A stretch of DNA of 64,000 nucleotides from an uncultured Chloroflexia bacterium (GTDB lineage: Bacteria > Chloroflexota > Dehalococcoidia > DSTF01 > JALHUB01). Positions 1 through 64,000 of the stretch are shown here, piece after piece. The stretch is from assembly GCA_963703345.1 (NCBI GenBank), contig OY969814.1, forward strand, positions 96,001 through 160,000, given 5' to 3'. The stretch's first letter is position 1, and the number at the start of each line of letters is the position of its first letter. The notes under the pieces were generated by a model. It made no database searches. It saw only the letters and a list, made by a program, of their open reading frames with translations, and was not told the DNA's origin. A program made the position numbers and the translations under genes.

Positions 1-667
1 ACGACAGCAGCGTGTCCAGCTTCTGGCCGTTCTGCCGCGGATCGCCCTCGGAGCCGCCGTCACCGAGGCCCCAGTAGAGGTAGCCGTCCGGTCCGAACGC
101 AAGCTGGCCGCCATTGTGATTGGCGAACGGCTGCGGCACCTCCAGGATGACGCGCTCGCTCGCCATATCCATCACGCCGCCGCTGACGTTGAAGCGCGCA
201 AGGACGCTGCGACGCGGGTTGCCGGCGCTGTAGTCGATGAAGACGCGTCCGTCGGACTGGAAGCGCGGCGAGAAGGCGAGGCCGAGCAGTCCCTCCTCGC
301 TGCCCGGGTTAGCGATTAGCAGGCTCGACACGTCGCCGAAGACAGCGGGCGGAGCGCTATTGTCCAGGGCGACCCGGTAGATGGCGCCGCCCTGCGTGAG
401 CACAACGGCCTCGTTTGGATTTCCCGGAAGCGTGGCGAAGCCGAGCATATGGTCAAAGGCGGCCTGCGAGAGCGTCGGGACGAGACGATATCCGTTCGCG
501 ACGGGGGCGTTCGCCGGCGGCAGGACGGTGGGGGTCGCGGGCGAAGACGTCGATGGCGGCGTCGATGTCTCGGTCGCCGGAGCGCTACCGGCGCCGCCAC
601 CGCTACAGGCGGACAAAAGCAGCGTCGCGCAGGCTGCCAGGGTTACAACGATTCCGGCGCTTTTCAA
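1..667 (-). CDS. PQQ-dependent glucose/sorbosone dehydrogenase family lipoprotein, 3' end outside window
   Basis: Manual minus-strand translation (not in ORF track): TTG start at 667, MKSAGIVVTLAACATLLLSAC lipobox, and QPFANHNGGQLAFGPDGYLYWGLGDGG, the GSDH motif. Confidence 0.85.
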   Translation of the reverse strand, partial: MKSAGIVVTLAACATLLLSACSGGGAGSAPATETSTPPSTSSPATPTVLPPANAPVANGYRLVPTLSQAAFDHMLGFATLPGNPNEAVVLTQGGAIYRVALDNSAPPAVFGDVSSLLIANPGSEEGLLGLAFSPRFQSDGRVFIDYSAGNPRRSVLARFNVSGGVMDMASERVILEVPQPFANHNGGQLAFGPDGYLYWGLGDGGSEGDPRQNGQKLDTLLS

Positions 668-914
668 AGGCAACTCAAAAGTCCCTTTCGGACCCGCGTG
701 GTCGGAGCGCCATCTTGCCGCCCGCGCAGTGGCGCGCGGCACAGCCGGAGATGGCCCCGCTCAAAATGAGATGCTACGCGCGCGACATGAAGAGCGCGTG
801 AAGCGGGCGACTGCAGCCGTGAAGAAGACGTGATCCGCAGCGGGCTTCCAGGAGACGATGCGGGCTGCTATGCTTCAGTCGCCAGAGGAATTTCGATGCG
901 CGGAGGTAGGACGC

Positions 915-1745
915 ATGCAAAGCGAAGGCACGTTCAAAGGCACCGGCGATATCGACCTATTCCGCCAGTGCTGGAAGCCTGACGGCAAGCCGAAGGCTGC
1001 GGTGGCAATCGTCCACGGCTTTCGCGAGCACAGCGGCCGCTATGCCCCCATGGCCGAGCACCTGACATCGCACGGGTACGCCGTCTACAGCTTCGACAAT
1101 CGCGGCCACGGGCGCTCTCCCGGGCAGCGCGGCCACATCAACGCCTGGGAGGAGTACCGCGGCGACACGGAGGCGTTCCTGGCGCTAATCCGCCGCGAGG
1201 CGCCTGATCTGCCGCTGTTCCTTCTCGGGCACAGCATGGGGGCGCTTATTGCCCTGGACTTCCTCCTGTTCCATCCGGAGAGCCTTCGCGGGGCGATTAT
1301 CAGCGGCGCGCCGCTGGAACCCATCGACGCCACAAAGCCGGTCCAGTTGGTCGTGGCGCGGGTGCTATCACGCATCCGGCCGAGGCTATCGATGACGTCG
1401 AAGTTCGGCGGCGAGGCGGTCTCCCGCGACCCGGCGGTGGTGCGAGCCTACGACACAGACCCGCTGGTTCACAATCAATCGAGCGTGCGCTGGGGGATGG
1501 AGTTCCTGGCCACCATCGACCGCGTGAAGTCGCGCGCGGCGGGGGTAAAGCTGCCGGTTCTGATGCTGCACGGCGGCGACGACCCAATCGTGTCGCCTCA
1601 TGGGTCGCGGCGCTTCTTCGAGCAGATAAGCTCGGCGGACAAGGAGCTGAAGGTCTATCCGGAGCGCTTCCACGAGCCGCACAACGATATCGGGCGGGAG
1701 CAGGTGCTATCGGACATCGCGAGCTGGCTCGACGGGCATCTGTGA
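915..1745 (+). CDS. alpha/beta hydrolase, monoacylglycerol lipase/lysophospholipase family
   Basis: HGFREHSGRY, RGHGRS, GHSMG nucleophile elbow, C-terminal HE; GGAGG RBS before ATG 915. Confidence 0.9.
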   Translation: MQSEGTFKGTGDIDLFRQCWKPDGKPKAAVAIVHGFREHSGRYAPMAEHLTSHGYAVYSFDNRGHGRSPGQRGHINAWEEYRGDTEAFLALIRREAPDLPLFLLGHSMGALIALDFLLFHPESLRGAIISGAPLEPIDATKPVQLVVARVLSRIRPRLSMTSKFGGEAVSRDPAVVRAYDTDPLVHNQSSVRWGMEFLATIDRVKSRAAGVKLPVLMLHGGDDPIVSPHGSRRFFEQISSADKELKVYPERFHEPHNDIGREQVLSDIASWLDGHL

Positions 1746-1767
1746 ATCGATGCAGCGGAAGCGGCCG

Positions 1768-2553
1768 TCACAGGCCGTTGGAAGAGGTCGTTCCTATTGC
1801 GACGAGCGAGATGTCGCCAAATAGCTCCTCTTGCTGCCCCCAGACGCGACCCGCCTTGATCAGCTCCAGCACGGCCAGAAAGGAGACGATGACTTCGACG
1901 CGGGAACGGCAGGCCAGCACCAACCGCCGGAAGCTCACCTGGCCGGTCTCGTGCAGTGCCGTCTCTATCTCCCGCACCTTCTCCTTCACCGAGACAATGT
2001 CGCGGGGGATGGCGGCGACGGGCTCGGAGGGCTGACGGGTCATGGCGTCGCGGAAGAGCGCCATTAGCTTGTCGAGCGTCACTTTGTCGAGGCCGGAGGG
2101 AAGCGGAACGTCCGGCGGCGGCGCGTTGCGTCGGTAGGCGCGCAGCCCTTCGTCTTCGATCTCGCGCAGCGCCAGCGCGACGTCCTTGAAGCGCTTGTAC
2201 TCCCTCAGCATCTCCGTCAGCTCACGACCGACGGCCTCCTCCTCCGCTTGCTCCGCCTCAGTCGGCGGACGCGGCAGGAGGGCGCGCGACTTGAGGTAGA
2301 TGAGCTTGGCGCCGATGGAGACGAAATCGGAAAGGGCGTCGAGGTTGATCTGCTCCCAGGAGTGTAGTTGCGCCAGGTACTGGTCGGTGACCTGGACGAG
2401 AGAGATGGTTGTTATGTCAAGCTCGTCCTTCTCGATCAGATGGAGGAGGAGATCGAGAGGGCCTTCGAAGTAGGGCAGCTTGAGCTCATACATGGCGGTG
2501 AGGGCCCCGGGCGATTCCGCACGCGAGGCCCCCATTCTCCTGGATTGCTCCAT
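1768..2553 (-). CDS. scpA: segregation/condensation protein A (kleisin)
   Basis: FEGPLDLLLHLI, KSRALLP, FLAVLELIK; start at 2553 (TAATG overlap with aroF stop) or 2493. Confidence 0.9.
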   Translation of the reverse strand: MEQSRRMGASRAESPGALTAMYELKLPYFEGPLDLLLHLIEKDELDITTISLVQVTDQYLAQLHSWEQINLDALSDFVSIGAKLIYLKSRALLPRPPTEAEQAEEEAVGRELTEMLREYKRFKDVALALREIEDEGLRAYRRNAPPPDVPLPSGLDKVTLDKLMALFRDAMTRQPSEPVAAIPRDIVSVKEKVREIETALHETGQVSFRRLVLACRSRVEVIVSFLAVLELIKAGRVWGQQEELFGDISLVAIGTTSSNGL

Positions 2554-3575
2554 TAGACGCGAGCAAGCGGCCGCCGCACCGCCTCGCTCAACGCCCGCAC
2601 GCCGTCCATCAAATGGGCGAAGTTGGCGAACGTCAGGCTCTGGGCGCCGTCGGAGAGGGCGCGGTCCGGATCGGGGTGGATCTCGATCATCAGGCCGTCC
2701 GCGCCGGCGGCGACCGACGCCAGGGACATCGGCTCCACCAGATACCAGCGACCCGTCCCGTGGCTCGGGTCGGCGATGACCGGCAGGTGGCTGAGTCGCT
2801 TCGCCAGCGGTATCGCGGCGACGTCGAGGGTGAACCGCGTGCCGGTCTCGAAGGTGCGGATCCCGCGTTCGCAAAGGATCACCTGCTGGTTGCCGCGCGC
2901 GAGGACGTACTCGGCGCAGAGCAGCCACTCCTCGACGGAGCAGGCCATGCCGCGCTTCAGCAGAACCGGCTTGTCGCAGTTGCCCACCTCGTCGAGAAGG
3001 TAGTAGTTCTGGGCGTTGCGGGTGCCGATCTGAAGGAGGTCGACGTGCTCGGCGACGATCTCGACGTCGCGGGGGTCCATGACTTCGCTGACCGTCGGCA
3101 AGCCGACCGCCGCGCCGGCTTCGGCCAGGATGCGCAGCCCTTCGTCGACGAGGCCGCGGAAGGCATGCGGGCTGCTGCGCGGCTTGAAAGCGCCGCCGCG
3201 AAGGAGGTGCCCGCCGGCCGCTTTCACCGCCCGCGCCGTCTCCAGCATCTGCTCCGGCGTATCGACCGAGCACTGGCCGGCGATGACGACGGTTGAGCCG
3301 CCGCCTATTTCGACGTTGCCGACTTTCACGATGGTGTCGTTCGGCTTCAGCTCGCGGCTTGCCAGCTTGTACGGCTTGGAGATGGGAACGGTCTCGTCGA
3401 CGCCGGGGAAGGCACGCAGCTCGTCCGCCAACTCCGGGTAGATGTGACCGATAACGCCGATAACGGTCCGCTCGACGCCTACACTCGTATGGGCGGAAAG
3501 TCCCCCCTCCTGCAGGTGGTCGAGCACCGCCCGCAGTTCCTCTTGGCTATGCTCTTTTTTCATTACGACCATCAT
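2553..3575 (-). CDS. aroF: DAHP synthase type I-beta with N-terminal ACT-like domain
   Basis: GGAFKPRSS, LLKRG, CERGIRTFE, DPSHGTG, SDGAQSL. Confidence 0.95.
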   Translation of the reverse strand: MMVVMKKEHSQEELRAVLDHLQEGGLSAHTSVGVERTVIGVIGHIYPELADELRAFPGVDETVPISKPYKLASRELKPNDTIVKVGNVEIGGGSTVVIAGQCSVDTPEQMLETARAVKAAGGHLLRGGAFKPRSSPHAFRGLVDEGLRILAEAGAAVGLPTVSEVMDPRDVEIVAEHVDLLQIGTRNAQNYYLLDEVGNCDKPVLLKRGMACSVEEWLLCAEYVLARGNQQVILCERGIRTFETGTRFTLDVAAIPLAKRLSHLPVIADPSHGTGRWYLVEPMSLASVAAGADGLMIEIHPDPDRALSDGAQSLTFANFAHLMDGVRALSEAVRRPLARV

Positions 3576-3594
3576 TACTTCTTTGCTCCCTGCC

Positions 3595-3969
3595 TCATCC
3601 TTGCGGATTGTACTCTCTGTCGGGCCGGAGAACGCGGGCGCCTTTGAGATATATGTGGACGATCTCGTCGGCGCGCTTCTCCGTGTTGATGAGGAGGAGG
3701 ATGCGCAGGCACCGTTCGAGACTGCCTGGTACTGCGACTTCGTTGGCGCAGATTAGCGGCGCATCCTTCCAGCCCATCTCGCGGGCGGCCCTGGCGGGGA
3801 ACTCGGCGTCGAGGTCGCTTGTGGTGGTGAAGAGCGCTGCCGCGACGTCTTCGGGGTGAACGTCGTTCGCTGCGACCATCTCTTCGAGGAGCTCACGGCC
3901 GGCTGCCAGGATGTCGTGCGTGGTGTTGCTATCTACGGTGATAGCGCCTCGGATACCTCTGCAGAGCAC
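3595..3969 (-). CDS. aroH: chorismate mutase, AroH class
   Basis: CRGIRGAITV, FPARAAR, YLKGARVLRPD; GTG at 3969 fits family length. Confidence 0.93.
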   Translation of the reverse strand: MLCRGIRGAITVDSNTTHDILAAGRELLEEMVAANDVHPEDVAAALFTTTSDLDAEFPARAAREMGWKDAPLICANEVAVPGSLERCLRILLLINTEKRADEIVHIYLKGARVLRPDREYNPQG

Positions 3970-4319
3970 GCGGCTACCAGCTCTCGAACACGCCGGCTGT
4001 TCCCGTTCAAGGGGGCCCTGCGTGAAGCGGACCAAACAGGCCGGCCAGGAAGGCATACGGGCGGCTACGACGGCGAGCGCGGCCTTCCGCCTCAACGCGG
4101 TTCGTCGTAGCCTTTGACCTTGTTCCTCCCATGGCCGGTGAGCACCTCGTGGTATGGTTTTGCGCTCTTCGCCTGATTATCGGATTGCCTCTCCGCGATC
4201 CGGAGCATTCCGCCACACGCAGACAGCAACGCCTGACGGCAGCGGAAGCCGTCACGATGGTGCTATCCTACCACAACTTCACCCGCCTGCACAGCCCCCG
4301 CGAGATCGGCTCGAGAAGC

Positions 4320-5081
4320 CTAACGGTTGGCGAGGGTGGCGATGAAGCTGATGAGGTTGAAGATGAAGTGGGCGGATATCGTCGTCCACAGGGAGCCGGT
4401 ATAGGCGTAGCCAGCGGCGAAGAGCATTCCGACGAGCGTGAATGGAATGAGCGTCGTCGGCTGACCGTGAGCGAGGGAGAAGAGGAAGCCGCTGATCAGC
4501 GCCGCCGTGAAGAAGCTGAAGCGCCTGGACAAGCCGCCGAAGAGAAAACCGCGGAAGAACGTCTCTTCGACCAGCGGCGCCATCAGCAGCGCCAGGACGC
4601 CGGCCAGTACGACGAAGGTCGTCTGATCGAGGATGTCCTGGTTCAGATTGCTCTTCGGCAGGAAGTTGCTGCCGCCGATAGCCTGGGCGACGACGGCGTA
4701 GACTTCAACACTCAGGAACGCGCCGACGACGACGGCCAGCGGCACCCAGGCCAGGTTGAGCGGAAGCGGTCGAAAGCCAATGGAGCGCAGGTTTGCCCGC
4801 TTGCCGCCAACGGTCAGCGCCAGCGCGATGACGAGCAGCGTCAGCTCGAACGGCAGGCTGGCGGCCAGGGCCACCTGCTGCGCGTGCTTCGAATCAGTGA
4901 CGTCGATGCCCAGGATGGCGGCAACAACGACGGCGATCGTCGGTATGAAGAGAACGGCCGCGGCACCCAGCGCGAGGCCGATGAGGACTTCTCGCGGCCC
5001 CCAGACCACTTCCGAACGCCAATCGTCCAGCGACAGTTGCTGACGCTCCGGCTGCGGCTGCGGCTCCAGGTCGCTTGTCAT
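4320..5081 (-). CDS. CPBP (CAAX/Abi) intramembrane glutamic protease
   Basis: EETFFRG, FSLAH and HFIFN motifs; multiple TM helices. Confidence 0.9.
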   Translation of the reverse strand: MTSDLEPQPQPERQQLSLDDWRSEVVWGPREVLIGLALGAAAVLFIPTIAVVVAAILGIDVTDSKHAQQVALAASLPFELTLLVIALALTVGGKRANLRSIGFRPLPLNLAWVPLAVVVGAFLSVEVYAVVAQAIGGSNFLPKSNLNQDILDQTTFVVLAGVLALLMAPLVEETFFRGFLFGGLSRRFSFFTAALISGFLFSLAHGQPTTLIPFTLVGMLFAAGYAYTGSLWTTISAHFIFNLISFIATLANR

Positions 5082-5197
5082 CGACGACAGTCCTCTTCAA
5101 GAAAGGGCGCCCTCAGGGGCGATGTCTCATTATCGGCGACGAACGGGCGCGGGAGCAATGATGGACGCGCGCAATACCGGGCGCTGACGCACTTTCG

Positions 5198-6049
5198 CTA
5201 GACCATAAGCTCGCGCGCTTGGCGCTTTACGTCGCGCGCAGTGATCAGCTCCTCGCCGGCAAGGATCGCTTGAACGCCGCAGTCCGCCACGCGCTCGGTG
5301 TCCGCTCGCTCGCCGAAGCCGTGCTCGCTGATGACGACAACGCCCTCAGGGATGAGCGGTCGCAACCGCTCCGTCGTCGTGAGGTCGGACGTTTGCGTCT
5401 CGTAGTCCAGGTTCTCGATGCCGATCATGACGGCGCCGGCATCCAGCGCCCGCTGGACCTCAACTTCGTTGCGAACTTCCAGCAGGCATTCCAGATCGAG
5501 CTCCGCTGCCAGCGTCATGAGCTCGCGCAGCTCGCGGTCGGAGAGGATGGCGGGCAGCAGCGCGATGGCGTCGGCGCCGAAAGCACGCGATTCCCATATG
5601 TGGTAGGGGTCGAAGAGGAAGTCGCGGCGGAGGATGGCGGGACGGCCGCCGGGATAGTAGCCGTCGAGGATGTTGCGCGTCTGGAGCAGGTGGTCGATGT
5701 GCCCCATATAGTGCTTTGCCTCGGTGACGACCGCAACCGCGGTGACGCCGCTGTGCGTGTAAGCGCGGGGGAGGCCCTGGCGCTCCAAGTCGTTGACCAG
5801 CCGTCCGCGACCGGGCACGGCCTTCTTGACCTCGGCGATGAGCTGGACGCGTTTGCCACCGTTCAACGGACCGCGCGGCCCTTCCAGGATTGCCCGCATG
5901 AGACTCCACTGCTCCGCGCGGCCCTCCTTCTGGTCCGTGAGCTGCTTTATCCGTCGCTTGAGAGAGTCGAGCGGCTCCTTCTGCTGTCGATTGGACAGCT
6001 CTTCGCGCTTGGCGGCGACGACGGCTTCGAGGAACGATTGACCGGTCAT
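5198..6049 (-). CDS. trpC: indole-3-glycerol phosphate synthase-like protein with altered active site
   Basis: IAEVKK, LRRDF, GADAI, LLEV, GIENLD, SEHG align to IGPS motifs, but several catalytic residues differ. Confidence 0.75.
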   Translation of the reverse strand: MTGQSFLEAVVAAKREELSNRQQKEPLDSLKRRIKQLTDQKEGRAEQWSLMRAILEGPRGPLNGGKRVQLIAEVKKAVPGRGRLVNDLERQGLPRAYTHSGVTAVAVVTEAKHYMGHIDHLLQTRNILDGYYPGGRPAILRRDFLFDPYHIWESRAFGADAIALLPAILSDRELRELMTLAAELDLECLLEVRNEVEVQRALDAGAVMIGIENLDYETQTSDLTTTERLRPLIPEGVVVISEHGFGERADTERVADCGVQAILAGEELITARDVKRQARELMV

Positions 6050-6250
6050 AGCGCTCTCAGTATGCGGGTGAAGGCTGCTTCTGGTCGAGGCGGCGCTAGA
6101 GGTCGTATGTGTCTTCGGAGCGGCGGCGAATGCTCGGTACCACGATGAGCTGGATCGCGTCCGATACAGTGTGGAGCGGCCGGCAACTGCCGATGCGGAG
6201 TCTCCAGGTAAGCCAATTGGCAGGGCGTCAATCGGCGAACGGGAGAGGTT

Positions 6251-7540
6251 CTAAAGGATGGGCTTGACGATGATCGCCTGCTCGCGCTCCGGGCCAACGG
6301 AGACCAGCGCCACCGGCACGCCGATTAGCTGCTCCAATCGTTTCACGTAGTCGCGCGCATGCCGCGGCAAGTCCTCGAAGCGACGGACGTGCGTTGTCGG
6401 CTCCTGCCAGCCCGGTAGCTCCTCGAAGATGGGCTCGCAGCAGGCAAGGCGCCCAAGGCTGGCCGGGAAGCGGTCGACGGGCACGCCGTCGATCTGGTAG
6501 GCGGTGCAGACCTTCACGCTGGCGAACGTGTCCAGCACGTCGAGGCGGGTGATCACGGCGCCGGAAAGGCCGTTCAGGCGCGCGGTGTAGCGGGCGGCGA
6601 CGGCGTCGAACCAGCCGCAGCGACGCGGACGGCCCGTGGTGGCGCCGTACTCCTGTCCCTTCTCGCGCAGCTCATCGCCAAGACCGCCCTTCAACTCCGT
6701 CGGCATAGGGCCGTTGCCAACGCGCGTTTGATACGCCTTGTAAACGGCGACCACGCGCGTGATCTGCGTCGGGCCGATGCCGATGCCCAGGCCGGCGCCG
6801 GCGGCCGTCGACGAGGGAACGGACGAGGTGACGTACTCGTAAGTGCCAGAGTCGAGGTCGAGCAGCGAGCCCTGCGCGCCCTCCAGGAGGATCGATTCGC
6901 CGCGCGCCAGCGCCTCCTGGACCATGTCGGCGGTATCGGCGACGAACGGGGCAAGGCGGCGGCCGTAGTCGCGGTACGGCTCGTAGACTTCGTCGAATGT
7001 AAGCGGCGGGAGGCCGTACAGCTTCTGCAGCACGGCGTTCTTGTAGGGGAGCACCAGCGACAGGCGCTCGCGGAAGGCGTCGGGATTGATGAGATCGACC
7101 ATACGGACACCGATGCGGCCGACTTTGTCGACAAACGCCGGTCCGACGCCGCGGAAAGTGGTGCCGATTGCCGCCGCGCCGCGCAGTTCCTCGTCCGCGC
7201 GGTCGATGAGGACGTGATAGGGCATGATGATGTGGCAGCGATTGCTGACGTAAAGGTTCTTGACGCTGACGCCCTTCGACTGGAGCCCTTCGATCTCCTC
7301 CAGCAGGACCGCCGGGTCGATGACGACGCCGTTGCCGATGAGGCAGGCCTTGTCGCCGTAGAAGATGCCGGCGGGCACCAGGTGGAGGCGGAATGTGCCC
7401 ATGTCGTTGACGACCGTGTGTCCGGCGTTGTTCCCGGCCGAGTAGCGGGCAACGATGGAGGCGTTCTGGGCGAGGAGGTCGATAGTCCTGCCCTTGCCTT
7501 CGTCGCCCCACTGGCCGCCGATGACTACTATTACCGGCAT
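6251..7540 (-). CDS. purA: adenylosuccinate synthetase
   Basis: GGQWGDEGKG, NAGHT, EGAQG, TTGRPRRCGWFD. Confidence 0.97.
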   Translation of the reverse strand: MPVIVVIGGQWGDEGKGRTIDLLAQNASIVARYSAGNNAGHTVVNDMGTFRLHLVPAGIFYGDKACLIGNGVVIDPAVLLEEIEGLQSKGVSVKNLYVSNRCHIIMPYHVLIDRADEELRGAAAIGTTFRGVGPAFVDKVGRIGVRMVDLINPDAFRERLSLVLPYKNAVLQKLYGLPPLTFDEVYEPYRDYGRRLAPFVADTADMVQEALARGESILLEGAQGSLLDLDSGTYEYVTSSVPSSTAAGAGLGIGIGPTQITRVVAVYKAYQTRVGNGPMPTELKGGLGDELREKGQEYGATTGRPRRCGWFDAVAARYTARLNGLSGAVITRLDVLDTFASVKVCTAYQIDGVPVDRFPASLGRLACCEPIFEELPGWQEPTTHVRRFEDLPRHARDYVKRLEQLIGVPVALVSVGPEREQAIIVKPIL

Positions 7541-7604
7541 GAATTTACCCCGATGGGATCGGGGCACACCTCCTTCCTCGCATACGGGATCCGAGCCGCC
7601 GCAG

Positions 7605-7633
7605 AGTATAGCAGAGAGAGCGATCCAATGGAA
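7605..7633 (-). promoter_or_regulatory. putative sigma70 promoter of purA
   Basis: TTCCAT-N17-TATACT with TG extended -10. Confidence 0.55.
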
Positions 7634-7683
7634 GGGCGCTCTCGCGTCGCCTTCCAGGCCGACCGGTCTTGCCCGACACGACC

Positions 7684-7712
7684 TTGCGCCCGCGTTGCGG
7701 CCGTACTATGAT
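7684..7712 (+). promoter_or_regulatory. putative sigma70 promoter of purF-purM-purH
   Basis: TTGCGC-N17-TATGAT. Confidence 0.6.
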
Positions 7713-7782
7713 CTTACTGTCGGTTTCACGGGGACCCGCTTGAGGCGGACAAGGTGTGGCTGCCCAAGGGCAGGAGGTTTGT

Positions 7783-9240
7783 TTGACCAGTCCCCGCGAG
7801 TATTGCGGCGTCTTTGGGGTTTACGCTTCCGGTGAAGATGCCGCAAGGGTGACCTTCTACGGCCTATACGCGCTCCAGCACAGAGGTCAGGAGAGCGCGG
7901 GAATCGTCACAGCCGACGGCCACGAGCTCCACAACCGCGTCGGCATGGGCCTTGTCTCCCAGGTTTTCGACGAAGAGGACCTTGCTCACCTGCGCGGCAA
8001 CCTGGCAATAGGCCACACCCGCTACTCCACTACCGGCTCCAGCCAGCCAAAGAACGCTCAGCCTTTCCGCGTCTCGGGACCGAACGGCGAGATAGCCCTC
8101 GGCCACAACGGCAACCTGGTCAACGCCGAGATGCTGCGGATCGACCTCGAAGAGGAGGGCCACGAGTTTCGCACGGCGACCGATTCTGAGGTGATGGCGC
8201 GAATTCTCGCCTTCGCGCCGGGGAACTCCTGGCCCCAGCGCTTCGCCCACATGATGCGACGCGTGCAGGGCGCGTATTGCGTGGTCGTCCTCACGCCCGA
8301 GGCCCTCTTCGCCGCGCGCGACCCCCTGGGTGTGCGTCCGCTCTGCCTGGGGCGGCTGAACGGCGGCTGGGTGGTCGCCTCCGAGAGTTGCGCCTTCGAT
8401 CACCTGGGCGCCACGTTCCTGCGCGAGGTCGAGCCGGGCGAAGTCATCCAGATCAACGGCCGCGGCGTTCGCAGCTTCCGGCCGCTGGAGAGCAACCGAA
8501 GCGCCTTCTGCGTGTTCGAGTACATCTATTTCGCCCGCCCCGATAGCGTGATTCGCGGCAAGCTGCTCTACCCGGTGCGCATGGCCATGGGGGCCCGCCT
8601 GGCGCGCGAGTACCCGGTGGACGCCGACGTCGTGATGGGCGTGCCGGACTCCGCCATCGCAGCCGCTATCGGCTACTCACAGGAGTCGGGCATACCGTTC
8701 GTCGAGGGGCTGGTCAAGAACCGCTACGTCGGCCGGACGTTCATCATGCCCGACCAGCGCATCCGCGAGGTCGGCGTGCAGCTCAAGTTCAACCCGCTGC
8801 CGGAGATACTGGGCGGAAAGCGGGTCATCGTCGTCGATGACAGTATCGTTCGAGGGACGACGACGCCGCGCGTGGTCGAGATGCTGCGGCACGCCGGCGC
8901 CCGCGAGGTGCACATGCGAATCACGGCGCCACCGATCACGCATCCCTGCTTCTTCGGCGTGGACATGGCGGCCCGCTGGGAGCTGATCGCCGCAAAGAAG
9001 ACGGTGCCCGAGATACGCGAGCACATCGCCGCCGACAGTCTGGGCTATCTGAGCCTGGAAGGCCTCGTCGAGTCGATAGGCCTGCCGCAGGACACGTTCT
9101 GCCTGGCCTGCTTCACGGGCGAGTACCCGCTGCCGGTGCCTTTGCAGATGGACAAGCTTGCGCTGGAAGCCCCGGCGACCGCCCGCGACCGGCACGACTT
9201 CGAGTGGGTGGAGAGCGCGCCGGTCCCATTCTCTAGCTGA
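7783..9240 (+). CDS. purF: amidophosphoribosyltransferase
   Basis: Short propeptide then CGVFG, LQHRGQESAG, GHTRYST, VDDSIVRGTT, Fe-S cysteines; AGGAGG before TTG 7783. Confidence 0.97.
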   Translation: MTSPREYCGVFGVYASGEDAARVTFYGLYALQHRGQESAGIVTADGHELHNRVGMGLVSQVFDEEDLAHLRGNLAIGHTRYSTTGSSQPKNAQPFRVSGPNGEIALGHNGNLVNAEMLRIDLEEEGHEFRTATDSEVMARILAFAPGNSWPQRFAHMMRRVQGAYCVVVLTPEALFAARDPLGVRPLCLGRLNGGWVVASESCAFDHLGATFLREVEPGEVIQINGRGVRSFRPLESNRSAFCVFEYIYFARPDSVIRGKLLYPVRMAMGARLAREYPVDADVVMGVPDSAIAAAIGYSQESGIPFVEGLVKNRYVGRTFIMPDQRIREVGVQLKFNPLPEILGGKRVIVVDDSIVRGTTTPRVVEMLRHAGAREVHMRITAPPITHPCFFGVDMAARWELIAAKKTVPEIREHIAADSLGYLSLEGLVESIGLPQDTFCLACFTGEYPLPVPLQMDKLALEAPATARDRHDFEWVESAPVPFSS

Positions 9241-9299
9241 CCTCCGGGCGCGTCTGCGTCGAACGCGGAGCACGATTTGCCCGGCTCCAAAGGACTTCC

Positions 9300-10349
9300 G
9301 TGAGCACAGCCAGCGATAGCGGTAAGGCGTATTTGGCCGCCGGCGTGGACATCGATGCCGGCAGCCGACTGGCCGCCCGAATCAAAGAGATCGTCGCCAC
9401 GACGCGCCGGCCGGAGGTGCTTGCCGGCGTCGGGCCATTCGCCTCGCTCTTTCGGCTGGGCGAGTACCGCGAGCCGGTGCTTGTCGCCAGCGCCGACGGC
9501 GTCGGCACGAAGCTGAACGTCGCCGTCGCCATGCGCCGCTTCGACACCATCGGCGTCGATCTCGTCAATCACTCCGTCAACGACATCCTGACCACCGGCG
9601 CCGAGCCGCTGTTCTTCCTGGATTACATCGCCAGCGCGAGCCTTACTGAGGACGACAAGGTGGCGATTATGCGCGGCATGGCTTCCGCCTGCCGGGACGT
9701 CGGCTGCGCGCTGACGGGCGGCGAGACGGCGGACATGCCGGACGTCTACTTGCCGCGCGCCTTCGACCTCGCAGGGTTCATCGTCGGCGTCGTGGAGCGC
9801 GACGCGATCATCGACGGCAGCGCCATCCGGGAGGGCGACGCGCTCCTCGGGCTGCCGTCCAACGGGCTGCACACGAACGGCTATTCGCTGGCCAGGCGCG
9901 TGTTCAACGTCGGCCTTGGCGGCGATCCGGAGACGGAGAAAGCGGCGCTCTACCACACCTACCCGGAGCTCGGCGTCACCCTGGGCGAGGCGCTGCTGGC
10001 GCCGCATCGCTGCTACTATCGAGAAGTGAAGCCGGTGCTGCCGCAGGTGAAGGGCATTGCCCACATCACGGGCGGCGGCCTGATCGACAACGTGCCGCGC
10101 ATTCTGCCGGAGGGCCTGGCCGCCCGCATCGGCAGGGGCACGTGGAAGGTGCCGCCCATCTTTACGCTGATCCAGCGAGAGGGTAACGTGAGCGACGACG
10201 AGATGTACCACGTCTTCAACATGGGCCTGGGCATGATACTCGTCTGCGCCATGTCCGAGATCAAGCGGGTGCGCTCGCGGTTGCCAGAGGCGCGGCTTGT
10301 TGGCGAGGTCGTCGCGCAGGCTGGCGAGAAGCGCGTGATCATTGCGTAG
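9300..10349 (+). CDS. purM: phosphoribosylaminoimidazole synthetase
   Basis: AGVDI, DGVGTK, GGETADMP, HTNGYSL, HITGGG, FNMGLG. Confidence 0.97.
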   Translation: MSTASDSGKAYLAAGVDIDAGSRLAARIKEIVATTRRPEVLAGVGPFASLFRLGEYREPVLVASADGVGTKLNVAVAMRRFDTIGVDLVNHSVNDILTTGAEPLFFLDYIASASLTEDDKVAIMRGMASACRDVGCALTGGETADMPDVYLPRAFDLAGFIVGVVERDAIIDGSAIREGDALLGLPSNGLHTNGYSLARRVFNVGLGGDPETEKAALYHTYPELGVTLGEALLAPHRCYYREVKPVLPQVKGIAHITGGGLIDNVPRILPEGLAARIGRGTWKVPPIFTLIQREGNVSDDEMYHVFNMGLGMILVCAMSEIKRVRSRLPEARLVGEVVAQAGEKRVIIA

Positions 10350-10367
10350 ATTGAACCGACCGGGGGA

Positions 10368-11897
10368 ATGATGAAGGGAATCATCAGCGTTCATGACAAG
10401 GCGGGACTGTCTGAGTTCGCGCGCGGGCTGGCCGCTGTCGGCGTCGAGCTGTACTCCACCGGCGGAACCTACGCGACGCTCGATCGGGCGGGCGTTGCGG
10501 TCAAGTCCATATCCGCGCTTACGGGCTTCCCGGAGATCCTCGACGGCCGCGTCAAGACGCTTCATCCGATCGTTCACGCCGGCATTCTCGCCCGCCGCGA
10601 GCTGGCGGCCCACCGCGAGGAGTTGGAGCGACAGGGCATCAGCCCCATCGACCTCGTCGTCGTCAATCTCTACCCGTTCGTCCAGACCGTCACCAAGCCG
10701 GGCGTCACGCTCGAGGACGCGCTGGAGAACATCGATATCGGCGGGCCGACGATGCTGCGCGCCGCCGCGAAGAACTTCCCGAACGTCATCGTCGTCGTCG
10801 ACCCGGAGGACTACGAGCCTCTGCTGGAGATGCTGCGCGCCGGCTCAGTACCGCAGCCGGAGCGCCGTCGCCTGGCGCAGAAGGCCTTTCAGCACGTCGC
10901 GACCTACGACTCCGCCATCGCCCAGTATTTGCGCGAGCCGCAGGACATCCTGCCGGAATCCTTCACTATCGCCCTCAGCAAGCTCTTCGACACGCGCTAC
11001 GGCGAGAACCCACACCAGCGCGCGGCCTTCTACCAAGAGGAGAGCGTCGTCGAGCCGAAGCCGGGCGGCATCGTCGGCGCCGAGCAACTACACGGCAAGG
11101 AGCTCTCCTACAACAACGTCATGGACGCCGATGCGGCCTGGAACGCGGCCTGCGATTTTCCGGGGCCGACCGTCGTCGTCGTCAAGCACACGAACCCCTG
11201 CGGACTGGCCAGTCACGCGGACCTGGCGGAGGCATACCGTCACGCCTTTGCCGGCGACCCCGTCTCCGCCTTTGGGGGCATCGTCGCCGTCAACCGGCCC
11301 TTCACTCTGGCCGTCGCCGAGGAGATCGGCAAGACGTTCTATGAGATCATCATCGCACCAGACTACGAGGAGGAGGCACTGGCCCTTCTGCGGAAGAAGC
11401 GCGACCTGCGCATCCTGCGGGCCGCGGCGCCGTCGTTGGCCGGCTTGGACTACCGGCGCGTGGTCGGTGGCCTGCTCGTCCAGGAGCGCGACAACGTCCC
11501 CGACGAGCGCATTGAACCGAAGGTGGTGACGCAGCGCCTGCCGACCGACGCCGAAATGCGCGACCTGCTGTTCGCCAATCGGGCGATCAAGCACATCAAA
11601 TCGAACGCCATCGCCTTCGTGAAGGACGCGGCGCTGCTGGGGATGGGCGCCGGCCAGCCGAATCGCGTGACCAGCGTCATGCTGGCAGCGCGCGCAGCCG
11701 GCGAGAAGGCCAGGGGCGCGGTGATGGCCTCCGATGCCTTCTTCCCGTTCCCGGACGGGATCGAGACGGCGGCGGCGGCGGGAATCACGGCCGTGATCCA
11801 GCCCGGCGGCTCGATCCGCGACCAGGAGGCGATTGCCGCCGCTGACGCGCACGGTATGGCGATGGTGTTCACCGGCCAGCGCCACTTCAAGCACTAG
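10368..11897 (+). CDS. purH: bifunctional AICAR transformylase/IMP cyclohydrolase
   Basis: GRVKTLHP, IDIGGP, RYGENPHQ, KHTNPCG, SDAFFPF, RHFKH. Confidence 0.97.
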   Translation: MMKGIISVHDKAGLSEFARGLAAVGVELYSTGGTYATLDRAGVAVKSISALTGFPEILDGRVKTLHPIVHAGILARRELAAHREELERQGISPIDLVVVNLYPFVQTVTKPGVTLEDALENIDIGGPTMLRAAAKNFPNVIVVVDPEDYEPLLEMLRAGSVPQPERRRLAQKAFQHVATYDSAIAQYLREPQDILPESFTIALSKLFDTRYGENPHQRAAFYQEESVVEPKPGGIVGAEQLHGKELSYNNVMDADAAWNAACDFPGPTVVVVKHTNPCGLASHADLAEAYRHAFAGDPVSAFGGIVAVNRPFTLAVAEEIGKTFYEIIIAPDYEEEALALLRKKRDLRILRAAAPSLAGLDYRRVVGGLLVQERDNVPDERIEPKVVTQRLPTDAEMRDLLFANRAIKHIKSNAIAFVKDAALLGMGAGQPNRVTSVMLAARAAGEKARGAVMASDAFFPFPDGIETAAAAGITAVIQPGGSIRDQEAIAAADAHGMAMVFTGQRHFKH

Positions 11898-11913
11898 ACG
11901 GCCGCGACGAATC

Positions 11914-13014
11914 ATGTCCGCGCGTGACGAGTCAGAAATCGGCGACCTTCCCGAGATGGTCGCGGCCCTTTCCGACGGCGAGAAGGCCGTCTTCCGCCGC
12001 ATCTTCCGCGTCGACGCTGTCGAAGGGCGCATCATTCCGCCGGATTCGATGCGACCCTGGATAGAGCGGCAGTTCGGCGCAGTCGAGCCGACCCTCTCCC
12101 AACGAATCGTCCGCGTCACCAACCTTGTTACCGGCCGCGGCGCTCTCTTCAACCCCCTCCGCTCGCGACGCCCGCACTCGCCGAGCGACCAGACGGCGGC
12201 CGGCCTGGAATCGGCGGTCGCCAACGACCGCGACGACCCGCTGACCGACGCCCTGGGGAACACGCCGGCGGACATCTTTGGGCGAATCGAGGGGAAGTAC
12301 TGCGTGACGGGCGCCAACGTCGCCAAGTTCGACGGTTTCCACTCGCTGATCATCTTCAAGGAGCACAACCCGCTTCGCTTCTACCGCGAGATGCTGCACG
12401 ACTACATCGACACCGGCGTTCGCTGGGCGCAAGCGGCGCACGCGGTCGAGCCGGCGGCAAGGTATTTCCTCTTCGTGTGGAACTGCCTCTGGCGGGCCGG
12501 CGCGTCTCTCGTGCACGGGCATGCGCAGGTTCTGCTCGGGCGGGAGGCGCACTATCCGGCAGTGGAATTCCTTCGCCGCGCGGCGCTGGCCTATCGCTCT
12601 CGTTATGATCGCGACTACTTCGACGACTTGTACCGCGCTCACGCGGCCGTCGGTTGCGGTGTGGAGAAAGAGGGCGTGCGCATCCTGGCGAACCTGGCGC
12701 CGCTGAAGGAGAACGAAGTCCTGCTCCTGGCGCCGGCGCTCGACGTCTCGCTGAAGGACCGCGCCTACGAGGTGCTGGCCTGCCTGCGCGACCGGCTCGG
12801 CGTCGTCTCATTCAACCTGGCGCTTTACCTGCCGCCGATTCCGCCGGTCGATGAGGATTGGAGCGGCTTCCCGGCCATCGTCCACATCGTCGACCGGGGC
12901 GACCTGGCGCAACGGACGAGCGACATCGGCGCAATGGAGCTATACGCCGCAAGTGTCATAACCGGCGACCCCTTGCAGTTGGCGCGTCTGCTGAAGGATA
13001 CTTTGGGCGCATAA
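11914..13014 (+). CDS. GalT-like (HIT superfamily) nucleotidyltransferase/phosphorylase
   Basis: WNCLWRAGASLVHGHAQ matches the GalT-branch AGAS-x2-HxHxQ motif. Confidence 0.65.
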   Translation: MSARDESEIGDLPEMVAALSDGEKAVFRRIFRVDAVEGRIIPPDSMRPWIERQFGAVEPTLSQRIVRVTNLVTGRGALFNPLRSRRPHSPSDQTAAGLESAVANDRDDPLTDALGNTPADIFGRIEGKYCVTGANVAKFDGFHSLIIFKEHNPLRFYREMLHDYIDTGVRWAQAAHAVEPAARYFLFVWNCLWRAGASLVHGHAQVLLGREAHYPAVEFLRRAALAYRSRYDRDYFDDLYRAHAAVGCGVEKEGVRILANLAPLKENEVLLLAPALDVSLKDRAYEVLACLRDRLGVVSFNLALYLPPIPPVDEDWSGFPAIVHIVDRGDLAQRTSDIGAMELYAASVITGDPLQLARLLKDTLGA

Positions 13015-13032
13015 ACGCAGGAGGAATACCCG

Positions 13033-13758
13033 ATGGCGAACGTCGACGTAGTCATCCCCGTCTACAACGAAGAGCACGTGCTGGCTCAGAGCGTCGCGAC
13101 CTTGCGGGAGTTCCTGCGCGACAATCTGCCGCACATCTGGCGCATCGTCATCGCCGACAACGCGTCAACGGACGGGACGCTGGCGGTGGCACAGCGCCTT
13201 GCTGAAGAGCACGTCGACGTTGTGCCGTTCCACATCCCGCAGAAAGGGCGCGGCCGCGCGCTGCGGGCGACATGGCTGGGAAGCGAAGCGGACGTCCTCA
13301 CGTATATGGACGTCGATCTCTCAACCGACATCGCCTTCTTCCCTCCACTTGTGGCCGCCATCGCCGAAGAGGGCTACGACGTTGCGACGGGTTCGCGCTT
13401 GAAGAAAGGCGCCCAGACGACGCGCTCGCCTCGCCGCGAGTTCACTTCCCGCGTCTACAACCTCATGATCAAGGCGTCATTCTGGCCCAGCTTTGAAGAC
13501 GCGCAGTGCGGCTTCAAGGCGATAAGCCGCCAGGCCGCGCGCGAGCTCATCCCGCTGATCAAGAACGAGGAGTGGTTCTTCGACACGGAGCTGCTCATCC
13601 TGGCGGATAAGGGCGGCTACCGCATCAAGGAGATACCGGTACGCTGGCGGGAAGACCCGGACACGCGCGTCAACATCCGCAAGACGGCGATGGAGGACAT
13701 TCGCGGCCTGACGCGCCTGCGCTTCACGAAGATCCCCAAGAAGCCGCCGCGCGAGTAG
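13033..13758 (+). CDS. GT2 glycosyltransferase, polyprenol/dolichol-phosphate hexosyltransferase-like
   Basis: VIPVYNEE, DNASTDGT, MDVDLS, DAQCGFKA, WFFDTELL. Confidence 0.9.
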   Translation: MANVDVVIPVYNEEHVLAQSVATLREFLRDNLPHIWRIVIADNASTDGTLAVAQRLAEEHVDVVPFHIPQKGRGRALRATWLGSEADVLTYMDVDLSTDIAFFPPLVAAIAEEGYDVATGSRLKKGAQTTRSPRREFTSRVYNLMIKASFWPSFEDAQCGFKAISRQAARELIPLIKNEEWFFDTELLILADKGGYRIKEIPVRWREDPDTRVNIRKTAMEDIRGLTRLRFTKIPKKPPRE

Positions 13759-13831
13759 CGCCCCACCCCTCTCCCGCTCGTCAGGCGCCCCAAGTCCACA
13801 GTCGAGCCGAAGAAACCGTCCGCCGGGCTCG

Positions 13832-13860
13832 TTGACAGGATATGCGGGCCTCAATATAAT
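13832..13860 (+). promoter_or_regulatory. consensus sigma70 promoter of rpsU
   Basis: TTGACA-N17-TATAAT, exact consensus. Confidence 0.9.
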
Positions 13861-13906
13861 TTGCCAACCGACAAAATGTAAGCCCGTCGGCGACAGGTTC
13901 ACCGGG

Positions 13907-14086
13907 TTGACGGAAGTAATCGTCCGCGAAAACGAGAGCTTTGAGGCGACGCTGCGACGCTTCACGCGGAAGGTGCAACAGTACGGCATCCTGTCCGAAG
14001 CAAAGCGTCGTGAGCGCTTCGAGAAGCCGAGTGTAAGAAGAAAGCGGAAGGCCGCCGCCAAGCGTCGCAAGAGCGAGCGGCGCTGA
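13907..14086 (+). CDS. rpsU: 30S ribosomal protein S21
   Basis: VRENESFEATLRRF...EKPSVRRKRK; TTG start downstream of the promoter. Confidence 0.93.
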   Translation: MTEVIVRENESFEATLRRFTRKVQQYGILSEAKRRERFEKPSVRRKRKAAAKRRKSERR

Positions 14087-14129
14087 CCCGTCCAACATCC
14101 GCAGCGAGAAAGCAGAGCGCAGCATCACC

Positions 14130-14579
14130 ATGCCCATCAAAAACCAGCTCAACGCTGACCTGACTCAGGCCCTCAGAGAGGGCGACGAGACCCGTAAGCG
14201 GACCCTCCGCCTTCTCCTCTCCGTCGTTCACAACGCCGAGATCGAGAAGGGCGGAGAGCTCGACGACAACGGCGTCCTGGGCGTCATCGCCAAGCAGGTG
14301 AAGCAGCGCCGGGAGAGCGCCGAGGAGTTCCGGCGCGGCAGCCGCCAGGACCTCGTCGACAAAGAGGAGGCAGAAGCGGTCGTCCTGCAGACTTACCTGC
14401 CGCCGGCGATGTCGCGCGAGGACATCGAGGCGGCGGCACGCAAAGTGATCGACGAGGTCGGCGCCCAGGGGCCGCGCGACATGGGCAAGGTCATGGGGCC
14501 GCTCACCGCTCAGCTACGCGGTCGCGCGGACGGCGCCGAGGTGAGCGCGGTCGTGCGGGAGCTCCTCGGGCGGATGTGA
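14130..14579 (+). CDS. yqeY: GatB/YqeY domain protein
   Basis: [22 protein letters not shown]; rpsU-yqeY synteny. Confidence 0.92.
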
Positions 14580-14605
14580 CGGTAGGTCGCGCGGCGGCCG
14601 AGCGC

Positions 14606-14635
14606 TTGACACTCTTGCGTCATATCACGTAAAGT
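14606..14635 (+). promoter_or_regulatory. putative promoter of the str/S10 ribosomal cluster
   Basis: TTGACA-N18-TAAAGT. Confidence 0.6.
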
Positions 14636-14808
14636 ATGTGTTTGGCGCTGAACGACAGAGCCAAGTAAGGTCGAAAGACCTCAGATTGACTACGGTCAGC
14701 GATAGTGGAGCGCCTCGCGCTTCACGCTGTACTGGCTCAGAATCAGGCTTTCGGCCTTTTGCTGTCCTGAGAACCAGCCAGTCCAAGATTCCTGAGAGAG
14801 GTATATCC

Positions 14809-15237
14809 GTGCCCACGATAAGCCAGTTGGTGCGCAAGGGCAGGAAAAAGCTCATCAAGAAGACGAAGGCGCCCGCCCTGCGTTTCACGTATAACGCTCT
14901 GAAGAACCGCACGGAGAAGGGCGCGGGTTCGCCGCAGAAGCGCGGCGTTTGCACGCAGGTCCGGACGATGACGCCGAAGAAGCCGAACTCGGCGCTGCGG
15001 AAGATAGCGCGTGTGCGGCTCACGAACGGCATTGAAGTGACAGCGTACATTCCCGGAGAAGGGCACAGCCTGCAGGAGCACTCGGTCGTGCTAATCCGCG
15101 GCGGACGCGTCAAAGACTTGCCCGGCGTGCGCTATCATGTCATTCGCGGTGCACTCGATGCCCAGGGCGTCGACGGGCGCAACCGCGGTCGCAGCAAGTA
15201 CGGGACGCGCAAAGCCGGCGGAAAGTCAAAGACATAG
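14809..15237 (+). CDS. rpsL: 30S ribosomal protein S12
   Basis: [31 protein letters not shown]. Confidence 0.98.
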
Positions 15238-15259
15238 TCGATAGCGGAGAGAGCCGAAC

Positions 15260-15730
15260 ATGCCAAGGCGGGCCAAGGTTGTCAGACGCATAATAGCGCC
15301 GGACGCCAAGTACCAGAGCGAAGACCTTGCGAAGTTCATCAACCGCATCATGTATAGCGGGAAGAAGAGCACGGCGGAGCGCCTCGTTTACAGGTCGATG
15401 GATTTGCTGGAGGCGCAGAACCGCCGCAACCCTATCGACACGTTCGAGCAGGCGCTGCGAAACGTGACGCCGGTCGTCGAGGTGAAGCCGCGACGCGTCG
15501 GCGGCGCGACCTATCAGGTGCCCGTGGACATTCGGCCCGAAAGGCGGGCGACGCTGGCCATGCGTTGGCTAATCGCCTCCGCCCGCGCTCGCAAAGGGCA
15601 TTCGATGGCGGAGAAGCTGGCTGCGGAGCTGGCCGACGCCGCCTCCGGCCAGGGCGCGACCGTCAAGAAACGGGAAGACACACACAGAATGGCGGAGGCC
15701 AACCGGGCCTTCGTCCACTATCGCTGGTAA
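15260..15730 (+). CDS. rpsG: 30S ribosomal protein S7
   Basis: [21 protein letters not shown]. Confidence 0.98.
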
Positions 15731-15821
15731 TATCGCGCGGCGAACTCGCCACCATAACTGAGGGGCAATACCAAGAACATTGATCGCATCGACGAAGCCC
15801 CGTTCGCGGGGGATAGAGATC

Positions 15822-17909
<2,088 letters not shown>

Positions 17910-17954
17910 GGAGGTCCGGAGATCGTCAGGTTCTAGTGGACGGGGCAGCTTAAC

Positions 17955-18266
17955 ATGGTTTCAAGGCAGAAGATACGGATCAGGCTGAAGGGCTACGACC
18001 ACCGGCTCCTCGATCAGTCGGCAAGCCAGATTGTGGAGGCAGCGGAGCGAACGGGCGCAGCCGTGGCCGGCCCGATCCCTCTGCCGACGGAGATCAAGAA
18101 GTTCACGGTAATCCGCTCTCCGGTCATCGACAAAGACTCGCGGGAGCAATTCGAGATACGAACTCATAAGCGACTGATAGACATCTTGGAGCCGACGGCA
18201 AAGACGGTCAACACGCTGATGCGGCTGCAATTGCCGGCCGGCGTGGACATCGAGATCAAGCTGTAA
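17955..18266 (+). CDS. rpsJ: 30S ribosomal protein S10
   Basis: [27 protein letters not shown]. Confidence 0.98.
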
Positions 18267-18925
18267 TGGAAATCGAAGGCATCATCGGCAGGAAGATAGG
18301 CATGACCCAGCTCTTCGATGAGAAGGGCGAAGTCCACGGCGTAACGGTCGTCGAGGCCGGCCCCTGCACCGTCGTTCAGGTCAAGAGCACCGAAACCGAC
18401 GGCTACCGCGCGGTCCAGTTGGGCTTGGGCACGGTGAAGCGAGTCAACGAGCCGATGAAGGGTCATTTCCGCGGCCTGGGCGATTTCCGCTACCTGCGCG
18501 AGGTGAAGGTCGATGACCCGTCGCAATGGAAGACGGGGCAGAAGGTCGGCGCGGCGCTTTTCCAGAGCGGCGACCACGTCAACGTGACCGGCGTTTCCAA
18601 GGGACGCGGTTTTGCCGGCGGCGTGCGACGGTGGGGTTTCCGCGGCGGACCGCGCACGCACGGTCAGTCGGACCGAACGCGTGCGCCGGGGTCCATCGGG
18701 CCGGGCAACTCGCCGGGACACGTGCGGAAGGGACTGCACATGGCGGGCCACATGGGCGACGCCCGCGTCACGGTGCGAAACTTGCGGGTCGTAGAGAGCG
18801 ATCCCGCCAAAGGGCTGCTCTTCATCGAAGGAGCGGTACCCGGCGGAAAGAATGGGCTCCTGCGCATCCGATTGTCGGCGAAGACGGAGCGCGCCCGCGC
18901 GAAGGCGCAAGCCAAGGCGCAGTGA
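18266..18925 (+). CDS. rplC: 50S ribosomal protein L3
   Basis: GRKIGMTQ, SKGRGFAG, MAGHMG. Confidence 0.97.
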   Translation: MEIEGIIGRKIGMTQLFDEKGEVHGVTVVEAGPCTVVQVKSTETDGYRAVQLGLGTVKRVNEPMKGHFRGLGDFRYLREVKVDDPSQWKTGQKVGAALFQSGDHVNVTGVSKGRGFAGGVRRWGFRGGPRTHGQSDRTRAPGSIGPGNSPGHVRKGLHMAGHMGDARVTVRNLRVVESDPAKGLLFIEGAVPGGKNGLLRIRLSAKTERARAKAQAKAQ

Positions 18926-18948
18926 GCGCGAGGGTGTTTGAGAGAGCA

Positions 18949-19776
18949 ATGAAACTGGAAGTAGTCAACAGGGAAGGCAAAGAGGTCGATTCGATCGAGG
19001 CGGATGCCGCCGTATTTGGAATCGAACCGAACTCGTTTGTCATCCACCAGGCGCTTCTGGCGCAACTCGCCAACAGGCGCGCCGGCTCAGCGAACACGAA
19101 GACGCGCGGCGAAGTTGCCGGAAGCACGGCCAAGATTCGGCGGCAGAAGGGCACCGGGCGGGCGCGCCTGGGTGCGGCGCGATCGCCGGCGATCCGGCAC
19201 GGCGGCATCGTCTTCGGGCCAAAGCCGCGCAGCTTTGCCCAACGCCTGCCGAAGCGAATGCGGCGTCTGGCCATCCGGTCGGTGCTGTCGGCGAAGGTCG
19301 CGGAAGGGTCGTTGCGGGTGCTCGACGCGCTGGCCTTCGAGCCGCCGCGCACGAAAGACATGAAAATGGTGCTGGAGGCGCTGGGATTCGACCGTTCGAC
19401 GCTGGTGGTCACGGAGAATTCGGACAGCAGCGTCAAGGTCAGCGCGCGGAACCTTCAGAAGGTTGACGTGCTGCAGGCGTCGTACCTGAACGTGGGCGAC
19501 ATGCTGTCGCATCGAGACGTGCTGATGACGGTAGGAGCGGTGCGACAGGCGGAGCGTCTGTGGGGAGGCGAACGGGCGCTTCGGCGCCAATCTCCGATTC
19601 CGGAGCTTGAGCCCGTCGCTGAGCGGCCTCCGTCTGCCCCAAGGCGGACGCGGCGCCGCCCGGCAGCGGTCGCCCCCGTCGAAGCGCCGGAGCCAGAGAA
19701 GAAGACCGTCGTGCGAAGGCGTCGTAAGGCCGCGCCCGAAGCGTCAACCGACGAAGCGGAGGCGGCGAATGCCTAA
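18949..19776 (+). CDS. rplD: 50S ribosomal protein L4 with C-terminal extension
   Basis: TKTRGEV, RQKGTGRAR, GGIVFGPKPR. Confidence 0.96.
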   Translation: MKLEVVNREGKEVDSIEADAAVFGIEPNSFVIHQALLAQLANRRAGSANTKTRGEVAGSTAKIRRQKGTGRARLGAARSPAIRHGGIVFGPKPRSFAQRLPKRMRRLAIRSVLSAKVAEGSLRVLDALAFEPPRTKDMKMVLEALGFDRSTLVVTENSDSSVKVSARNLQKVDVLQASYLNVGDMLSHRDVLMTVGAVRQAERLWGGERALRRQSPIPELEPVAERPPSAPRRTRRRPAAVAPVEAPEPEKKTVVRRRRKAAPEASTDEAEAANA

Positions 19777-20065
19777 GGAGCTGCATCCATACGCCGTCAT
19801 CCTGCGTCCGCTGGTCACCGAGAAGAGCACAATCCTTGCCGGCCAGAGCCAGTACGCCTTCCGCGTTGCCCGGGCCGCCAATAAGCATCAGATAAAAGCG
19901 GCCGTCGAGCTGGCCTTCAGCGTCGAAGTAAAAGCGGTCAACGTTATGAACGTGCGGGGCAAGGCGAAGCGCAACCGGCTGGGGTCAGGTTCTGCGCCGG
20001 ACTGGAAGAAGGCCGTGGTGACGCTGAAGCCCGGACACAAGATCGAGCTAATCGAAGGCGTCTAA
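19769..20065 (+). CDS. rplW: 50S ribosomal protein L23
   Basis: RPLVTEKS, WKKAVVTL. Confidence 0.96.
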   Translation: MPKELHPYAVILRPLVTEKSTILAGQSQYAFRVARAANKHQIKAAVELAFSVEVKAVNVMNVRGKAKRNRLGSGSAPDWKKAVVTLKPGHKIELIEGV

Positions 20066-20095
20066 TGACAACGATCACGACACGAGGCGGATCCG

Positions 20096-20923
20096 ATGCC
20101 CGTTAAGCAGTACAAGCCGACGTCGCCGGGCCGGCGCGGCATGACCGGCTTCACCTTCGAAGAGGTGAGCAAGAAGAGGCCGGAGAAGTCGCTGCTGGCG
20201 CCGCTGAAGAGCAAAGCCGGACGCAACAACCAGGGCCGGATCACCGTCCGGCATCGCGGCGGCACGAAACGGCGCCTGCGCATCATCGATTTCAAGCGCG
20301 ACAAGACCGGCGTGCCCGGTCGCGTCGCCAGCATAGAGTACGACCCGAACAGGACCGCGCGGATTGCTCTCATCCATTATCGCGACGGCGACAAGCGCTA
20401 CATCCTGGCGCCGCAGGGGCTGAAGACAGACGACGTCGTAGAGGCGGGCCCTGACGCCGAGATCCGGCCGGGGAACGCCCTGCCGATGCGCAACATGCCG
20501 ACAGGCACGTCTATTCATAACATAGAGCTGCATCCCGGCAGAGGCGGCCAGATAGTGCGAAGCGCCGGCTCCACGGCGCAGCTAATGGCAAAGGAAGGCG
20601 AGTTCGCTCTCGTGCGGCTGCCTTCGGGAGAGCTGCGGCGGATCCCTATCGATTGCATTGCGACGATAGGGCAGGTCAGCAACGTCGAGAACAGCATGGT
20701 CAAGCTGGGCAAGGCGGGACGCTCTCGCTGGAAGGGCCGGCGTCCGACGGTCCGCGGCTCGGCCATGAACCCGCGCGACCATCCGCATGGTGGCGGCGAG
20801 GGCAAGGCGCCGGTGGGCATGCCCGGCCCAAAGACACCCTGGGGCAAGCCCGCCCGCGGTCTGCGGACGCGGCGTAGGACCGATAGCGATAAGTACATTG
20901 TGAGAAGCCGGCACAAGGCCTAG
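20096..20923 (+). CDS. rplB: 50S ribosomal protein L2
   Basis: [29 protein letters not shown]. Confidence 0.98.
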
Positions 20924-20932
20924 GAGCTAGCT

Positions 20933-21235
20933 GTGTCACGTTCGACGAAAAAGGGACCCTACGTTGAGCCCAAGCTGTTGAAGAGAGCGGACGCGATCCG
21001 TCGCTCCGGCCAGCGCACCGTCATCCGCACCTGGTCGCGCGCCTCGACGATCATGCCGGAGATGGTCGGGCTAACCATCGGCGTCTACGACGGCCGGCGG
21101 CACGTGCCAATCTTCATCACCGAGAACATGGTCGGACACAAGCTGGGCGAGTTCGCCATTACGCGGCTGTTCCGTGGGCACGGCGGTCGTTCCGCCCAGA
21201 CAAGCAAGGTCGTTCGCCAGGCGGGGAAGCGATAA
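20933..21235 (+). CDS. rpsS: 30S ribosomal protein S19
   Basis: [18 protein letters not shown]. Confidence 0.97.
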
Positions 21236-21583
21236 ATGGAAGTAAGCGCCAGGGCAAAGCAGGTTCGCGTCTCACCGAGGAAGGTGCGCCTTGTGTTAGA
21301 GCACCTGCCCGGCAAGCGAGTGGAGGACGTCCTGAACATGCTCCGTTACATGCCCACGCCCAGCGCCAGACACGTTGAGAAAGTGGTGAAGTCAGCGGCG
21401 GCCAACGCCGAAAACAACTTCCAATTGGCACCCGGCGATCTGCGGATCAGGGCCGCTTACGCCGACGAGGCGCCGCGCTACAAGCGCATGCGACCGCGGG
21501 CGCGCGGCCGGGGGTCGCGCATCCTGCATCGTACCAGCCACATCACAGTGATTGTCGAAGAGGAGGAACAGCGTGGGTCATAA
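21236..21583 (+). CDS. rplV: 50S ribosomal protein L22
   Basis: [28 protein letters not shown]. Confidence 0.97.
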
Positions 21584-22322
21584 GGTTCATCCCATCGGGT
21601 TCCGCCTGGGCGTCATCTTTGGCTGGCAGAGCAAGTGGTACGCCGACCGTCACTATGCCGATCTCGTCCACGAGGACCTTACCATCCGCACCTCGATCGC
21701 CAAGACGCTCCGCGACGCCGGTGTTTCTCGCGTCGAGATCGACCGCAACGCAAACATGGTGCTCGTCACAGTGCACACCGCCAGGCCCGGCATCGTCATC
21801 GGGCGCGGCGGCCAGAAGGTGGATGAACTGCGGCAGCGACTGGAAGCGCTGACGGGACGTCGCGTCCGCGTCAACATCGTCGAAATCCGCCAGCCAGAGC
21901 TTGACTCTACGCTCGTCGCCCGCAGCGTCGCCGAGCAGCTAGAGCGGCGCGTCTCGCACCGTCGGGCGATGAAGCAGGCGGTGACGCGTACAATGCAGCG
22001 CGGCGCCGAGGGCATCAAGATAATCGTCGGCGGACGACTTGGCGGCGCGGAGATGTCGCGTCGGGAGACCGAGAAGTCTGGACGCGTGCCGCTGCATACA
22101 CTTCGCGCCAACATCGACTACGGCACCGCCGAGGCGGCCACGACATTTGGTCGCATCGGCGTCAAAGTGTGGATATACAAGGGCGAGATACTCCCCGAGC
22201 CGAAGGCGACTCCCGTCGTGGAAGCGCCGGTGGCGGAGGAAGAGGCGCCCGTGGTCGAGGAAGCGGCGGCTCACGTCACCGAAGAGGCCGCGCCCGTAGG
22301 GGAAGAAACGGCATCGGAGTAG
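21573..22322 (+). CDS. rpsC: 30S ribosomal protein S3 with acidic tail
   Basis: [32 protein letters not shown]. Confidence 0.97.
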
Positions 22323-22325
22323 GAG

Positions 22326-22745
22326 ATGCTTCAACCGAAGCGAGTCAAACACCGGAAGCAGCATCGAGGGCGGATGAGGGGCCGCGCGCCCGGAGGAAAT
22401 GAGGTTACCTTCGGTGAGTTCGGCCTGCAGGCCCTCGAATGCGCCTGGGTGGATAGCCGGCAAATAGAGGCGGCCCGTCGCGCCATAACGCACTACGTTC
22501 GCCGCGGCGGCAAGGTGTGGATACGCATCTTCCCCGACAAGCCGGTCACGGCCAAGCCGGCGGAGACGCGCATGGGAAGCGGAAAAGGCGCTCCCGACCG
22601 CTGGGTCGCCGTCGTCAAGCCGGGGCGCATGCTCTTCGAGCTATCCGGCGTAAGGCCGGAGGACGCCCAGGAGGCCATGCGCCTCGCCTCGCACAAGCTG
22701 CCGATCGAGACACGCTTTGTCGTGAGAGAGCACGAGGGAGTATAG
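22326..22745 (+). CDS. rplP: 50S ribosomal protein L16
   Basis: [18 protein letters not shown]. Confidence 0.98.
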
Positions 22746-22746
22746 G

Positions 22747-22992
22747 ATGGCGCGCCGTCGCAAGAAGACCGTGTCGGAAGAGCTTCGCGCTCTTTCCGAT
22801 GAGGAACTGGCCCGCCGGCTGGAAGAGACCTACCGGCAGCTCTTCACGCTGCGCCTGAAGCTCTCAACGCGACAGCTTGCCAACCATCGCGAACTACCCA
22901 AGGTACGACACCAGATCGCCCGCATCAAGACGTTCCAGCGGGCGAGGGAACTGGCCGCGGCCTGGGAGGCGGCGCAAAGAGAGGTGAGCTAA
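22747..22992 (+). CDS. rpmC: 50S ribosomal protein L29
   Basis: [21 protein letters not shown]; position between rplP and rpsQ. Confidence 0.93.
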
Positions 22993-22995
22993 GAG

Positions 22996-23490
22996 ATGTA
23001 CACTCGCCGGAAATCGCGAATGGGCATCGTGATAAGCGACAAGATGCAGAAGACGCTCGTCGTCGCCGTCGAGAGTCGCAAGCGGCATCCCCTGTACAAC
23101 AAGACGATGCGGAGCACGACGCGCTACAAGGTCCATGACGGCAACGAGCTTGCCAAGACCGGCGACATCGTTCGGATAGTTGAGAGCCGGCCGATCTCGC
23201 GGGAGAAGCGCTGGCGGCTGGCCGAGATCGTGACACGTCGCGAGGTGGCGGAGATTGCGCCGCGCGAGATAGACGCGTCGATGCTGGGCATCCACCGGCC
23301 GCACACGGAAAGCCACGCGGCAACGGCGGAAGCGGCTCCGGCTGAGGCGGAGATGCCCGCACCTGAGGAAGCCGTCGAAGCGCCGGTCGTCGAAGAGACG
23401 GAAGCGCCGACGTCGGAAGCGGAAGCTCCGCCGGCCGAACCCGAAAGCGAAGCGGAAGAGGCGGAACAATCGGAAGAACAGGCTGAGTAA
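22996..23490 (+). CDS. rpsQ: 30S ribosomal protein S17 with long acidic tail
   Basis: [22 protein letters not shown]. Confidence 0.95.
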
Positions 23491-23858
23491 TGATCCAGAT
23501 CTATTCGCGCCTCAAAGTCGCTGACAACACCGGCGCTCGCCAGATAATGTGCATTCACGTCTCCGGCGGCACGGGGCGTCGCTACGCCCGCGTCGGCGAC
23601 GTGATAGTGGCCAGCGTGAAGCAGGCGCAACCCGGCGGAAGCGTTAAGAAGGGCGACGTCGTGAAGGCGGTCATCGTACGCACGGCCAAGACGTACGGAC
23701 GCAAGGACGGCTCCTACATCCGCTTCGACGACAACGCGGCCGTCATCCTCAGCGACAAGGAGAATCCCAAGGGCAGCCGCATCTTTGGCCCGGTCGCCCG
23801 TGAGCTGCGGGAACGCAACTACATGAAGATCGTCTCCCTGGCGCCAGAGGTGGTGTGA
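23490..23858 (+). CDS. rplN: 50S ribosomal protein L14
   Basis: [24 protein letters not shown]. Confidence 0.98.
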
Positions 23859-23860
23859 GG

Positions 23861-24175
23861 ATGAACAAGATAAAGCGCGAAGACCTCGTGCTGGTCATCG
23901 GCGGCAGGGACCGCGGCAAGCAGGGAACCGTCCGCACCGTGTTGGCGCGTGAGGGCCGCATCATCGTCCAGGGCGTGAACGTAGTGAAAAAGCACCAGAA
24001 GCCGAAGGCCCAGGGGACCCAGGCCGGCATCATCGAAAAAGAGGCACCGATTAACGTCTCGAAGGTGATGCTTGTCTGCAAGAGCTGTCGAAAACCGGTG
24101 CGGGTCGGATTCGGCATTCGGCCCGACGGCCACAAGTCCCGCGTCTGTCGCAAGTGCGGGCAGTTTATCGACTAG
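23861..24175 (+). CDS. rplX: 50S ribosomal protein L24
   Basis: GRDRGKQG, GVNVVKKH, EAPINVS; alternative start 23855. Confidence 0.96.
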   Translation: MNKIKREDLVLVIGGRDRGKQGTVRTVLAREGRIIVQGVNVVKKHQKPKAQGTQAGIIEKEAPINVSKVMLVCKSCRKPVRVGFGIRPDGHKSRVCRKCGQFID

Positions 24176-24184
24176 GAGCGACTG

Positions 24185-24730
24185 TTGGCGCCGAGACTGA
24201 AGGAGTTCTACCGCCAGGAAGTGACGCCGGCTCTGACGAAGGAGTTCGGCTACAGCAGCGTCATGGCAGTGCCGCGGCTGGAGAAGATCGTCGTTAACAT
24301 CGGGCTGGGCGAGGCGCTGCAAAACCCGCGCGCCCTCGACGCGGCCAGCGCCGACGTTGCGACGATAACCGGTCAGAAGCCGGTGGCGAATCGGGCCAAG
24401 CGGTCGATTGCCAACTTCAAGGTGCGCGAGGGCAATCCGATCGGCCTGAGCGTCACCGTCCGGGGAGACCGCATGTGGGAGTTCTACGACCGCCTGGTCA
24501 ACGCCGCTTTGCCGCGCATCCGCGACTTCCACGGGGTGTCGAACAAAGCCTTCGACGGGCGCGGCAACTACAGCGTCGGCCTGCGGGAGCAGTTGATCTT
24601 CCCGGAGATCGAGTTCGACAAGATAGACCGCATTCGCGGCATGCAAATAGTGATCGTGACGACCGCCCGCAGCGACGAGGAAGGCAAGCGCCTGCTGCAG
24701 TTGCTGGGGATGCCTTTCAGTCACAACTGA
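24185..24730 (+). CDS. rplE: 50S ribosomal protein L5
   Basis: [22 protein letters not shown]. Confidence 0.97.
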
Positions 24731-24753
24731 GAGGCGAGTTAGAGGAGCAGGCA

Positions 24754-24939
24754 GTGGCTAAAACTTCGAAGATAGTCGCCTCCCGACGGCCGCCCAAGTA
24801 CTCGACGCGGCAGAAGAACCGCTGTCGTATCTGCGGCAGGCCGCGGGCTTACATGCGTATGTTCGGCATGTGCCGCATCTGTTTCCGCCACTTGGCCTTA
24901 GAGGGCCAGTTGCCCGGCGTCAAGAAGTCGAGCTGGTAG
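24754..24939 (+). CDS. rpsN: 30S ribosomal protein S14, zinc-binding type Z
   Basis: [10 protein letters not shown]...[14 protein letters not shown]; 61 aa. Confidence 0.96.
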
Positions 24940-24999
24940 GGGAGAGAAGGTGACTTCGTGCAGAGGGCAGCGGAAGTACTTTCCCGAGGGGGCGAAGGC

Positions 25000-25398
25000 A
25001 TGAACATGACCGATCCCATCGCCGATATGCTCACACGCATTCGTAATGCCATCATGGCGAGGCACGACGAGTTAAAGCTGCCGAGCTCAAAGATGAAGAT
25101 CTCCATAGCCCGCGTCCTCAAGGACGAAGGGTTCGTGAAGGATTTCGAAGAGATCGTCGATGGGCAGCGCCGCTTCCTGCGCATTCGCCTGGCTTACACA
25201 GGAAAGAAGGAACCCGTCCTGACGGGCCTTCAGCGCGTGAGCAAGCCGGGGCTGCGTGTCTACGTGCAAAACAGGGAGATCCCACGCGTCTACGGCGGCC
25301 TCGGAATCGCGATACTATCGACGCCGCAGGGTGTAATGACCGGCCAGGCGGCCTGGCACCGGCACATCGGCGGCGAAGTCATCTGCTACGTGTGGTAG
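25000..25398 (+). CDS. rpsH: 30S ribosomal protein S8
   Basis: [29 protein letters not shown]. Confidence 0.97.
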
Positions 25399-25423
25399 GA
25401 GAAACGAAGGAGCAAAGAGACGC

Positions 25424-25972
25424 ATGTCTCGGGTAGGCCGGATGCCCGTAACAGTGCCGGAGAAGGTGAAGGTCGAGATCGACGGCTGTCGCGTCACCGT
25501 GCGCGGTCCCGGCGGCGAGCTATCGCGCGAGGTCGCTCCGGAGATGGAGCTGCGGCTGGAGAACAACCAGGTGCTGGTCAGTCGCTCCAGCGACGCCCCG
25601 CGCGAACGAGCTTTGCATGGCCTTACCCGTGCGCTGATCGCCAATATGGTGACCGGCGTCGATAGCGGCTTTTCGAAGATGCTCGAGCTCCACGGTGTTG
25701 GCTACCGCGGCGAGATGCGCGGCGCGAACCTGGTGCTCAGCCTCGGTTACTCGCATCCGGTCGAGGTGTCGCCGCCGCCCGGGATCACCCTCCAGATGGA
25801 AGGGACGGGTCGGCTGCGCGTCCTCGGCAGCGACAAGGAGCAAGTCGGACAGGTGGCGGCGGACATCAGGGCTCTACGACCGCCTGAGCCGTACAAAGGG
25901 AAGGGAATCCGCTACGCCGGTGAGTACGTCCGCCGCAAGGCAGGCAAAGCTGGTAAGGCGGCTAAGGCTTAG
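25424..25972 (+). CDS. rplF: 50S ribosomal protein L6
   Basis: [20 protein letters not shown]. Confidence 0.97.
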
Positions 25973-25977
25973 CGATA

Positions 25978-26346
25978 GTGGCTAAAGGAAAGACACCGGT
26001 CGCCGCCAGGCAGAGGCGGCATGAGCGCGTCCGCAGGAAGATACGGGGGACCGCTTCCCGGCCGCGACTCTGCGTGTTCCGCAGCCTGTCGCACATCTAT
26101 GCGCAGGTCATCGACGACGACGCTGGCCGAACGCTGGCCGCGGCTTCGGACGTCGAGAAGGCGGAGGCCGGGAACAGCGACGGCAAGAAGAAAATGGACG
26201 TCGCGGCGCTCGTCGGCGACCTCGTTGCCAAGAGAGCGCGGGAGAAAGGCGTCGAGCGGGTCGTCTTTGATCGCGGCGGCTACCGCTTTCACGGGCGCGT
26301 CAAGGCGCTCGCAGAGGCGGCGCGCAAGGCCGGTCTACGTTTTTAG
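25978..26346 (+). CDS. rplR: 50S ribosomal protein L18
   Basis: [21 protein letters not shown]. Confidence 0.97.
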
Positions 26347-26358
26347 AGGAATTGAGCG

Positions 26359-26880
26359 ATGGTTTTTGAACAGGCAGCACCTCCAGAAGTCGAAATAGCC
26401 GAGAAGGTCGTCCACATCAACCGCGTCGCCAAGGTCGTAAAGGGCGGACGCCGCTTCCACTTCAGCGCCATCGTCGTAGTCGGCGATGGCAGGGGGAAGG
26501 TCGGCATCGGCATGGGCAAGGCTCGCGAGGTGGCGGAGGCGATTCGCAAGGGCTCGACGATCGCGCGCAAGAACATGAAGCAGATACCGCTCGCCGGCAG
26601 CACGATTCCGCATCAGATCGAAAGCAAGTACTGCGCGGCGAAGGTGCTCATGAAGCCCGCCGCACCCGGCACGGGCGTCATCGCCGGCGGGGGAGTGCGC
26701 GCCATTATGGAGGTTGCCGGTATCCACGACGTCCTGGCGAAGTCGCTGGGCAGCGCCAATCCGATCAACGTTGTCAAGGCGACGATGCTTGGTCTGACGC
26801 GATTGCGCCAGCCGGCTCAGGTGCGGGCGTCGCGACGGGCGGCGGCCAGAGGAGCGGAGACTGTCGGTGGCAGAGCTTAG
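26359..26880 (+). CDS. rpsE: 30S ribosomal protein S5
   Basis: [21 protein letters not shown]. Confidence 0.97.
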
Positions 26881-27049
26881 GATTACCTGGGTGAAGAGCG
26901 CCATCGGTCACAAGGAGGACCAGAAGCGGACGATTCGCGCGCTGGGGCTGCGACGCCTCGGCCAGACCGTCGTCCATGGTGACTCGCCGATGATGCGTGG
27001 TATGATACGCAAGGTCAACCATCTCGTATCCGTGGAGGAGGCCGACTAG
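26867..27049 (+). CDS. rpmD: 50S ribosomal protein L30
   Basis: [21 protein letters not shown]. Confidence 0.95.
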
Positions 27050-27501
27050 TGCGGCAGAATGAACTGCGGCCGGCCCCCGGGTCTCGTCATGCCCGAAAGC
27101 GGGTGGGACGGGGTAACGCCAGCGGGCACGGCACGTACTCCGGTCGGGGGCTAAAGGGCCAGAAGGCGCGCGCCGGCGGTGGCGTCAAGCGCGGCTTCGA
27201 AGGGGGCCAGCTTCCGCTCGTCCGGAGGATGGCGCGCAAGCGTGGCTTCACCAACGTCTTCCGCGTCGAATACGAGCCGATCAACGTCTCGCGACTGGCC
27301 CGCTTTCCTGCGGGGAGCGAAGTGACGGCGGAGACTCTCGCCGGCGCGGGCATCATCAAGGATACGAAGAAGCCCATCAAAGTGCTTGGTGACGGTGAGT
27401 TGAAGGCAGCTCTCACCGTGCGCGCGCAAAAGTTCTCGGCGACGGCGCGACAGAAGATAGAGGCGGCCGGCGGCAAGGTGGAGGAGGTGGCAGCGAAATG
27501 A
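27049..27501 (+). CDS. rplO: 50S ribosomal protein L15
   Basis: RVGRG, KGQKAR, GFEGGQLP, KIEAAGG. Confidence 0.97.
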   Translation: MRQNELRPAPGSRHARKRVGRGNASGHGTYSGRGLKGQKARAGGGVKRGFEGGQLPLVRRMARKRGFTNVFRVEYEPINVSRLARFPAGSEVTAETLAGAGIIKDTKKPIKVLGDGELKAALTVRAQKFSATARQKIEAAGGKVEEVAAK

Positions 27502-28841
27502 CGCAGAGTCGCGCGAATCAGCCCGTCCTACCGCGACTGGCGCAGGCGCTGGTTCAGGCGTTCCAGCAGCCGGACATCCGGAAACGGCTGCTGTTCACCT
27601 TCTTCATACTCGCCGTCTTCCGCTTCGTCGCCCACGTACCGATTCCGGGCGTTGACTCACAGGCTCTCAGCGACGCCTTCGCCGGGAACGCCATTCTCAA
27701 CTATTTGAACCTGTTCTCCGGCGGCGCCCTGAGGAGGCTGAGCGTGGCTTCCATGGGCGTCTACCCGTACATCACTTCGACCATCATAATGCAGCTCCTC
27801 ATACCGATCGTGCCCTCCCTCTCGGCTTTGTCGAAGGAGGGCGAGCAAGGACGCAACAAGATTACTCTCTATACATATTGGTTGGCCGTGCCGCTGGCTA
27901 TCGTTCAGGGATACGCACAACTCCAGACGCTGCAACACTCGACGAGCGGCACGCCTGTGATCTCCCACATCGGTTTCACCGGCGGCGATCTCTTGCCGAC
28001 CATGGCGGCTCTGGCCTCCTTGACGGCCGGGACCATGTTCCTGGTCTGGCTCGGTGAGCTGATCACGGAGAATGGTATCGGCAATGGTATCTCGCTCATC
28101 ATCTTCGGCGGTATCGTTGCCGGCATGCCCCTCTATTTGCCGAGCATCGCGAGCTCATCGCTGGGGTTCGCCGGCATCGTGCTGCTGTTCATTCTCATCA
28201 TCCTGCTCGTCGGACTCATTGTCTACTTCTACGAGGCGCAGCGCCGTGTGCCGGTGCAGTATGCGCGCAGCCTCTTCCGCGGCGGACGGATGTACCGGCA
28301 GTCCGGTCAGACGCATATACCGCTGCGCGTCAACTCCGCCGGTATGATCCCGCTGATCTTTGCCTATGCGCTGGTCATCTTCCCGGCGACGCTCGCGAAG
28401 GCGTTCGAGACGTCGAGCACCACGTGGGTGCGCGACGTGGCTAAGTTCATCACCGGCACGTTCAGTCCAGGAAACGTGCCTTACTATGTGATGGTCTTCT
28501 TCCTTGTCCTAGCCTTTGCCTTCTTCTACACGCTCGTGATCTTCCAGCAGCAGAACCTGGCGGAGAACCTGCAACGGCAGGGCGGCTTCGTGCCCGGCAT
28601 CAGGCCGGGCCGGCCGACGCAAGACTACATCATGCGTGTGCTCGTGCGCATTACCTGGGCGGGAGCCATCTTCCTGGGGTTCGTGGCTATCGTCCCCTTC
28701 TTCGCGACGAAGTTCGCTAACACGCAGGCGTTGACCATCAGCAGCACTGGCCTTCTCATCATGGTCGGTGTTGTGCTGGATACGATGAAGCAACTGGAAG
28801 CGCAGCTTCTGATGAGAAACTACGCCGGATTCATTCGCTAG
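27498..28841 (+). CDS. secY: preprotein translocase SecY
   Basis: MGVYPYIT, WLGELIT, GIGNGISLII, PGIRPG. Confidence 0.97.
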   Translation: MTQSRANQPVLPRLAQALVQAFQQPDIRKRLLFTFFILAVFRFVAHVPIPGVDSQALSDAFAGNAILNYLNLFSGGALRRLSVASMGVYPYITSTIIMQLLIPIVPSLSALSKEGEQGRNKITLYTYWLAVPLAIVQGYAQLQTLQHSTSGTPVISHIGFTGGDLLPTMAALASLTAGTMFLVWLGELITENGIGNGISLIIFGGIVAGMPLYLPSIASSSLGFAGIVLLFILIILLVGLIVYFYEAQRRVPVQYARSLFRGGRMYRQSGQTHIPLRVNSAGMIPLIFAYALVIFPATLAKAFETSSTTWVRDVAKFITGTFSPGNVPYYVMVFFLVLAFAFFYTLVIFQQQNLAENLQRQGGFVPGIRPGRPTQDYIMRVLVRITWAGAIFLGFVAIVPFFATKFANTQALTISSTGLLIMVGVVLDTMKQLEAQLLMRNYAGFIR

Positions 28842-28858
28842 GATATGAGGAAGGAATC

Positions 28859-29506
28859 TTGATACTCATACTGTTGGGACCTCCGGGCGCAGGCAAGGGG
28901 ACGCAGGCGGTGGCGATCGCGCAGCAGGCGGGAATCGCCCACGTGGCCACCGGCGACCTGTTCCGGGAGAGTATCCGCAATCAGACGGAGCTGGGCAAGC
29001 AGGCGAAGGTCTACGTCGACCGCGGCGAGCTGGTGCCGGACCAGATAACGGTCGGGATGCTGCTCGACCGGCTGGAGCGACCGGACACGCAGAAGGGAGT
29101 CCTTCTCGACGGCTTCCCGCGGACGGTCGACCAGGCGCGGGCGCTGGACGAGGCGCTCAAAGAGCGCGCTCAGGCTGTCGACAAGGTGCTCTACATCAAC
29201 GTTGGCGAAGAAGAGGTCGTGCGGCGGCTGGCGGGTCGCTGGACGTGCCGTCAGTGCGGCGCCGTCTATCACCAGGTCTTCAGCCCGCCGAAGGAAGCTG
29301 GCAAGTGCGACCAGTGCGGCGGCGAGCTCTATCAGCGCGACGACGACAAGCCGGAGACGGTCCGAAACCGCCTGGGCGTGTATAACCAGCAGACCGCTCC
29401 GCTCATCGATTACTATCAACGTCAGGGCAAGCTGGTGGAGGTGAACGGCGAGGCGGGTGCCGAGGCGGTAGGCAAGGACTTGCTCAAGGCGGCGGGACTT
29501 TCCTGA
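28859..29506 (+). CDS. adk: adenylate kinase with zinc lid
   Basis: GPPGAGKGTQ, LDGFPR, CxxC...CxxC lid, QRDDD. Confidence 0.97.
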   Translation: MILILLGPPGAGKGTQAVAIAQQAGIAHVATGDLFRESIRNQTELGKQAKVYVDRGELVPDQITVGMLLDRLERPDTQKGVLLDGFPRTVDQARALDEALKERAQAVDKVLYINVGEEEVVRRLAGRWTCRQCGAVYHQVFSPPKEAGKCDQCGGELYQRDDDKPETVRNRLGVYNQQTAPLIDYYQRQGKLVEVNGEAGAEAVGKDLLKAAGLS

Positions 29507-29529
29507 ACTGCCTGAGGCGTCGGGGCTAG

Positions 29530-30279
29530 ATGCCCATCATAATAAAGTCGGAAGAAGAGATAGCAATCATCCGTGAAGCGGGCCGCGTTGTCGGCCAGGT
29601 GCTTCAGATACTGGCCCGGGAGGCAAAGCCGGGCGTCAAGGGCAAGCAACTGGACGCGTTGGTACGAAAGGAGTTCGCCAGCCGGGGCGTCGAGCCGACT
29701 TTCCTTGGCTACATGGGCTACCCGGCCAGCGTTTGCCTGTCGGTAAATGACGAAGTCGTCCACGGCATCCCCGGCGAAAGGGAGCTGAAAGACGGCGACG
29801 TGCTAAGCATAGACCTCGGTGCGACCTGCAAGGGGTTCGTCGGCGACGCGGCGATCACGGTCGGCATCGGACGGATCAGCAGCGAGGCGGAACGCCTGAT
29901 CCGGACAACGGAGAGGGCGCTTTACAAGGGAATACAGGCCGCCAGGGCCGGCAGGCCACTCGGCGCCGTCTCTCATGCGATACAGACGGAGGTCGAGGGC
30001 GAGGGGTTCTCGGTGGTGCGCGAGTACGTCGGACACGGCGTCGGCCGCGCGATGCATGAGGACCCGCAGATACCGAACTTCGGGCCGGCCGATAGAGGGC
30101 CCATCTTGAGGAAGGGTATGGTGCTCGCCATCGAGCCGATGGTCAATGCCGGCGGCTGGCGCACGAAGAGGCACGAGGACGGCTGGACGGTCAGCACGCT
30201 CGACCGAAGCCTCTCGGCCCATTTCGAGCACACCATCGCCGTGACGGACGGCGAGGCGGAGATACTGACGTTGCCCTGA
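29530..30279 (+). CDS. map: type I methionine aminopeptidase
   Basis: VVHGIP, GHGVG, IEPM, HFEHT. Confidence 0.97.
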   Translation: MPIIIKSEEEIAIIREAGRVVGQVLQILAREAKPGVKGKQLDALVRKEFASRGVEPTFLGYMGYPASVCLSVNDEVVHGIPGERELKDGDVLSIDLGATCKGFVGDAAITVGIGRISSEAERLIRTTERALYKGIQAARAGRPLGAVSHAIQTEVEGEGFSVVREYVGHGVGRAMHEDPQIPNFGPADRGPILRKGMVLAIEPMVNAGGWRTKRHEDGWTVSTLDRSLSAHFEHTIAVTDGEAEILTLP

Positions 30280-30316
30280 GGCAGCGTCGGACGGCAAACA
30301 ATAATTCGGGGAGGTT

Positions 30317-30535
30317 ATGCCCAAGAAAGAGACGATCGAAGTAGAGGGGGTGGTGAAGGAGGCTCTGCCGAACGCAATGTTCCGCGTAGACCTGGCAAAC
30401 GGACACAAGGTCCTTGCCCACGTCTCCGGAAAAATACGGCTTCACTTCATCAGGATTCTGCCGGGAGACCGTGTCCTGGTTGAGCTCTCTCCTTACGATC
30501 TGTCACGCGGCCGCATCACCTACCGATTCAAGTGA
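30317..30535 (+). CDS. infA: translation initiation factor IF-1
   Basis: [20 protein letters not shown]. Confidence 0.97.
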
Positions 30536-30563
30536 GTCGAACGAGGCGGCAAAAGAGGATATA

Positions 30564-30677
30564 ATGAAAGTTCAAGCATCAGTGAAAGTGCGCTGTGAGA
30601 AGTGCCGCATTGTCCGGCGCCGGGGCGTCGTCATGGTGATCTGCCCCAACCCCAAGCACAAGCAGCGTCAGGGTTGA
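30564..30677 (+). CDS. rpmJ: 50S ribosomal protein L36
   Basis: [22 protein letters not shown]. Confidence 0.96.
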
Positions 30678-30690
30678 CCCAGGAGGAACG

Positions 30691-31074
30691 ATGGCACGTA
30701 TTGCCGGCGTAGACATACCAAATGACAAACAAGTTAGGGTCGCCCTCGGCTATATCTATGGCATCGGGCGAACGCGCTCTCAGAAAATCCTAGGCCAGAC
30801 CCAGATCGACCCAACCGTGCGTGTGCGGGACCTGACCGATGATGAGATCAACCGCATCCGTGAGGTCATCGACCGCGAATACGTGGTCGAAGGGGACCTG
30901 AGGCGCGAGGTGCGCCAGAACGTCCAGCACTTGATCGAGATCAACTGCTATCGCGGCATTCGGCACCGTCGCGGCCTGCCGGTGCACGGCCAGAGGACGC
31001 GCACGAACGCTCGTACCAAGCGAGGCGCACGCCGCACCGTGGCCGGCAAGCGGCGGTCGGTCGCCAAGAAGTAG
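30691..31074 (+). CDS. rpsM: 30S ribosomal protein S13
   Basis: [25 protein letters not shown]. Confidence 0.98.
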
Positions 31075-31089
31075 GAGAGGATAGCATAC

Positions 31090-31485
31090 GTGGCTGAGAA
31101 GAAGACGAAGAGCCGGGTCCGAAGGCGCGAACGAAAGTCGATCCCGAAGGGAAAGGCCTACATTCAGTCCACCTTCAACAACACACTGATAACGCTCACC
31201 GACCCTACGGGCAACGCAATTGCCTGGAGTAGCGCCGGCACGTCAGGCTTCAAGGGGTCGCGGAAGAGCACGCCGTACGCCGCGCAGATGGCCGCTCAGC
31301 AGGCGGCGCGCAAGGCAATGGACCAGGGCATGCGGCAGGTGGACGTCTTCGTCAAAGGGCCGGGCGGCGGTCGAGAAGCGGCCATTCGCGCCCTCCAGAG
31401 CGCCGGCCTGGCTGTTCTCAGCATACGCGACGTAACGCCGATACCGCACAACGGCTGCCGTCCGCCAAAGCGGCGTCGGATCTAG
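31090..31485 (+). CDS. rpsK: 30S ribosomal protein S11
   Basis: [25 protein letters not shown]. Confidence 0.98.
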
Positions 31486-31511
31486 GGGTGGGGCAAAGGA
31501 GACGACTGTAG

Positions 31512-32135
31512 ATGGCTCGATATACAGGACCCGTGTGCCGCTTGTGCCGTCGTTTCGGCGAAAAGCTGATGCTGAAGGGCGACCGGTGCTATCGAAAGTG
31601 CGCCGTGGAGCGGCGAACCCAGCCGCCCGGCTTCCGCCTCGCGCGCCGCCGCCGCATATCCGACCGCGCCGTCCAGCTTCGCGAGAAGCAGAAGGCGCGG
31701 TTCACCTACGGCATCCTGGAGCGACAGTTCCGTCGCTACTATGCCGAAGCGGTGCGCCGGCCGGGCGTCACCGGCGATAACCTCATCCGTTTGCTGGAGA
31801 TGCGGCTCGACAACATCATCTACCGCCTGGGGCTCGCCGATTCGCGGGCGCAGGCCAGGCAACTCGTCAGTCACGGCCACGTGGTCGTCAACGGACGCAA
31901 GACAGGTATTCCTTCGGCGCAAGTCAAGGTGAACGACATCATCGGCTGGAGTCAGAGGGGAAAGAAAAGCGAGTACTACAAGGTGGTCGAGGAAACCGCG
32001 AAGAGCAAGGAGGTGCCCGGCTGGCTGGTGCGTGACGACGCCACCATGACCGGTCGCATCCTTCGCCCGCCGGAAGCGGAAGATGCCGGCGCGCCATTCG
32101 ATCCCCTTGTCATCGTCGAGTACTATTCGCGTTAG
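31512..32135 (+). CDS. rpsD: 30S ribosomal protein S4
   Basis: [36 protein letters not shown]. Confidence 0.98.
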
Positions 32136-32156
32136 TCGGAGCGGGAGGCCGGAGAA

Positions 32157-33326
32157 TTGATATCTCCTCAACCTTTGGATGCAGAGAGAGAGGGCGTCCC
32201 CAGCGCGCAGCTCGCGACGCCGCAGATCGAAATCGAAGAGGCGAACGATACTTACGCCCGCGTCGTCGCTGAGCCGCTGGAGGCGGGCTTCGGGACGACG
32301 ATTGGCAACGCCCTGCGGCGCGTTCTTCTCAGCTCGCTGCCCGGCTCGGCGATCACCTCCGTGCGCATCGAAGAGGTGGAGCACGAGTTTTCGACGATCC
32401 TGGGCATCAAAGAGGACACGATGGAGTTCCTCCTCGCCGTGAAGGAGATACGCCTGCGCGGCCTTTCGGACCGGCCCGGCAAGCTGTATCTTGAGGCATC
32501 GGGCGAGGGCAGGGTGACGGCAGGGGACATTGCGGCCACCGCCGACTACGAAATCGCGAACTCGGAGCTTCACCTCGCTACGCTCGACTCGCCGGACGCG
32601 CATCTGACCGTCGAATTCACGGTAGAACAGGGGCACGGCTATTGGCCGGCAACGGAGCGGGAGCCGGCGCCCATCGGCGTCATCCCGGTCGATGCCATCT
32701 TTACGCCGATCCGCAAGGTGAACTACCAGGTGGAGCGGACACGCGTCGGCCAGGTGACGGACTACGACCGGCTGGTGCTGGAAGTCTGGACGGACGGCAC
32801 CGTAACCGGCTCGGAGGCAGTAAGCCGCGCGGCCAGCCTTCTCATCGACCAGTTGGTGCTTTACAGCCAGATCGGCAAGCCACAGCCGGCCGTCGTCGAG
32901 CGCGGGCTGGGCGTGGGCGCGGCGCTTTCGCCGGACCGCTACAACACGCCGATAGAGCAGCTCAACCTTTCCGTCAGGGCCTATAACTGTCTGAAGCGGA
33001 GCGGCCTGATGGCGGTAGGGCAAGTCCTCGAGAAGAGCGAAGACGACCTGTTGGCGCTGCGCAACTTCGGCCGCAAGTCGTACGACGAGTTGAGGGCCAA
33101 GCTCATCGAAATGGCCTTCCTCCAGCCGGAGCCGGAGGAGGAGATGCCTCTGGCTTACGAGGAAGAGGAAGGACCCGAGGGGGGAGAAGGCGAGCCGGTC
33201 AGCGCGCTCGGTGCCGCCCTGCTGCAGGCGCTGCGGAAGGCGGGCGAGGACCTGCCCACCGGCGAATCGGAAGGGGAGTCGGAGGGAGAGGTGGAGGCCG
33301 GCGAAGGGAAAGACGAAGAGGAGTAA
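32157..33326 (+). CDS. rpoA: RNA polymerase alpha subunit with acidic C-terminal tail
   Basis: EPLEAGFGTTIGNALRRVLLS, LSVRAYNCLKR, RNFGRKS. Confidence 0.97.
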   Translation: MISPQPLDAEREGVPSAQLATPQIEIEEANDTYARVVAEPLEAGFGTTIGNALRRVLLSSLPGSAITSVRIEEVEHEFSTILGIKEDTMEFLLAVKEIRLRGLSDRPGKLYLEASGEGRVTAGDIAATADYEIANSELHLATLDSPDAHLTVEFTVEQGHGYWPATEREPAPIGVIPVDAIFTPIRKVNYQVERTRVGQVTDYDRLVLEVWTDGTVTGSEAVSRAASLLIDQLVLYSQIGKPQPAVVERGLGVGAALSPDRYNTPIEQLNLSVRAYNCLKRSGLMAVGQVLEKSEDDLLALRNFGRKSYDELRAKLIEMAFLQPEPEEEMPLAYEEEEGPEGGEGEPVSALGAALLQALRKAGEDLPTGESEGESEGEVEAGEGKDEEE

Positions 33327-33365
33327 CGAGGCTTTTCGCCAGAGGGCGAGAGGCACTCGAAAAGC

Positions 33366-33716
33366 ATGAGACACAAAGTCGCTGGTCGAAAGCTCAGGCG
33401 GTCGACGCCACAGAGGCAGGCGCTGTTCCGCGGCCTGGTCACGGACCTCCTCCGCTACGAAAAGATTCGGACGACCGAGGCGAAGGCGAAGGAAGTGCGC
33501 GGCATCGCCGAGAAGGTGATCACCCTCGGCAAGGACGGCACCGTCCACGCCCGTCGCCAGGCCCTTCGCGTGGTGACGGACACGGACGTGGTGAAGAAGG
33601 TGTTCGACGACATCGCGCCCCGTTATGCGACCCGGCCCGGCGGCTACACGCGGATACTGAAGCTGGGCCGTCGCGTCGGTGACGGCGCGGAAGTGGCGCA
33701 GTTGGAGCTCGTCTAA
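33366..33716 (+). CDS. rplQ: 50S ribosomal protein L17
   Basis: [26 protein letters not shown]. Confidence 0.97.
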
Positions 33717-33741
33717 GAGGCAACGGGCTCTATCGGATGAA

Positions 33742-34560
33742 ATGACGTCGCAGCAGCCGCCCGGGGGCGAAGCAAGGCGCATAGCCCTCCTCCTGGAGTA
33801 CGACGGCAGCCGCTACGGCGGATCGCAGATTCAAAAGAACGCCCTTACCATCCAGGGCAGCCTGGAGGGGGCAATAGGGAAGCTCACCGGCAAGGCATCC
33901 CGCGTCGCTCTTGCCGGCCGCACCGACGCCGGCGTGCATGCCCGCGGCCAGGTCGCATCGTTCCTGACGCAGCGTCGCTTCGACGACGCGGTGTTTGTGG
34001 GCGGTCTGAACTACTGGCTGCCGGAGGACATCGCCGTTCGCGCGGCGCGCGTTGTGGCGATCAACTACGATGTCCGACGCCGGGCACGAAGTCGCTTGTA
34101 CCGCTATCTGGTCTGTTGCGGTCGAGCGCGCTCACCGCTGTGGCGACAGCGTTCGTGGCACGTAAAGGAGCCGCTGGACCTAGCGCCGATGCTGGCGGCG
34201 GCGGCCTGTCTCGTCGGCAGACACGATTTCGCGGCGTTCGCGGGCAGGATGGAGAATGCGCTGGCCACGAGCGTCCGGACGCTGCGCCGACTGGAGGTGC
34301 GCCGGACGGGGCGCCTGCTTGTTTTCGAGGCGGAGGCCAACGCCTTCCTGCCGCACCAGGTCCGACGGATGGTTGGCGCGCTGGTGGAAGTGGGGTCGGG
34401 CCGGCAGACGCCACAGGAGGTCGAACGGCTGCTGCGAGAGGCGAAAGTGGCGACGGCCGGGCCCGCGGCGCCGCCGCAGGGGCTCTGCCTTGTGCGGGTG
34501 ACCTACGCCGATCTGGATTTTGACGAAGAGACGGATATCGATGAAGACTTACAGCGCTAA
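33742..34560 (+). CDS. truA: tRNA pseudouridine(38-40) synthase
   Basis: [36 protein letters not shown]. Confidence 0.96.
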
Positions 34561-35203
34561 GGCAAAGGAGATCGTTCCGCAGTGGCACGTCGTTGACGCC
34601 GCCGAGCAGCCGCTTGGCCGGCTGGCAGCGCGCGTCGCCTCGCTTCTGCGCGGCAAGCACCGGCCCGAGTTCACGCCGCATCTGGACATGCGCGACTTTG
34701 TGGTCGTCGTGAACGCGGAGAAAGTGCGGGTAAGCGGCAACAACAAGATGCGTCAGAAGCTCTACCGCCACCACACCCAGTACCCGGGCGGGCTGAAAGA
34801 GATTACCCTCGAGAAGATGATGGCGGCGCATCCGACGCGGGTCATCGAACACGCGGTTCGCGGGATGCTGCCGCACAACCGGCTGGGCGCGAAGCTGCGG
34901 CGTCATCTGAAAGTGTACGTGGGACCGGAGCATCCGCATGCCGCGCAGACGGGCGGCGCGCCGAAGAGGCCGAGGGAGACCGCAGTTCCTGCTGCGTCTG
35001 CAGCAAAGGCGAAGCCGGCGCTCGTCGCGGAGGCGGCCGTCAAAGAGCCGGCAGTGGCCATCGCCGAGGAACCGACGGAGGTGGCTGAGGCGGAAGAGAC
35101 GACGGAGGCGCCGGTCGCAGAGGAATCAGAAGAAGGCGCGCTGGAGGCCGAGAGCCAGGCGCAGAGCGTCGCTAGCGCCACGCAGGAGGAAAGTTCGAGT
35201 TGA
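34541..35203 (+). CDS. rplM: 50S ribosomal protein L13 with long acidic tail
   Basis: WHVVDA, LGRLA, RGKHRP, GMLPHN, HPHAAQ. Confidence 0.96.
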
Positions 35204-35592
35204 ACCAGCACTACTTCGCAGGGACCGGTCGCAGGAAGACAGCCGTCGCGCGCGTGCGCCTGTATCCGGGCGGGGGCGCCATTGTAATAAACGGCAAGCC
35301 GATGGAGGAGATCTTCAACCGGCCTGCTCACCGGAGCCTCGTCCTCAAGCCGTTCCAGGTGAGCGCGCAGTCCGACAAGTTCAACGCGCAGATAAGAGTG
35401 GAGGGCGGCGGCATCAGCGCCTGGGCCGGAGCGGTGGCCCACGGGATGGCGCGCGCCCTTGTCGCGATGGACGTTGGGCTGAAGAAGCCCCTGCGGGAGC
35501 ACGGCCTGCTCACTCGCGACGCCCGCGTAAAAGAGCGAAAGAAGTACGGCCTGAAGCGGGCCCGCAAGGCGCCTCAGTACACCAAGCGCTAA
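35200..35592 (+). CDS. rpsI: 30S ribosomal protein S9
   Basis: [30 protein letters not shown]. Confidence 0.97.
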
Positions 35593-35613
35593 CCGACGAC
35601 CTAATAACAATGT

Positions 35614-35646
35614 GAGGGCGGGCACAGATGCCCGCCCTCGTTTTCT
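35614..35646 (+). terminator. intrinsic terminator after rpsI
   Basis: GAGGGCGGGCA-CAGA-TGCCCGCCCTC, 11-bp stem followed by GTTTTCT. Confidence 0.85.
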
Positions 35647-35697
35647 CCCTGACCGAGCCGGATCGGCTCGCTACCTGGCAGGCGCGCGGGTTAGCCT

Positions 35698-36762
35698 CTA
35701 GCTCGCGTCCGCCAGCCAGCGTTTGAGGTGCTGGATTGCGGTCACGGGCGACGGACGCACGCCGTTCAGCATCGCCAGGTAGTAGCTTACCCAGTCACCG
35801 AAGTGGACGGCGGTCAGCACCTGCGCTAGATCGCCGTCGCCGCGCGCCTCGATACGCTCGCTTGTCACGCCGGCCGCCTCCAGGGCATCGTGCGTGGCGT
35901 TGTAGCGCAGGATGTTGCGCGGGTTCAGCTTCGGATGGTACAGGAACATCACATGCGCCCGCTCCGCGATCTCCCGCGGCAGCCGAAACCCCTCGACGGC
36001 GTTGTGATTTAGCTCCGAGACCTCCTCGTAGAAGGCCCAGACTTTGCTGTTCTCGTTCAGCTGCGTCTTCCAGCGATGCGCCGCTTCCGTCAGCGCCTCG
36101 GCGCCAAAGATGACCGGCAGCTTTCCGTGGAGGCGTGTCGCCAACTGCTTGGCGGCGTTCTCGTCCAGCCGCACAGTGTCGTCGATCTCCTGGCGCAGCT
36201 CTTCCATCAATGTTATCGCTTCGTCGACATCGCGCGACTGGTCGGGCAGCACGCCCGCGGACGCCGCGAGCGCCAGCAGCGGCATAAGGCTGTGGCCCAG
36301 CGCCGAGCGCGGTTCCCCCGCGTACTGGAAGACGTACGACGGCACTCCCTGCGATTGAGCCATTGTCAGCAGGCGGCCGCCAGTGGTGACGACTAGTTTT
36401 TTCGTCGGACCAGCGAGCGCCTGCCCGAACGACGACAGCACCTCCTCCGTCTCGCCGCTGTAGCTGCAGGCGACGACAAGCGTCCGCTCGCCGGCCGACG
36501 GCGGAAGATCGTAGCCGCGGTGTACGGAGACAGCCTTCTTGCTGTGCCGCAGGGCCAGCGACCGCACGATGTCGCCGGCAATCGCGGAGCCGCCCAGCCC
36601 GAGCACCATGAGGCCGTCGACCTCGGCGAAGTCAGGAGGGAAAGGGAAGCTCTTTGCCTGCAGCCACGCCCCGCGGCACTGCTCCGGGAAGCCCAGGATG
36701 CGGTCGCGAAGGCCGTCCGGGTCCAGCCGCTCGAAGGTCAGCGGGTCATCAAGTGAGTGCAC
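35698..36762 (-). CDS. bifunctional phosphoglucose/phosphomannose isomerase (SIS family)
   Basis: GLGGSAIAG, SYSGETEE, RWKTQLNENSK, ELNHN; GTG at 36762 after AGGAGG. Confidence 0.9.
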   Translation of the reverse strand: MHSLDDPLTFERLDPDGLRDRILGFPEQCRGAWLQAKSFPFPPDFAEVDGLMVLGLGGSAIAGDIVRSLALRHSKKAVSVHRGYDLPPSAGERTLVVACSYSGETEEVLSSFGQALAGPTKKLVVTTGGRLLTMAQSQGVPSYVFQYAGEPRSALGHSLMPLLALAASAGVLPDQSRDVDEAITLMEELRQEIDDTVRLDENAAKQLATRLHGKLPVIFGAEALTEAAHRWKTQLNENSKVWAFYEEVSELNHNAVEGFRLPREIAERAHVMFLYHPKLNPRNILRYNATHDALEAAGVTSERIEARGDGDLAQVLTAVHFGDWVSYYLAMLNGVRPSPVTAIQHLKRWLADAS

Positions 36763-38209
36763 CCTGCCCGCCCTCCTGCTGCGGCAGACCGGCAAGCTGA
36801 CGGCCCGCCTTAAGCAAGCTCGGCACCAGGGCCTTATCTGGGACCTCCGTGTAGATGCGAAGGAGCGGTTCCGTGCCGGAGAAGCGCAGCAGCAACCAGC
36901 CGCCGTTCTCCAGGTTAAAGCGGAAGCCGTCCGTGTCGTCCCGTCCCGTGACTTTGACGCCGGCGACCGACGCGGGGCGCGCCGCCGCCACTCGCCTTTG
37001 CACCGACTCCTTGTCCGCCGCCGGCATCCTGATGTCGACGCGGTCGTAGTGGTGCGGCCCAACGCGCCGGTAGAGGTCTGCCAGCAGCTCCGAGGGGCGC
37101 TTCCCAGTGCGCACCATGAAGTCGAGCATTGCCAGCGCCGCCAGGACGCCGTCGCGCTCCGGCAGGTGGCCGCGGAAGGCGTAGCCGCCGCTCTCTTCGC
37201 CGCCGATCAGCCCTTTCGTCTCGATCATCTTGGGCCCCAGGTACTTGAAGCCGACGGCGGTCTCGTAGACGGGGACGTCGTAAAGCTCGCCTAGCCTAAT
37301 CACCATGCGCGTCGTGGTGAGAGACTTGATGATCGGCCCGCGCTCGCCGCGCGCTTCGAGCAGATAGTACGTGAGCAGGCCGAAGACTTGAAGCTGGTCG
37401 ACGTAGACGCCGTTTTCGTCCACCAGCCCGAAGCGGTCGGCATCGCCGTCGACGGCCAGGCCAACGTCGGCCTTCTCGCGGCGCACGAGCTCCATGAGGC
37501 CGGTGAGATTGCGTCCGATAGGCTCCGGCGCGCCGATTCCCGGGAACAGGGGGTTCCGCTCGCCGTGCAGCTCGATAACCCGCAGGCGGCCGCCGGCGAG
37601 GAGCTCCGGCAGATAACCCTGGCCGCTGCCATACATGGCGTCGACGCAGACCGTGAAGTTCGCGGCGCGGAGTGGCTCCAGATCGACGAGCTTCTTGAGC
37701 TGAGCGATGTATGCCGGCCGCGGGTCGAAGAGCTCCACGAGCTCCTTCCGTTGCGCCTCGGCCAGAGGCATCCGCTGAATGGCGCCGGACGCCTGTATCT
37801 CCTCCAGCGGCGCCTCCAATCGCGCCACCACCTCGGGCGAGGCGCTGCCGGCGTATTCGGGCTTGTACTTGAAGCCGTTGTAGCGCCAGGGATTGTGACT
37901 GGAGGTAATCATTGCGGCGCCGCCGGCTTGCTTGTCCAGGATCGCCCAACTGACGGTCGGCGTCGGCGTCGCGCGGTCGCAGAGATAGGCCTTTATGCCG
38001 TTGCCGGCGATCACTTCGGCGACCGCGGCGGCGAAGTCTTCGGAAGCGAAGCGTGTGTCATAGCCAACGATAAGGCCCCGCGATGCCATGCCGCTCTCTT
38101 TGAGGAAACGCGCGACGCTCTGGGCGCAGACACGGACGTTGGCGAAGGTGAAGTCGTCGCCGATGATCGCCCGCCAGCCGTCGGTTCCGAACTTGATCTC
38201 GCTAGCCAT
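36749..38209 (-). CDS. phosphoglucomutase/phosphomannomutase family protein
   Basis: FGTDGWR, ITSSHNP, DGDADR, GGEESGG, RFSGTEP. Confidence 0.95.
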   Translation of the reverse strand: MASEIKFGTDGWRAIIGDDFTFANVRVCAQSVARFLKESGMASRGLIVGYDTRFASEDFAAAVAEVIAGNGIKAYLCDRATPTPTVSWAILDKQAGGAAMITSSHNPWRYNGFKYKPEYAGSASPEVVARLEAPLEEIQASGAIQRMPLAEAQRKELVELFDPRPAYIAQLKKLVDLEPLRAANFTVCVDAMYGSGQGYLPELLAGGRLRVIELHGERNPLFPGIGAPEPIGRNLTGLMELVRREKADVGLAVDGDADRFGLVDENGVYVDQLQVFGLLTYYLLEARGERGPIIKSLTTTRMVIRLGELYDVPVYETAVGFKYLGPKMIETKGLIGGEESGGYAFRGHLPERDGVLAALAMLDFMVRTGKRPSELLADLYRRVGPHHYDRVDIRMPAADKESVQRRVAAARPASVAGVKVTGRDDTDGFRFNLENGGWLLLRFSGTEPLLRIYTEVPDKALVPSLLKAGRQLAGLPQQEGGQGALT

Positions 38210-38906
38210 TCTGGTCCGTGTCCTTCCCAGCAAGATGGGACGCGGCCTTGTTCACGTCCTTCACGGTATCGATTGGTTTCCAGTAGGCGTTGCTCTTGAA
38301 GCCGGATAGCTTCCCCTGCGAAGCGAGCTCTGGGAAGACCGTCGTCTCGTGATCGCCGATCTCCGGCAGCATGGCGAAGAAGTCGCGCTCCAGGGCGTAG
38401 ACGCCGGCGTTCACCCAGTAGGGCAGCAGCGGCTTTTCGTCGAAGCCGACGATTCGGCTCCCTCGGGTGAGCCTGACCACGCCGAAGGGGCTGCGCAGCG
38501 GCGCGACCATTACAGTCGCAGTGGCACCGGTCTGGCGATGACGGCGCAGGAACGGTGGCAACGGCTGCTCGACGATGTTGTCGCCGTTCGTGCCGATGAC
38601 CGTCTTCTCGGAAGCGGGGACCTGCTGAAAGCCGCGCCGGAAGGCGCCGCCGCGGCCCAGGGGCGTGTCCTCGATAGAGTAGAGGATGCGAACCCCCAAA
38701 GCGCTTCCGTCGCCAAAGTGCCGCTGGATGGCCTCGTGCTTATAGCCGCAGAGAAGCACGACGTCCGTGACGCCGTTGCGGACCAGCCACTCCAGGTGAT
38801 GCTGGAGGATGGGCTTGTCGTTGAGGAGGATCATGGGCTTCGGACGGTCTGCAGTTAGGGGGCGAAGTCGCTCGCCTTGGCCTCCGGCCAGCACCAGCGC
38901 AAACAT
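38202..38906 (-). CDS. sugar-1-phosphate nucleotidyltransferase (mannose-1-phosphate guanylyltransferase-like)
   Basis: LAGGQGERLRPLT, PKPM, NGD, FDEKP. Confidence 0.88.
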   Translation of the reverse strand: MFALVLAGGQGERLRPLTADRPKPMILLNDKPILQHHLEWLVRNGVTDVVLLCGYKHEAIQRHFGDGSALGVRILYSIEDTPLGRGGAFRRGFQQVPASEKTVIGTNGDNIVEQPLPPFLRRHRQTGATATVMVAPLRSPFGVVRLTRGSRIVGFDEKPLLPYWVNAGVYALERDFFAMLPEIGDHETTVFPELASQGKLSGFKSNAYWKPIDTVKDVNKAASHLAGKDTDQNG

Positions 38907-39013
38907 CTCGGTGCCTGCTCCTTCAGGCTATAGTCTCATATTGTGACGCTGATATCCAGAGGAACGACGACCCGTTCGGCGGACGATGCTGTTGCCGTCA
39001 ACGAGCACTTCGA

Positions 39014-39598
39014 CTAGCGGAGCCGAAGGCGTTCTGAGACGGACCAGGCCGCCGGAAGGGTGAACGCGGCCGCAGCAATCTTGGCGAGGTCGCCTGGGAT
39101 GAAAGGCAGCAGCCCCGCTTGGACGACGGCGCGCGGCCCGACGAAGAAAGCCAGCCAGGGCAGCCCGACGGCGTAGATCAGAGCGTCGCCAAGGAGTAGC
39201 GGGACTACTATCATCTTACCGCGGTCCCAGCCACGCTCGGAGAACCAGCCGACGAGGAACGTCGCGGCTGCGAAGCCGAAGACGTAGCCGCCGGTCGGCC
39301 CGCTGACAATCGCCCAGCCGCCGCTGCCGCCATTAAAGACGGGCAGTCCGCAGGCGCCTGCCAGCCAGTAGCAGGCAACCGTCGTGAAGCCGGCGCGACT
39401 CCCCAACAGCGCGCCCGTGAGGAGCACGGCGAAGGTCTGGCCGGTCACGGGCACAGGCGTGAAGGGAAGCGGGAAGCGAAGCCGGGCGGAGAGCGAGAGC
39501 AGCGCCACGCCGGCGACGACGAGCAGCGCCTGAGACGCCACCGTCCGCCGACGAACGAGGACAAAGGCGAGAGTGGGCTCGCGGACGCCAGCCTGCAT
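39014..39598 (-). CDS. bioY: biotin transporter BioY (ECF S component)
   Basis: PVPVTGQT, GLPVF, GPTGGY, PFIPGDLAK. Confidence 0.93.
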   Translation of the reverse strand: MQAGVREPTLAFVLVRRRTVASQALLVVAGVALLSLSARLRFPLPFTPVPVTGQTFAVLLTGALLGSRAGFTTVACYWLAGACGLPVFNGGSGGWAIVSGPTGGYVFGFAAATFLVGWFSERGWDRGKMIVVPLLLGDALIYAVGLPWLAFFVGPRAVVQAGLLPFIPGDLAKIAAAAFTLPAAWSVSERLRLR

Positions 39599-39672
39599 GA
39601 GTGGTCCTGCCTAGAGGTTTCGAGGAAACGGGCCGCGCGTCCCGTGCGCGACAAGACGACGGCGCGAGGCCG

Positions 39673-40380
39673 TTAGTAACCCAGGTAGGCGCGGCGGACC
39701 GCTTCGTCCTTTCGCAGGTTCTCGCCGGTGTCTTCCAGGGCGACTCTGCCGATTTCGAGGACGTATCCGTAGCGGGCGATGCGCAGCGCAAGGCCGGCGT
39801 TCTGCTCGACGAGGAGGATCGTGATGCCCTCATTCTCGTTGAGCGCCTTGATGATGCCGAAGATGTGCTGCACGATCAGAGGCGCCAGGCCGAGGGATGG
39901 CTCGTCGAGAAGCAGGATGCGTGGGCGGGCCATCAGGGCTCGCCCAATCGCCACCATCTGCTGCTCGCCGCCGCTGAGCGTTCCGGCGGGCTGCCCATGG
40001 CGCTCCTTGAGGACAGGGAAGTAGCTGAAGACGCGATCGATGTCCCGGCGCACGGCGCGCCCGTCCCGGCGGATGTAGGCACCGAGGCGGAGGTTCTCCA
40101 TGACTGTGAGCTCAGGGAAGATCTGCCGGCCTTCCGGCACCTGCGAGATGCCGATTTGCACGATCTTCTCCGGCGACATTTTCTCGATGCGGCGTCCCAA
40201 GAACTCGATCTGGCCCTTCACGGGATGGACCAGGCCGGAAACCGTCCGCAGAGTGGTGCTCTTGCCGGCGCCGTTTCCTCCCAGGATGGTGATGATGGCG
40301 CCTTCCGGCACCTCAAGGGAGACGCCGCGCAGGGCCATGATGGGTCCGTAGGCGGTGTAGAGATCGCGAATTACAAGCAC
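39673..40380 (-). CDS. livF: LivF-like ABC ATPase
   Basis: GGNGAGKST, VPEGRQIF, LSGGEQQM, DEPSLGLAP, AYLG; GTG overlaps livG stop. Confidence 0.9.
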   Translation of the reverse strand: MLVIRDLYTAYGPIMALRGVSLEVPEGAIITILGGNGAGKSTTLRTVSGLVHPVKGQIEFLGRRIEKMSPEKIVQIGISQVPEGRQIFPELTVMENLRLGAYIRRDGRAVRRDIDRVFSYFPVLKERHGQPAGTLSGGEQQMVAIGRALMARPRILLLDEPSLGLAPLIVQHIFGIIKALNENEGITILLVEQNAGLALRIARYGYVLEIGRVALEDTGENLRKDEAVRRAYLGY

Positions 40381-41144
40381 TATTGCTCCGTCCCCAGATA
40401 AGCTCGAATTACGGACGAGTCCTTTTGTACCTCCGCCGGCGTCGCCTCGGCTATCTTCTTGCCGAAGTCCAGGACGCAAACCCTGTCGGAAACATCCATC
40501 ACCAGTGCCATGTGGTGCTCGACCAGCAGGATAGTGACACCAAGGTCGCTGCGAATGGAGCGGATGAGCCTGCCCAACGCCTGCATCTCCTCGTGGCTGA
40601 GTCCGCTGGCCGGCTCGTCCAGGAGAACGAAGCGCGGTCGCGATACGAGGGCGCGAGCTAGCTCGACCCTCTTCTGAACGGCGAAGGGAAGGCCGGCGAC
40701 GGGAACGTCGCGCAGCCCTTCGAAGCCAAGCACCTTCAGCACGTCCTCGGCCCGCTTGAAGGCGAACTTCTCTTCCCGCATCACCTGAGGCAGACGAAAC
40801 AGGCAGTCGATGAGGTTGCTCTTCATCAGGACGTGCTGGCCGACGAGCAGGTTCTCCAGCACTGTCATACTTGGGAAGAGAGCGAGGTTCTGAAAGGTGC
40901 GCGAAATGCCGGTGCGGATGACCTTGTAGGCCGGCATCTTAAGCAGTTCCTGCCCCTCGAAGCGGACCGAGCCCTTGTCGGCGTCGTACACTCGAGTGAT
41001 GCAGTTGAAAAGGGTAGTCTTGCCGGCGCCGTTCGGGCCGATGAGCCCCATGATCTCCCCTTCTTCCACATGGAAGGAGACGCCATCGAGCGCTACCACT
41101 CCGCCGAAGTGAATTGACAGGTCGTTGATTTCCAGCTGAGCCAT
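40380..41144 (-). CDS. livG: LivG-like ABC ATPase
   Basis: GPNGAGKTT, RTFQN, DEPASG, VEHHM, VIRAYLG. Confidence 0.9.
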   Translation of the reverse strand: MAQLEINDLSIHFGGVVALDGVSFHVEEGEIMGLIGPNGAGKTTLFNCITRVYDADKGSVRFEGQELLKMPAYKVIRTGISRTFQNLALFPSMTVLENLLVGQHVLMKSNLIDCLFRLPQVMREEKFAFKRAEDVLKVLGFEGLRDVPVAGLPFAVQKRVELARALVSRPRFVLLDEPASGLSHEEMQALGRLIRSIRSDLGVTILLVEHHMALVMDVSDRVCVLDFGKKIAEATPAEVQKDSSVIRAYLGTEQ

Positions 41145-41247
41145 AGGACTAACCCAATTGTAGAACCGAACGCCCTAAGAGTATAGAGCCTCCCGCCCGT
41201 TACATAAAGCAGCGAGGCACAATGCCCCGCGTCCTATCGGCGCTTCG

Positions 41248-41323
41248 TGGCGCGCCTGGAGGGATTCGAACCCCCGACCCTCGGTTCCGAAGACCGATGC
41301 TCTTTCCGCTGAGCTACAGGCGC
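41248..41323 (-). tRNA. tRNA-Arg (anticodon UCG)
   Basis: GCGCCTG/CAGGCGC acceptor stem, TCGGT-CTTCGGA-ACCGA anticodon arm, GTTCGAATC T-loop, encoded CCA. Confidence 0.95.
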
Positions 41324-41435
41324 GAGCCCCATCCCTGACCGGCTCCGACAGTCTACCACAGCAAATCATCGTCAACAACTCATGGAACCAGGGGCACGAG
41401 CCGTTGCGAAAGTCCCCCTCGATTCGCTGCCCAGT

Positions 41436-42395
41436 CTAGGGAGTTGGCATTGCCGATGGCTGAGGGGTGGCCTGAGGCGTCGGGCTGTTGCCGATCTGAA
41501 GCTGGATCACCGCCTGAGCGTACGTCGGGTCCGACGCGAACGTCTGAGTTGTCACCGTACCCGTCCACGGTATGGAGGTCAGCTTGTTCTCGAACGACAG
41601 AGACGACACCCCGCCTTGCGCCGGGTTCTCCGTAACGCTGAAGCCGGCGTTCGCCAACTGCGTCCGGTAGTAGTCGATTATGTCCTTCGGCGTCGTAACC
41701 GCGAGGAGAGACACTTGCCACTGCTGACTGCTGCCGGAACGCGACCAAGCTGTGTCCGCGACGTTGGCGTTTGGATAGATGGGCAATTGCGAGGGCCAGC
41801 CGCGCGGCAAAGGCTTGCTCGGGCCCAGCTTGAACGCCTCGGTTGTCGCGTTATCGGTCGAAGCCGTTTGTACGGAGGTATAGATTATTGAGCCATTGCC
41901 GTCATCGCCGCTTGGCTGAATGAGGACGGTGCCGGCCATGTTGGGATCGTTGGTATTCGCGTACTGGATCGCCGCTATCTTCCCGGGGGCGGTAGACGCC
42001 AGTATCCGCCAGGGTTGCGTATCGAATGCCTGCTCATAGTAAGCGTAGACATCGCCGACGGCGTCGCCCGTCTCGCGCAAGACGGCGTCATCCTTCAAGC
42101 CGCCCTCGGCAGTGGTTACGACCGAGCCGAGGAGCTTCGTCCCCGGGTACTCCGGAACACCGGCCGGGAGGTCATCGGGAACTTTGCCGAGCATGACTTG
42201 GCTCTTAGTGCCCGGACTCTGGCTGGCTTCGAGAAACTTCTGAATGATCGACTCCGCCTTGCTGTCGGAGCTGCTGCCGCCGCCGCAGCCAGAGGCAACG
42301 AAAGCCGCGGCGAGGGAGATGGCCAGGAGCGCAGTCAGCAGCAAAGGGAGATGGCGGCGCCTTAGCGGATGATCACGCTTGATTATGATTGGCAC
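41436..42395 (-). CDS. hypothetical lipoprotein with two internally repeated domains
   Basis: Basic N-terminus, hydrophobic stretch, ASGC lipobox, Gly/Ser linker; the ORF-track start lies inside tRNA-His, so GTG 42395 is preferred. Confidence 0.75.
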   Translation of the reverse strand: MPIIIKRDHPLRRRHLPLLLTALLAISLAAAFVASGCGGGSSSDSKAESIIQKFLEASQSPGTKSQVMLGKVPDDLPAGVPEYPGTKLLGSVVTTAEGGLKDDAVLRETGDAVGDVYAYYEQAFDTQPWRILASTAPGKIAAIQYANTNDPNMAGTVLIQPSGDDGNGSIIYTSVQTASTDNATTEAFKLGPSKPLPRGWPSQLPIYPNANVADTAWSRSGSSQQWQVSLLAVTTPKDIIDYYRTQLANAGFSVTENPAQGGVSSLSFENKLTSIPWTGTVTTQTFASDPTYAQAVIQLQIGNSPTPQATPQPSAMPTP

Positions 42396-42431
42396 TTCAG
42401 GCTCCTGACAGGCCGCGCGGCCCGAATAGAC

Positions 42432-42508
42432 TGGGGTGGACGGAGGGATTCGAACCCTCGATCTCCAGGGCCACAACCTGGCGCCTTAACCGCTCGGCTA
42501 CGCCCACC
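42432..42508 (-). tRNA. tRNA-His (GUG)
   Basis: G-1 plus GTGGGCG/CGTCCAC acceptor stem, CCAGG-TTGTGGC-CCTGG anticodon arm, C73 and CCA. Confidence 0.96.
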
Positions 42509-42611
42509 ACAGAAGTCACTTCTCTCGATTGCTGGGCGTCCCTTCCAGAAGCTCCGCCCCCATGCACTGCCCAGTGAGAGCAAAACGGCAGACCTCTGCC
42601 GCTAATCCGGC

Positions 42612-42640
42612 AGTTTACCACGCCTCGAAGGGGGGATCAA
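42612..42640 (-). promoter_or_regulatory. putative promoter of tRNA-His
   Basis: TTGATC-N17-TAAACT with TG extended -10. Confidence 0.65.
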
Positions 42641-42969
42641 CCACGATACGGCGCGGTCGGCGGCCAAGGGTGCCGCGCTTGCCTCTTTCGGGCGGAAAAA
42701 CGGCGGCGGCAGGCGTTCGGAAGAAAATCGAAATTGGCCTTCAGGTTCCGCACGTTTTACCGATTGTTAACTTGGCAGCTATAGGCGGACAACATCTGAC
42801 AGAGATAATACGAGCGTACCTCCTACCCAATATTTGAAAGCCGTCTGTGGTTTGAGGGTACCAGAGGCGGTCTGGATTGGTGGAAGGCGGCCAGGCTCCC
42901 CCGGCCGTCTTCTGCTATTCTTGAGGCTCGATGGGAAGTCCCTGATCGGTCGGCCGTTCCGAACTCCTC

Positions 42970-43718
42970 TCAAGCGTCCAGTACGTCCGCGACGTCTGCC
43001 AACCCCAACTCTTCCAGCTTGGCGCGACCCGGCCGGCAGGTCTGAAGGTCCCAGCCGCAGGCCTCGAGGTAGTCGCGCTGAAGGGTGTCGACGTCGAGCC
43101 TTACACCGGTATGGGGGCCCTCGGCCAGCGCCGCCTCGCCGCTGACCCGCGCCGGTACGTAGCGTTTCGCCGGGTTGTTACCCTCGCGCACTTCGAAAGC
43201 CATGCGAAGGTTGGCAATTCGCTCGCCGGCCAGCTTCAGCTCGTCTACGTTCATGTCCCAGCCGGTCGAGACGTTTATCCACAGAGGAATCTCGTCGTTG
43301 GGAGCGCACATCGTGACGAAGGAGCAGAGACCACAGCTATTGACTACGTGCATGTACTCCGCCGCGGCCTTATGGAACACACCGCGGCCCGCCGCACTGG
43401 GTATGGCGCGGTGCCAAAATCGCCGCCGGAGTTGGCGTCGCCCCAACCGCCGGCCTTCGGCGACTTGGCCATGACCTGGTAGCGGTTGCCGAAGAAGGGC
43501 GTTCCCGTAAGGAGGCCCGGCATGAACGCGAGAACGTTCCTGGGCCCCAGCGGGTCGCAGCCTCTTGGGATGCGATCGAACAGCAGCCGCGCACCAGCTC
43601 CGTAGCTGCCGAGGTAACGACGGTAGAATTCGGCCCGAAACGTCTCGGTCAGCAGCTCCCCGCTATTCAGATCGACGCCAAGGATTTGGCCGTTGAAAGC
43701 ACGTTCGTCGCCGTTCAC
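42970..43718 (-). pseudogene. aldehyde:ferredoxin oxidoreductase with large internal deletion and frameshift
   Basis: N-terminal AOR motifs (ILGVDL, DPLGPRN, KSP..GGWGDANSGGDFG) abut C-terminal motifs (GLCSF, TGWD, GERIANLR, LEELGL) in another frame; about 250 codons versus about 600 for the family. Confidence 0.8.
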
Positions 43719-43925
43719 TTACTGACCTCCCTTTATCGGACGGTCCGTGGGGTCCGCTGGCGGCTGCCGATTCCTGATCCATCGTATCATGGGAAGCGGC
43801 AACGGCGAGAAGTCGGAGAGGCAACTTGGCTGGCGACCGACCGGCGCACGCCTGTGGTATTATGATTGCGAACCCCTACGGGTTGAGCCTAACATCAAGA
43901 CCGACTAGACTCGCAACTATCCATT

Positions 43926-44666
43926 ATGCAAGAGGTACCTGAGTCCCGCTTGGCAGTTCTTGGAAGGATCCTCTCTGAAGCGCGGATCTCCCGGGGCCTG
44001 ACTCTCGATGACGTTGAACGTGAGACTCGTATTGCTCGCCGCTACCTGGAAGCGTTGGAGCATGACGAGTTTGATGCGCTTCCCGCTCCCGTCTACTGTC
44101 GAGCTTTCCTGAGGACCTATGCCCAGTTCCTCGGTATCGATGCCAAGGAAGTCCTGCGTCTCCAGCCTGAGCAAGGGCGTCAGACAGCAGAGCTTGCCCC
44201 TCTGCCTCAAGTGACGAAGGCCCCACCGCCGGCACTTTCCCGCAACTGGGTGATAGCAGGCGGCGTAGTCCTCGTCTTTCTTCTCGCGGGCTTCCTGATC
44301 TACCGAATCGGATCGGGCGGCAACGGAACGGCGTCGCCGACCGCTCAGGGCGTCATCGCGCAGGCGACGCAGGTGCGCAACGAAGGCGCGGAGCCGCTGA
44401 GTCAGACGCCAACGGGCGAGCCGAACGTCGCGCCGGCCGCAACGACGGCCGCGACGGTGGAATCCGTCACTCTGGCTGATTTCCGCGGAGGAGCGGGGCT
44501 GCAGGCTCTGGCGACTATTCTTGGGCAGGGGCTCAAGTTCGTCGTTGTGTCGGTCCACGACGACAGCGTGCCCGCGGGCATCGTAATCAACCAGAGTCCG
44601 TCTCCTAGCAGCAGCGTGCACACCGGTGATTCGATAACGCTCCTCGTCAGCGACGGTCCGCGTTAG
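43926..44666 (+). CDS. RodZ-like HTH membrane protein with C-terminal PASTA-like domain
   Basis: TRIARRYLEALE, FLRTYAQFLG, one TM helix, VPAGIVINQSP...ITLLVSDGP. Confidence 0.82.
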   Translation: MQEVPESRLAVLGRILSEARISRGLTLDDVERETRIARRYLEALEHDEFDALPAPVYCRAFLRTYAQFLGIDAKEVLRLQPEQGRQTAELAPLPQVTKAPPPALSRNWVIAGGVVLVFLLAGFLIYRIGSGGNGTASPTAQGVIAQATQVRNEGAEPLSQTPTGEPNVAPAATTAATVESVTLADFRGGAGLQALATILGQGLKFVVVSVHDDSVPAGIVINQSPSPSSSVHTGDSITLLVSDGPR

Positions 44667-44691
44667 CCGGGCTTCTCCCTTCTCCTCCCCC

Positions 44692-45984
44692 ATGTCTTAT
44701 CACCTGCTCACCCTTGGCTGTCCGAAGAACGTCGCCGATTCAACGAAGCTGGAGCGAATGCTCCGCGAAGCCGGCGCGGCGCGCGAAACGGCGGCGAACG
44801 CAGACTTGCTAGTCGTTAACACCTGCGGCTTCATCGACCAAGCGAAGGAAGAGTCGATCAACGCGGTCTTAGAGCTGGCGACGAAGAAGCGGCGCGGCCA
44901 GGAGCTAGTCGTCATCGGTTGCTTGCCGGAGCTGTACAACAAGGAACTGCTGGCGGAAGTGCCCGAGATCGACCACGTCTTTGGCGTCGAGTCCTGGCAG
45001 AAGGTGGCGGAGCTGGCGGGCGGGTCAGGCAGAAAACCACGGCCTGAGAAACGAGAAGCTCGGCCTAGCGCCTACCTGAAGATCGCCGACGGCTGCAACG
45101 CCCGCTGCGCCTTCTGCGTGATCCCGAGGATTAAGGGGCGCCTGCACAGCGAGCCGATCGAGGCCGTGGTCGAGGAGGCGGAGCGGCTAGCGGAGGAAGG
45201 GGCGAGAGAGCTCGTGCTCGTTGCGCAGGACAGCACGTCGTACGGTCGGGACGTTGGGCTCGAGGACGGTCTCGCGCGCCTCCTCGAGCGTCTGGCTATG
45301 GACCTGCCACAAGTCCCGTGGCTGCGAGTCATGTACTCGTATCCCGGCCACCTCTCGGCGCGGCTTATTCGAACGATGGCCGAGTTGCCGCAGGTGTGTC
45401 ACTACCTCGACATCCCGCTCCAGCACAGCAGTCCCGCTGTCCTCCAGCGGATGCGCCGGCCTCACGATCCCACGCAAACCGTCCGCACGCTGGAGCGACT
45501 CCGCGACGCAATGCCCGACATCGCTTTGCGCACGACTTTTCTCGTCGGTTTTCCCGGCGAGACGGAGCAGGACTTCGCCGGACTTCTGGCGTTCGTCCGA
45601 GAGATGAAGTTCGACCACGTCGGCGCTTTCATGTTCTCGCCACAGGCGGGGACGGCGGCGGCGCGAATGGCGCAGCAGGCAGCAGAGCGGGTGAAGCGGC
45701 GTCGCTACCGCGAGCTGATGCGCGTGGCGCAGGAGACGGCCCTCGACGCCAACAAGCGCTGGATCGGCAGGGAGATGACGGTCCTCGTCGAGTCGAAGGC
45801 CGGACGCGGCGATGCCGGCGAGAAGATGTTCGCCGGGCGCTCCTATCGCGACGCGCCGGAGGTCGACGGGCTTGTCCTCTGCGCGGGCGAGGCCCATCCC
45901 GGCGAGATGAGGCGCGTGCGGATCGTAGAGGCTCTGGCATACGATCTGATCGGAGAGCCTCTCGATTCTCCAAAGCCCGACTAG
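44692..45984 (+). CDS. rimO: ribosomal protein S12 methylthiotransferase
   Basis: LGCPKN, NTCGFI, CxxxCxxC, YLDIPLQH, DAPEVDG. Confidence 0.95.
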   Translation: MSYHLLTLGCPKNVADSTKLERMLREAGAARETAANADLLVVNTCGFIDQAKEESINAVLELATKKRRGQELVVIGCLPELYNKELLAEVPEIDHVFGVESWQKVAELAGGSGRKPRPEKREARPSAYLKIADGCNARCAFCVIPRIKGRLHSEPIEAVVEEAERLAEEGARELVLVAQDSTSYGRDVGLEDGLARLLERLAMDLPQVPWLRVMYSYPGHLSARLIRTMAELPQVCHYLDIPLQHSSPAVLQRMRRPHDPTQTVRTLERLRDAMPDIALRTTFLVGFPGETEQDFAGLLAFVREMKFDHVGAFMFSPQAGTAAARMAQQAAERVKRRRYRELMRVAQETALDANKRWIGREMTVLVESKAGRGDAGEKMFAGRSYRDAPEVDGLVLCAGEAHPGEMRRVRIVEALAYDLIGEPLDSPKPD

Positions 45985-46271
45985 GCCTGCAGCATCTCCA
46001 TCTGCCAATCGAGGACTTCGGCGTCAAGGCGGCTGCTGCGCACAAAGCCGACGACCTTCGTCAGCATCTCCTGCGCGTGGCTGTTGCTGTTGGAAACGCA
46101 GCTAATGCCCAGCGAGGCGATCTGCCAGCTATCCTGACTGTCGATCTCGGCGATGGAGACGTTGTAGCGGTTGCGAATGCGGGCCGTCAGCGACTTGACG
46201 ACCTGTCGCTTTCCCTTGAGAGAGGCATTCTCCGGCAGACGCAACGTCAGGCGGCACACGCCGACCATCAT
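45981..46271 (-). CDS. DUF503 (YlxP-like) protein
   Basis: SLKGKRQVVKSL, NVSIAEID. Confidence 0.88.
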   Translation of the reverse strand: MMVGVCRLTLRLPENASLKGKRQVVKSLTARIRNRYNVSIAEIDSQDSWQIASLGISCVSNSNSHAQEMLTKVVGFVRSSRLDAEVLDWQMEMLQA

Positions 46272-46822
46272 CGTAGGCGCACCTCGTCCGGCTCCTCTTC
46301 CTCGGCGGGCAGCGGCGGCAGGTCCGACGGCTTTTCCAGCCCGAAGTGCTCCAGGAACCGGACCGTGGTGGCCAATAAAGCGGGCCGTCCCGGCGTGCGG
46401 GCGCGCCCCGTCTCTTCGATGAGGTCACGCGCAAGAAGCGTCGCCACCGCGCCATCGGAGTTGACGCCGCGAATCGCTTCGATGCCCGCGCGGGTTACCG
46501 GCTGGCGATAAGCGACGATGGCGAGCGTTTCCAAGCCGGCAGTCGAGAGGCGCTGATGGTGGTCCATGTTCAGGAAGTTCTCAACGTAGCGGGCGACTTC
46601 GGGCGCGGTGGCCATCTGCACCAGGCTACCGCTCCTCTGGATTCGAACGCCTCGCTGGCGGCAATCCTCGGCGAGGGATTCGATGGCAGCCACGACCTCT
46701 TCCTCCCTGAGATGGAGGCTACGGGCCAGATCTGCCACGTCAACAGGCTCCTGCGCGACGAAAAGCAGACTTTCGATAGCCGACTTCACCTTGTCGGCGA
46801 GCGGACGTCGGACCCTCGTCAT
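46268..46822 (-). CDS. scpB: SMC-Scp complex subunit ScpB
   Basis: IESLLF, LETLAIVAYRQPVTR, IRGVNS, FLEHFGL. Confidence 0.95.
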   Translation of the reverse strand: MTRVRRPLADKVKSAIESLLFVAQEPVDVADLARSLHLREEEVVAAIESLAEDCRQRGVRIQRSGSLVQMATAPEVARYVENFLNMDHHQRLSTAGLETLAIVAYRQPVTRAGIEAIRGVNSDGAVATLLARDLIEETGRARTPGRPALLATTVRFLEHFGLEKPSDLPPLPAEEEEPDEVRLR

Positions 46823-47559
46823 GGCCTGTCGTCCGCTGAGCGCGTTTCGCCGGAATCAGGCGGCCTGGTTTCGGCTGACGGCGTCTCGCTTCCCGTCTCC
46901 GCGGAAGAAAGCGCCTCTTCCTGCCCGGGGACAATGCGCGCTTTCCGCGGGTGCGCCCTGGGACGCTCTTGGGAGACGGCGGAAGCGGCGGCAGGCGGTC
47001 TCCATGGCGTCGGCACCGTCCGGCGAGGCGAATAATAGAGCCTGAGGCGCGGCGGACTGGCGAGGGCCACGCTCATCTGCTCCGTGACACCTTCCTGCGT
47101 CGTTCGCGAGACCTCGCTGGCGACGAGCGAGAGGTCGCATTCGGGATCAACCATGACCTCTAGCCTGACCTCGACGGCGTCTTTCCTGCGGTTGACCCTG
47201 GCCCGCACCGCTTCGACCTCCGGCAGGCCGGCGACAAGTTGCTCGAGCCGTCGCGCAACGGCGGCGGTCGAGAGGACGGCGGTGCCCATACCGACGTCGC
47301 GGACGAGGACGGTCTTGTCTGTGCGGGGGACGATTTCGAGCAGGAGGAAGGAGAACGCAACCAGGATGACGAAAGAGCTGCCGAGCGTAATGATGACCTT
47401 CGGCAGCGTCGTGTCGTGATCGCTGAGGTACTGGACGAAAGAGCCAAGCTTGTGGATGCTCTCGCCGCTATAGGCCCACGCCAGCACGATGAGCATGATA
47501 GCGAACAGAATCAGCACGACGACCCCGAGGACAACGATGAGTCGGTTGATCAAGTTCAT
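46819..47559 (-). CDS. AmaP/Asp23-like membrane anchor protein
   Basis: MNLINRL N-terminus, two TM helices, Asp23-like soluble domain, low-complexity tail. Confidence 0.6.
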   Translation of the reverse strand: MNLINRLIVVLGVVVLILFAIMLIVLAWAYSGESIHKLGSFVQYLSDHDTTLPKVIITLGSSFVILVAFSFLLLEIVPRTDKTVLVRDVGMGTAVLSTAAVARRLEQLVAGLPEVEAVRARVNRRKDAVEVRLEVMVDPECDLSLVASEVSRTTQEGVTEQMSVALASPPRLRLYYSPRRTVPTPWRPPAAASAVSQERPRAHPRKARIVPGQEEALSSAETGSETPSAETRPPDSGETRSADDRP

Positions 47560-47568
47560 CTGGTCCTC

Positions 47569-48903
47569 CTAGCTTGTGTTGATTCGAAGCAGCTCGGCAA
47601 GCAGGCCGCCGTCGCAGCGCTCACTCAGCGTCACGGTCGCGACGCGATTCTCGAGCGGTGCGTCCGCGGGCGTCAGGACGCGGATGTAGTTGTCCGTCAG
47701 GCCTTCCCATAGCGACTGGCACCCGGCCGGACCGCGCAGTTTCTTCTCGAAGAGCACTTCGGCGGTGCGGTTCTGGAAGCGGGAGAGGAAGCTGGCTCGT
47801 AGCTCCTCGCCGACGGCCAGCATGGTTTGCACGCGTTCTCGCTTTGCCTGCGCGCTCACCTGGTCAGGCATCTTCGCCGCGAGTGTGCCGGGCCGCGACG
47901 AAAACGGGAAGACGTGAAGAGCCGCGAACTCGGCCTCGCGACAGAACCGGCGCGTGGCGTCAAAGTCGGTCCCGGTCTCGCCCGGAAAGCCGACGAGCAC
48001 ATCAGTCGTGACGGCCGCGTCGGGAAGCTTTCGCCTTATAGCCGCCAGCGCTTGCGCGAACTGTCGCGTCGCATAGCGACGGCGCATGCGGTCCAGCACG
48101 TCGTCGCTGCCGCTTTGTAGGGGGATGTGGAAGTGGCGGCAGAGGCGTGGGTCGTCCCAGAGGTCGAGCAGGGCAAAGGTAATGTCCTGCGGCTGCAGCG
48201 ACGACAGGCGGATGCGCGGGACCGTGGTGCGCTCCAGCACGAGTCTGGCCAGCTTGACGAGGTCGACCTCTTCGCCGGTGTCGCGCCCGTAGGCGCCGAG
48301 CTGCGTCCCGGTGAGGACCACTTCTTTGACGCCATCGGCCTCCGCGGCTTGAACCGCTCGGATGACATCTTCGGCGGCCACGCTTCGCTCGCGGCCACGA
48401 GTCTGCGGAACGATGCAGAAGGCGCAGACGTCGTTGCAGCCCTCCTGAATCTTGATGAAGGATCGCGTCCGAAGGCGGCCGTTCCCGTCGAAGCAAGGGG
48501 CCGGCAGAGGTATGTTCTCGAGAAGAACGGCGGCCGCCCGTTCCTTCTCCCGGTTGGGTAGGACGGCGTCGGCCCCCAGCGCGGATGCGGCGGCGGGCGT
48601 GGCTACGTCCGCATAGCAGCCCGTAACGATGATCCGTGCCTGCGGCGAAAGACGTCGCGCGAGGCGGATGAGGTGCCGCGCTTTGCGCTCCGCGACGTGG
48701 GTGACGGCGCAGGTGTTTATCAGGAAGGCATCAGCCGGCCCCGCGCGGTCAATAACGCGGCAGCCCGCCTTCACGAGCTCGCCCGCCATTGCCTCCGCCT
48801 CGGCCTGGTTGAGCTTGCAGCCGATCGTCAGCACGGCGACTGTGAGCGGCGATGAAGGCGAACGTTCTTTGATTCGCTTTCGAGCGACGGTTTCCGCGAT
48901 CAC
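47569..48903 (-). CDS. mtaB: tRNA t6A37 methylthiotransferase
   Basis: GCKLNQAE, NTCAVT, KIQEGC..CAFC, HFHIPLQSG, HVFPFS.RPGT, TDNY. Confidence 0.93.
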   Translation of the reverse strand: MIAETVARKRIKERSPSSPLTVAVLTIGCKLNQAEAEAMAGELVKAGCRVIDRAGPADAFLINTCAVTHVAERKARHLIRLARRLSPQARIIVTGCYADVATPAAASALGADAVLPNREKERAAAVLLENIPLPAPCFDGNGRLRTRSFIKIQEGCNDVCAFCIVPQTRGRERSVAAEDVIRAVQAAEADGVKEVVLTGTQLGAYGRDTGEEVDLVKLARLVLERTTVPRIRLSSLQPQDITFALLDLWDDPRLCRHFHIPLQSGSDDVLDRMRRRYATRQFAQALAAIRRKLPDAAVTTDVLVGFPGETGTDFDATRRFCREAEFAALHVFPFSSRPGTLAAKMPDQVSAQAKRERVQTMLAVGEELRASFLSRFQNRTAEVLFEKKLRGPAGCQSLWEGLTDNYIRVLTPADAPLENRVATVTLSERCDGGLLAELLRINTS

Positions 48904-48909
48904 GCCTTC

Positions 48910-48937
48910 ATGATAACCGATGGCAGGGGTGTGTCAA
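48910..48937 (-). promoter_or_regulatory. promoter of mtaB operon, probably leaderless transcript
   Basis: TTGACA-N16-TATCAT, 6 nt before the GTG start, no SD. Confidence 0.7.
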
Positions 48938-48998
48938 CGCGAAGGGCAATCGCCCCGTCGTCGATTCCTCGTCAGGCTCGGGAATCGGGAATCGTCCC

Positions 48999-49109
48999 CT
49001 AGCAGCCGCAGCGCGTGAAACCGCAAATAGGGCAGCGGATGCAGCCTTCACCGTGGACAAGAGGGCCGCCGCAATCGGGACAACGGGAGTGACGGTGCTT
49101 CTTCTTCAT
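48999..49109 (-). CDS. small Cys-rich zinc-ribbon protein, 36-37 aa
   Basis: (M)MKKKHRHSRCPDCGGPLVHGEGCIRCPICGFTRCGC; AAGGAG 7 nt before ATG 49109; dedicated promoter. Confidence 0.8.
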   Translation of the reverse strand: MKKKHRHSRCPDCGGPLVHGEGCIRCPICGFTRCGC

Positions 49110-49125
49110 CATCCAACTCCTTAGC

Positions 49126-49139
49126 AGAACATATGTACT
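49126..49139. promoter_or_regulatory. putative LexA (SOS) box 1
   Basis: AGAAC-ATAT-GTACT, one mismatch to AGAAC-N4-GTTCT, at the predicted transcription start. Confidence 0.75.
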
Positions 49140-49146
49140 CTCAGCC

Positions 49147-49175
49147 AGCATAGAGAATATATGTTCTGTTGTCAA
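49147..49175 (-). promoter_or_regulatory. sigma70 promoter of the zinc-ribbon gene with LexA box 2 (49154-49167) in its spacer
   Basis: TTGACA-acAGAACATATATTCTc-TATGCT, 17-nt spacer. Confidence 0.8.
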
Positions 49176-49182
49176 GCCCTTC

Positions 49183-49211
49183 TTGTTGTGGAGCGGGAAG
49201 GGGAATATCAT
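49183..49211 (+). promoter_or_regulatory. putative promoter of glycerate kinase
   Basis: TTGTTG-N17-TATCAT. Confidence 0.5.
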
Positions 49212-49231
49212 CAGCGGCGCGAGGAGTCGAG

Positions 49232-50374
49232 ATGCGAATACTGGCATGCCCGCAAGAGTTCAAGGAGAGCCTCACCGCCGGCCAGGCCGCGGGGGCAATC
49301 GCCGTCGGCGTTCGAAGGGCCGGCCCCGAGATCGAAGTCGACCTGGCGCCGATGGCCGACGGGGGGCCAGGCACGATAGACGCTGTGCTCTCGTCGCTGG
49401 AAGGTCAGCGCCGGAAAGCCACGGTGCACGACCCCCTGGGGCGCTTGCGCGAGGCGCGCTGGGCGATGCTCGACGACAGCAAAACCGGGCTCATCGAGAT
49501 GGCGGAGGCTTCCGGGCTGGCGCTCTTGCGGCCTGAGGAGCGAGACCCGCGCCGCACAAGCACCTACGGGACGGGCGAGCTCATTCGTGCTGCCCTGGGC
49601 GAAGGCTGCCGGCGACTGGTCGTCGCTATCGGCGGAAGCGCCACGAACGACGGCGGCGCGGGAATGGCGCAGGCGTTGGGCGCGCGACTGCTCGACACGC
49701 AAGGCAAGGATCTGGAGCCCGGAGGCGCCGCTCTAGCAGGGCTACAACGGATAGACGTTTCGGAGCTCGATGCGCGGTTGCGCTCCTGCGAGGTCGTCGT
49801 TGCCGCCGACGCCGTCAACCCGCTGCTCGGTCCCGCGGGTGCCAGTCTTGTCTATGGGCCGCAAAAAGGAGCGACACCAGAGGTCGTGGCGGCGCTGGAG
49901 GCCGCCCTCCAGCGCTTCGCCGAGATCGTGCGGCGCGACCTCGGCCTGGATATCGCTTCCGTCAGCGGAGCGGGCGCTGCCGGCGGATTGGGCGGCGGAC
50001 TTGTCGCCCTTCTGAAGGCCCGCATCACTTCTGGCGCGGAGCTGGTGGCGGAGGCGATTGATCTCGCAGGTCAAATCGAACAGGCCGACGTCGTCTTCAC
50101 CGGCGAAGGGCGACTGGACGCGCAGACGGCGTACGGGAAGTCGGTCGCGATTGTGGCGCGGCTGGCGAGGAAGCGCGGCCGTCCGGTCATGGCCTTCGCA
50201 GGCACCGTGGCCAGCGATTTCGATCTTGCGTCTATCGGTCTCGACGCCGCTATCCCTATCGCGAGGGGGCCGGCGGCGCGAGAGGAGATGTTCGCGCAGG
50301 CGGGCGAACTGCTTTCGAACGCGGCTGAGCAGGCGACGCGGCTACTGCTTGTAGGGCGGTCCTTCGCCGGCTGA
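49232..50374 (+). CDS. glxK: glycerate kinase (GlxK/GarK family)
   Basis: FKESL, MADGG, IEMAEASG, GGSATNDGG, YGPQKGA, GAGAAGG, TGEGRLD. Confidence 0.93.
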   Translation: MRILACPQEFKESLTAGQAAGAIAVGVRRAGPEIEVDLAPMADGGPGTIDAVLSSLEGQRRKATVHDPLGRLREARWAMLDDSKTGLIEMAEASGLALLRPEERDPRRTSTYGTGELIRAALGEGCRRLVVAIGGSATNDGGAGMAQALGARLLDTQGKDLEPGGAALAGLQRIDVSELDARLRSCEVVVAADAVNPLLGPAGASLVYGPQKGATPEVVAALEAALQRFAEIVRRDLGLDIASVSGAGAAGGLGGGLVALLKARITSGAELVAEAIDLAGQIEQADVVFTGEGRLDAQTAYGKSVAIVARLARKRGRPVMAFAGTVASDFDLASIGLDAAIPIARGPAAREEMFAQAGELLSNAAEQATRLLLVGRSFAG

Positions 50375-50824
50375 GGTCGTTTCCTCCGGCGGAGCGACCT
50401 CTTCTTCGCCACCTTCTTCCAGCTCCTCGGGAACGCCGCGCGGGAAGTTGAGCAGCACCAGTATCAGCAACGCGATGGCCACGGCTATGGGCAGGACGAG
50501 TCCGCTCCAGGCGACGTCGCTTCTGGCGCCGTGGAAGACGCCGGTACAGATGGCGATTAGTTGCTCGGCGACGGCCAGCCACAGGATGAAACGGTAGCGG
50601 GTCGGATGCAGCGCGGCAATCAAGTAAAGGCTGCCCGTCACGAAGAGGGCGCCGCTGAAGGCTCTGCCGGCTAAGATGCCGTCCGGCTGGACGTCCTTCA
50701 GGTTAACGAGGAAGCTGCGGAGGGCCAGTTGGACGACGCCGCCGAAGAAGTCCCAGGCGGCCATAAGGAGGAGTATCAGGCGAAGCGACCCGGTAGGAAC
50801 GAGTCTCTCCCGGTATTCTGTCAA
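50342..50824 (-). CDS. hypothetical four-TM membrane protein
   Basis: Four hydrophobic segments, acidic tail, purine-rich RBS. Confidence 0.7.
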   Translation of the reverse strand: MTEYRERLVPTGSLRLILLLMAAWDFFGGVVQLALRSFLVNLKDVQPDGILAGRAFSGALFVTGSLYLIAALHPTRYRFILWLAVAEQLIAICTGVFHGARSDVAWSGLVLPIAVAIALLILVLLNFPRGVPEELEEGGEEEVAPPEETTSAGEGPPYKQ

Positions 50825-50930
50825 GATCCTTCTTCCTCTCCCAAAGGGGGACTCACCAACTCAAGCGCATTCTAGCACAGCGATTTGCGGTTGTCGCCAG
50901 CCCGACTTCGCGACGCGATTGCGTAGCCGG

Positions 50931-51299
50931 TCACTCCAAACCGAGTTCAGCCAGCGCCTTCTCTGACAGCCCGAAGAAGTGCGCGATCTCATGCAGGACG
51001 GTGATTCGCACCTCGCGAACCAATTCGGCCTCGTCCGGAAAGTCTCTCTCCAGCGGCTCGCGGAAGAGCGTTATCTTGTCCGGCACTTCGAATCCGTAAC
51101 CGCCTGCCCTCTCGCTCAGAGGCACGCCTTCGTACAGGCCGTACAGGCGGTCGCCCCGTCTTGCGTGCGCCCGCCGGTAATCACCTGGCCCGGGCCGTCG
51201 CTTCACGACGATGTCGACGTTGGCAAGCTTCTCTTCGAAGGGCGGCGGAATCTCCGCCAGCGCGGCCAATACGAGACGGTCAAAGCGACGTGATCTCAT
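50931..51299 (-). CDS. minimal zincin metallopeptidase family protein
   Basis: LYGLYEGVPL, PDKITLFR, TVLHEIAHFFG. Confidence 0.9.
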   Translation of the reverse strand: MRSRRFDRLVLAALAEIPPPFEEKLANVDIVVKRRPGPGDYRRAHARRGDRLYGLYEGVPLSERAGGYGFEVPDKITLFREPLERDFPDEAELVREVRITVLHEIAHFFGLSEKALAELGLE

Positions 51300-51323
51300 T
51301 CGAAGATGCGGGAAGAGAAGGTC

Positions 51324-51788
51324 TTAGGGTTGCTGTTTGCGAGGCTGATCGGGACTGAAGCATTCCCAGAGCGCCTGATAGCCCTTGCCAAGAATGGCGT
51401 TTCTGATCTCCTCCTGTTCCAGCACCAGCAACTCACGGAATATGTCTTCGCACAACTGGGCGGCGCCGGGACTGCCGGAATCGATGATCCGGCGCGCTAT
51501 GGCGGGCCAAATGCCGGAACACGCCAGGCTATCGATGTGCTTGGGCCACCAGACGGAGCAGATCTTGTCTGGAATGCGGAAGCGAGGGCGAAGCTGTTTC
51601 AGGCTACGGAAGCGTTCCTCGGCAGTCTTGACGGGAGGGACGAGCTTGAGCAGCGGGCCGTCGATGGGAGTGAAGCGCGTGTCGATGAGGAGTCGCTGGC
51701 TGATGACCACGAACCGGAGCGTCAGCACTTCCGCCGTCTCGACGGTCTGCACGATCTCGGCAACATTCAGCTCGTAGTCGTTGTCCAT
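51324..51788 (-). CDS. hypothetical protein
   Basis: 154-aa ORF with globular composition, GAGG RBS and own promoter. Confidence 0.75.
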   Translation of the reverse strand: MDNDYELNVAEIVQTVETAEVLTLRFVVISQRLLIDTRFTPIDGPLLKLVPPVKTAEERFRSLKQLRPRFRIPDKICSVWWPKHIDSLACSGIWPAIARRIIDSGSPGAAQLCEDIFRELLVLEQEEIRNAILGKGYQALWECFSPDQPRKQQP

Positions 51789-51830
51789 TGACCTCGTCTC
51801 GCTGACGTACCCCGCCTAAGAGCCTTGTTG

Positions 51831-51859
51831 ATTGTAGCACCGCCGGAATCCTCGCTCAA
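51831..51859 (-). promoter_or_regulatory. putative sigma70 promoter
   Basis: TTGAGC-N17-TACAAT with TG extended -10. Confidence 0.65.
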
Positions 51860-51894
51860 GGGCAAAGGCGGTGCAATTCGTCGGCCGGCGGCCG

Positions 51895-53061
51895 CTACGG
51901 GTACGTTAGGTGGCCGTCCAGAAGCGCCCGCGAAATGATGACGCGGTGGATCTGGCTGGTCCCTTCGACGATCATGAGCTGGCGGGCGTCGCGGTAGTGG
52001 CGCTCCAGCGGGTGATCGCGCATGTAGCCCTGCGCGCCTAGCACCTGCAGCGCATCGGAAGACACCTTGACCGCCGTCTCTGTCGCGAAGGCCTTGGCGA
52101 CCGACAGCATGTGCGAGTCCTGGCGCCGGAACCGGCCGCGGTCGACCAGCCAGGCCGCCTGGTAGGTCAGGAGGCGCGCCCCCTCGACCTGGATCGCCAT
52201 GTCGGCGAACATGAACTGAATCGCCTGAAGCTCAGCGATCGGCCCGCCGAATGCCTCGCGCTGGCGGGCGAAGTTCAGCGCATAAGCCAGGGCGCCTTCG
52301 GCAAGACCGAGGCCGCGGGCAGCGACGATGGGGCGGACGCTGTTCAGCGTCGCCAGGACAGCGGCGAAAGCTTCGTTCTCCTTTCCGCCGAGCAGATTGT
52401 CATCCGGCACAAAGCAGTCCTGGAACGCCAGGAGTGCCGTGGCCACGCCGCGCACACCCATTTTCTCGTCGAGGCGGGCGACGGAGTAGCCGGGCGTCGT
52501 CTTCGGGACGATGAAGCCGGAGATGCCGCGCGCTCGGGCAGCCGGATCGGTTTTGGCGAACATCGTCACGTAGTCAGCGACGGCGCCGCCCGAAATGAAC
52601 GCCTTTTCGCCGTTCACCACGTAGCCGCCGTCTTTGCGGATCGCCCGTGCCTGAATAGCGGCCGCATCGGAGCCAGCGTTGGGCTCTGTCAGACCGAAGG
52701 CGGCACGAAGCTCTCCCTTCGCGACCGGCGGCAGGTACCGCTTCCTCTGCTCCTCCGTCCCACCGAGAACGATCGGCTGCGTCGGCAAAGCGGTGAGCAA
52801 AAGGACGAGGCCGGAGGCGCAGCAGTACTTCGCGACCTCCTCGACGGCGAGGGCGAGGGCGAGGAAGCCGGCACCGCTGCCGCTGTATTCGGAAGGGATC
52901 GTCAGGCCGAGCAGACCGGCGTCGCGGAAGACGTGGAACAGCTCGTCCGGGTAGGTTGCGGTCGCGTCTATCTCGGCCGCTCTCGGCGCCACTTGCTCGC
53001 GGGCGATGCGTCGCGCAACGCCGCGGATCATCTCATGCTCTTCGCTCAGTTCAAAGTCCAA
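51895..53061 (-). CDS. acyl-CoA dehydrogenase
   Basis: FGLTEPNAGSDA, NGEKAFIS, KMGVRG, RDARQLMIVEGTSQI. Confidence 0.95.
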   Translation of the reverse strand: MDFELSEEHEMIRGVARRIAREQVAPRAAEIDATATYPDELFHVFRDAGLLGLTIPSEYSGSGAGFLALALAVEEVAKYCCASGLVLLLTALPTQPIVLGGTEEQRKRYLPPVAKGELRAAFGLTEPNAGSDAAAIQARAIRKDGGYVVNGEKAFISGGAVADYVTMFAKTDPAARARGISGFIVPKTTPGYSVARLDEKMGVRGVATALLAFQDCFVPDDNLLGGKENEAFAAVLATLNSVRPIVAARGLGLAEGALAYALNFARQREAFGGPIAELQAIQFMFADMAIQVEGARLLTYQAAWLVDRGRFRRQDSHMLSVAKAFATETAVKVSSDALQVLGAQGYMRDHPLERHYRDARQLMIVEGTSQIHRVIISRALLDGHLTYP

Positions 53062-53128
53062 GTCCCCTAACTCCTTCCGTCGATGCGCCTAAGGGAGGAA
53101 GCGGCCCGCCGCGCGGGCCCTCTGCGGG

Positions 53129-53157
53129 TTGACGGCATCGAATACCGAGCCTAGAAT
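53129..53157 (+). promoter_or_regulatory. sigma70 promoter upstream of SAM riboswitch
   Basis: TTGACG-N17-TAGAAT. Confidence 0.8.
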
Positions 53158-53183
53158 AAAATAACAACTGAATACGGTAAACG

Positions 53184-53302
53184 CTCTTATCCAGAGTGGT
53201 GGAGGGATCGGCCCTACGAAGCCCGGCAACCAGTTTGGGAGGACGGAAGTCCCTCAGCATGGTGCCAAGTCCGACCCTGCCGGCAGCAGGGAGAGATGAG
53301 AG
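53184..53302 (+). ncRNA. SAM-I (S-box) riboswitch aptamer
   Basis: CTCTTATCCAGAG-GGTGGAGGGA..GGCCC..GAAGCCCGGCAACC...GGTGCCAA.TCC...GATGAGAG; P1 pairing; metK/ahcY downstream. Confidence 0.95.
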
Positions 53303-53309
53303 TAGGTTG

Positions 53310-53339
53310 AACTTCTCACACCACGAGAAGTTTTTTGTT
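53310..53339 (+). terminator. riboswitch expression-platform terminator
   Basis: AACTTCTC-acaccac-GAGAAGTT followed by a T run. Confidence 0.85.
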
Positions 53340-53382
53340 GCCTTTTTCCACGTGGGCATAAGCGAATACAGGATCGACGAGA

Positions 53383-54342
53383 ATGGTAGCGGGCTGGCCT
53401 GATTTTCTGCGCGATGATCCAACCGATTGGCTTCTCGAAGAAGACAATCCATCCGTACGTTACCTGACTCTGCGCTCGCTACTGGATCTCGACGAGGCGC
53501 ACAGCCAGGTCGTGCCCGCCAGACAGGCCATCATGAACGAGGGCCCCGTCCCGGCGATCCTGGCCGCGCAGCATCCGGATGGCTACTGGTTCAAACCGGG
53601 CCACGGCTATTCGCCGAAGTATCGAAGCACTGTCTGGCAGGTCATATTCCTCGCGGAACTGGCCGCCGACGGCTCGGATGAGCAGGTCGCCAAGGCGTGC
53701 GAGTACGTCCTTACGCACAGCAGGACGAAAAGCGGCGCGTTCACGGCAACGAAGGACCGTAGCGGCGCCGTCGACTGCCTCAATGGCAACATGATCCACG
53801 CCTTCTATCGTCTCGGTTGGGGAGCGGATGAACGCGTCGGGGAGGCGGTGCAGGAACTGGCCGGCGCTGTTGCCAGCAGGCACTTCGAGTGTGGGCCGAA
53901 CGGCAGGCTGCCCTGCGCCTGGGGCGCGGTCAAAGCGTTGCTGGCGTTTTCCGCGATGCCGCTGGTGGAGCGCGTCGGGCCGGTGAAAGCAGCTATCGAC
54001 GAGGGCGTTGCGTTCCTCTTGAGTCGCAACCTTGCCGTCGGCGACTATCCCTGCAGCAAGACTGTGAGCTCCAACTGGCAGAAGTTCGGATTCCCGCTCA
54101 GCTACACCAGCAACATCCTTGAGGCGCTCAACGCGCTGGCCCGGCTCGGCCACGGGTCCGAGCCGGGGCTGCGAGACGCCATAAGACACGTCCTCTGGAA
54201 GCAAGACGAGCACGGACGCTGGCGGATGGAGACCAGCCTGAACGGCAAGATGTGGGTGGACATCGAGGCGAAAGGAAAGCCGAGCAAGTGGGTGACGTTT
54301 CAGGCCCTTCAGATGCTGAAGCGGGTCTTCGGAGGGAACTAG
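53383..54342 (+). CDS. uncharacterised prenyltransferase/squalene-cyclase repeat (alpha/alpha barrel) protein
   Basis: QW-like repeats AQHPDGYW and KQDEHGRW, SPKYRSTVW, FGFP, GKPSKWVT; no DxDD motif. Confidence 0.7.
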   Translation: MVAGWPDFLRDDPTDWLLEEDNPSVRYLTLRSLLDLDEAHSQVVPARQAIMNEGPVPAILAAQHPDGYWFKPGHGYSPKYRSTVWQVIFLAELAADGSDEQVAKACEYVLTHSRTKSGAFTATKDRSGAVDCLNGNMIHAFYRLGWGADERVGEAVQELAGAVASRHFECGPNGRLPCAWGAVKALLAFSAMPLVERVGPVKAAIDEGVAFLLSRNLAVGDYPCSKTVSSNWQKFGFPLSYTSNILEALNALARLGHGSEPGLRDAIRHVLWKQDEHGRWRMETSLNGKMWVDIEAKGKPSKWVTFQALQMLKRVFGGN

Positions 54343-54343
54343 C

Positions 54344-55231
54344 TTGAGCGAAGCGAAAGTCGCGGCGATCGGCGGCAGCGGCTTCTATGAAATGGCCGGC
54401 CTGGAGCACAGCCGGGAAGTCCACGTCCAAACGCCGTTCGGGGAGCCTAGCGATGCCATCCTGCTCGGCACGCTCGGCAAGGTGCGCATCGCCTTCCTGC
54501 CGCGGCACGGCAAAGACCATCGTCTCCTGCCCGGCGAGGTGCCGGCGCGCGCCAACGTCTACGCGCTGAAGACACTGGGAGTGGAGCGCATCATCTCCGT
54601 CAACGCCGTCGGGAGCCTGCGCGAGGAGATTGCGCCACGACACATGGTCGTGCCGGACCAACTGATCGACCGGACCGTGGCGCGCTCCAGCACCTTCTTC
54701 GGCGACGGCCTCGTCGCGCACATCTCCTTCGCCGATCCCTTTTGCCCCGAACTGAGGCGCTCTCTGGCCGAGGGCGTTCGCCGAAGTGGGGCCTCGGTGC
54801 ACGAAGGCGGCACAGCGGTCGTGATCGAGGGCCCGTCCTTCTCCACGAGGGCCGAGTCACTGCTCCATCGCTCCTGGGGAGCCGATCTGGTCAGCATGAC
54901 GATGCTCCCGGAAGCCAAGCTGGCGCGCGAGGCGGGCATCTGCTACGCCGCCCTGGCCTGCGTCACCGATTACGACGTTTGGCGCGAGACGTATGCCGAC
55001 GTGACGGCGCAGATGATTCTCGATAATCTTCGGGCGACGGTTGAAAGCGCACGCCGCGCCGTCGCGTTCGCCATTGAGAAGCTTGCGTTTGCGCGAACCT
55101 GCGACTGCGCGTCGGCGCTCGACTATGCGTTGATCACGCAGCCGGAACTGGTGTCCCCGGCGACGCTGCGAAGGCTCGCGCCCATAATGGGCGACCGTTT
55201 TGGCGTAAAGAAGGACGGCGATGGCGGCTAG
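54344..55231 (+). CDS. mtnP: 5'-methylthioadenosine phosphorylase
   Basis: IGGSG, TPFGEPS, RHG, EGPSFSTRAES, PEAKLARE, TDYDVW. Confidence 0.95.
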   Translation: MSEAKVAAIGGSGFYEMAGLEHSREVHVQTPFGEPSDAILLGTLGKVRIAFLPRHGKDHRLLPGEVPARANVYALKTLGVERIISVNAVGSLREEIAPRHMVVPDQLIDRTVARSSTFFGDGLVAHISFADPFCPELRRSLAEGVRRSGASVHEGGTAVVIEGPSFSTRAESLLHRSWGADLVSMTMLPEAKLAREAGICYAALACVTDYDVWRETYADVTAQMILDNLRATVESARRAVAFAIEKLAFARTCDCASALDYALITQPELVSPATLRRLAPIMGDRFGVKKDGDGG

Positions 55232-56150
55232 CAAGACGATCAAGAGCGAACGTCTGCGCGAAGCTTTTCTCATCCGGCAGTTGCGGGAACGGGAGGAGAT
55301 ACGAGCGCTGCTTCAACCGCACCGACGCTACGCCGCCTACGGCCTGGCGCAATTGGAGTCGCCGCTGTTCGAGCAATCGCAGTGGTGGCTGGCGGAGGAC
55401 GGTGCCGAAGGAGCTCTCCTCATGCATTCGCGGGGTGGGCTCGGGCACGCACTCTTGGCCCTCGGGGACGAAATCGGCCTCTACGCCCTCCTCAGTCTCC
55501 ATCCAGGCCCCGTCTACTCCTTCGCGACGGCAGAGCTGAGCCACGCGGGAGTGATGCGCCACTTCTTCTCGCTATCGCAAAAGCAGCCGCTGCAACGGAT
55601 GGTCGTTGACAGGCGCGGCTTCGAAGCCCCGTCGTTGCGGGGCGAGAGGCCGGAGGCGGAGTTGCGGCGTCTCACGGGTCGCGATACGGCTGCGGTGAAC
55701 CTCCTGAACCGCGGCGAGAGCGAAGGCATCAGCTATCGCAGCTCGCAGATCAAGGACGGAATCTATTTCGGCGTATTCCTCGACGGCGTGCTGGTGGCGA
55801 TGGCCGGCACCCACGGCGTCGCCCAATCGGAAAGAATCGCCGTGCTGGGCAACGTCTTCACGCACCCCGTCCATCGGAACGGCCACTACGCCCTTCTGGC
55901 AACAGGCGCTGTCACCCGCGAATTGCTCGAGAGCTGCGACGAGGTGGTTCTGAGCGTGAACCCCCGCAACGAAGCGGCGGTGAGCGTATATAGACGACTT
56001 GGCTATCGCACCGACAGCGACCTCATCGAGACCGCTGTCACGCGCATGGAGACGCTTGGGTTGCCAAGCCTGGCGCGACGGCTGCTTGCCCGCTGGCGCG
56101 GCCGGGAAAGCGGCGCAGAGCTCGTCTACTCGCCCGCCAGACGCGGATAG
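55221..56150 (+). CDS. GNAT family N-acetyltransferase
   Basis: LVAMAGTH, LGNVFTHPVHR, NEAAVSVYRRLGY. Confidence 0.85.
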   Translation: MAASKTIKSERLREAFLIRQLREREEIRALLQPHRRYAAYGLAQLESPLFEQSQWWLAEDGAEGALLMHSRGGLGHALLALGDEIGLYALLSLHPGPVYSFATAELSHAGVMRHFFSLSQKQPLQRMVVDRRGFEAPSLRGERPEAELRRLTGRDTAAVNLLNRGESEGISYRSSQIKDGIYFGVFLDGVLVAMAGTHGVAQSERIAVLGNVFTHPVHRNGHYALLATGAVTRELLESCDEVVLSVNPRNEAAVSVYRRLGYRTDSDLIETAVTRMETLGLPSLARRLLARWRGRESGAELVYSPARRG

Positions 56151-56169
56151 TTCAAACGAAGGAGTCTAA

Positions 56170-57450
<1,281 letters not shown>

Positions 57451-57484
57451 GTTATCATGACCCGCTCAAGATGAGGAGGGAGAG

Positions 57485-58753
57485 ATGTCTACAACCTTCG
57501 TGAAGTCGCCGTCGCTCATGCTGACGTCGGAGTCGGTGACGGAGGGCCACCCCGACAAGCTGTGCGACCAGATATCGGACGCGGTCCTCGACGCCATCCT
57601 GGCCCAGGACCCCCATGCCCGCGTAGCCTGTGAGGCGGCGGCGACAACCGGCTTCGTGATAGTTATGGGCGAAATCACGACGAGCTGCTACGTCGATATT
57701 CCCTGCATCGTGAGGGAAACCGTAAAGCAGATGGGCTACACGCACGCCAAGTACGGGTTCGACTACGAGACTTGCGGCGTTTTGGTGTCGATCAAGGAGC
57801 AGTCGAAGGATATAGCCTGTGGCGTTGACCGGTCGCTGGAGTTGCGGGAAGGCATGAGCAGCGACGTCGATCTGGAGCGCGGCGCCGGCGACCAGGGGAT
57901 GATGGTCGGCTTCGCCTGCGTCGAGACTCCGGAGCTCATGCCACTGCCGATATCGCTGGCACACCGGCTGTGCAAGCGGCTGGCCGAAGTGCGGAAGGAC
58001 GGCACGCTTCACTACCTACGACCGGACGGGAAGTCGCAGGTGACGGTGGAATACGCATACGGTATCCCAAAGCGCATCGAGGCGGTGGTCATAGCGGCCC
58101 AGCATGACGCCGTGGTCAAGCAGGAGCGGCTGCACCGGGACGTCATGGAGCAGGTCATCCGCCACGTCCTGCCGGCCGAGCTCCTGGACGCCAACACCAA
58201 GTACTTCATCAACGCAACCGGCCGCTTCGAGATCGGTGGGCCGATGGGAGACGCGGGACTGACCGGTCGGAAGATCATAGTCGACACGTACGGCGGCATC
58301 GCGCGGCACGGCGGCGGCTGCTTCTCGGGCAAAGACCCGACGAAGGTGGACCGTTCCGGGGCGTATGCGGCGCGCTACGTCGCGAAAAACCTCGTCGCGG
58401 CCGGGCTGGCGGACCGGCTGGAACTGCACGTCTCCTACGCCATCGGCGTCTCGCATCCGACGTCGCTGTCGGTGGAGACGTTTGGGACGAACCGCATCTC
58501 TGACGAGCAGATCCTGGAGCTTGTGCGCAAGCACTTCGACTTGCGGCCGGAAGCCGTCATCCGCGGCCTAGGGCTAAGACGCCCCATCTACCTTCCGACA
58601 GCCTGCTACGGCCACTTCGGGCGAGAGGATGTAGACGCCCCCTGGGAGAAGACCGACACGGCGGAGCAGTTGCGTCGCGAGGCCGGCCTCACGGCGACGG
58701 AAGTGGAGGCGGAGCGCGCGGCCCAACGCGTCGACGCGCGTTCGCAGTCCTGA
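57485..58753 (+). CDS. metK: S-adenosylmethionine synthetase
   Basis: [40 protein letters not shown]. Confidence 0.97.
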
Positions 58754-58937
58754 GCATATCTGCCGTCCCTCTCCCGCCAGAACCTGCCCCTCCAGGTTCG
58801 CCGCGACCCGATGCCGGGGAGCCTAGCGCTTTTCCCGACCGAGGGGTTACATTCATAGGGTACTAACCGGAAAAGTTCGCCTCTTCTGACGGAGAGAGCG
58901 GCGGAAAGGGGGACCGCGAGGTCGCCGCCCCCTGGAG

Positions 58938-60344
58938 ATGGGCATGAGTGCAAATAGGGCGAAAACACTGGGAGAGTTGCGCGACTCCGGCTATCGCGTG
59001 AAGCCGGTGCGAGAAGAGATTCGCGACAACCTCATCCGCAAGATACGCAGCCGGCAGCCGCTGTTTCCCGGCGTAATCGGCTTCGAGGAGAGCGTCCTGC
59101 CGCAACTGGAGAACGCCATCCTGTCCGGACAGGACGTCATTCTCCTCGGCGAGAGAGGCCAGGCCAAATCCCGCCTCATCCGCCAGTTGGCGACGTTGCT
59201 TGACGAGGCCGTGCCCGCCGTCGCCGGCTGCGAGATCAACGATGATCCGTTCGCTCCCATTTGTCGCGCCTGCCGCGATCGGGCAAGCGAGGGAGGCGAC
59301 GACCTGCCGATAGCCTGGCTGTCGCCCGAGGAACGCTACGGAGAGAAGCTGGCGACGCCGGATATCACCATCGCCGATCTCATCGGCGAGATCGATCCGA
59401 TCAAGGTCGCTGAGGGCCGCTATCTTTCGGACGAACTGACCATTCACTACGGTCTCATACCACGTAGCAACCGCGGTATCTTCTCAATCAACGAGTTGCC
59501 GGACCTGGCCGAGCGCATCCAGGTGGGCCTTCTCAACATCATGGAGGAGCGCGATATTCAGATCCGCGGCTATCGCGTCCGCCTCCCGCTAGACGTCTTC
59601 ATCGTCGCCAGCGCCAATCCGGAGGACTACACGAACCGCGGGCGCATCATTACGCCGCTCAAGGACCGCTTCGGCGCGCAGATACGCACCCACTATCCGC
59701 GGACTGTGGACGATGAGATAAGCGTCATGGAGCAGGAGGCGCGTCCTCTTCCCAAAGAAGCGAAGGACGTGTTCGTGCCTCAGTACATGAAAGAGATCGT
59801 GGCCGAGATCACCCGCCTGGCGCGTCGCAGCCCCGACGTTAACCAACGCTCCGGCGTGTCGGTGCGCGCGTCGATCACCGACTACGAGACTCTTCTCTCC
59901 AACGCCCTGCGGCGGGCAATTCGCCTCAATGAGGAAGAGGTCGTGCCACGCATAAGCGATCTGTACTACCTGACGCCGGCCCTCAGCGGCAAGATCGAGT
60001 TCGAGACGCTGGATGAGGGCCGCGAAGAGCAGATCCTCGAAAGGCTCATCGCCGCCGGCGTGCTTTCCGTCTTCAACCGCTACTTCAATCTGGATGATCT
60101 CGACGAAACCGTGGCGGGCTTCAAAGCCGGCCTCGTTGTGGAAGCGTCAGACCTGGCGCCGGCGGAGAGCTACGTCGCGCTGCTGCAGATGGTGCCCGGC
60201 CTGGAGCGTGGTGTCGCGCACCTGAAAGTCGGCGAAAGGCCGGCGGCCGTCGCCTCCGCCGTCGAATTCGTCCTCGAAGGGCTTCACCTCAACAAGCGCC
60301 TCAACAAAGACAGAGTGTCCCGCCGCGTGCACTACCGAGGCTAA
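58938..60344 (+). CDS. ChlI/magnesium-chelatase-like AAA+ ATPase
   Basis: GERGQAKS Walker A, INELPDL, SANPEDYTNRG, LKDRF. Confidence 0.88.
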   Translation: MGMSANRAKTLGELRDSGYRVKPVREEIRDNLIRKIRSRQPLFPGVIGFEESVLPQLENAILSGQDVILLGERGQAKSRLIRQLATLLDEAVPAVAGCEINDDPFAPICRACRDRASEGGDDLPIAWLSPEERYGEKLATPDITIADLIGEIDPIKVAEGRYLSDELTIHYGLIPRSNRGIFSINELPDLAERIQVGLLNIMEERDIQIRGYRVRLPLDVFIVASANPEDYTNRGRIITPLKDRFGAQIRTHYPRTVDDEISVMEQEARPLPKEAKDVFVPQYMKEIVAEITRLARRSPDVNQRSGVSVRASITDYETLLSNALRRAIRLNEEEVVPRISDLYYLTPALSGKIEFETLDEGREEQILERLIAAGVLSVFNRYFNLDDLDETVAGFKAGLVVEASDLAPAESYVALLQMVPGLERGVAHLKVGERPAAVASAVEFVLEGLHLNKRLNKDRVSRRVHYRG

Positions 60345-60347
60345 GAC

Positions 60348-62414
60348 ATGCAGCGATACCGCTACTCCAAATGGAGCGGAAGCCAGGATTCTCCGTCCCT
60401 CGACGCCGATGACCTGCTTCGCGGCCTGACGGACGATCTGCTTAGCTTCGGCGATCTCCCACACGCCCTTCGCGGGCTGCTCCAACGCGGCCTCCAGAAC
60501 CAGCAGGGGCAGCGCTTCGCCGGCCTCCGCGAGTTGCTGAGGCGGCTCCGCCAGCATCGGCGGCAGCTACTCGAACGCTACGACCTGACATCGGTGATGG
60601 AGGACATTCGCCAGCGCGTCGACGAGGTCTTGCGCATGGAAAAGAGCACGCTGCGACGCCGTCTGGACGAGGCGCAGATCGGCTTCGAGACGCAGACCGC
60701 GCCTGACGAAGCCGCCGCTGAAGCAGTCGAAGGGCACGAGGAGGAACCGGAGCAGCAGTTCGCGGCCATGCTCAAGAGCATCATCGAACGCAAGCAAGAA
60801 TACCTGAAGCGCCTGCCGACTGACGTCGGCGGCCAGGTGAAGGGCCTTCAAGACTATGAGTTTATCGATCCGGAGGCGCAGAACAAGTTCCAGGAACTGC
60901 TGGAGATGCTCCGGAAAGCGATGCTCAACTCCTTCTTCAAGGAGTTGCACCGTCGCATCTCCGACATGTCGCCGGAGCAGATGGCGCGCCTGAAGGAGAT
61001 GGTGAAAGACTTGAACCGGATGCTCTCGGAGAAGGTGGCCGGCGAAGAGCCCAACTTCGACGAGTTCATGAGCAAGCACGGCGATCTTTTCGGCCCGCAG
61101 CCGCCGCGGAACCTTGAAGAGCTGATCGCCCAGATGCAGCAGCAGATCGGCCAGATGACGGCCGTGCTCGACAGCCTGCCGCCGGATCTGCGTTCGCAGC
61201 TCCACGACCTGCTGAGCGAGAAGAACGCCGACCCGGAGCTGGCCGACGAGCTGAACGAGCTCGCCGCCGGCTTAGAGCTGCTCTACCCGATGAACCTCCT
61301 GCGCAGCCGCTACTCGTTCCGCGGCGACGAAGGGCTGGACATTACTGAAGCAATGCGCCTCATGGACCACATGCAAGACCTCGACGGTCTGGAGAATCAG
61401 TTGGAGCGCGTAGAGCAAGGGGGTGACATCACCGAAATAGACCCCGAGAGGGTCGAGCGGCTGCTCGGGGCGGACGCGAAGGAATCGTTCGAGCAGCTAC
61501 GGCGCTTCCTGGAGGTGCTGGAACAGGAGGGATACATCCGTCGCAAGGGACGGGGCTGGGAGTTGACGCCCCGTGCGATCCGCAAGATCGGCGAGAAAGC
61601 GCTCGAGGAGGTCTACGCGCGCATTCGGGCGGGCCGCGCCGGCCGGCACTTGACGCGCGATGTCGGCCTCATCGGAGACCGCGCCGACGAAACGAAGCGG
61701 TACGAGTTCGGCGACCCGATGCATCTTCACCTTCAGCAGACGATCATGAACTCGCTGCAAAGGGAGCCGTCGTTCGGGCCGCCGGTCCGGTTGGAGGAAG
61801 ACGACTTCGAAGTCTACCGGAGCGAGCTGCTGTCGCAAACGGCGACGGTGGTGCTGGTCGACCTCTCTTGGTCGATGGCGCTGCGCGGGAGCTTCCAGGC
61901 AGCAAAGAAGGTGGCGCTGGCGCTGAACAGCTTGATAAGCAGCAAGTTCGCCCGCGACTCGCTCTATATCGTCGGTTTCTCCGCTTATGCCCGCGAAGTC
62001 AAGCCGCAGGAGTTGCCGTACCTGAACTGGGACGAGTCAGTCTTGGGCACGAACATGCACCACGCGCTAATCATCGCGCAGAGATTGCTGGCGAAACACA
62101 AAGTCGGCACGCGCCAGATAATCATGATCTCCGACGGCGAGCCGACGGCCCACCTGGAGCGCGGACGCTCGCTTTTCGCCTATCCGCCGAGCGCCGCCAC
62201 AATCCGCGAGACGCTACGTGAGGTGAAACGTTGCACCGATAGCGGCACAGTCATTAACACCTTCATGCTAGACCGCAACTACCAGTTGAATGACTTCGTC
62301 GACAAGATGGCGAAGATCAACAAGGGGCGCATCTTCTACACGACGCCGGAGCGTCTGGGCGAGTACGTGCTGGTGGACTACGTGTCGCGCAAGCGGAAGC
62401 GCGTGCGCTCCTGA
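60348..62414 (+). CDS. coiled-coil plus VWA domain protein
   Basis: MIDAS DLSWS...GTN...SDGE; YRYSKW N-terminus; long helical region. Confidence 0.88.
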   Translation: MQRYRYSKWSGSQDSPSLDADDLLRGLTDDLLSFGDLPHALRGLLQRGLQNQQGQRFAGLRELLRRLRQHRRQLLERYDLTSVMEDIRQRVDEVLRMEKSTLRRRLDEAQIGFETQTAPDEAAAEAVEGHEEEPEQQFAAMLKSIIERKQEYLKRLPTDVGGQVKGLQDYEFIDPEAQNKFQELLEMLRKAMLNSFFKELHRRISDMSPEQMARLKEMVKDLNRMLSEKVAGEEPNFDEFMSKHGDLFGPQPPRNLEELIAQMQQQIGQMTAVLDSLPPDLRSQLHDLLSEKNADPELADELNELAAGLELLYPMNLLRSRYSFRGDEGLDITEAMRLMDHMQDLDGLENQLERVEQGGDITEIDPERVERLLGADAKESFEQLRRFLEVLEQEGYIRRKGRGWELTPRAIRKIGEKALEEVYARIRAGRAGRHLTRDVGLIGDRADETKRYEFGDPMHLHLQQTIMNSLQREPSFGPPVRLEEDDFEVYRSELLSQTATVVLVDLSWSMALRGSFQAAKKVALALNSLISSKFARDSLYIVGFSAYAREVKPQELPYLNWDESVLGTNMHHALIIAQRLLAKHKVGTRQIIMISDGEPTAHLERGRSLFAYPPSAATIRETLREVKRCTDSGTVINTFMLDRNYQLNDFVDKMAKINKGRIFYTTPERLGEYVLVDYVSRKRKRVRS

Positions 62415-62432
62415 CGCTTCCACACCCGGCTG

Positions 62433-62750
62433 TCAGCGCTCCGATGATTCGTCTAGCCAGGGCAACGCCGCGCCGGGCACCAAACCGAAGCGCGCCCACA
62501 TCTTCAACGTCTCTCGCAACTCTTGCAGACGTTCCGGGTCGGCCTTCAGATCCTTCAAGAGGCACTTCTCGATGTGCGTCTCCATGAGCATCAGCCCAAC
62601 CTGGTCGAGTCCGGCCCGCACGGCCATCAACTGCGTCAGCATCTGCTCACAGGCGCGGTCCTCCTCCACCATGCGCTGAATGCCCCTGATCTGCCCTTCC
62701 AGGCGCCTAAGCCGGACGACCGCGTCTGAAGGTTGAAGTTTCGTGTTCAT
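62433..62750 (-). CDS. csoR: CsoR/RcnR family metal-sensing repressor
   Basis: RLRRLEGQIRGIQRM, C in RACEQ, H and C in THIEKC. Confidence 0.9.
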   Translation of the reverse strand: MNTKLQPSDAVVRLRRLEGQIRGIQRMVEEDRACEQMLTQLMAVRAGLDQVGLMLMETHIEKCLLKDLKADPERLQELRETLKMWARFGLVPGAALPWLDESSER

Positions 62751-62798
62751 GTCGCGCCTCACAGGCATTATACTGAACTCGTAGGCACTTGCTCTCTT

Positions 62799-62821
62799 GA
62801 CATACCCTAGGGGGGTATGTC
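62799..62821. promoter_or_regulatory. CsoR-type operator within trxA promoter (-35 TTGACA 62797-62802, -10 CACAAT 62821-62826)
   Basis: GACATACCC-TAGGG-GGGTATGTC, 9-bp inverted repeat with the TAC/C-tract/G-tract/GTA layout of CsoR sites. Confidence 0.85.
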
Positions 62822-62880
62822 ACAATTATCGCGAAGAGAAGCCGAGATGTCAAGCCGCTTCGAGATCGAGGAGGAATGAG

Positions 62881-63207
62881 ATGGCAAGCGTAAGAGACGT
62901 TACGGACGCGACGTTCAACAAAGAAGTGCTCAAGTCCAGCCTGCCGGTGCTGGTTGATTTCTGGGCGCCGTGGTGCGGCCCCTGTCGAATGGTCTCGCCG
63001 CTGGTTGAAGAGCTGGCAGGTGATTTCGCCGGAAAGGTGGACTTCGTAAAGTTGAACACGGACGAAAGCCCAGCGACGGCCACGAACTACGGCATCCGCA
63101 GCATCCCGACGCTGATCATCTTCAAGGCGGGTCAGCCGGTCAGCCAGGTGATAGGCTTCCGCCCCAAGGCCGAGCTCAAGAAGCATATCGAGAGCGCTAT
63201 CAGCTAA
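62881..63207 (+). CDS. trxA: thioredoxin
   Basis: DFWAPWCGPC, IRSIPTL; GAGGAGG RBS. Confidence 0.97.
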   Translation: MASVRDVTDATFNKEVLKSSLPVLVDFWAPWCGPCRMVSPLVEELAGDFAGKVDFVKLNTDESPATATNYGIRSIPTLIIFKAGQPVSQVIGFRPKAELKKHIESAIS

Positions 63208-63243
63208 GGGACTCTCTTGCTGCCCGCTGATCCACCGAGGCGC

Positions 63244-64000
63244 ATGGACTGCGACATCGTGATCGTCGGCGCCGGGCCGGCAGGTCTCACCGCTGGTCTG
63301 TATGCCGCGCGCGCCCGTCGCTGCACGGTGCTGCTCGAAAAGAACGTTGTCGGTGGACAGATTGCGCTTACGGCGATGGTCGAGAACTATCCCGGCTTCC
63401 CGGACGGGATCAATGGATACGACCTGTCGCAGGCGATGCTTAAGCAGGGCGAAAAGTACGGTCTAATGCCGCTTTACGTCGCTGCGCACTCTGTCGAACG
63501 GGCGGATGATCACTTCCTCGTCAGGACGGGCGAAGGTGATCTTCTTACAAAGACGGTGATTGCAGCCGGAGGAGCCGGCTACCGGAGGTTAGGGGTTCCA
63601 GGCGAGGAACGGCTCACGGGACGCGGCGTATCCTACTGCGCCACCTGCGATGCAGCGCTCTTCCGCGAGCAGGAAGTGGCGGTGGTGGGCGGGGGTGACG
63701 CAGCTATGGACGAAGCCCTCTTTCTTAGTCGCTACGCCGCCAGGGTTCACGTTATCCACCGTCGCGATCAGCTTCGGGCAACGCCGGTGTTGCAGGAACG
63801 CGTCTTTGCCGAGCCGAAGATCGACTTCATGTGGAATACGGTGGTCACGGAAGTGCGCGGGGAGGAGATGGTGAGCGGCGTCGGGTTGCGCAGCTCGCTA
63901 AACGGCGAGGAATCGGCACTCGAGTTGAGTGGTCTTTTCGTCTTCGTGGGTCAGCAGCCAAACATCGACTATCTGGGAGGGCTGGCGGCGATGGACGAGA
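63244..64000 (+). CDS. trxB: thioredoxin reductase, 3' end outside window
   Basis: Manual translation: IVGAGPAGLTA, VENYPGF, GRGVSYCATCD, VVGGGD, HRR. Confidence 0.95.
   Translation, partial: MDCDIVIVGAGPAGLTAGLYAARARRCTVLLEKNVVGGQIALTAMVENYPGFPDGINGYDLSQAMLKQGEKYGLMPLYVAAHSVERADDHFLVRTGEGDLLTKTVIAAGGAGYRRLGVPGEERLTGRGVSYCATCDAALFREQEVAVVGGGDAAMDEALFLSRYAARVHVIHRRDQLRATPVLQERVFAEPKIDFMWNTVVTEVRGEEMVSGVGLRSSLNGEESALELSGLFVFVGQQPNIDYLGGLAAMDE

Follow-up and report, generated by a model that had tools for sequence, protein, structure and literature searches.

A LexA-boxed zinc-ribbon microprotein of Dehalococcoidia that resembles the tail of class II ribonucleotide reductases

DinI, SulA, YneA, and TisB are small, non-catalytic proteins that are controlled by LexA and induced by DNA damage, and p15PAF and p21 are small proteins that gate PCNA. 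The protein reported here comes closest in sequence to a part of class II ribonucleotide reductases (NrdJ). The CRD of these enzymes, a region of 150-220 aa that either forms one chain with the catalytic barrel or pairs with it, contains an IscU-like domain and a cysteine finger (PMC5704485 and PMC9669993, for the text available). For the NrdJ of S. nassauensis, the available part of PMC5704485 proposes four tail cysteines as zinc ligands and two as a redox pair, with all six required for the electron relay. NrdJ tails were also able to reduce the active site in a different subunit, and a separately expressed tail domain did not restore activity, although this domain aggregated; the native reductant was not found in that part of the study (PMC5704485). 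In split class II enzymes, the whole CRD (IscU-like part and finger) is encoded separately as NrdJb and completes a tail-less NrdJa (PMC5704485, PMC9669993). PMC9669993 describes the same finger together with NrdJb, and the words standalone and stand-alone are absent from its available text.

A second point of comparison is the set of proteins that bind the β-clamp through short peptides. Both types of clamp motif are defined in the available part of bioRxiv 10.64898/2026.05.27.728225, where the partners include Pol IV (QLVLGL), Hda (QLSLPL), and Pol III alpha (QVELEF).

We analysed a window of 64,000 nucleotides, by which we mean the whole stretch of DNA presented above. Its host genome, G000, is a single contig of 2.28 Mb with 64% G+C. 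An earlier note on the window, written from its letters, had pointed to a very short ORF with a ribosome-binding site, a promoter of its own, and two LexA-type boxes, and we found every one of these elements in its place. The locus and its surroundings comprise the following features:

47569..48903, minus strand: mtaB methylthiotransferase, the downstream neighbour
48910..48937, minus strand: separate sigma-70-type promoter of mtaB, TTGACA-16-TATCAT
48999..49112, minus strand: microprotein ORF of 37 aa, MMKKKHRHSRCPDCGGPLVHGEGCIRCPICGFTRCGC (36 aa if started at the second ATG, 49109)
49117..49122, minus strand: Shine-Dalgarno sequence AAGGAG, from sequence inspection
49126..49139, no strand assigned: LexA-type box 2, AGTAC-ATAT-GTTCT, AGTACATATGTTCT, over the predicted transcription start
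49147..49152, minus strand: -10 hexamer TATGCT of the microprotein promoter, from a promoter scan, 17 nt from the -35
49154..49167, no strand assigned: LexA-type box 1, AGAAC-ATAT-ATTCT, AGAACATATATTCT, inside the -35/-10 spacer
49170..49175, minus strand: -35 hexamer TTGACA of the microprotein promoter, which is of the sigma-70 kind, from the same scan
49232..50374, plus strand: glycerate kinase, the divergent upstream neighbour

The second ATG (49109) sits 7 nt 3' of the AAGGAG at 49122-49117, and the frame is closed by an in-frame stop 59 codons ahead of the first cysteine. Around the microprotein, the scan gives 2 promoter-like sites in 2 kb, compared with 0.1 in shuffled sequence. The two boxes flank the -10 hexamer, each with one mismatch to AGAAC-N4-GTTCT, and the matrix score of box 2 is the third-best in the host genome. 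Both neighbouring genes serve as synteny markers: glycerate kinase is also found beside distant homologues and mtaB lies downstream in 63 of 139 loci, where it is probably not a functional partner of the microprotein. The mtaB promoter recurs 3' of the ORF in many relatives of the same family. In the window (48903-48937) this promoter is near-consensus, and the GTG start follows the end of its -10 at 7 nt, a distance that suggests a leaderless mtaB message.

The gene is conserved far beyond the window. Of 60 relatives in the order of the window, 57 have a verified stand-alone copy, in each case with TTGAC upstream of the ORF; the gene was not found in the relatives G033 (93% complete) and G043 (83%), and G045 enters only the tallies. 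A class-wide search returned short-ORF copies in 13 further families (f24, f85, f88, f92, f97, f98, f101, f105, f111, f117, f118, f131, and f137), and the loci were read for 11 of them, which places copies in at least 11 further families of Dehalococcoidia. Among the matches listed, those from f7, f8, f9, f10, f15, and f19 are nearly all long NrdJ frames, as are almost all of those from the other classes sampled. From another class comes one possible homologue (L210/L221), which lacks a box and is excluded from our counts, and the viral contigs searched gave a single match (L349). Comparing 18 relatives with the window over a core of 21 codons, approximate counting gives a pS of 0.65 and a pN of 0.031, a ratio of 0.048. 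The microprotein gene is under purifying selection, and the earlier proposal of a real, conserved, stand-alone microprotein holds. Among the 120 database matches listed, of 363, homologues are named hypothetical or 'uncharacterized Zn finger', or are mislabelled, and no description of this family appeared among the papers listed in our searches of the open literature. A second ribbon copy in one genome (L060, G053:C171) is degenerate and has neither promoter nor boxes, and four other short stand-alone proteins (P0132, P0168, P0179, and P0160) end in an NrdJ-like ribbon.

The LexA-type boxes are conserved together with the ORF, as the earlier note had suggested they might be. At least one box lies within 100 nt of the start in 104 of 105 distinct promoters (3.5 in shuffles) and two boxes are present in 91 (0.07 in shuffles), while the control region, the 100 nt 3' of the stop codon, has a box in 1 of 101 cases. 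The first box is positioned 7-10 nt after the start of TTGAC in 90 of the 105. These promoters were de-duplicated from 135 loci that were selected for a TTGAC at most 200 nt upstream and not for a box; NrdJ tails were dropped, together with the few copies that lacked TTGAC or a callable start or lay at contig edges. Forty further loci from other families have TTGAC and a box in 35 cases, the rest being two degenerate copies, two that resemble pieces of nrdJ, and one from another class without a box.

The same box, which we take to be the published LexA box of Dehalococcoides, precedes lexA in all 22 loci parsed (31 fetched, 9 unparsed; shuffle mean 0.95). The single lexA of G000 has a perfect GAAC-N4-GTTC upstream, and the best site in this genome for a matrix derived from the microprotein promoters lies ahead of an operon of two translesion genes:

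G000:C1:310877-315760, minus strand: dinB/imuB-like gene and dnaE2 (L350)

In the comparison with lexA and recA that the earlier note had proposed, lexA has the box, and recA in G000 has a weak site only (score 6.9). High-scoring boxes are no more numerous genome-wide than in shuffles (14 versus 16, 12, and 7 at score 14), so that the signal lies in position and conservation and not in number. Co-occurrence of lexA with the microprotein is uninformative because 363 of 401 genomes of the class have lexA. Because the boxes are conserved at the microprotein promoters and also stand before lexA and dinB/imuB-like-dnaE2, we regard repression of the microprotein by LexA as a strong prediction, very probably correct, and by its sequence the microprotein qualifies as a putative member of the LexA regulon. 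The SOS regulon of these bacteria, a large class from soil, peat, and water of which most are uncultured, would thereby gain a gene that is as yet uncharacterised.

The ORF encodes a cysteine-rich ribbon. Aligned with the NrdJ of PMC5704485 (available text), from which we assigned the cysteine roles, C11, C14, C27, and C30 are the predicted zinc ligands and C24 and C35 occupy the positions of the NrdJ-type redox pair; C37 is an extra cysteine. The earlier note had likened the protein to the C-terminal ribbon of NrdJ, a likeness supported by the best NCBIfam match, which covers the final 34 positions of PRK08665, an NrdJ model (E 1.3e-8), and by the tail of the second host NrdJ, to which the protein is 58% identical over 26 residues. 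The E, the G, and the six cysteine positions are common to 26 Dehalococcoidia NrdJ tails, and the only match in PHROGs is an RNR tail. Searches elsewhere gave no Pfam match above the cut-off, only generic CxxC matches by sequence in the PDB, hypothetical-protein clusters with a weak IBR lead (11% of members) in the ESM Atlas, and nothing near the gathering score in Rfam. The AlphaFold model is a three-stranded ribbon (pLDDT 80.5) whose structural neighbours are generic ribbons (best Foldseek E 0.41, best Z 3.1), with no significant match to a particular solved zinc-ribbon family such as PriA, NrdR, TFIIB, or NudC, and this lack of a significant match to the model does not make the fold a novel one.

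Microprotein and NrdJ finger thus have in common the pattern C-x2-C-x9-C-x2-C-x2-C-x4-C with E-G-C and C-G-[FY], and the three-stranded ribbon seen in the microprotein model (PMC5704485, PMC9669993, available text). They differ in that the microproteins are free-standing proteins of 30-100 aa (37 aa in the window, compared with 150-220 aa for the CRD) with no IscU-like part and with their own boxed promoter, and in that they combine an essentially invariant G-P, a signature absent from most NrdJ tails, with an optional redox pair and a clamp-type or basic arm. Like NrdJb, the microprotein is a part of the NrdJ C-terminus encoded by a gene of its own; however, it corresponds to the finger alone, its gene lies away from nrdJ, and the NrdJs of the host lack nothing. 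To judge from these comparisons, the microprotein is neither NrdJb nor an NrdJ domain in place. It likely originated from a duplicated nrdJ end. In a tree of 137 ribbons, a single unstarred branch holds 22 of the 23 NrdJ tails; with only 29 columns, this tree gives neither the direction of origin nor the order of losses.

Across 139 family loci the four ligand cysteines are invariant, G16, P17, E22, and G23 are conserved at 96-99%, and C24 and C35 are conserved at 87% and 80%. Of its 37 residues, 7 are cysteines and 3 are histidines, and the protein could in principle be a damage-induced zinc or thiol buffer, or a redox sensor, with no specific partner. The conservation of G16, P17, E22, and G23 exceeds what a buffer needs, and we give this explanation only a slim chance.

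A closer connection to NrdJ was assessed in the host itself, which has a tandem of two class II nrdJ genes that differ from each other:

G000:C1:2069142-2077872: the two nrdJ genes (L351), ahead of yggS-proC-recA

The earlier note had raised the possibility that the host's nrdJ lacks the ribbon; on the contrary, both NrdJs end in a six-cysteine tail of their own. We therefore rejected a split-gene, NrdJb-like arrangement, and because both tails are kept the microprotein can be taken neither for a split subunit nor for a relic. The idea that an nrdJ duplicate has decayed to this 3' fragment, or that the ORF arose by chance, draws on its homology to the nrdJ end and on two g9 genomes in which the gene stands ahead of yggS-proC-recA, where nrdJ ends in G000. 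Such decay, which the earlier note had named among the findings that would overturn its view, is contradicted by the intact host NrdJs, by the low pN/pS over the 18 relatives, by a promoter, RBS, and boxes of its own in at least 16 families, and by the distinct G-P signature, and is extremely improbable.

NrdJ is present in all 15 other microprotein-bearing genomes that we tested. Two of them, both from f24, have a tail-less NrdJ, and the microproteins of these two genomes lack the redox pair. The tail-less NrdJs (L329 and L330) are open frames of 599 and 613 aa in genomes that also have a tailed NrdJ. Completion of a truncated enzyme is thus excluded as the role of the microprotein, since the host NrdJs are tailed and the tail-less ones of f24 are paired with redox-dead microproteins. 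Both cysteines of the redox pair are kept by 103 of 131 distinct proteins, a retention that suggests that most lineages are under selection for NrdJ-like chemistry, and by all 18 proteins of the window's family; the pair is complete in only 1 of 14 proteins in f2 and in none in f111 (0/5), f101 (0/4), and f137 (0/1). Because of these losses, electron relay cannot be the function of all members.

These results bear on the possibility that the microprotein mimics the NrdJ tail, docking at the active-site cleft or on the reductant and acting either as an electron relay in trans, which would raise dNTP levels for repair, or as a decoy, which would lower them. The match to the PRK08665 and host tails, the positions shared with the 26 Dehalococcoidia tails, and the occurrence of NrdJ in every genome tested are consistent with it, and it is at its strongest in the window's family with its fully retained pair. 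A tail is also able to act on other subunits, and a native reductant did not emerge (PMC5704485, available part). Neither nrdJ gene of G000 is preceded by a box, so that an SOS link to the reductase would need a factor like the microprotein. On the other hand, both host enzymes have their own tails, the two f24 genomes pair tail-less enzyme with redox-dead microprotein, and C24 and/or C35 are lost in several lineages although the relay requires all six cysteines; moreover, the separate domain failed to restore activity, even if aggregation may qualify that result (PMC5704485, available part). A trans-acting redox module or modulator of dNTP synthesis, as the earlier note had it, is consequently less well supported as a function of the whole family, and we consider mimicry of the tail, the main rival to our preferred reading, possible but on balance unlikely.

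The N-terminal arm ahead of the ribbon provided a different lead. When a relaxed pattern is used, 40 of 131 genome-derived proteins have a motif of the form Q-phi-x-L-x-L or Q-phi-x-L-F, as in β-clamp partners, N-terminal to the ribbon (shuffle mean 1.2, max 6); with a stricter pattern and database matches included, 83 of 295 have it (shuffle mean 2.3, max 8; 1.5 expected from host ORFs). It takes several forms: QLRLPL or QMRLPL in f117, f118, f111, and f137; QFSLF or QFSLL in f101; QLPLL in f105; and QVPLAL, QLPLML, and QLELAI in f24. Between the motif and the first cysteine the distance is 3 to 49 residues, and 66 of the 83 instances, which have one spacing and come from related families, are not independent. 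In the model of one motif-bearing homologue the motif is outside the ribbon, in an arm without secondary structure. Since motif-bearing and motif-less genes both occur in the mtaB neighbourhood, they are positional orthologues. Homologues in f105 (e.g., L133, L202, and L208) have an N-terminal S-L-D-L-F or S-T-E-L-F, like a pentamer without its Gln, which we did not count.

On the side of the clamp, 27 Chloroflexota clamps are without variation at the DnaN residues R176, L177, M370, and P371, which we take to line the pocket for the peptide. The host DnaE2 contains the hexamer QMPLPL. The motif, shared with the known clamp partners, lies in an unstructured arm; those partners are large enzymes, whereas the microproteins concerned have 45-100 aa and no catalytic domain, and the window's copy has no motif. 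We recognised the motif only post hoc, and at its third position Arg predominates where the consensus calls for Ser or Asp; loss of the negative charge weakens binding, and for the B. subtilis clamp the binding of hexamers is at least 10 times weaker (bioRxiv 10.64898/2026.05.27.728225, available part). In the order to which the window belongs, all 58 proteins, the window's own included, are without the motif. The window's protein has a basic arm, KKKHRHSR, in its place, as do most of the 58, and at least four Lys/Arg among the last 12 arm residues are found in 14 of 18 proteins of f1, 12 of 14 of f2, 10 of 12 of f4, and 0 of 12 of f5. The clamp-type motif is explained neither by mimicry of the NrdJ tail nor by a buffer or sensor.

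Every member combines three features, namely a promoter with boxes, an arm at the N-terminus, and a zinc ribbon whose surface is conserved, whereas clamp motif and redox pair may each be present or absent. We tentatively favour, at somewhat less than even chances, the reading that the microprotein is an SOS-induced binding accessory at damaged forks, tethered by the clamp or by DNA, and not an electron carrier. Cleavage of LexA would free the promoter, and the arm would then tether the protein at the fork, through the peptide pocket of the β-clamp in motif-bearing lineages, while the lineage of the window would use a Lys/Arg/His patch that likely contacts DNA or else an acidic partner. The four invariant cysteines would bind zinc, and the conserved G-P-x4-E-G surface would be offered to a partner. 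As an outcome, access to the clamp or fork may be gated, with the replicase braked or the co-regulated ImuB-DnaE2 mutasome steered. A fork accessory seems likelier than a spare enzyme part because many relatives have a clamp-type motif and several lack the redox cysteines, and is further favoured because the boxes also precede lexA and dinB/imuB-like-dnaE2 and because the motif exceeds shuffles in several forms and spacings. Weighing against it are the post hoc recognition of the motif, the kinship of its bearers, the Arg at its third position, and the 103 of 131 proteins that keep the redox cysteines. For the window itself the role is borrowed from relatives, because its own order lacks the motif.

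The two features could also work together, with the arm on the clamp or DNA and the ribbon recruiting or recharging NrdJ, so that dNTP synthesis would be brought to stalled forks and to synthesis by ImuB-DnaE2. Such a two-ended adaptor is suggested by the 28 of 131 proteins that have both a clamp-type motif and a full redox pair, and by two f111 NrdJs with QLALPV or QLPLL before their own ribbon. The gap between motif and ribbon is mostly 5 residues, which is short for bridging two large proteins; clamp motifs are not enriched in NrdJ linkers (3 of 51; shuffle mean 1.0, max 6); and f2, which lacks the clamp motif and has mostly lost the redox pair, keeps the gene and its boxes. We judge the adaptor improbable. 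If true, it would give a handle on the reductant of CRD-type NrdJ and would couple dNTP synthesis directly to stalled forks. In the two f111 NrdJ linkers (L331 and L332), the QLALPV and QLPLL lie 14-15 residues before the ribbon and are possibly clamp motifs within a ribonucleotide reductase.

The loss of the redox pair in several lineages and the β-clamp-type motif N-terminal to the ribbon in relatives are new observations. The family amounts to a natural dissection, with lineages that have arm motif and redox pair, only one of them, or neither, and this mix makes testable both what the zinc tail of NrdJ binds to and whether bacteria gate the sliding clamp with a non-catalytic microprotein once DNA is damaged.

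The target may lie outside the replisome altogether, as would be the case for an SOS brake on growth or division, or a small toxin, of the SulA, YneA, or TisB kind. Tight repression is typical of harmful SOS genes, and the microprotein is very small and has one of only two promoters seen in G000 with two strong boxes. It has no transmembrane segment and no family match, and neither DinI, SulA, YneA, and TisB nor p15PAF and p21 were matched by sequence, family, or fold in Pfam, NCBIfam, and the PDB. We think such a brake or toxin very unlikely, and G000 holds a better candidate for this role in a 31-aa hydrophobic ORF with two boxes.

That ORF (L352; G000:C1:2018785-2018877, minus strand) lies behind a TTGACA and two LexA-type boxes, is present in 13 of 17 genomes of the same family and in none of 13 others, and is a candidate membrane-bound SOS division inhibitor. 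Five further promoters in G000 with a box next to TTGAC (G000:C1:620874, 622572, 646869, 664344, and 1188878) precede genes of unknown family, one of which encodes a 178-aa coiled-coil-like protein. Four of the five cluster within 45 kb, possibly marking a mobile or phage-like region under LexA control.

Follow-up and report, generated by a model that had tools for sequence, protein, structure and literature searches.

Among described systems, the Cu(I)-sensing CsoR proteins of the B. subtilis, Geobacillus and S. lividans type (SSN cluster 1, x-C-H-C; 4m1p, 4adz) share with the repressor considered here, which we call the trx-linked CsoR, the PF02583 fold, the Cys-His-Cys residues and a Glu at the B position, and their type of operator (TAC-G/C tract-GTA) is also shown by the candidate site at trxA. 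Unlike them, the trx-linked CsoR has no Tyr before its first Cys, stands at trxA-trxB instead of copZA and coexists with a true csoR-copA pair that has another operator. In copper sensors the Tyr and the His cage the first Cys, the Tyr helping to lower its reactivity (PMC8643695), and the presence of this second-shell Tyr seems to be a predictor of Cu(I) selectivity; its change to Phe in M. tuberculosis CsoR lowers coupling only, by about one third (PMC4235346).

Several other sensors invite comparison. The CstR/YrkD proteins of S. aureus, E. faecalis and S. pneumoniae (SPD_0073, 7mq1-3; PMC8643695) share the dithiol pair and a similar loop, likewise have no Tyr ahead of their first Cys, and, like the trx-linked CsoR, they coexist with a copper CsoR without sharing its operator. 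However, CstRs are His-less (x-C-x-C, with an Asn wedge) and control rhodanese, CoAP, TauE and PDO genes, whereas the trx-linked CsoR has kept its His and has the cytoplasmic thioredoxin system as its predicted target; thioredoxin goes unmentioned in the text of that paper and in the part of its supplement covered. TTHA1953 of Thermus thermophilus (PMC10318464), which we liken to our protein by description, is also a CsoR-family paralog with two Cys that stands beside a true CsoR; it loses DNA on oxidation by H2O2 or Cu(II) and represses the thioredoxin-like SoxW, but its operator, TACNNTAC-N4-GTANNGTA, has no long G/C tract and its regulon is that of Sox. InrS of Synechocystis (5fmn; PMC4235346) resembles the trx-linked CsoR in having Cys-His-Cys and the B-position Glu without the A-position Tyr, and differs in its N-terminal His residues, its C-position Glu and its target, a nickel exporter. 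The functional analogue is RexT of Nostoc PCC 7120 (ArsR-SmtB; PMC8960804), a repressor of trxA2 from a metal-sensor family that is released by a disulfide and reset by thioredoxin, albeit with an unrelated winged-helix fold and an intramolecular vicinal disulfide. No paper describing regulation of trxA-trxB by a CsoR turned up in the open full-text literature searched, and PMC3519856, PMC4531530, PMC8756737 and PMC7918482 proved unrelated. According to a 2024 review, a CsoR-family sensor specific for H2O2 has yet to be characterised, which limits the understanding of inducer specificity (PMC11672702).

Organization of the csoR-trxA-trxB locus

The window, that is, the whole stretch of 64,000 nucleotides that was analysed, has at its 3′ end a vWA gene (60348-62414, + strand), csoR (62433-62750, − strand, convergent with the vWA gene), an intergenic region of 130 nt, and trxA and trxB, both on the + strand. 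Hereafter G000 is the window's own genome, and G-, L- and P-numbers denote genomes, loci and proteins, respectively. The csoR product, a CsoR/RcnR-family repressor of 105 aa, matches PF02583 in a profile search with 86.8 bits (E=1.3e-24, cut-off 22.8); an alternative in-frame ATG is found at 62768, and the alignment of the relatives begins at the ATG at 62750. Preceded by a Shine-Dalgarno sequence, GAGGAGG (62868-62874, + strand), that is purine-rich among relatives, trxA (62881-63207) encodes a thioredoxin of 108 aa with the WCGPC motif (TIGR01068, 131 bits, cut-off 96.8). The thioredoxin reductase gene trxB (5′ part at 63244-64000, with CATC at 63637-63648; TIGR01292, 362 bits, cut-off 343) extends beyond the window by 182 nt, to genome position 160182, and has a full product of 312 aa. 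These are the sole canonical thioredoxin and thioredoxin reductase genes found in the genome. On the other side of csoR, an AAA+ ATPase gene (MoxR/ChlI-like) and the vWA gene form a pair (58938-62414) that converges on it, an adjacency seen only in several close relatives.

The earlier note, made from the letters of the sequence, had read csoR as divergent from trxA-trxB, which the profile matches and coordinates confirm, and had advised inspecting the genes after trxB, where copA or copZ in the same operon would make this an ordinary copper regulon. Both were looked for among the following genes and neither was found, so the counter-case that the note had envisaged does not apply. What follows trxB are genes for an M28 peptidase, a CMD/peroxidase-related protein, PAP2, TauE, MBL, VKOR and DsbA-like proteins, and these non-copper genes, from the M28 peptidase onward, rule out an ordinary copper operon. 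Just beyond the window (G000:C1:162136-170839, L444) lies a redox-type gene cluster without the operator, with CMD/peroxidase-related, TauE, MBL fold, VKOR, DsbA-like, radical SAM and NifX-like genes and MinD-like ATPases.

Control region and candidate operator

A promoter scan gave two sigma-70-like sites, with 0.1 expected in shuffles, and the two predicted promoters face each other. That of trxA-trxB (62797-62826, + strand) consists of TTGACA (62797), an 18-nt spacer and TG-n-CACAAT (CACAAT at 62821-62826), and that of csoR (62825-62853, − strand) of TTGACA (62853), 17 nt and GATAAT (62825). The palindrome GACATACCC-N5-GGGTATGTC (62799-62821) lies inside the trxA promoter between the two boxes; besides filling this spacer it overlaps the predicted csoR start, near 62818, at the edge of the candidate operator core, ATACCC-N5-GGGTAT with its G/C tracts (62802-62818, no strand assigned).

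How much weight can such a palindrome bear? Perfect palindromes of equal size (9-bp arms, 5 nt) number 46 in the genome, so symmetry alone proves little and it is conservation that carries weight. The sequence itself is unique in the genome, the next best carrying four mismatches. Among 36 syntenic relatives the core, TTGACATACCC-N5-GGGTAT, is kept in 34, whereas the full 9-bp arms are found in five; the −35 TTGAC of the trxA promoter is present in all 36, the A and the T of its −10 in 33 each, and the opposing csoR −35 (GTCAA) in 35. The palindrome that the earlier note described as filling the trxA spacer is therefore present, but its outer GAC/GTC arms are not its conserved part and its left arm coincides with the −35 box; the opposing csoR promoter was absent from that note, as was the loss of the second-shell Tyr described below. 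As for the genome-wide scan that it proposed, a matrix built from the relatives gives a single strong site in G000, at 24.7 bits, the next, at 13.6 bits, lying within a coding region, and no second strong site pointing to a wider regulon was found by this matrix scan of G000.

Co-loss of csoR and its candidate site

Every PF02583 match was surveyed in G000 and 40 relatives of the same order, and csoR is divergent from trxA in 36 of these 41 genomes, a synteny that bears out the layout seen in the window. A trxA orthologue was sought with our own query in G004, G024 and G025 (82-96% complete) and none was found. G019 and G023 have trxA-trxB and the copper CsoR but are missing the trx-linked csoR; in both, the operator has decayed while the −35 persists, and G019 retains a 26-codon csoR remnant. 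These two genomes belong to one family and hence represent one event. The co-loss of site and gene is the best evidence, from genome comparison, that the trx-linked CsoR probably reads the candidate site.

Could the site instead be read by the copper CsoR beside copA, or by no protein, with the neighbouring csoR merely syntenic? In favor of this explanation, copA-linked CsoRs of other lineages use the motif, a generic CsoR site, but we consider the idea scarcely credible because the site has decayed in the two genomes that lack the trx-linked csoR yet keep the copper CsoR, and because the copper operators of the order are 4 bp longer than the trx-type site. The longer G/C operator (17-18 nt) is found at 30 of the order's 36 copA-linked csoR genes and the trx-type site at none of them, and with the trx matrix the copA-side operator of G000 (at ~413860-413885) reaches 0.6 bits vs 24.7 for the trxA site.

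The trx-linked CsoR and the separate copper sensor

When aligned to GtCsoR, InrS and SpCstR, the trx-linked CsoR has no residue at W, Cys34 at X, His59 at Y, Cys63 at Z, Ala33 at A, Glu77 at B and Arg74 at C. The codons for Ala33 and Cys34, where by sequence and column tallies Ala occupies the position of the copper sensors' second-shell Tyr and Cys34 is the first sensing Cys, lie at 62649-62654, and those for His59 to Cys63 at 62562-62576, both on the − strand. The C-terminus is a WARFG tail typical of the group, and the predicted structure has three helices (7-29, 34-64, 72-88; pLDDT 86). All top rows of a Foldseek search with this model belong to the CsoR family but are weak (E ~1e-3, none at E<=0.001); sequence matches in the PDB are all CsoR, InrS, CstR or FrmR, with InrS second-best, and the best match by both sequence and fold is the copper CsoR 4m1p. 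Among trx-linked CsoRs of other loci, L171 (G037), L172 (G021), L170 (G040, cut off by a contig end) and L364 carry an in-frame, HTH-like insert of ~40 residues (LGISRQRV-type) in the loop that immediately precedes the first sensing Cys, and the sister proteins L166, L167 and L169 have a shorter insert of 10-11 residues there.

The genome has a second CsoR gene (G000 413915-414181) directly 5′ of the copper P-type ATPase gene copA, and its product has the full copper-sensing set of Tyr-Cys, His, Cys and Glu. Because this protein adjoins copA, the trx-linked CsoR is likely not the cell's copper sensor. Residues were tallied over 197 distinct sequences of the family, each labelled trxA-linked if trxA lay no more than 600 nt away and copA-linked if copA lay no more than 1800 nt away; the sequences are related and do not represent independent events. 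Tyr precedes the first Cys in 0/53 trxA-linked vs 85/86 copA-linked proteins, Glu stands at the B position in 28/53 vs 85/86 and His at the Y position in 40/53 vs 85/86, and all 53 trxA-linked proteins have both Cys. Within the divergent group His59 is kept in 36/36 same-order members and then in 19/19 and 35/36 divergent members, down to ~45% identity, counts that, like our other conservation counts, come from genomes related to one another and so lack independence.

To which described class, then, does the protein belong? The x-C-H-C first shell of Cu(I)-CsoR is there in Cys34, His59 and Cys63, so the Cys-His-Cys that the earlier note took for a copper ligand set is complete, but the second-shell Tyr, on which the note did not remark, is replaced by Ala33. 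The second-shell Glu is present as Glu77, in a loop that aligns with gaps and in a position that varies among the trxA-linked proteins, and copA/copZ are neither adjacent nor under the operator, copA owning another CsoR. The two conserved Cys of CstR are found, but His59, which CstRs lack, is kept throughout the divergent group, and sulfide/sulfite detoxification targets are missing, the single operator in G000 leaving its rhodaneses and tauE without one. FrmR proteins have Pro2, no Z-position Cys and frmA as their target; our protein starts Met-Asn, has Cys63 and scores 35 bits against the FrmR profile NF008464 (cut-off 133). As for InrS, NcrB and RcnR, a Ni(II) or Co(II) sensor of the InrS/NcrB kind would fit the His/Glu-without-Tyr pattern shared with InrS and the rank of InrS among the PDB matches. 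We regard such a sensor as very improbable here, given that there is no His before residue 59 to serve as the N-terminal W ligand, that Arg74 replaces the acidic C-position residue, Glu in InrS, and that the conserved target is trxA-trxB, not a Ni/Co exporter. The trx-linked protein is thus a member of the CsoR superfamily that departs in defining features from Cu-CsoR (Tyr, target), CstR (His, target), InrS/RcnR and FrmR.

Distribution and phylogeny

In the class, the promoter-operator motif occurs in 27 of 151 genomes, and 19 of the 20 motif loci examined from its other families have the divergent csoR-trxA layout. Metagenomes were scanned by the DNA motif alone, and among the 80 loci analysed, of at least 120, 36 have csoR divergent from trxA, two have a co-directional csoR-trxA-trxB with a His-less CsoR (L300, L347), and in 11 the motif precedes or flanks copA. 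From these last we conclude that the motif is a generic CsoR site, and that, since it is also found at copA elsewhere, the site itself is uninformative on the inducer. Across the phylum the core is present in 103 of 301 genomes vs ~22 for a reversed control. Seventy phylum sites were analysed (30 automatic and 40 hand-chosen, mostly for their G/C tracts), of which 12, in family f32, lie in front of a trxA-csoR operon encoding a CsoR with Tyr replacing His, a replacement also seen in the CsoR of L056. The His-less trxA-linked members comprise 13 with Tyr, three with Gln (L202, L214, L362), and also L300 and L347.

A quick tree of 195 rows, from which two partial rows were left out, placed the trx-linked CsoR away from the copper clades in a group of 43 rows (SH-aLRT 98) that includes His-less members adjoining thioredoxin-fold, peroxiredoxin or DsrE genes. 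In a careful tree of 58 hand-picked rows the matching group had 49% bootstrap, falling to 29% once the His-less f32 group was added, so a single origin of the His-less and His-containing trx-linked proteins is unsupported, and joining the trx-linked group with the copper clade of its own genome was not rejected by an AU test (p=0.18). The CstR/YrkD references fall together on a starred branch that excludes the trx-linked CsoR. In both trees, plasmid and Bacillota sequences labelled by their gene context stood in for the characterised proteins SaCstR, InrS, MtCsoR and TTHA1953. In the SSN supplement of PMC8643695, the Dehalococcoidia rows among the first 30 of 121 places are in cluster 19, where either paralog is possible.

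Some relatives deserve separate mention. The His-less L215 (G242), L217 (G048), L230 (G055), L202 (G077) and L214 (G052) share the operator, and have as neighbours mvhD/DsrE genes, a peroxiredoxin with a formate dehydrogenase-like gene, a TlpA-like gene with a methyltransferase, or a methyltransferase with trxA. L036 (3935-4839), from a Clostridiaceae MAG (G343), has a co-directional csoR-trxA whose CsoR has Cys-His-Cys with Asn where Tyr is expected, and a second, Tyr-containing CsoR at copA; this csoR-trxA is possibly an independent recruitment. Tandem two-domain CsoR proteins of 170-240 aa were also found (P0005, P0006, P0012, P0013, P0022, P0029, P0040, P0049, P0060), several with Cys pairs and without Tyr or His. 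Finally, CsoR paralogs nested among copA-linked ones, mostly from Rokubacteria/Methylomirabilota (L050, L055, L062, L073, L079, L081, L084, L086), have Ser or Asp for Tyr, with copA absent from the locus.

What does the trx-linked CsoR sense?

Synteny, operator conservation and co-loss support a distinct CsoR subclass that is tied to trxA-trxB and predicted to regulate it, rather than an ordinary copper regulon. The earlier note had suggested a subclass coupling copper or thiol/persulfide stress to the thioredoxin system; its tie to trxA-trxB has held, while the copper alternative is weakened by the missing Tyr. The odds are shifted towards thiol oxidation, with a metal still in play, by three things taken together: the missing Tyr, a copper sensor elsewhere in the genome that has an operator of another kind, and the His-less trxA-linked relatives.

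We therefore favor, at a probability of roughly 55%, a thiol-oxidation-released repressor of trxA-trxB that is subject to feedback by thioredoxin, a reading whose steps are modelled on CstR, TTHA1953 and RexT. The reduced CsoR tetramer would bind the palindrome and block RNA polymerase at trxA-trxB and at its own promoter. Stress from disulfides, peroxide or sulfane sulfur may crosslink Cys34 of one subunit to Cys63′ of its neighbour through a disulfide or polysulfide, and the oxidised CsoR would then leave the DNA, switching on thioredoxin and thioredoxin reductase, which in turn would re-reduce it and so close the loop. For His59 a role in spacing or tuning is conceivable, or else in a secondary response to soft metals.

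Against the thiol reading count the strong retention of His59 in the divergent group, which fits a metal ligand, the presence of Glu77 and the best match being a copper CsoR. The retained His, within an intact Cys-His-Cys, and Glu77 also favor a second-tier sensor of Cu(I) or another soft metal (Ag, Au, Hg, Cd, Zn) that would bind through Cys34, His59 and Cys63 with weaker coupling than the copA-linked paralog and induce thioredoxin once export is overwhelmed and thiols come under attack. In such a sensor the Tyr loss would merely tune coupling: InrS, which also lacks the Tyr, is released by Cu(I) and answers Zn(II) in vitro (PMC4235346). The AU test, too, permits union with the genome's copper clade. 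Yet Tyr is missing from every trxA-linked protein tallied and Glu is variable among them, His-less members occur, the genome has a dedicated copper sensor with its own operator, and no metal exporter or chaperone stands under the one operator of G000, nor copA at the 20 further loci described in the next section. Because the His is so strongly conserved, we give the second-tier sensor a real share of the probability, but we judge it unlikely.

Whichever signal proves correct, the genome offers a natural comparison within a single cell: its two CsoR paralogs have the Cys-His-Cys site in common but differ in operator, in target and at the second-shell Tyr. The means by which a dithiol CsoR distinguishes copper from oxidants thus becomes directly testable. 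The locus also points to a candidate regulator of thiol homeostasis for a class that is widespread and mostly uncultured.

Candidate sites at other genes in relatives

Further strong sites occur in seven relatives, and 20 such loci were analysed, among which a search for copA gave no match. Most of these sites stand before uncharacterised genes. Three kinds of target count for the thiol reading: a cysteine desulfurase in two genomes (G028, G031), with the site over the −10; ccdA-tlpA, at one locus and with one mismatch; and a glutaredoxin-TrxB fusion, which follows a small CxxC ORF. The other targets are DUF3179 (two), HtrA or MMPL, operons for uncharacterised membrane proteins (five), a metallo-beta-lactamase-fold gene, one unknown, and a Met-rich membrane protein (L282) that could be copper-related; there are in addition one separate CsoR-rhodanese locus and three doubtful sites. 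From operator spacing only, we infer which paralog would read each of them.

The cysteine desulfurase sites also bear on the proposal of a CstR-like sensor specific for persulfides or polysulfides, with thioredoxin acting as the system that removes persulfide. It would agree with the two conserved Cys, the absence of Tyr, an R-x-C-x-(E/D) loop like that of S. pneumoniae CstR and the DsrE-type gene divergent from the relative L215. We think it distinctly improbable all the same: CstRs are defined by a missing His and by sulfide-detoxification neighbours, whereas the His is kept here, the rhodanese genes and tauE of G000 lack the operator, and the CstR/YrkD references keep to their own branch.

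At its broadest, the thiol reading would make the trx-linked CsoR a master thiol-redox regulator in a large part of Dehalococcoidia and the first member of the CsoR family to sense ROS or disulfides on behalf of the core thioredoxin system, a complete Cys-His-Cys copper site having become an oxidant switch through the loss of one Tyr. The family would have been recruited to trxA-trxB several times, in the group of G000 and in other Chloroflexota, and in some lineages its regulon would extend to cysteine desulfurase, CcdA-TlpA and Grx-TrxB. This full account we put forward tentatively, as one that is somewhat more apt to fail than to hold.

A separate class of promoters in the relatives has a GATCAC/GTCAC element, presumably akin to a CRP/FNR half-site, ~40 nt upstream of a CsoR-type site (L267, L270, L271, L273-L277 and L279-L281, in G026, G028, G029, G031, G034, G035 and G038). 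These promoters stand before small CxxC ORFs or Pfam-less membrane-protein operons, and at L273 a CRP-family gene is divergent at a promoter of this type.
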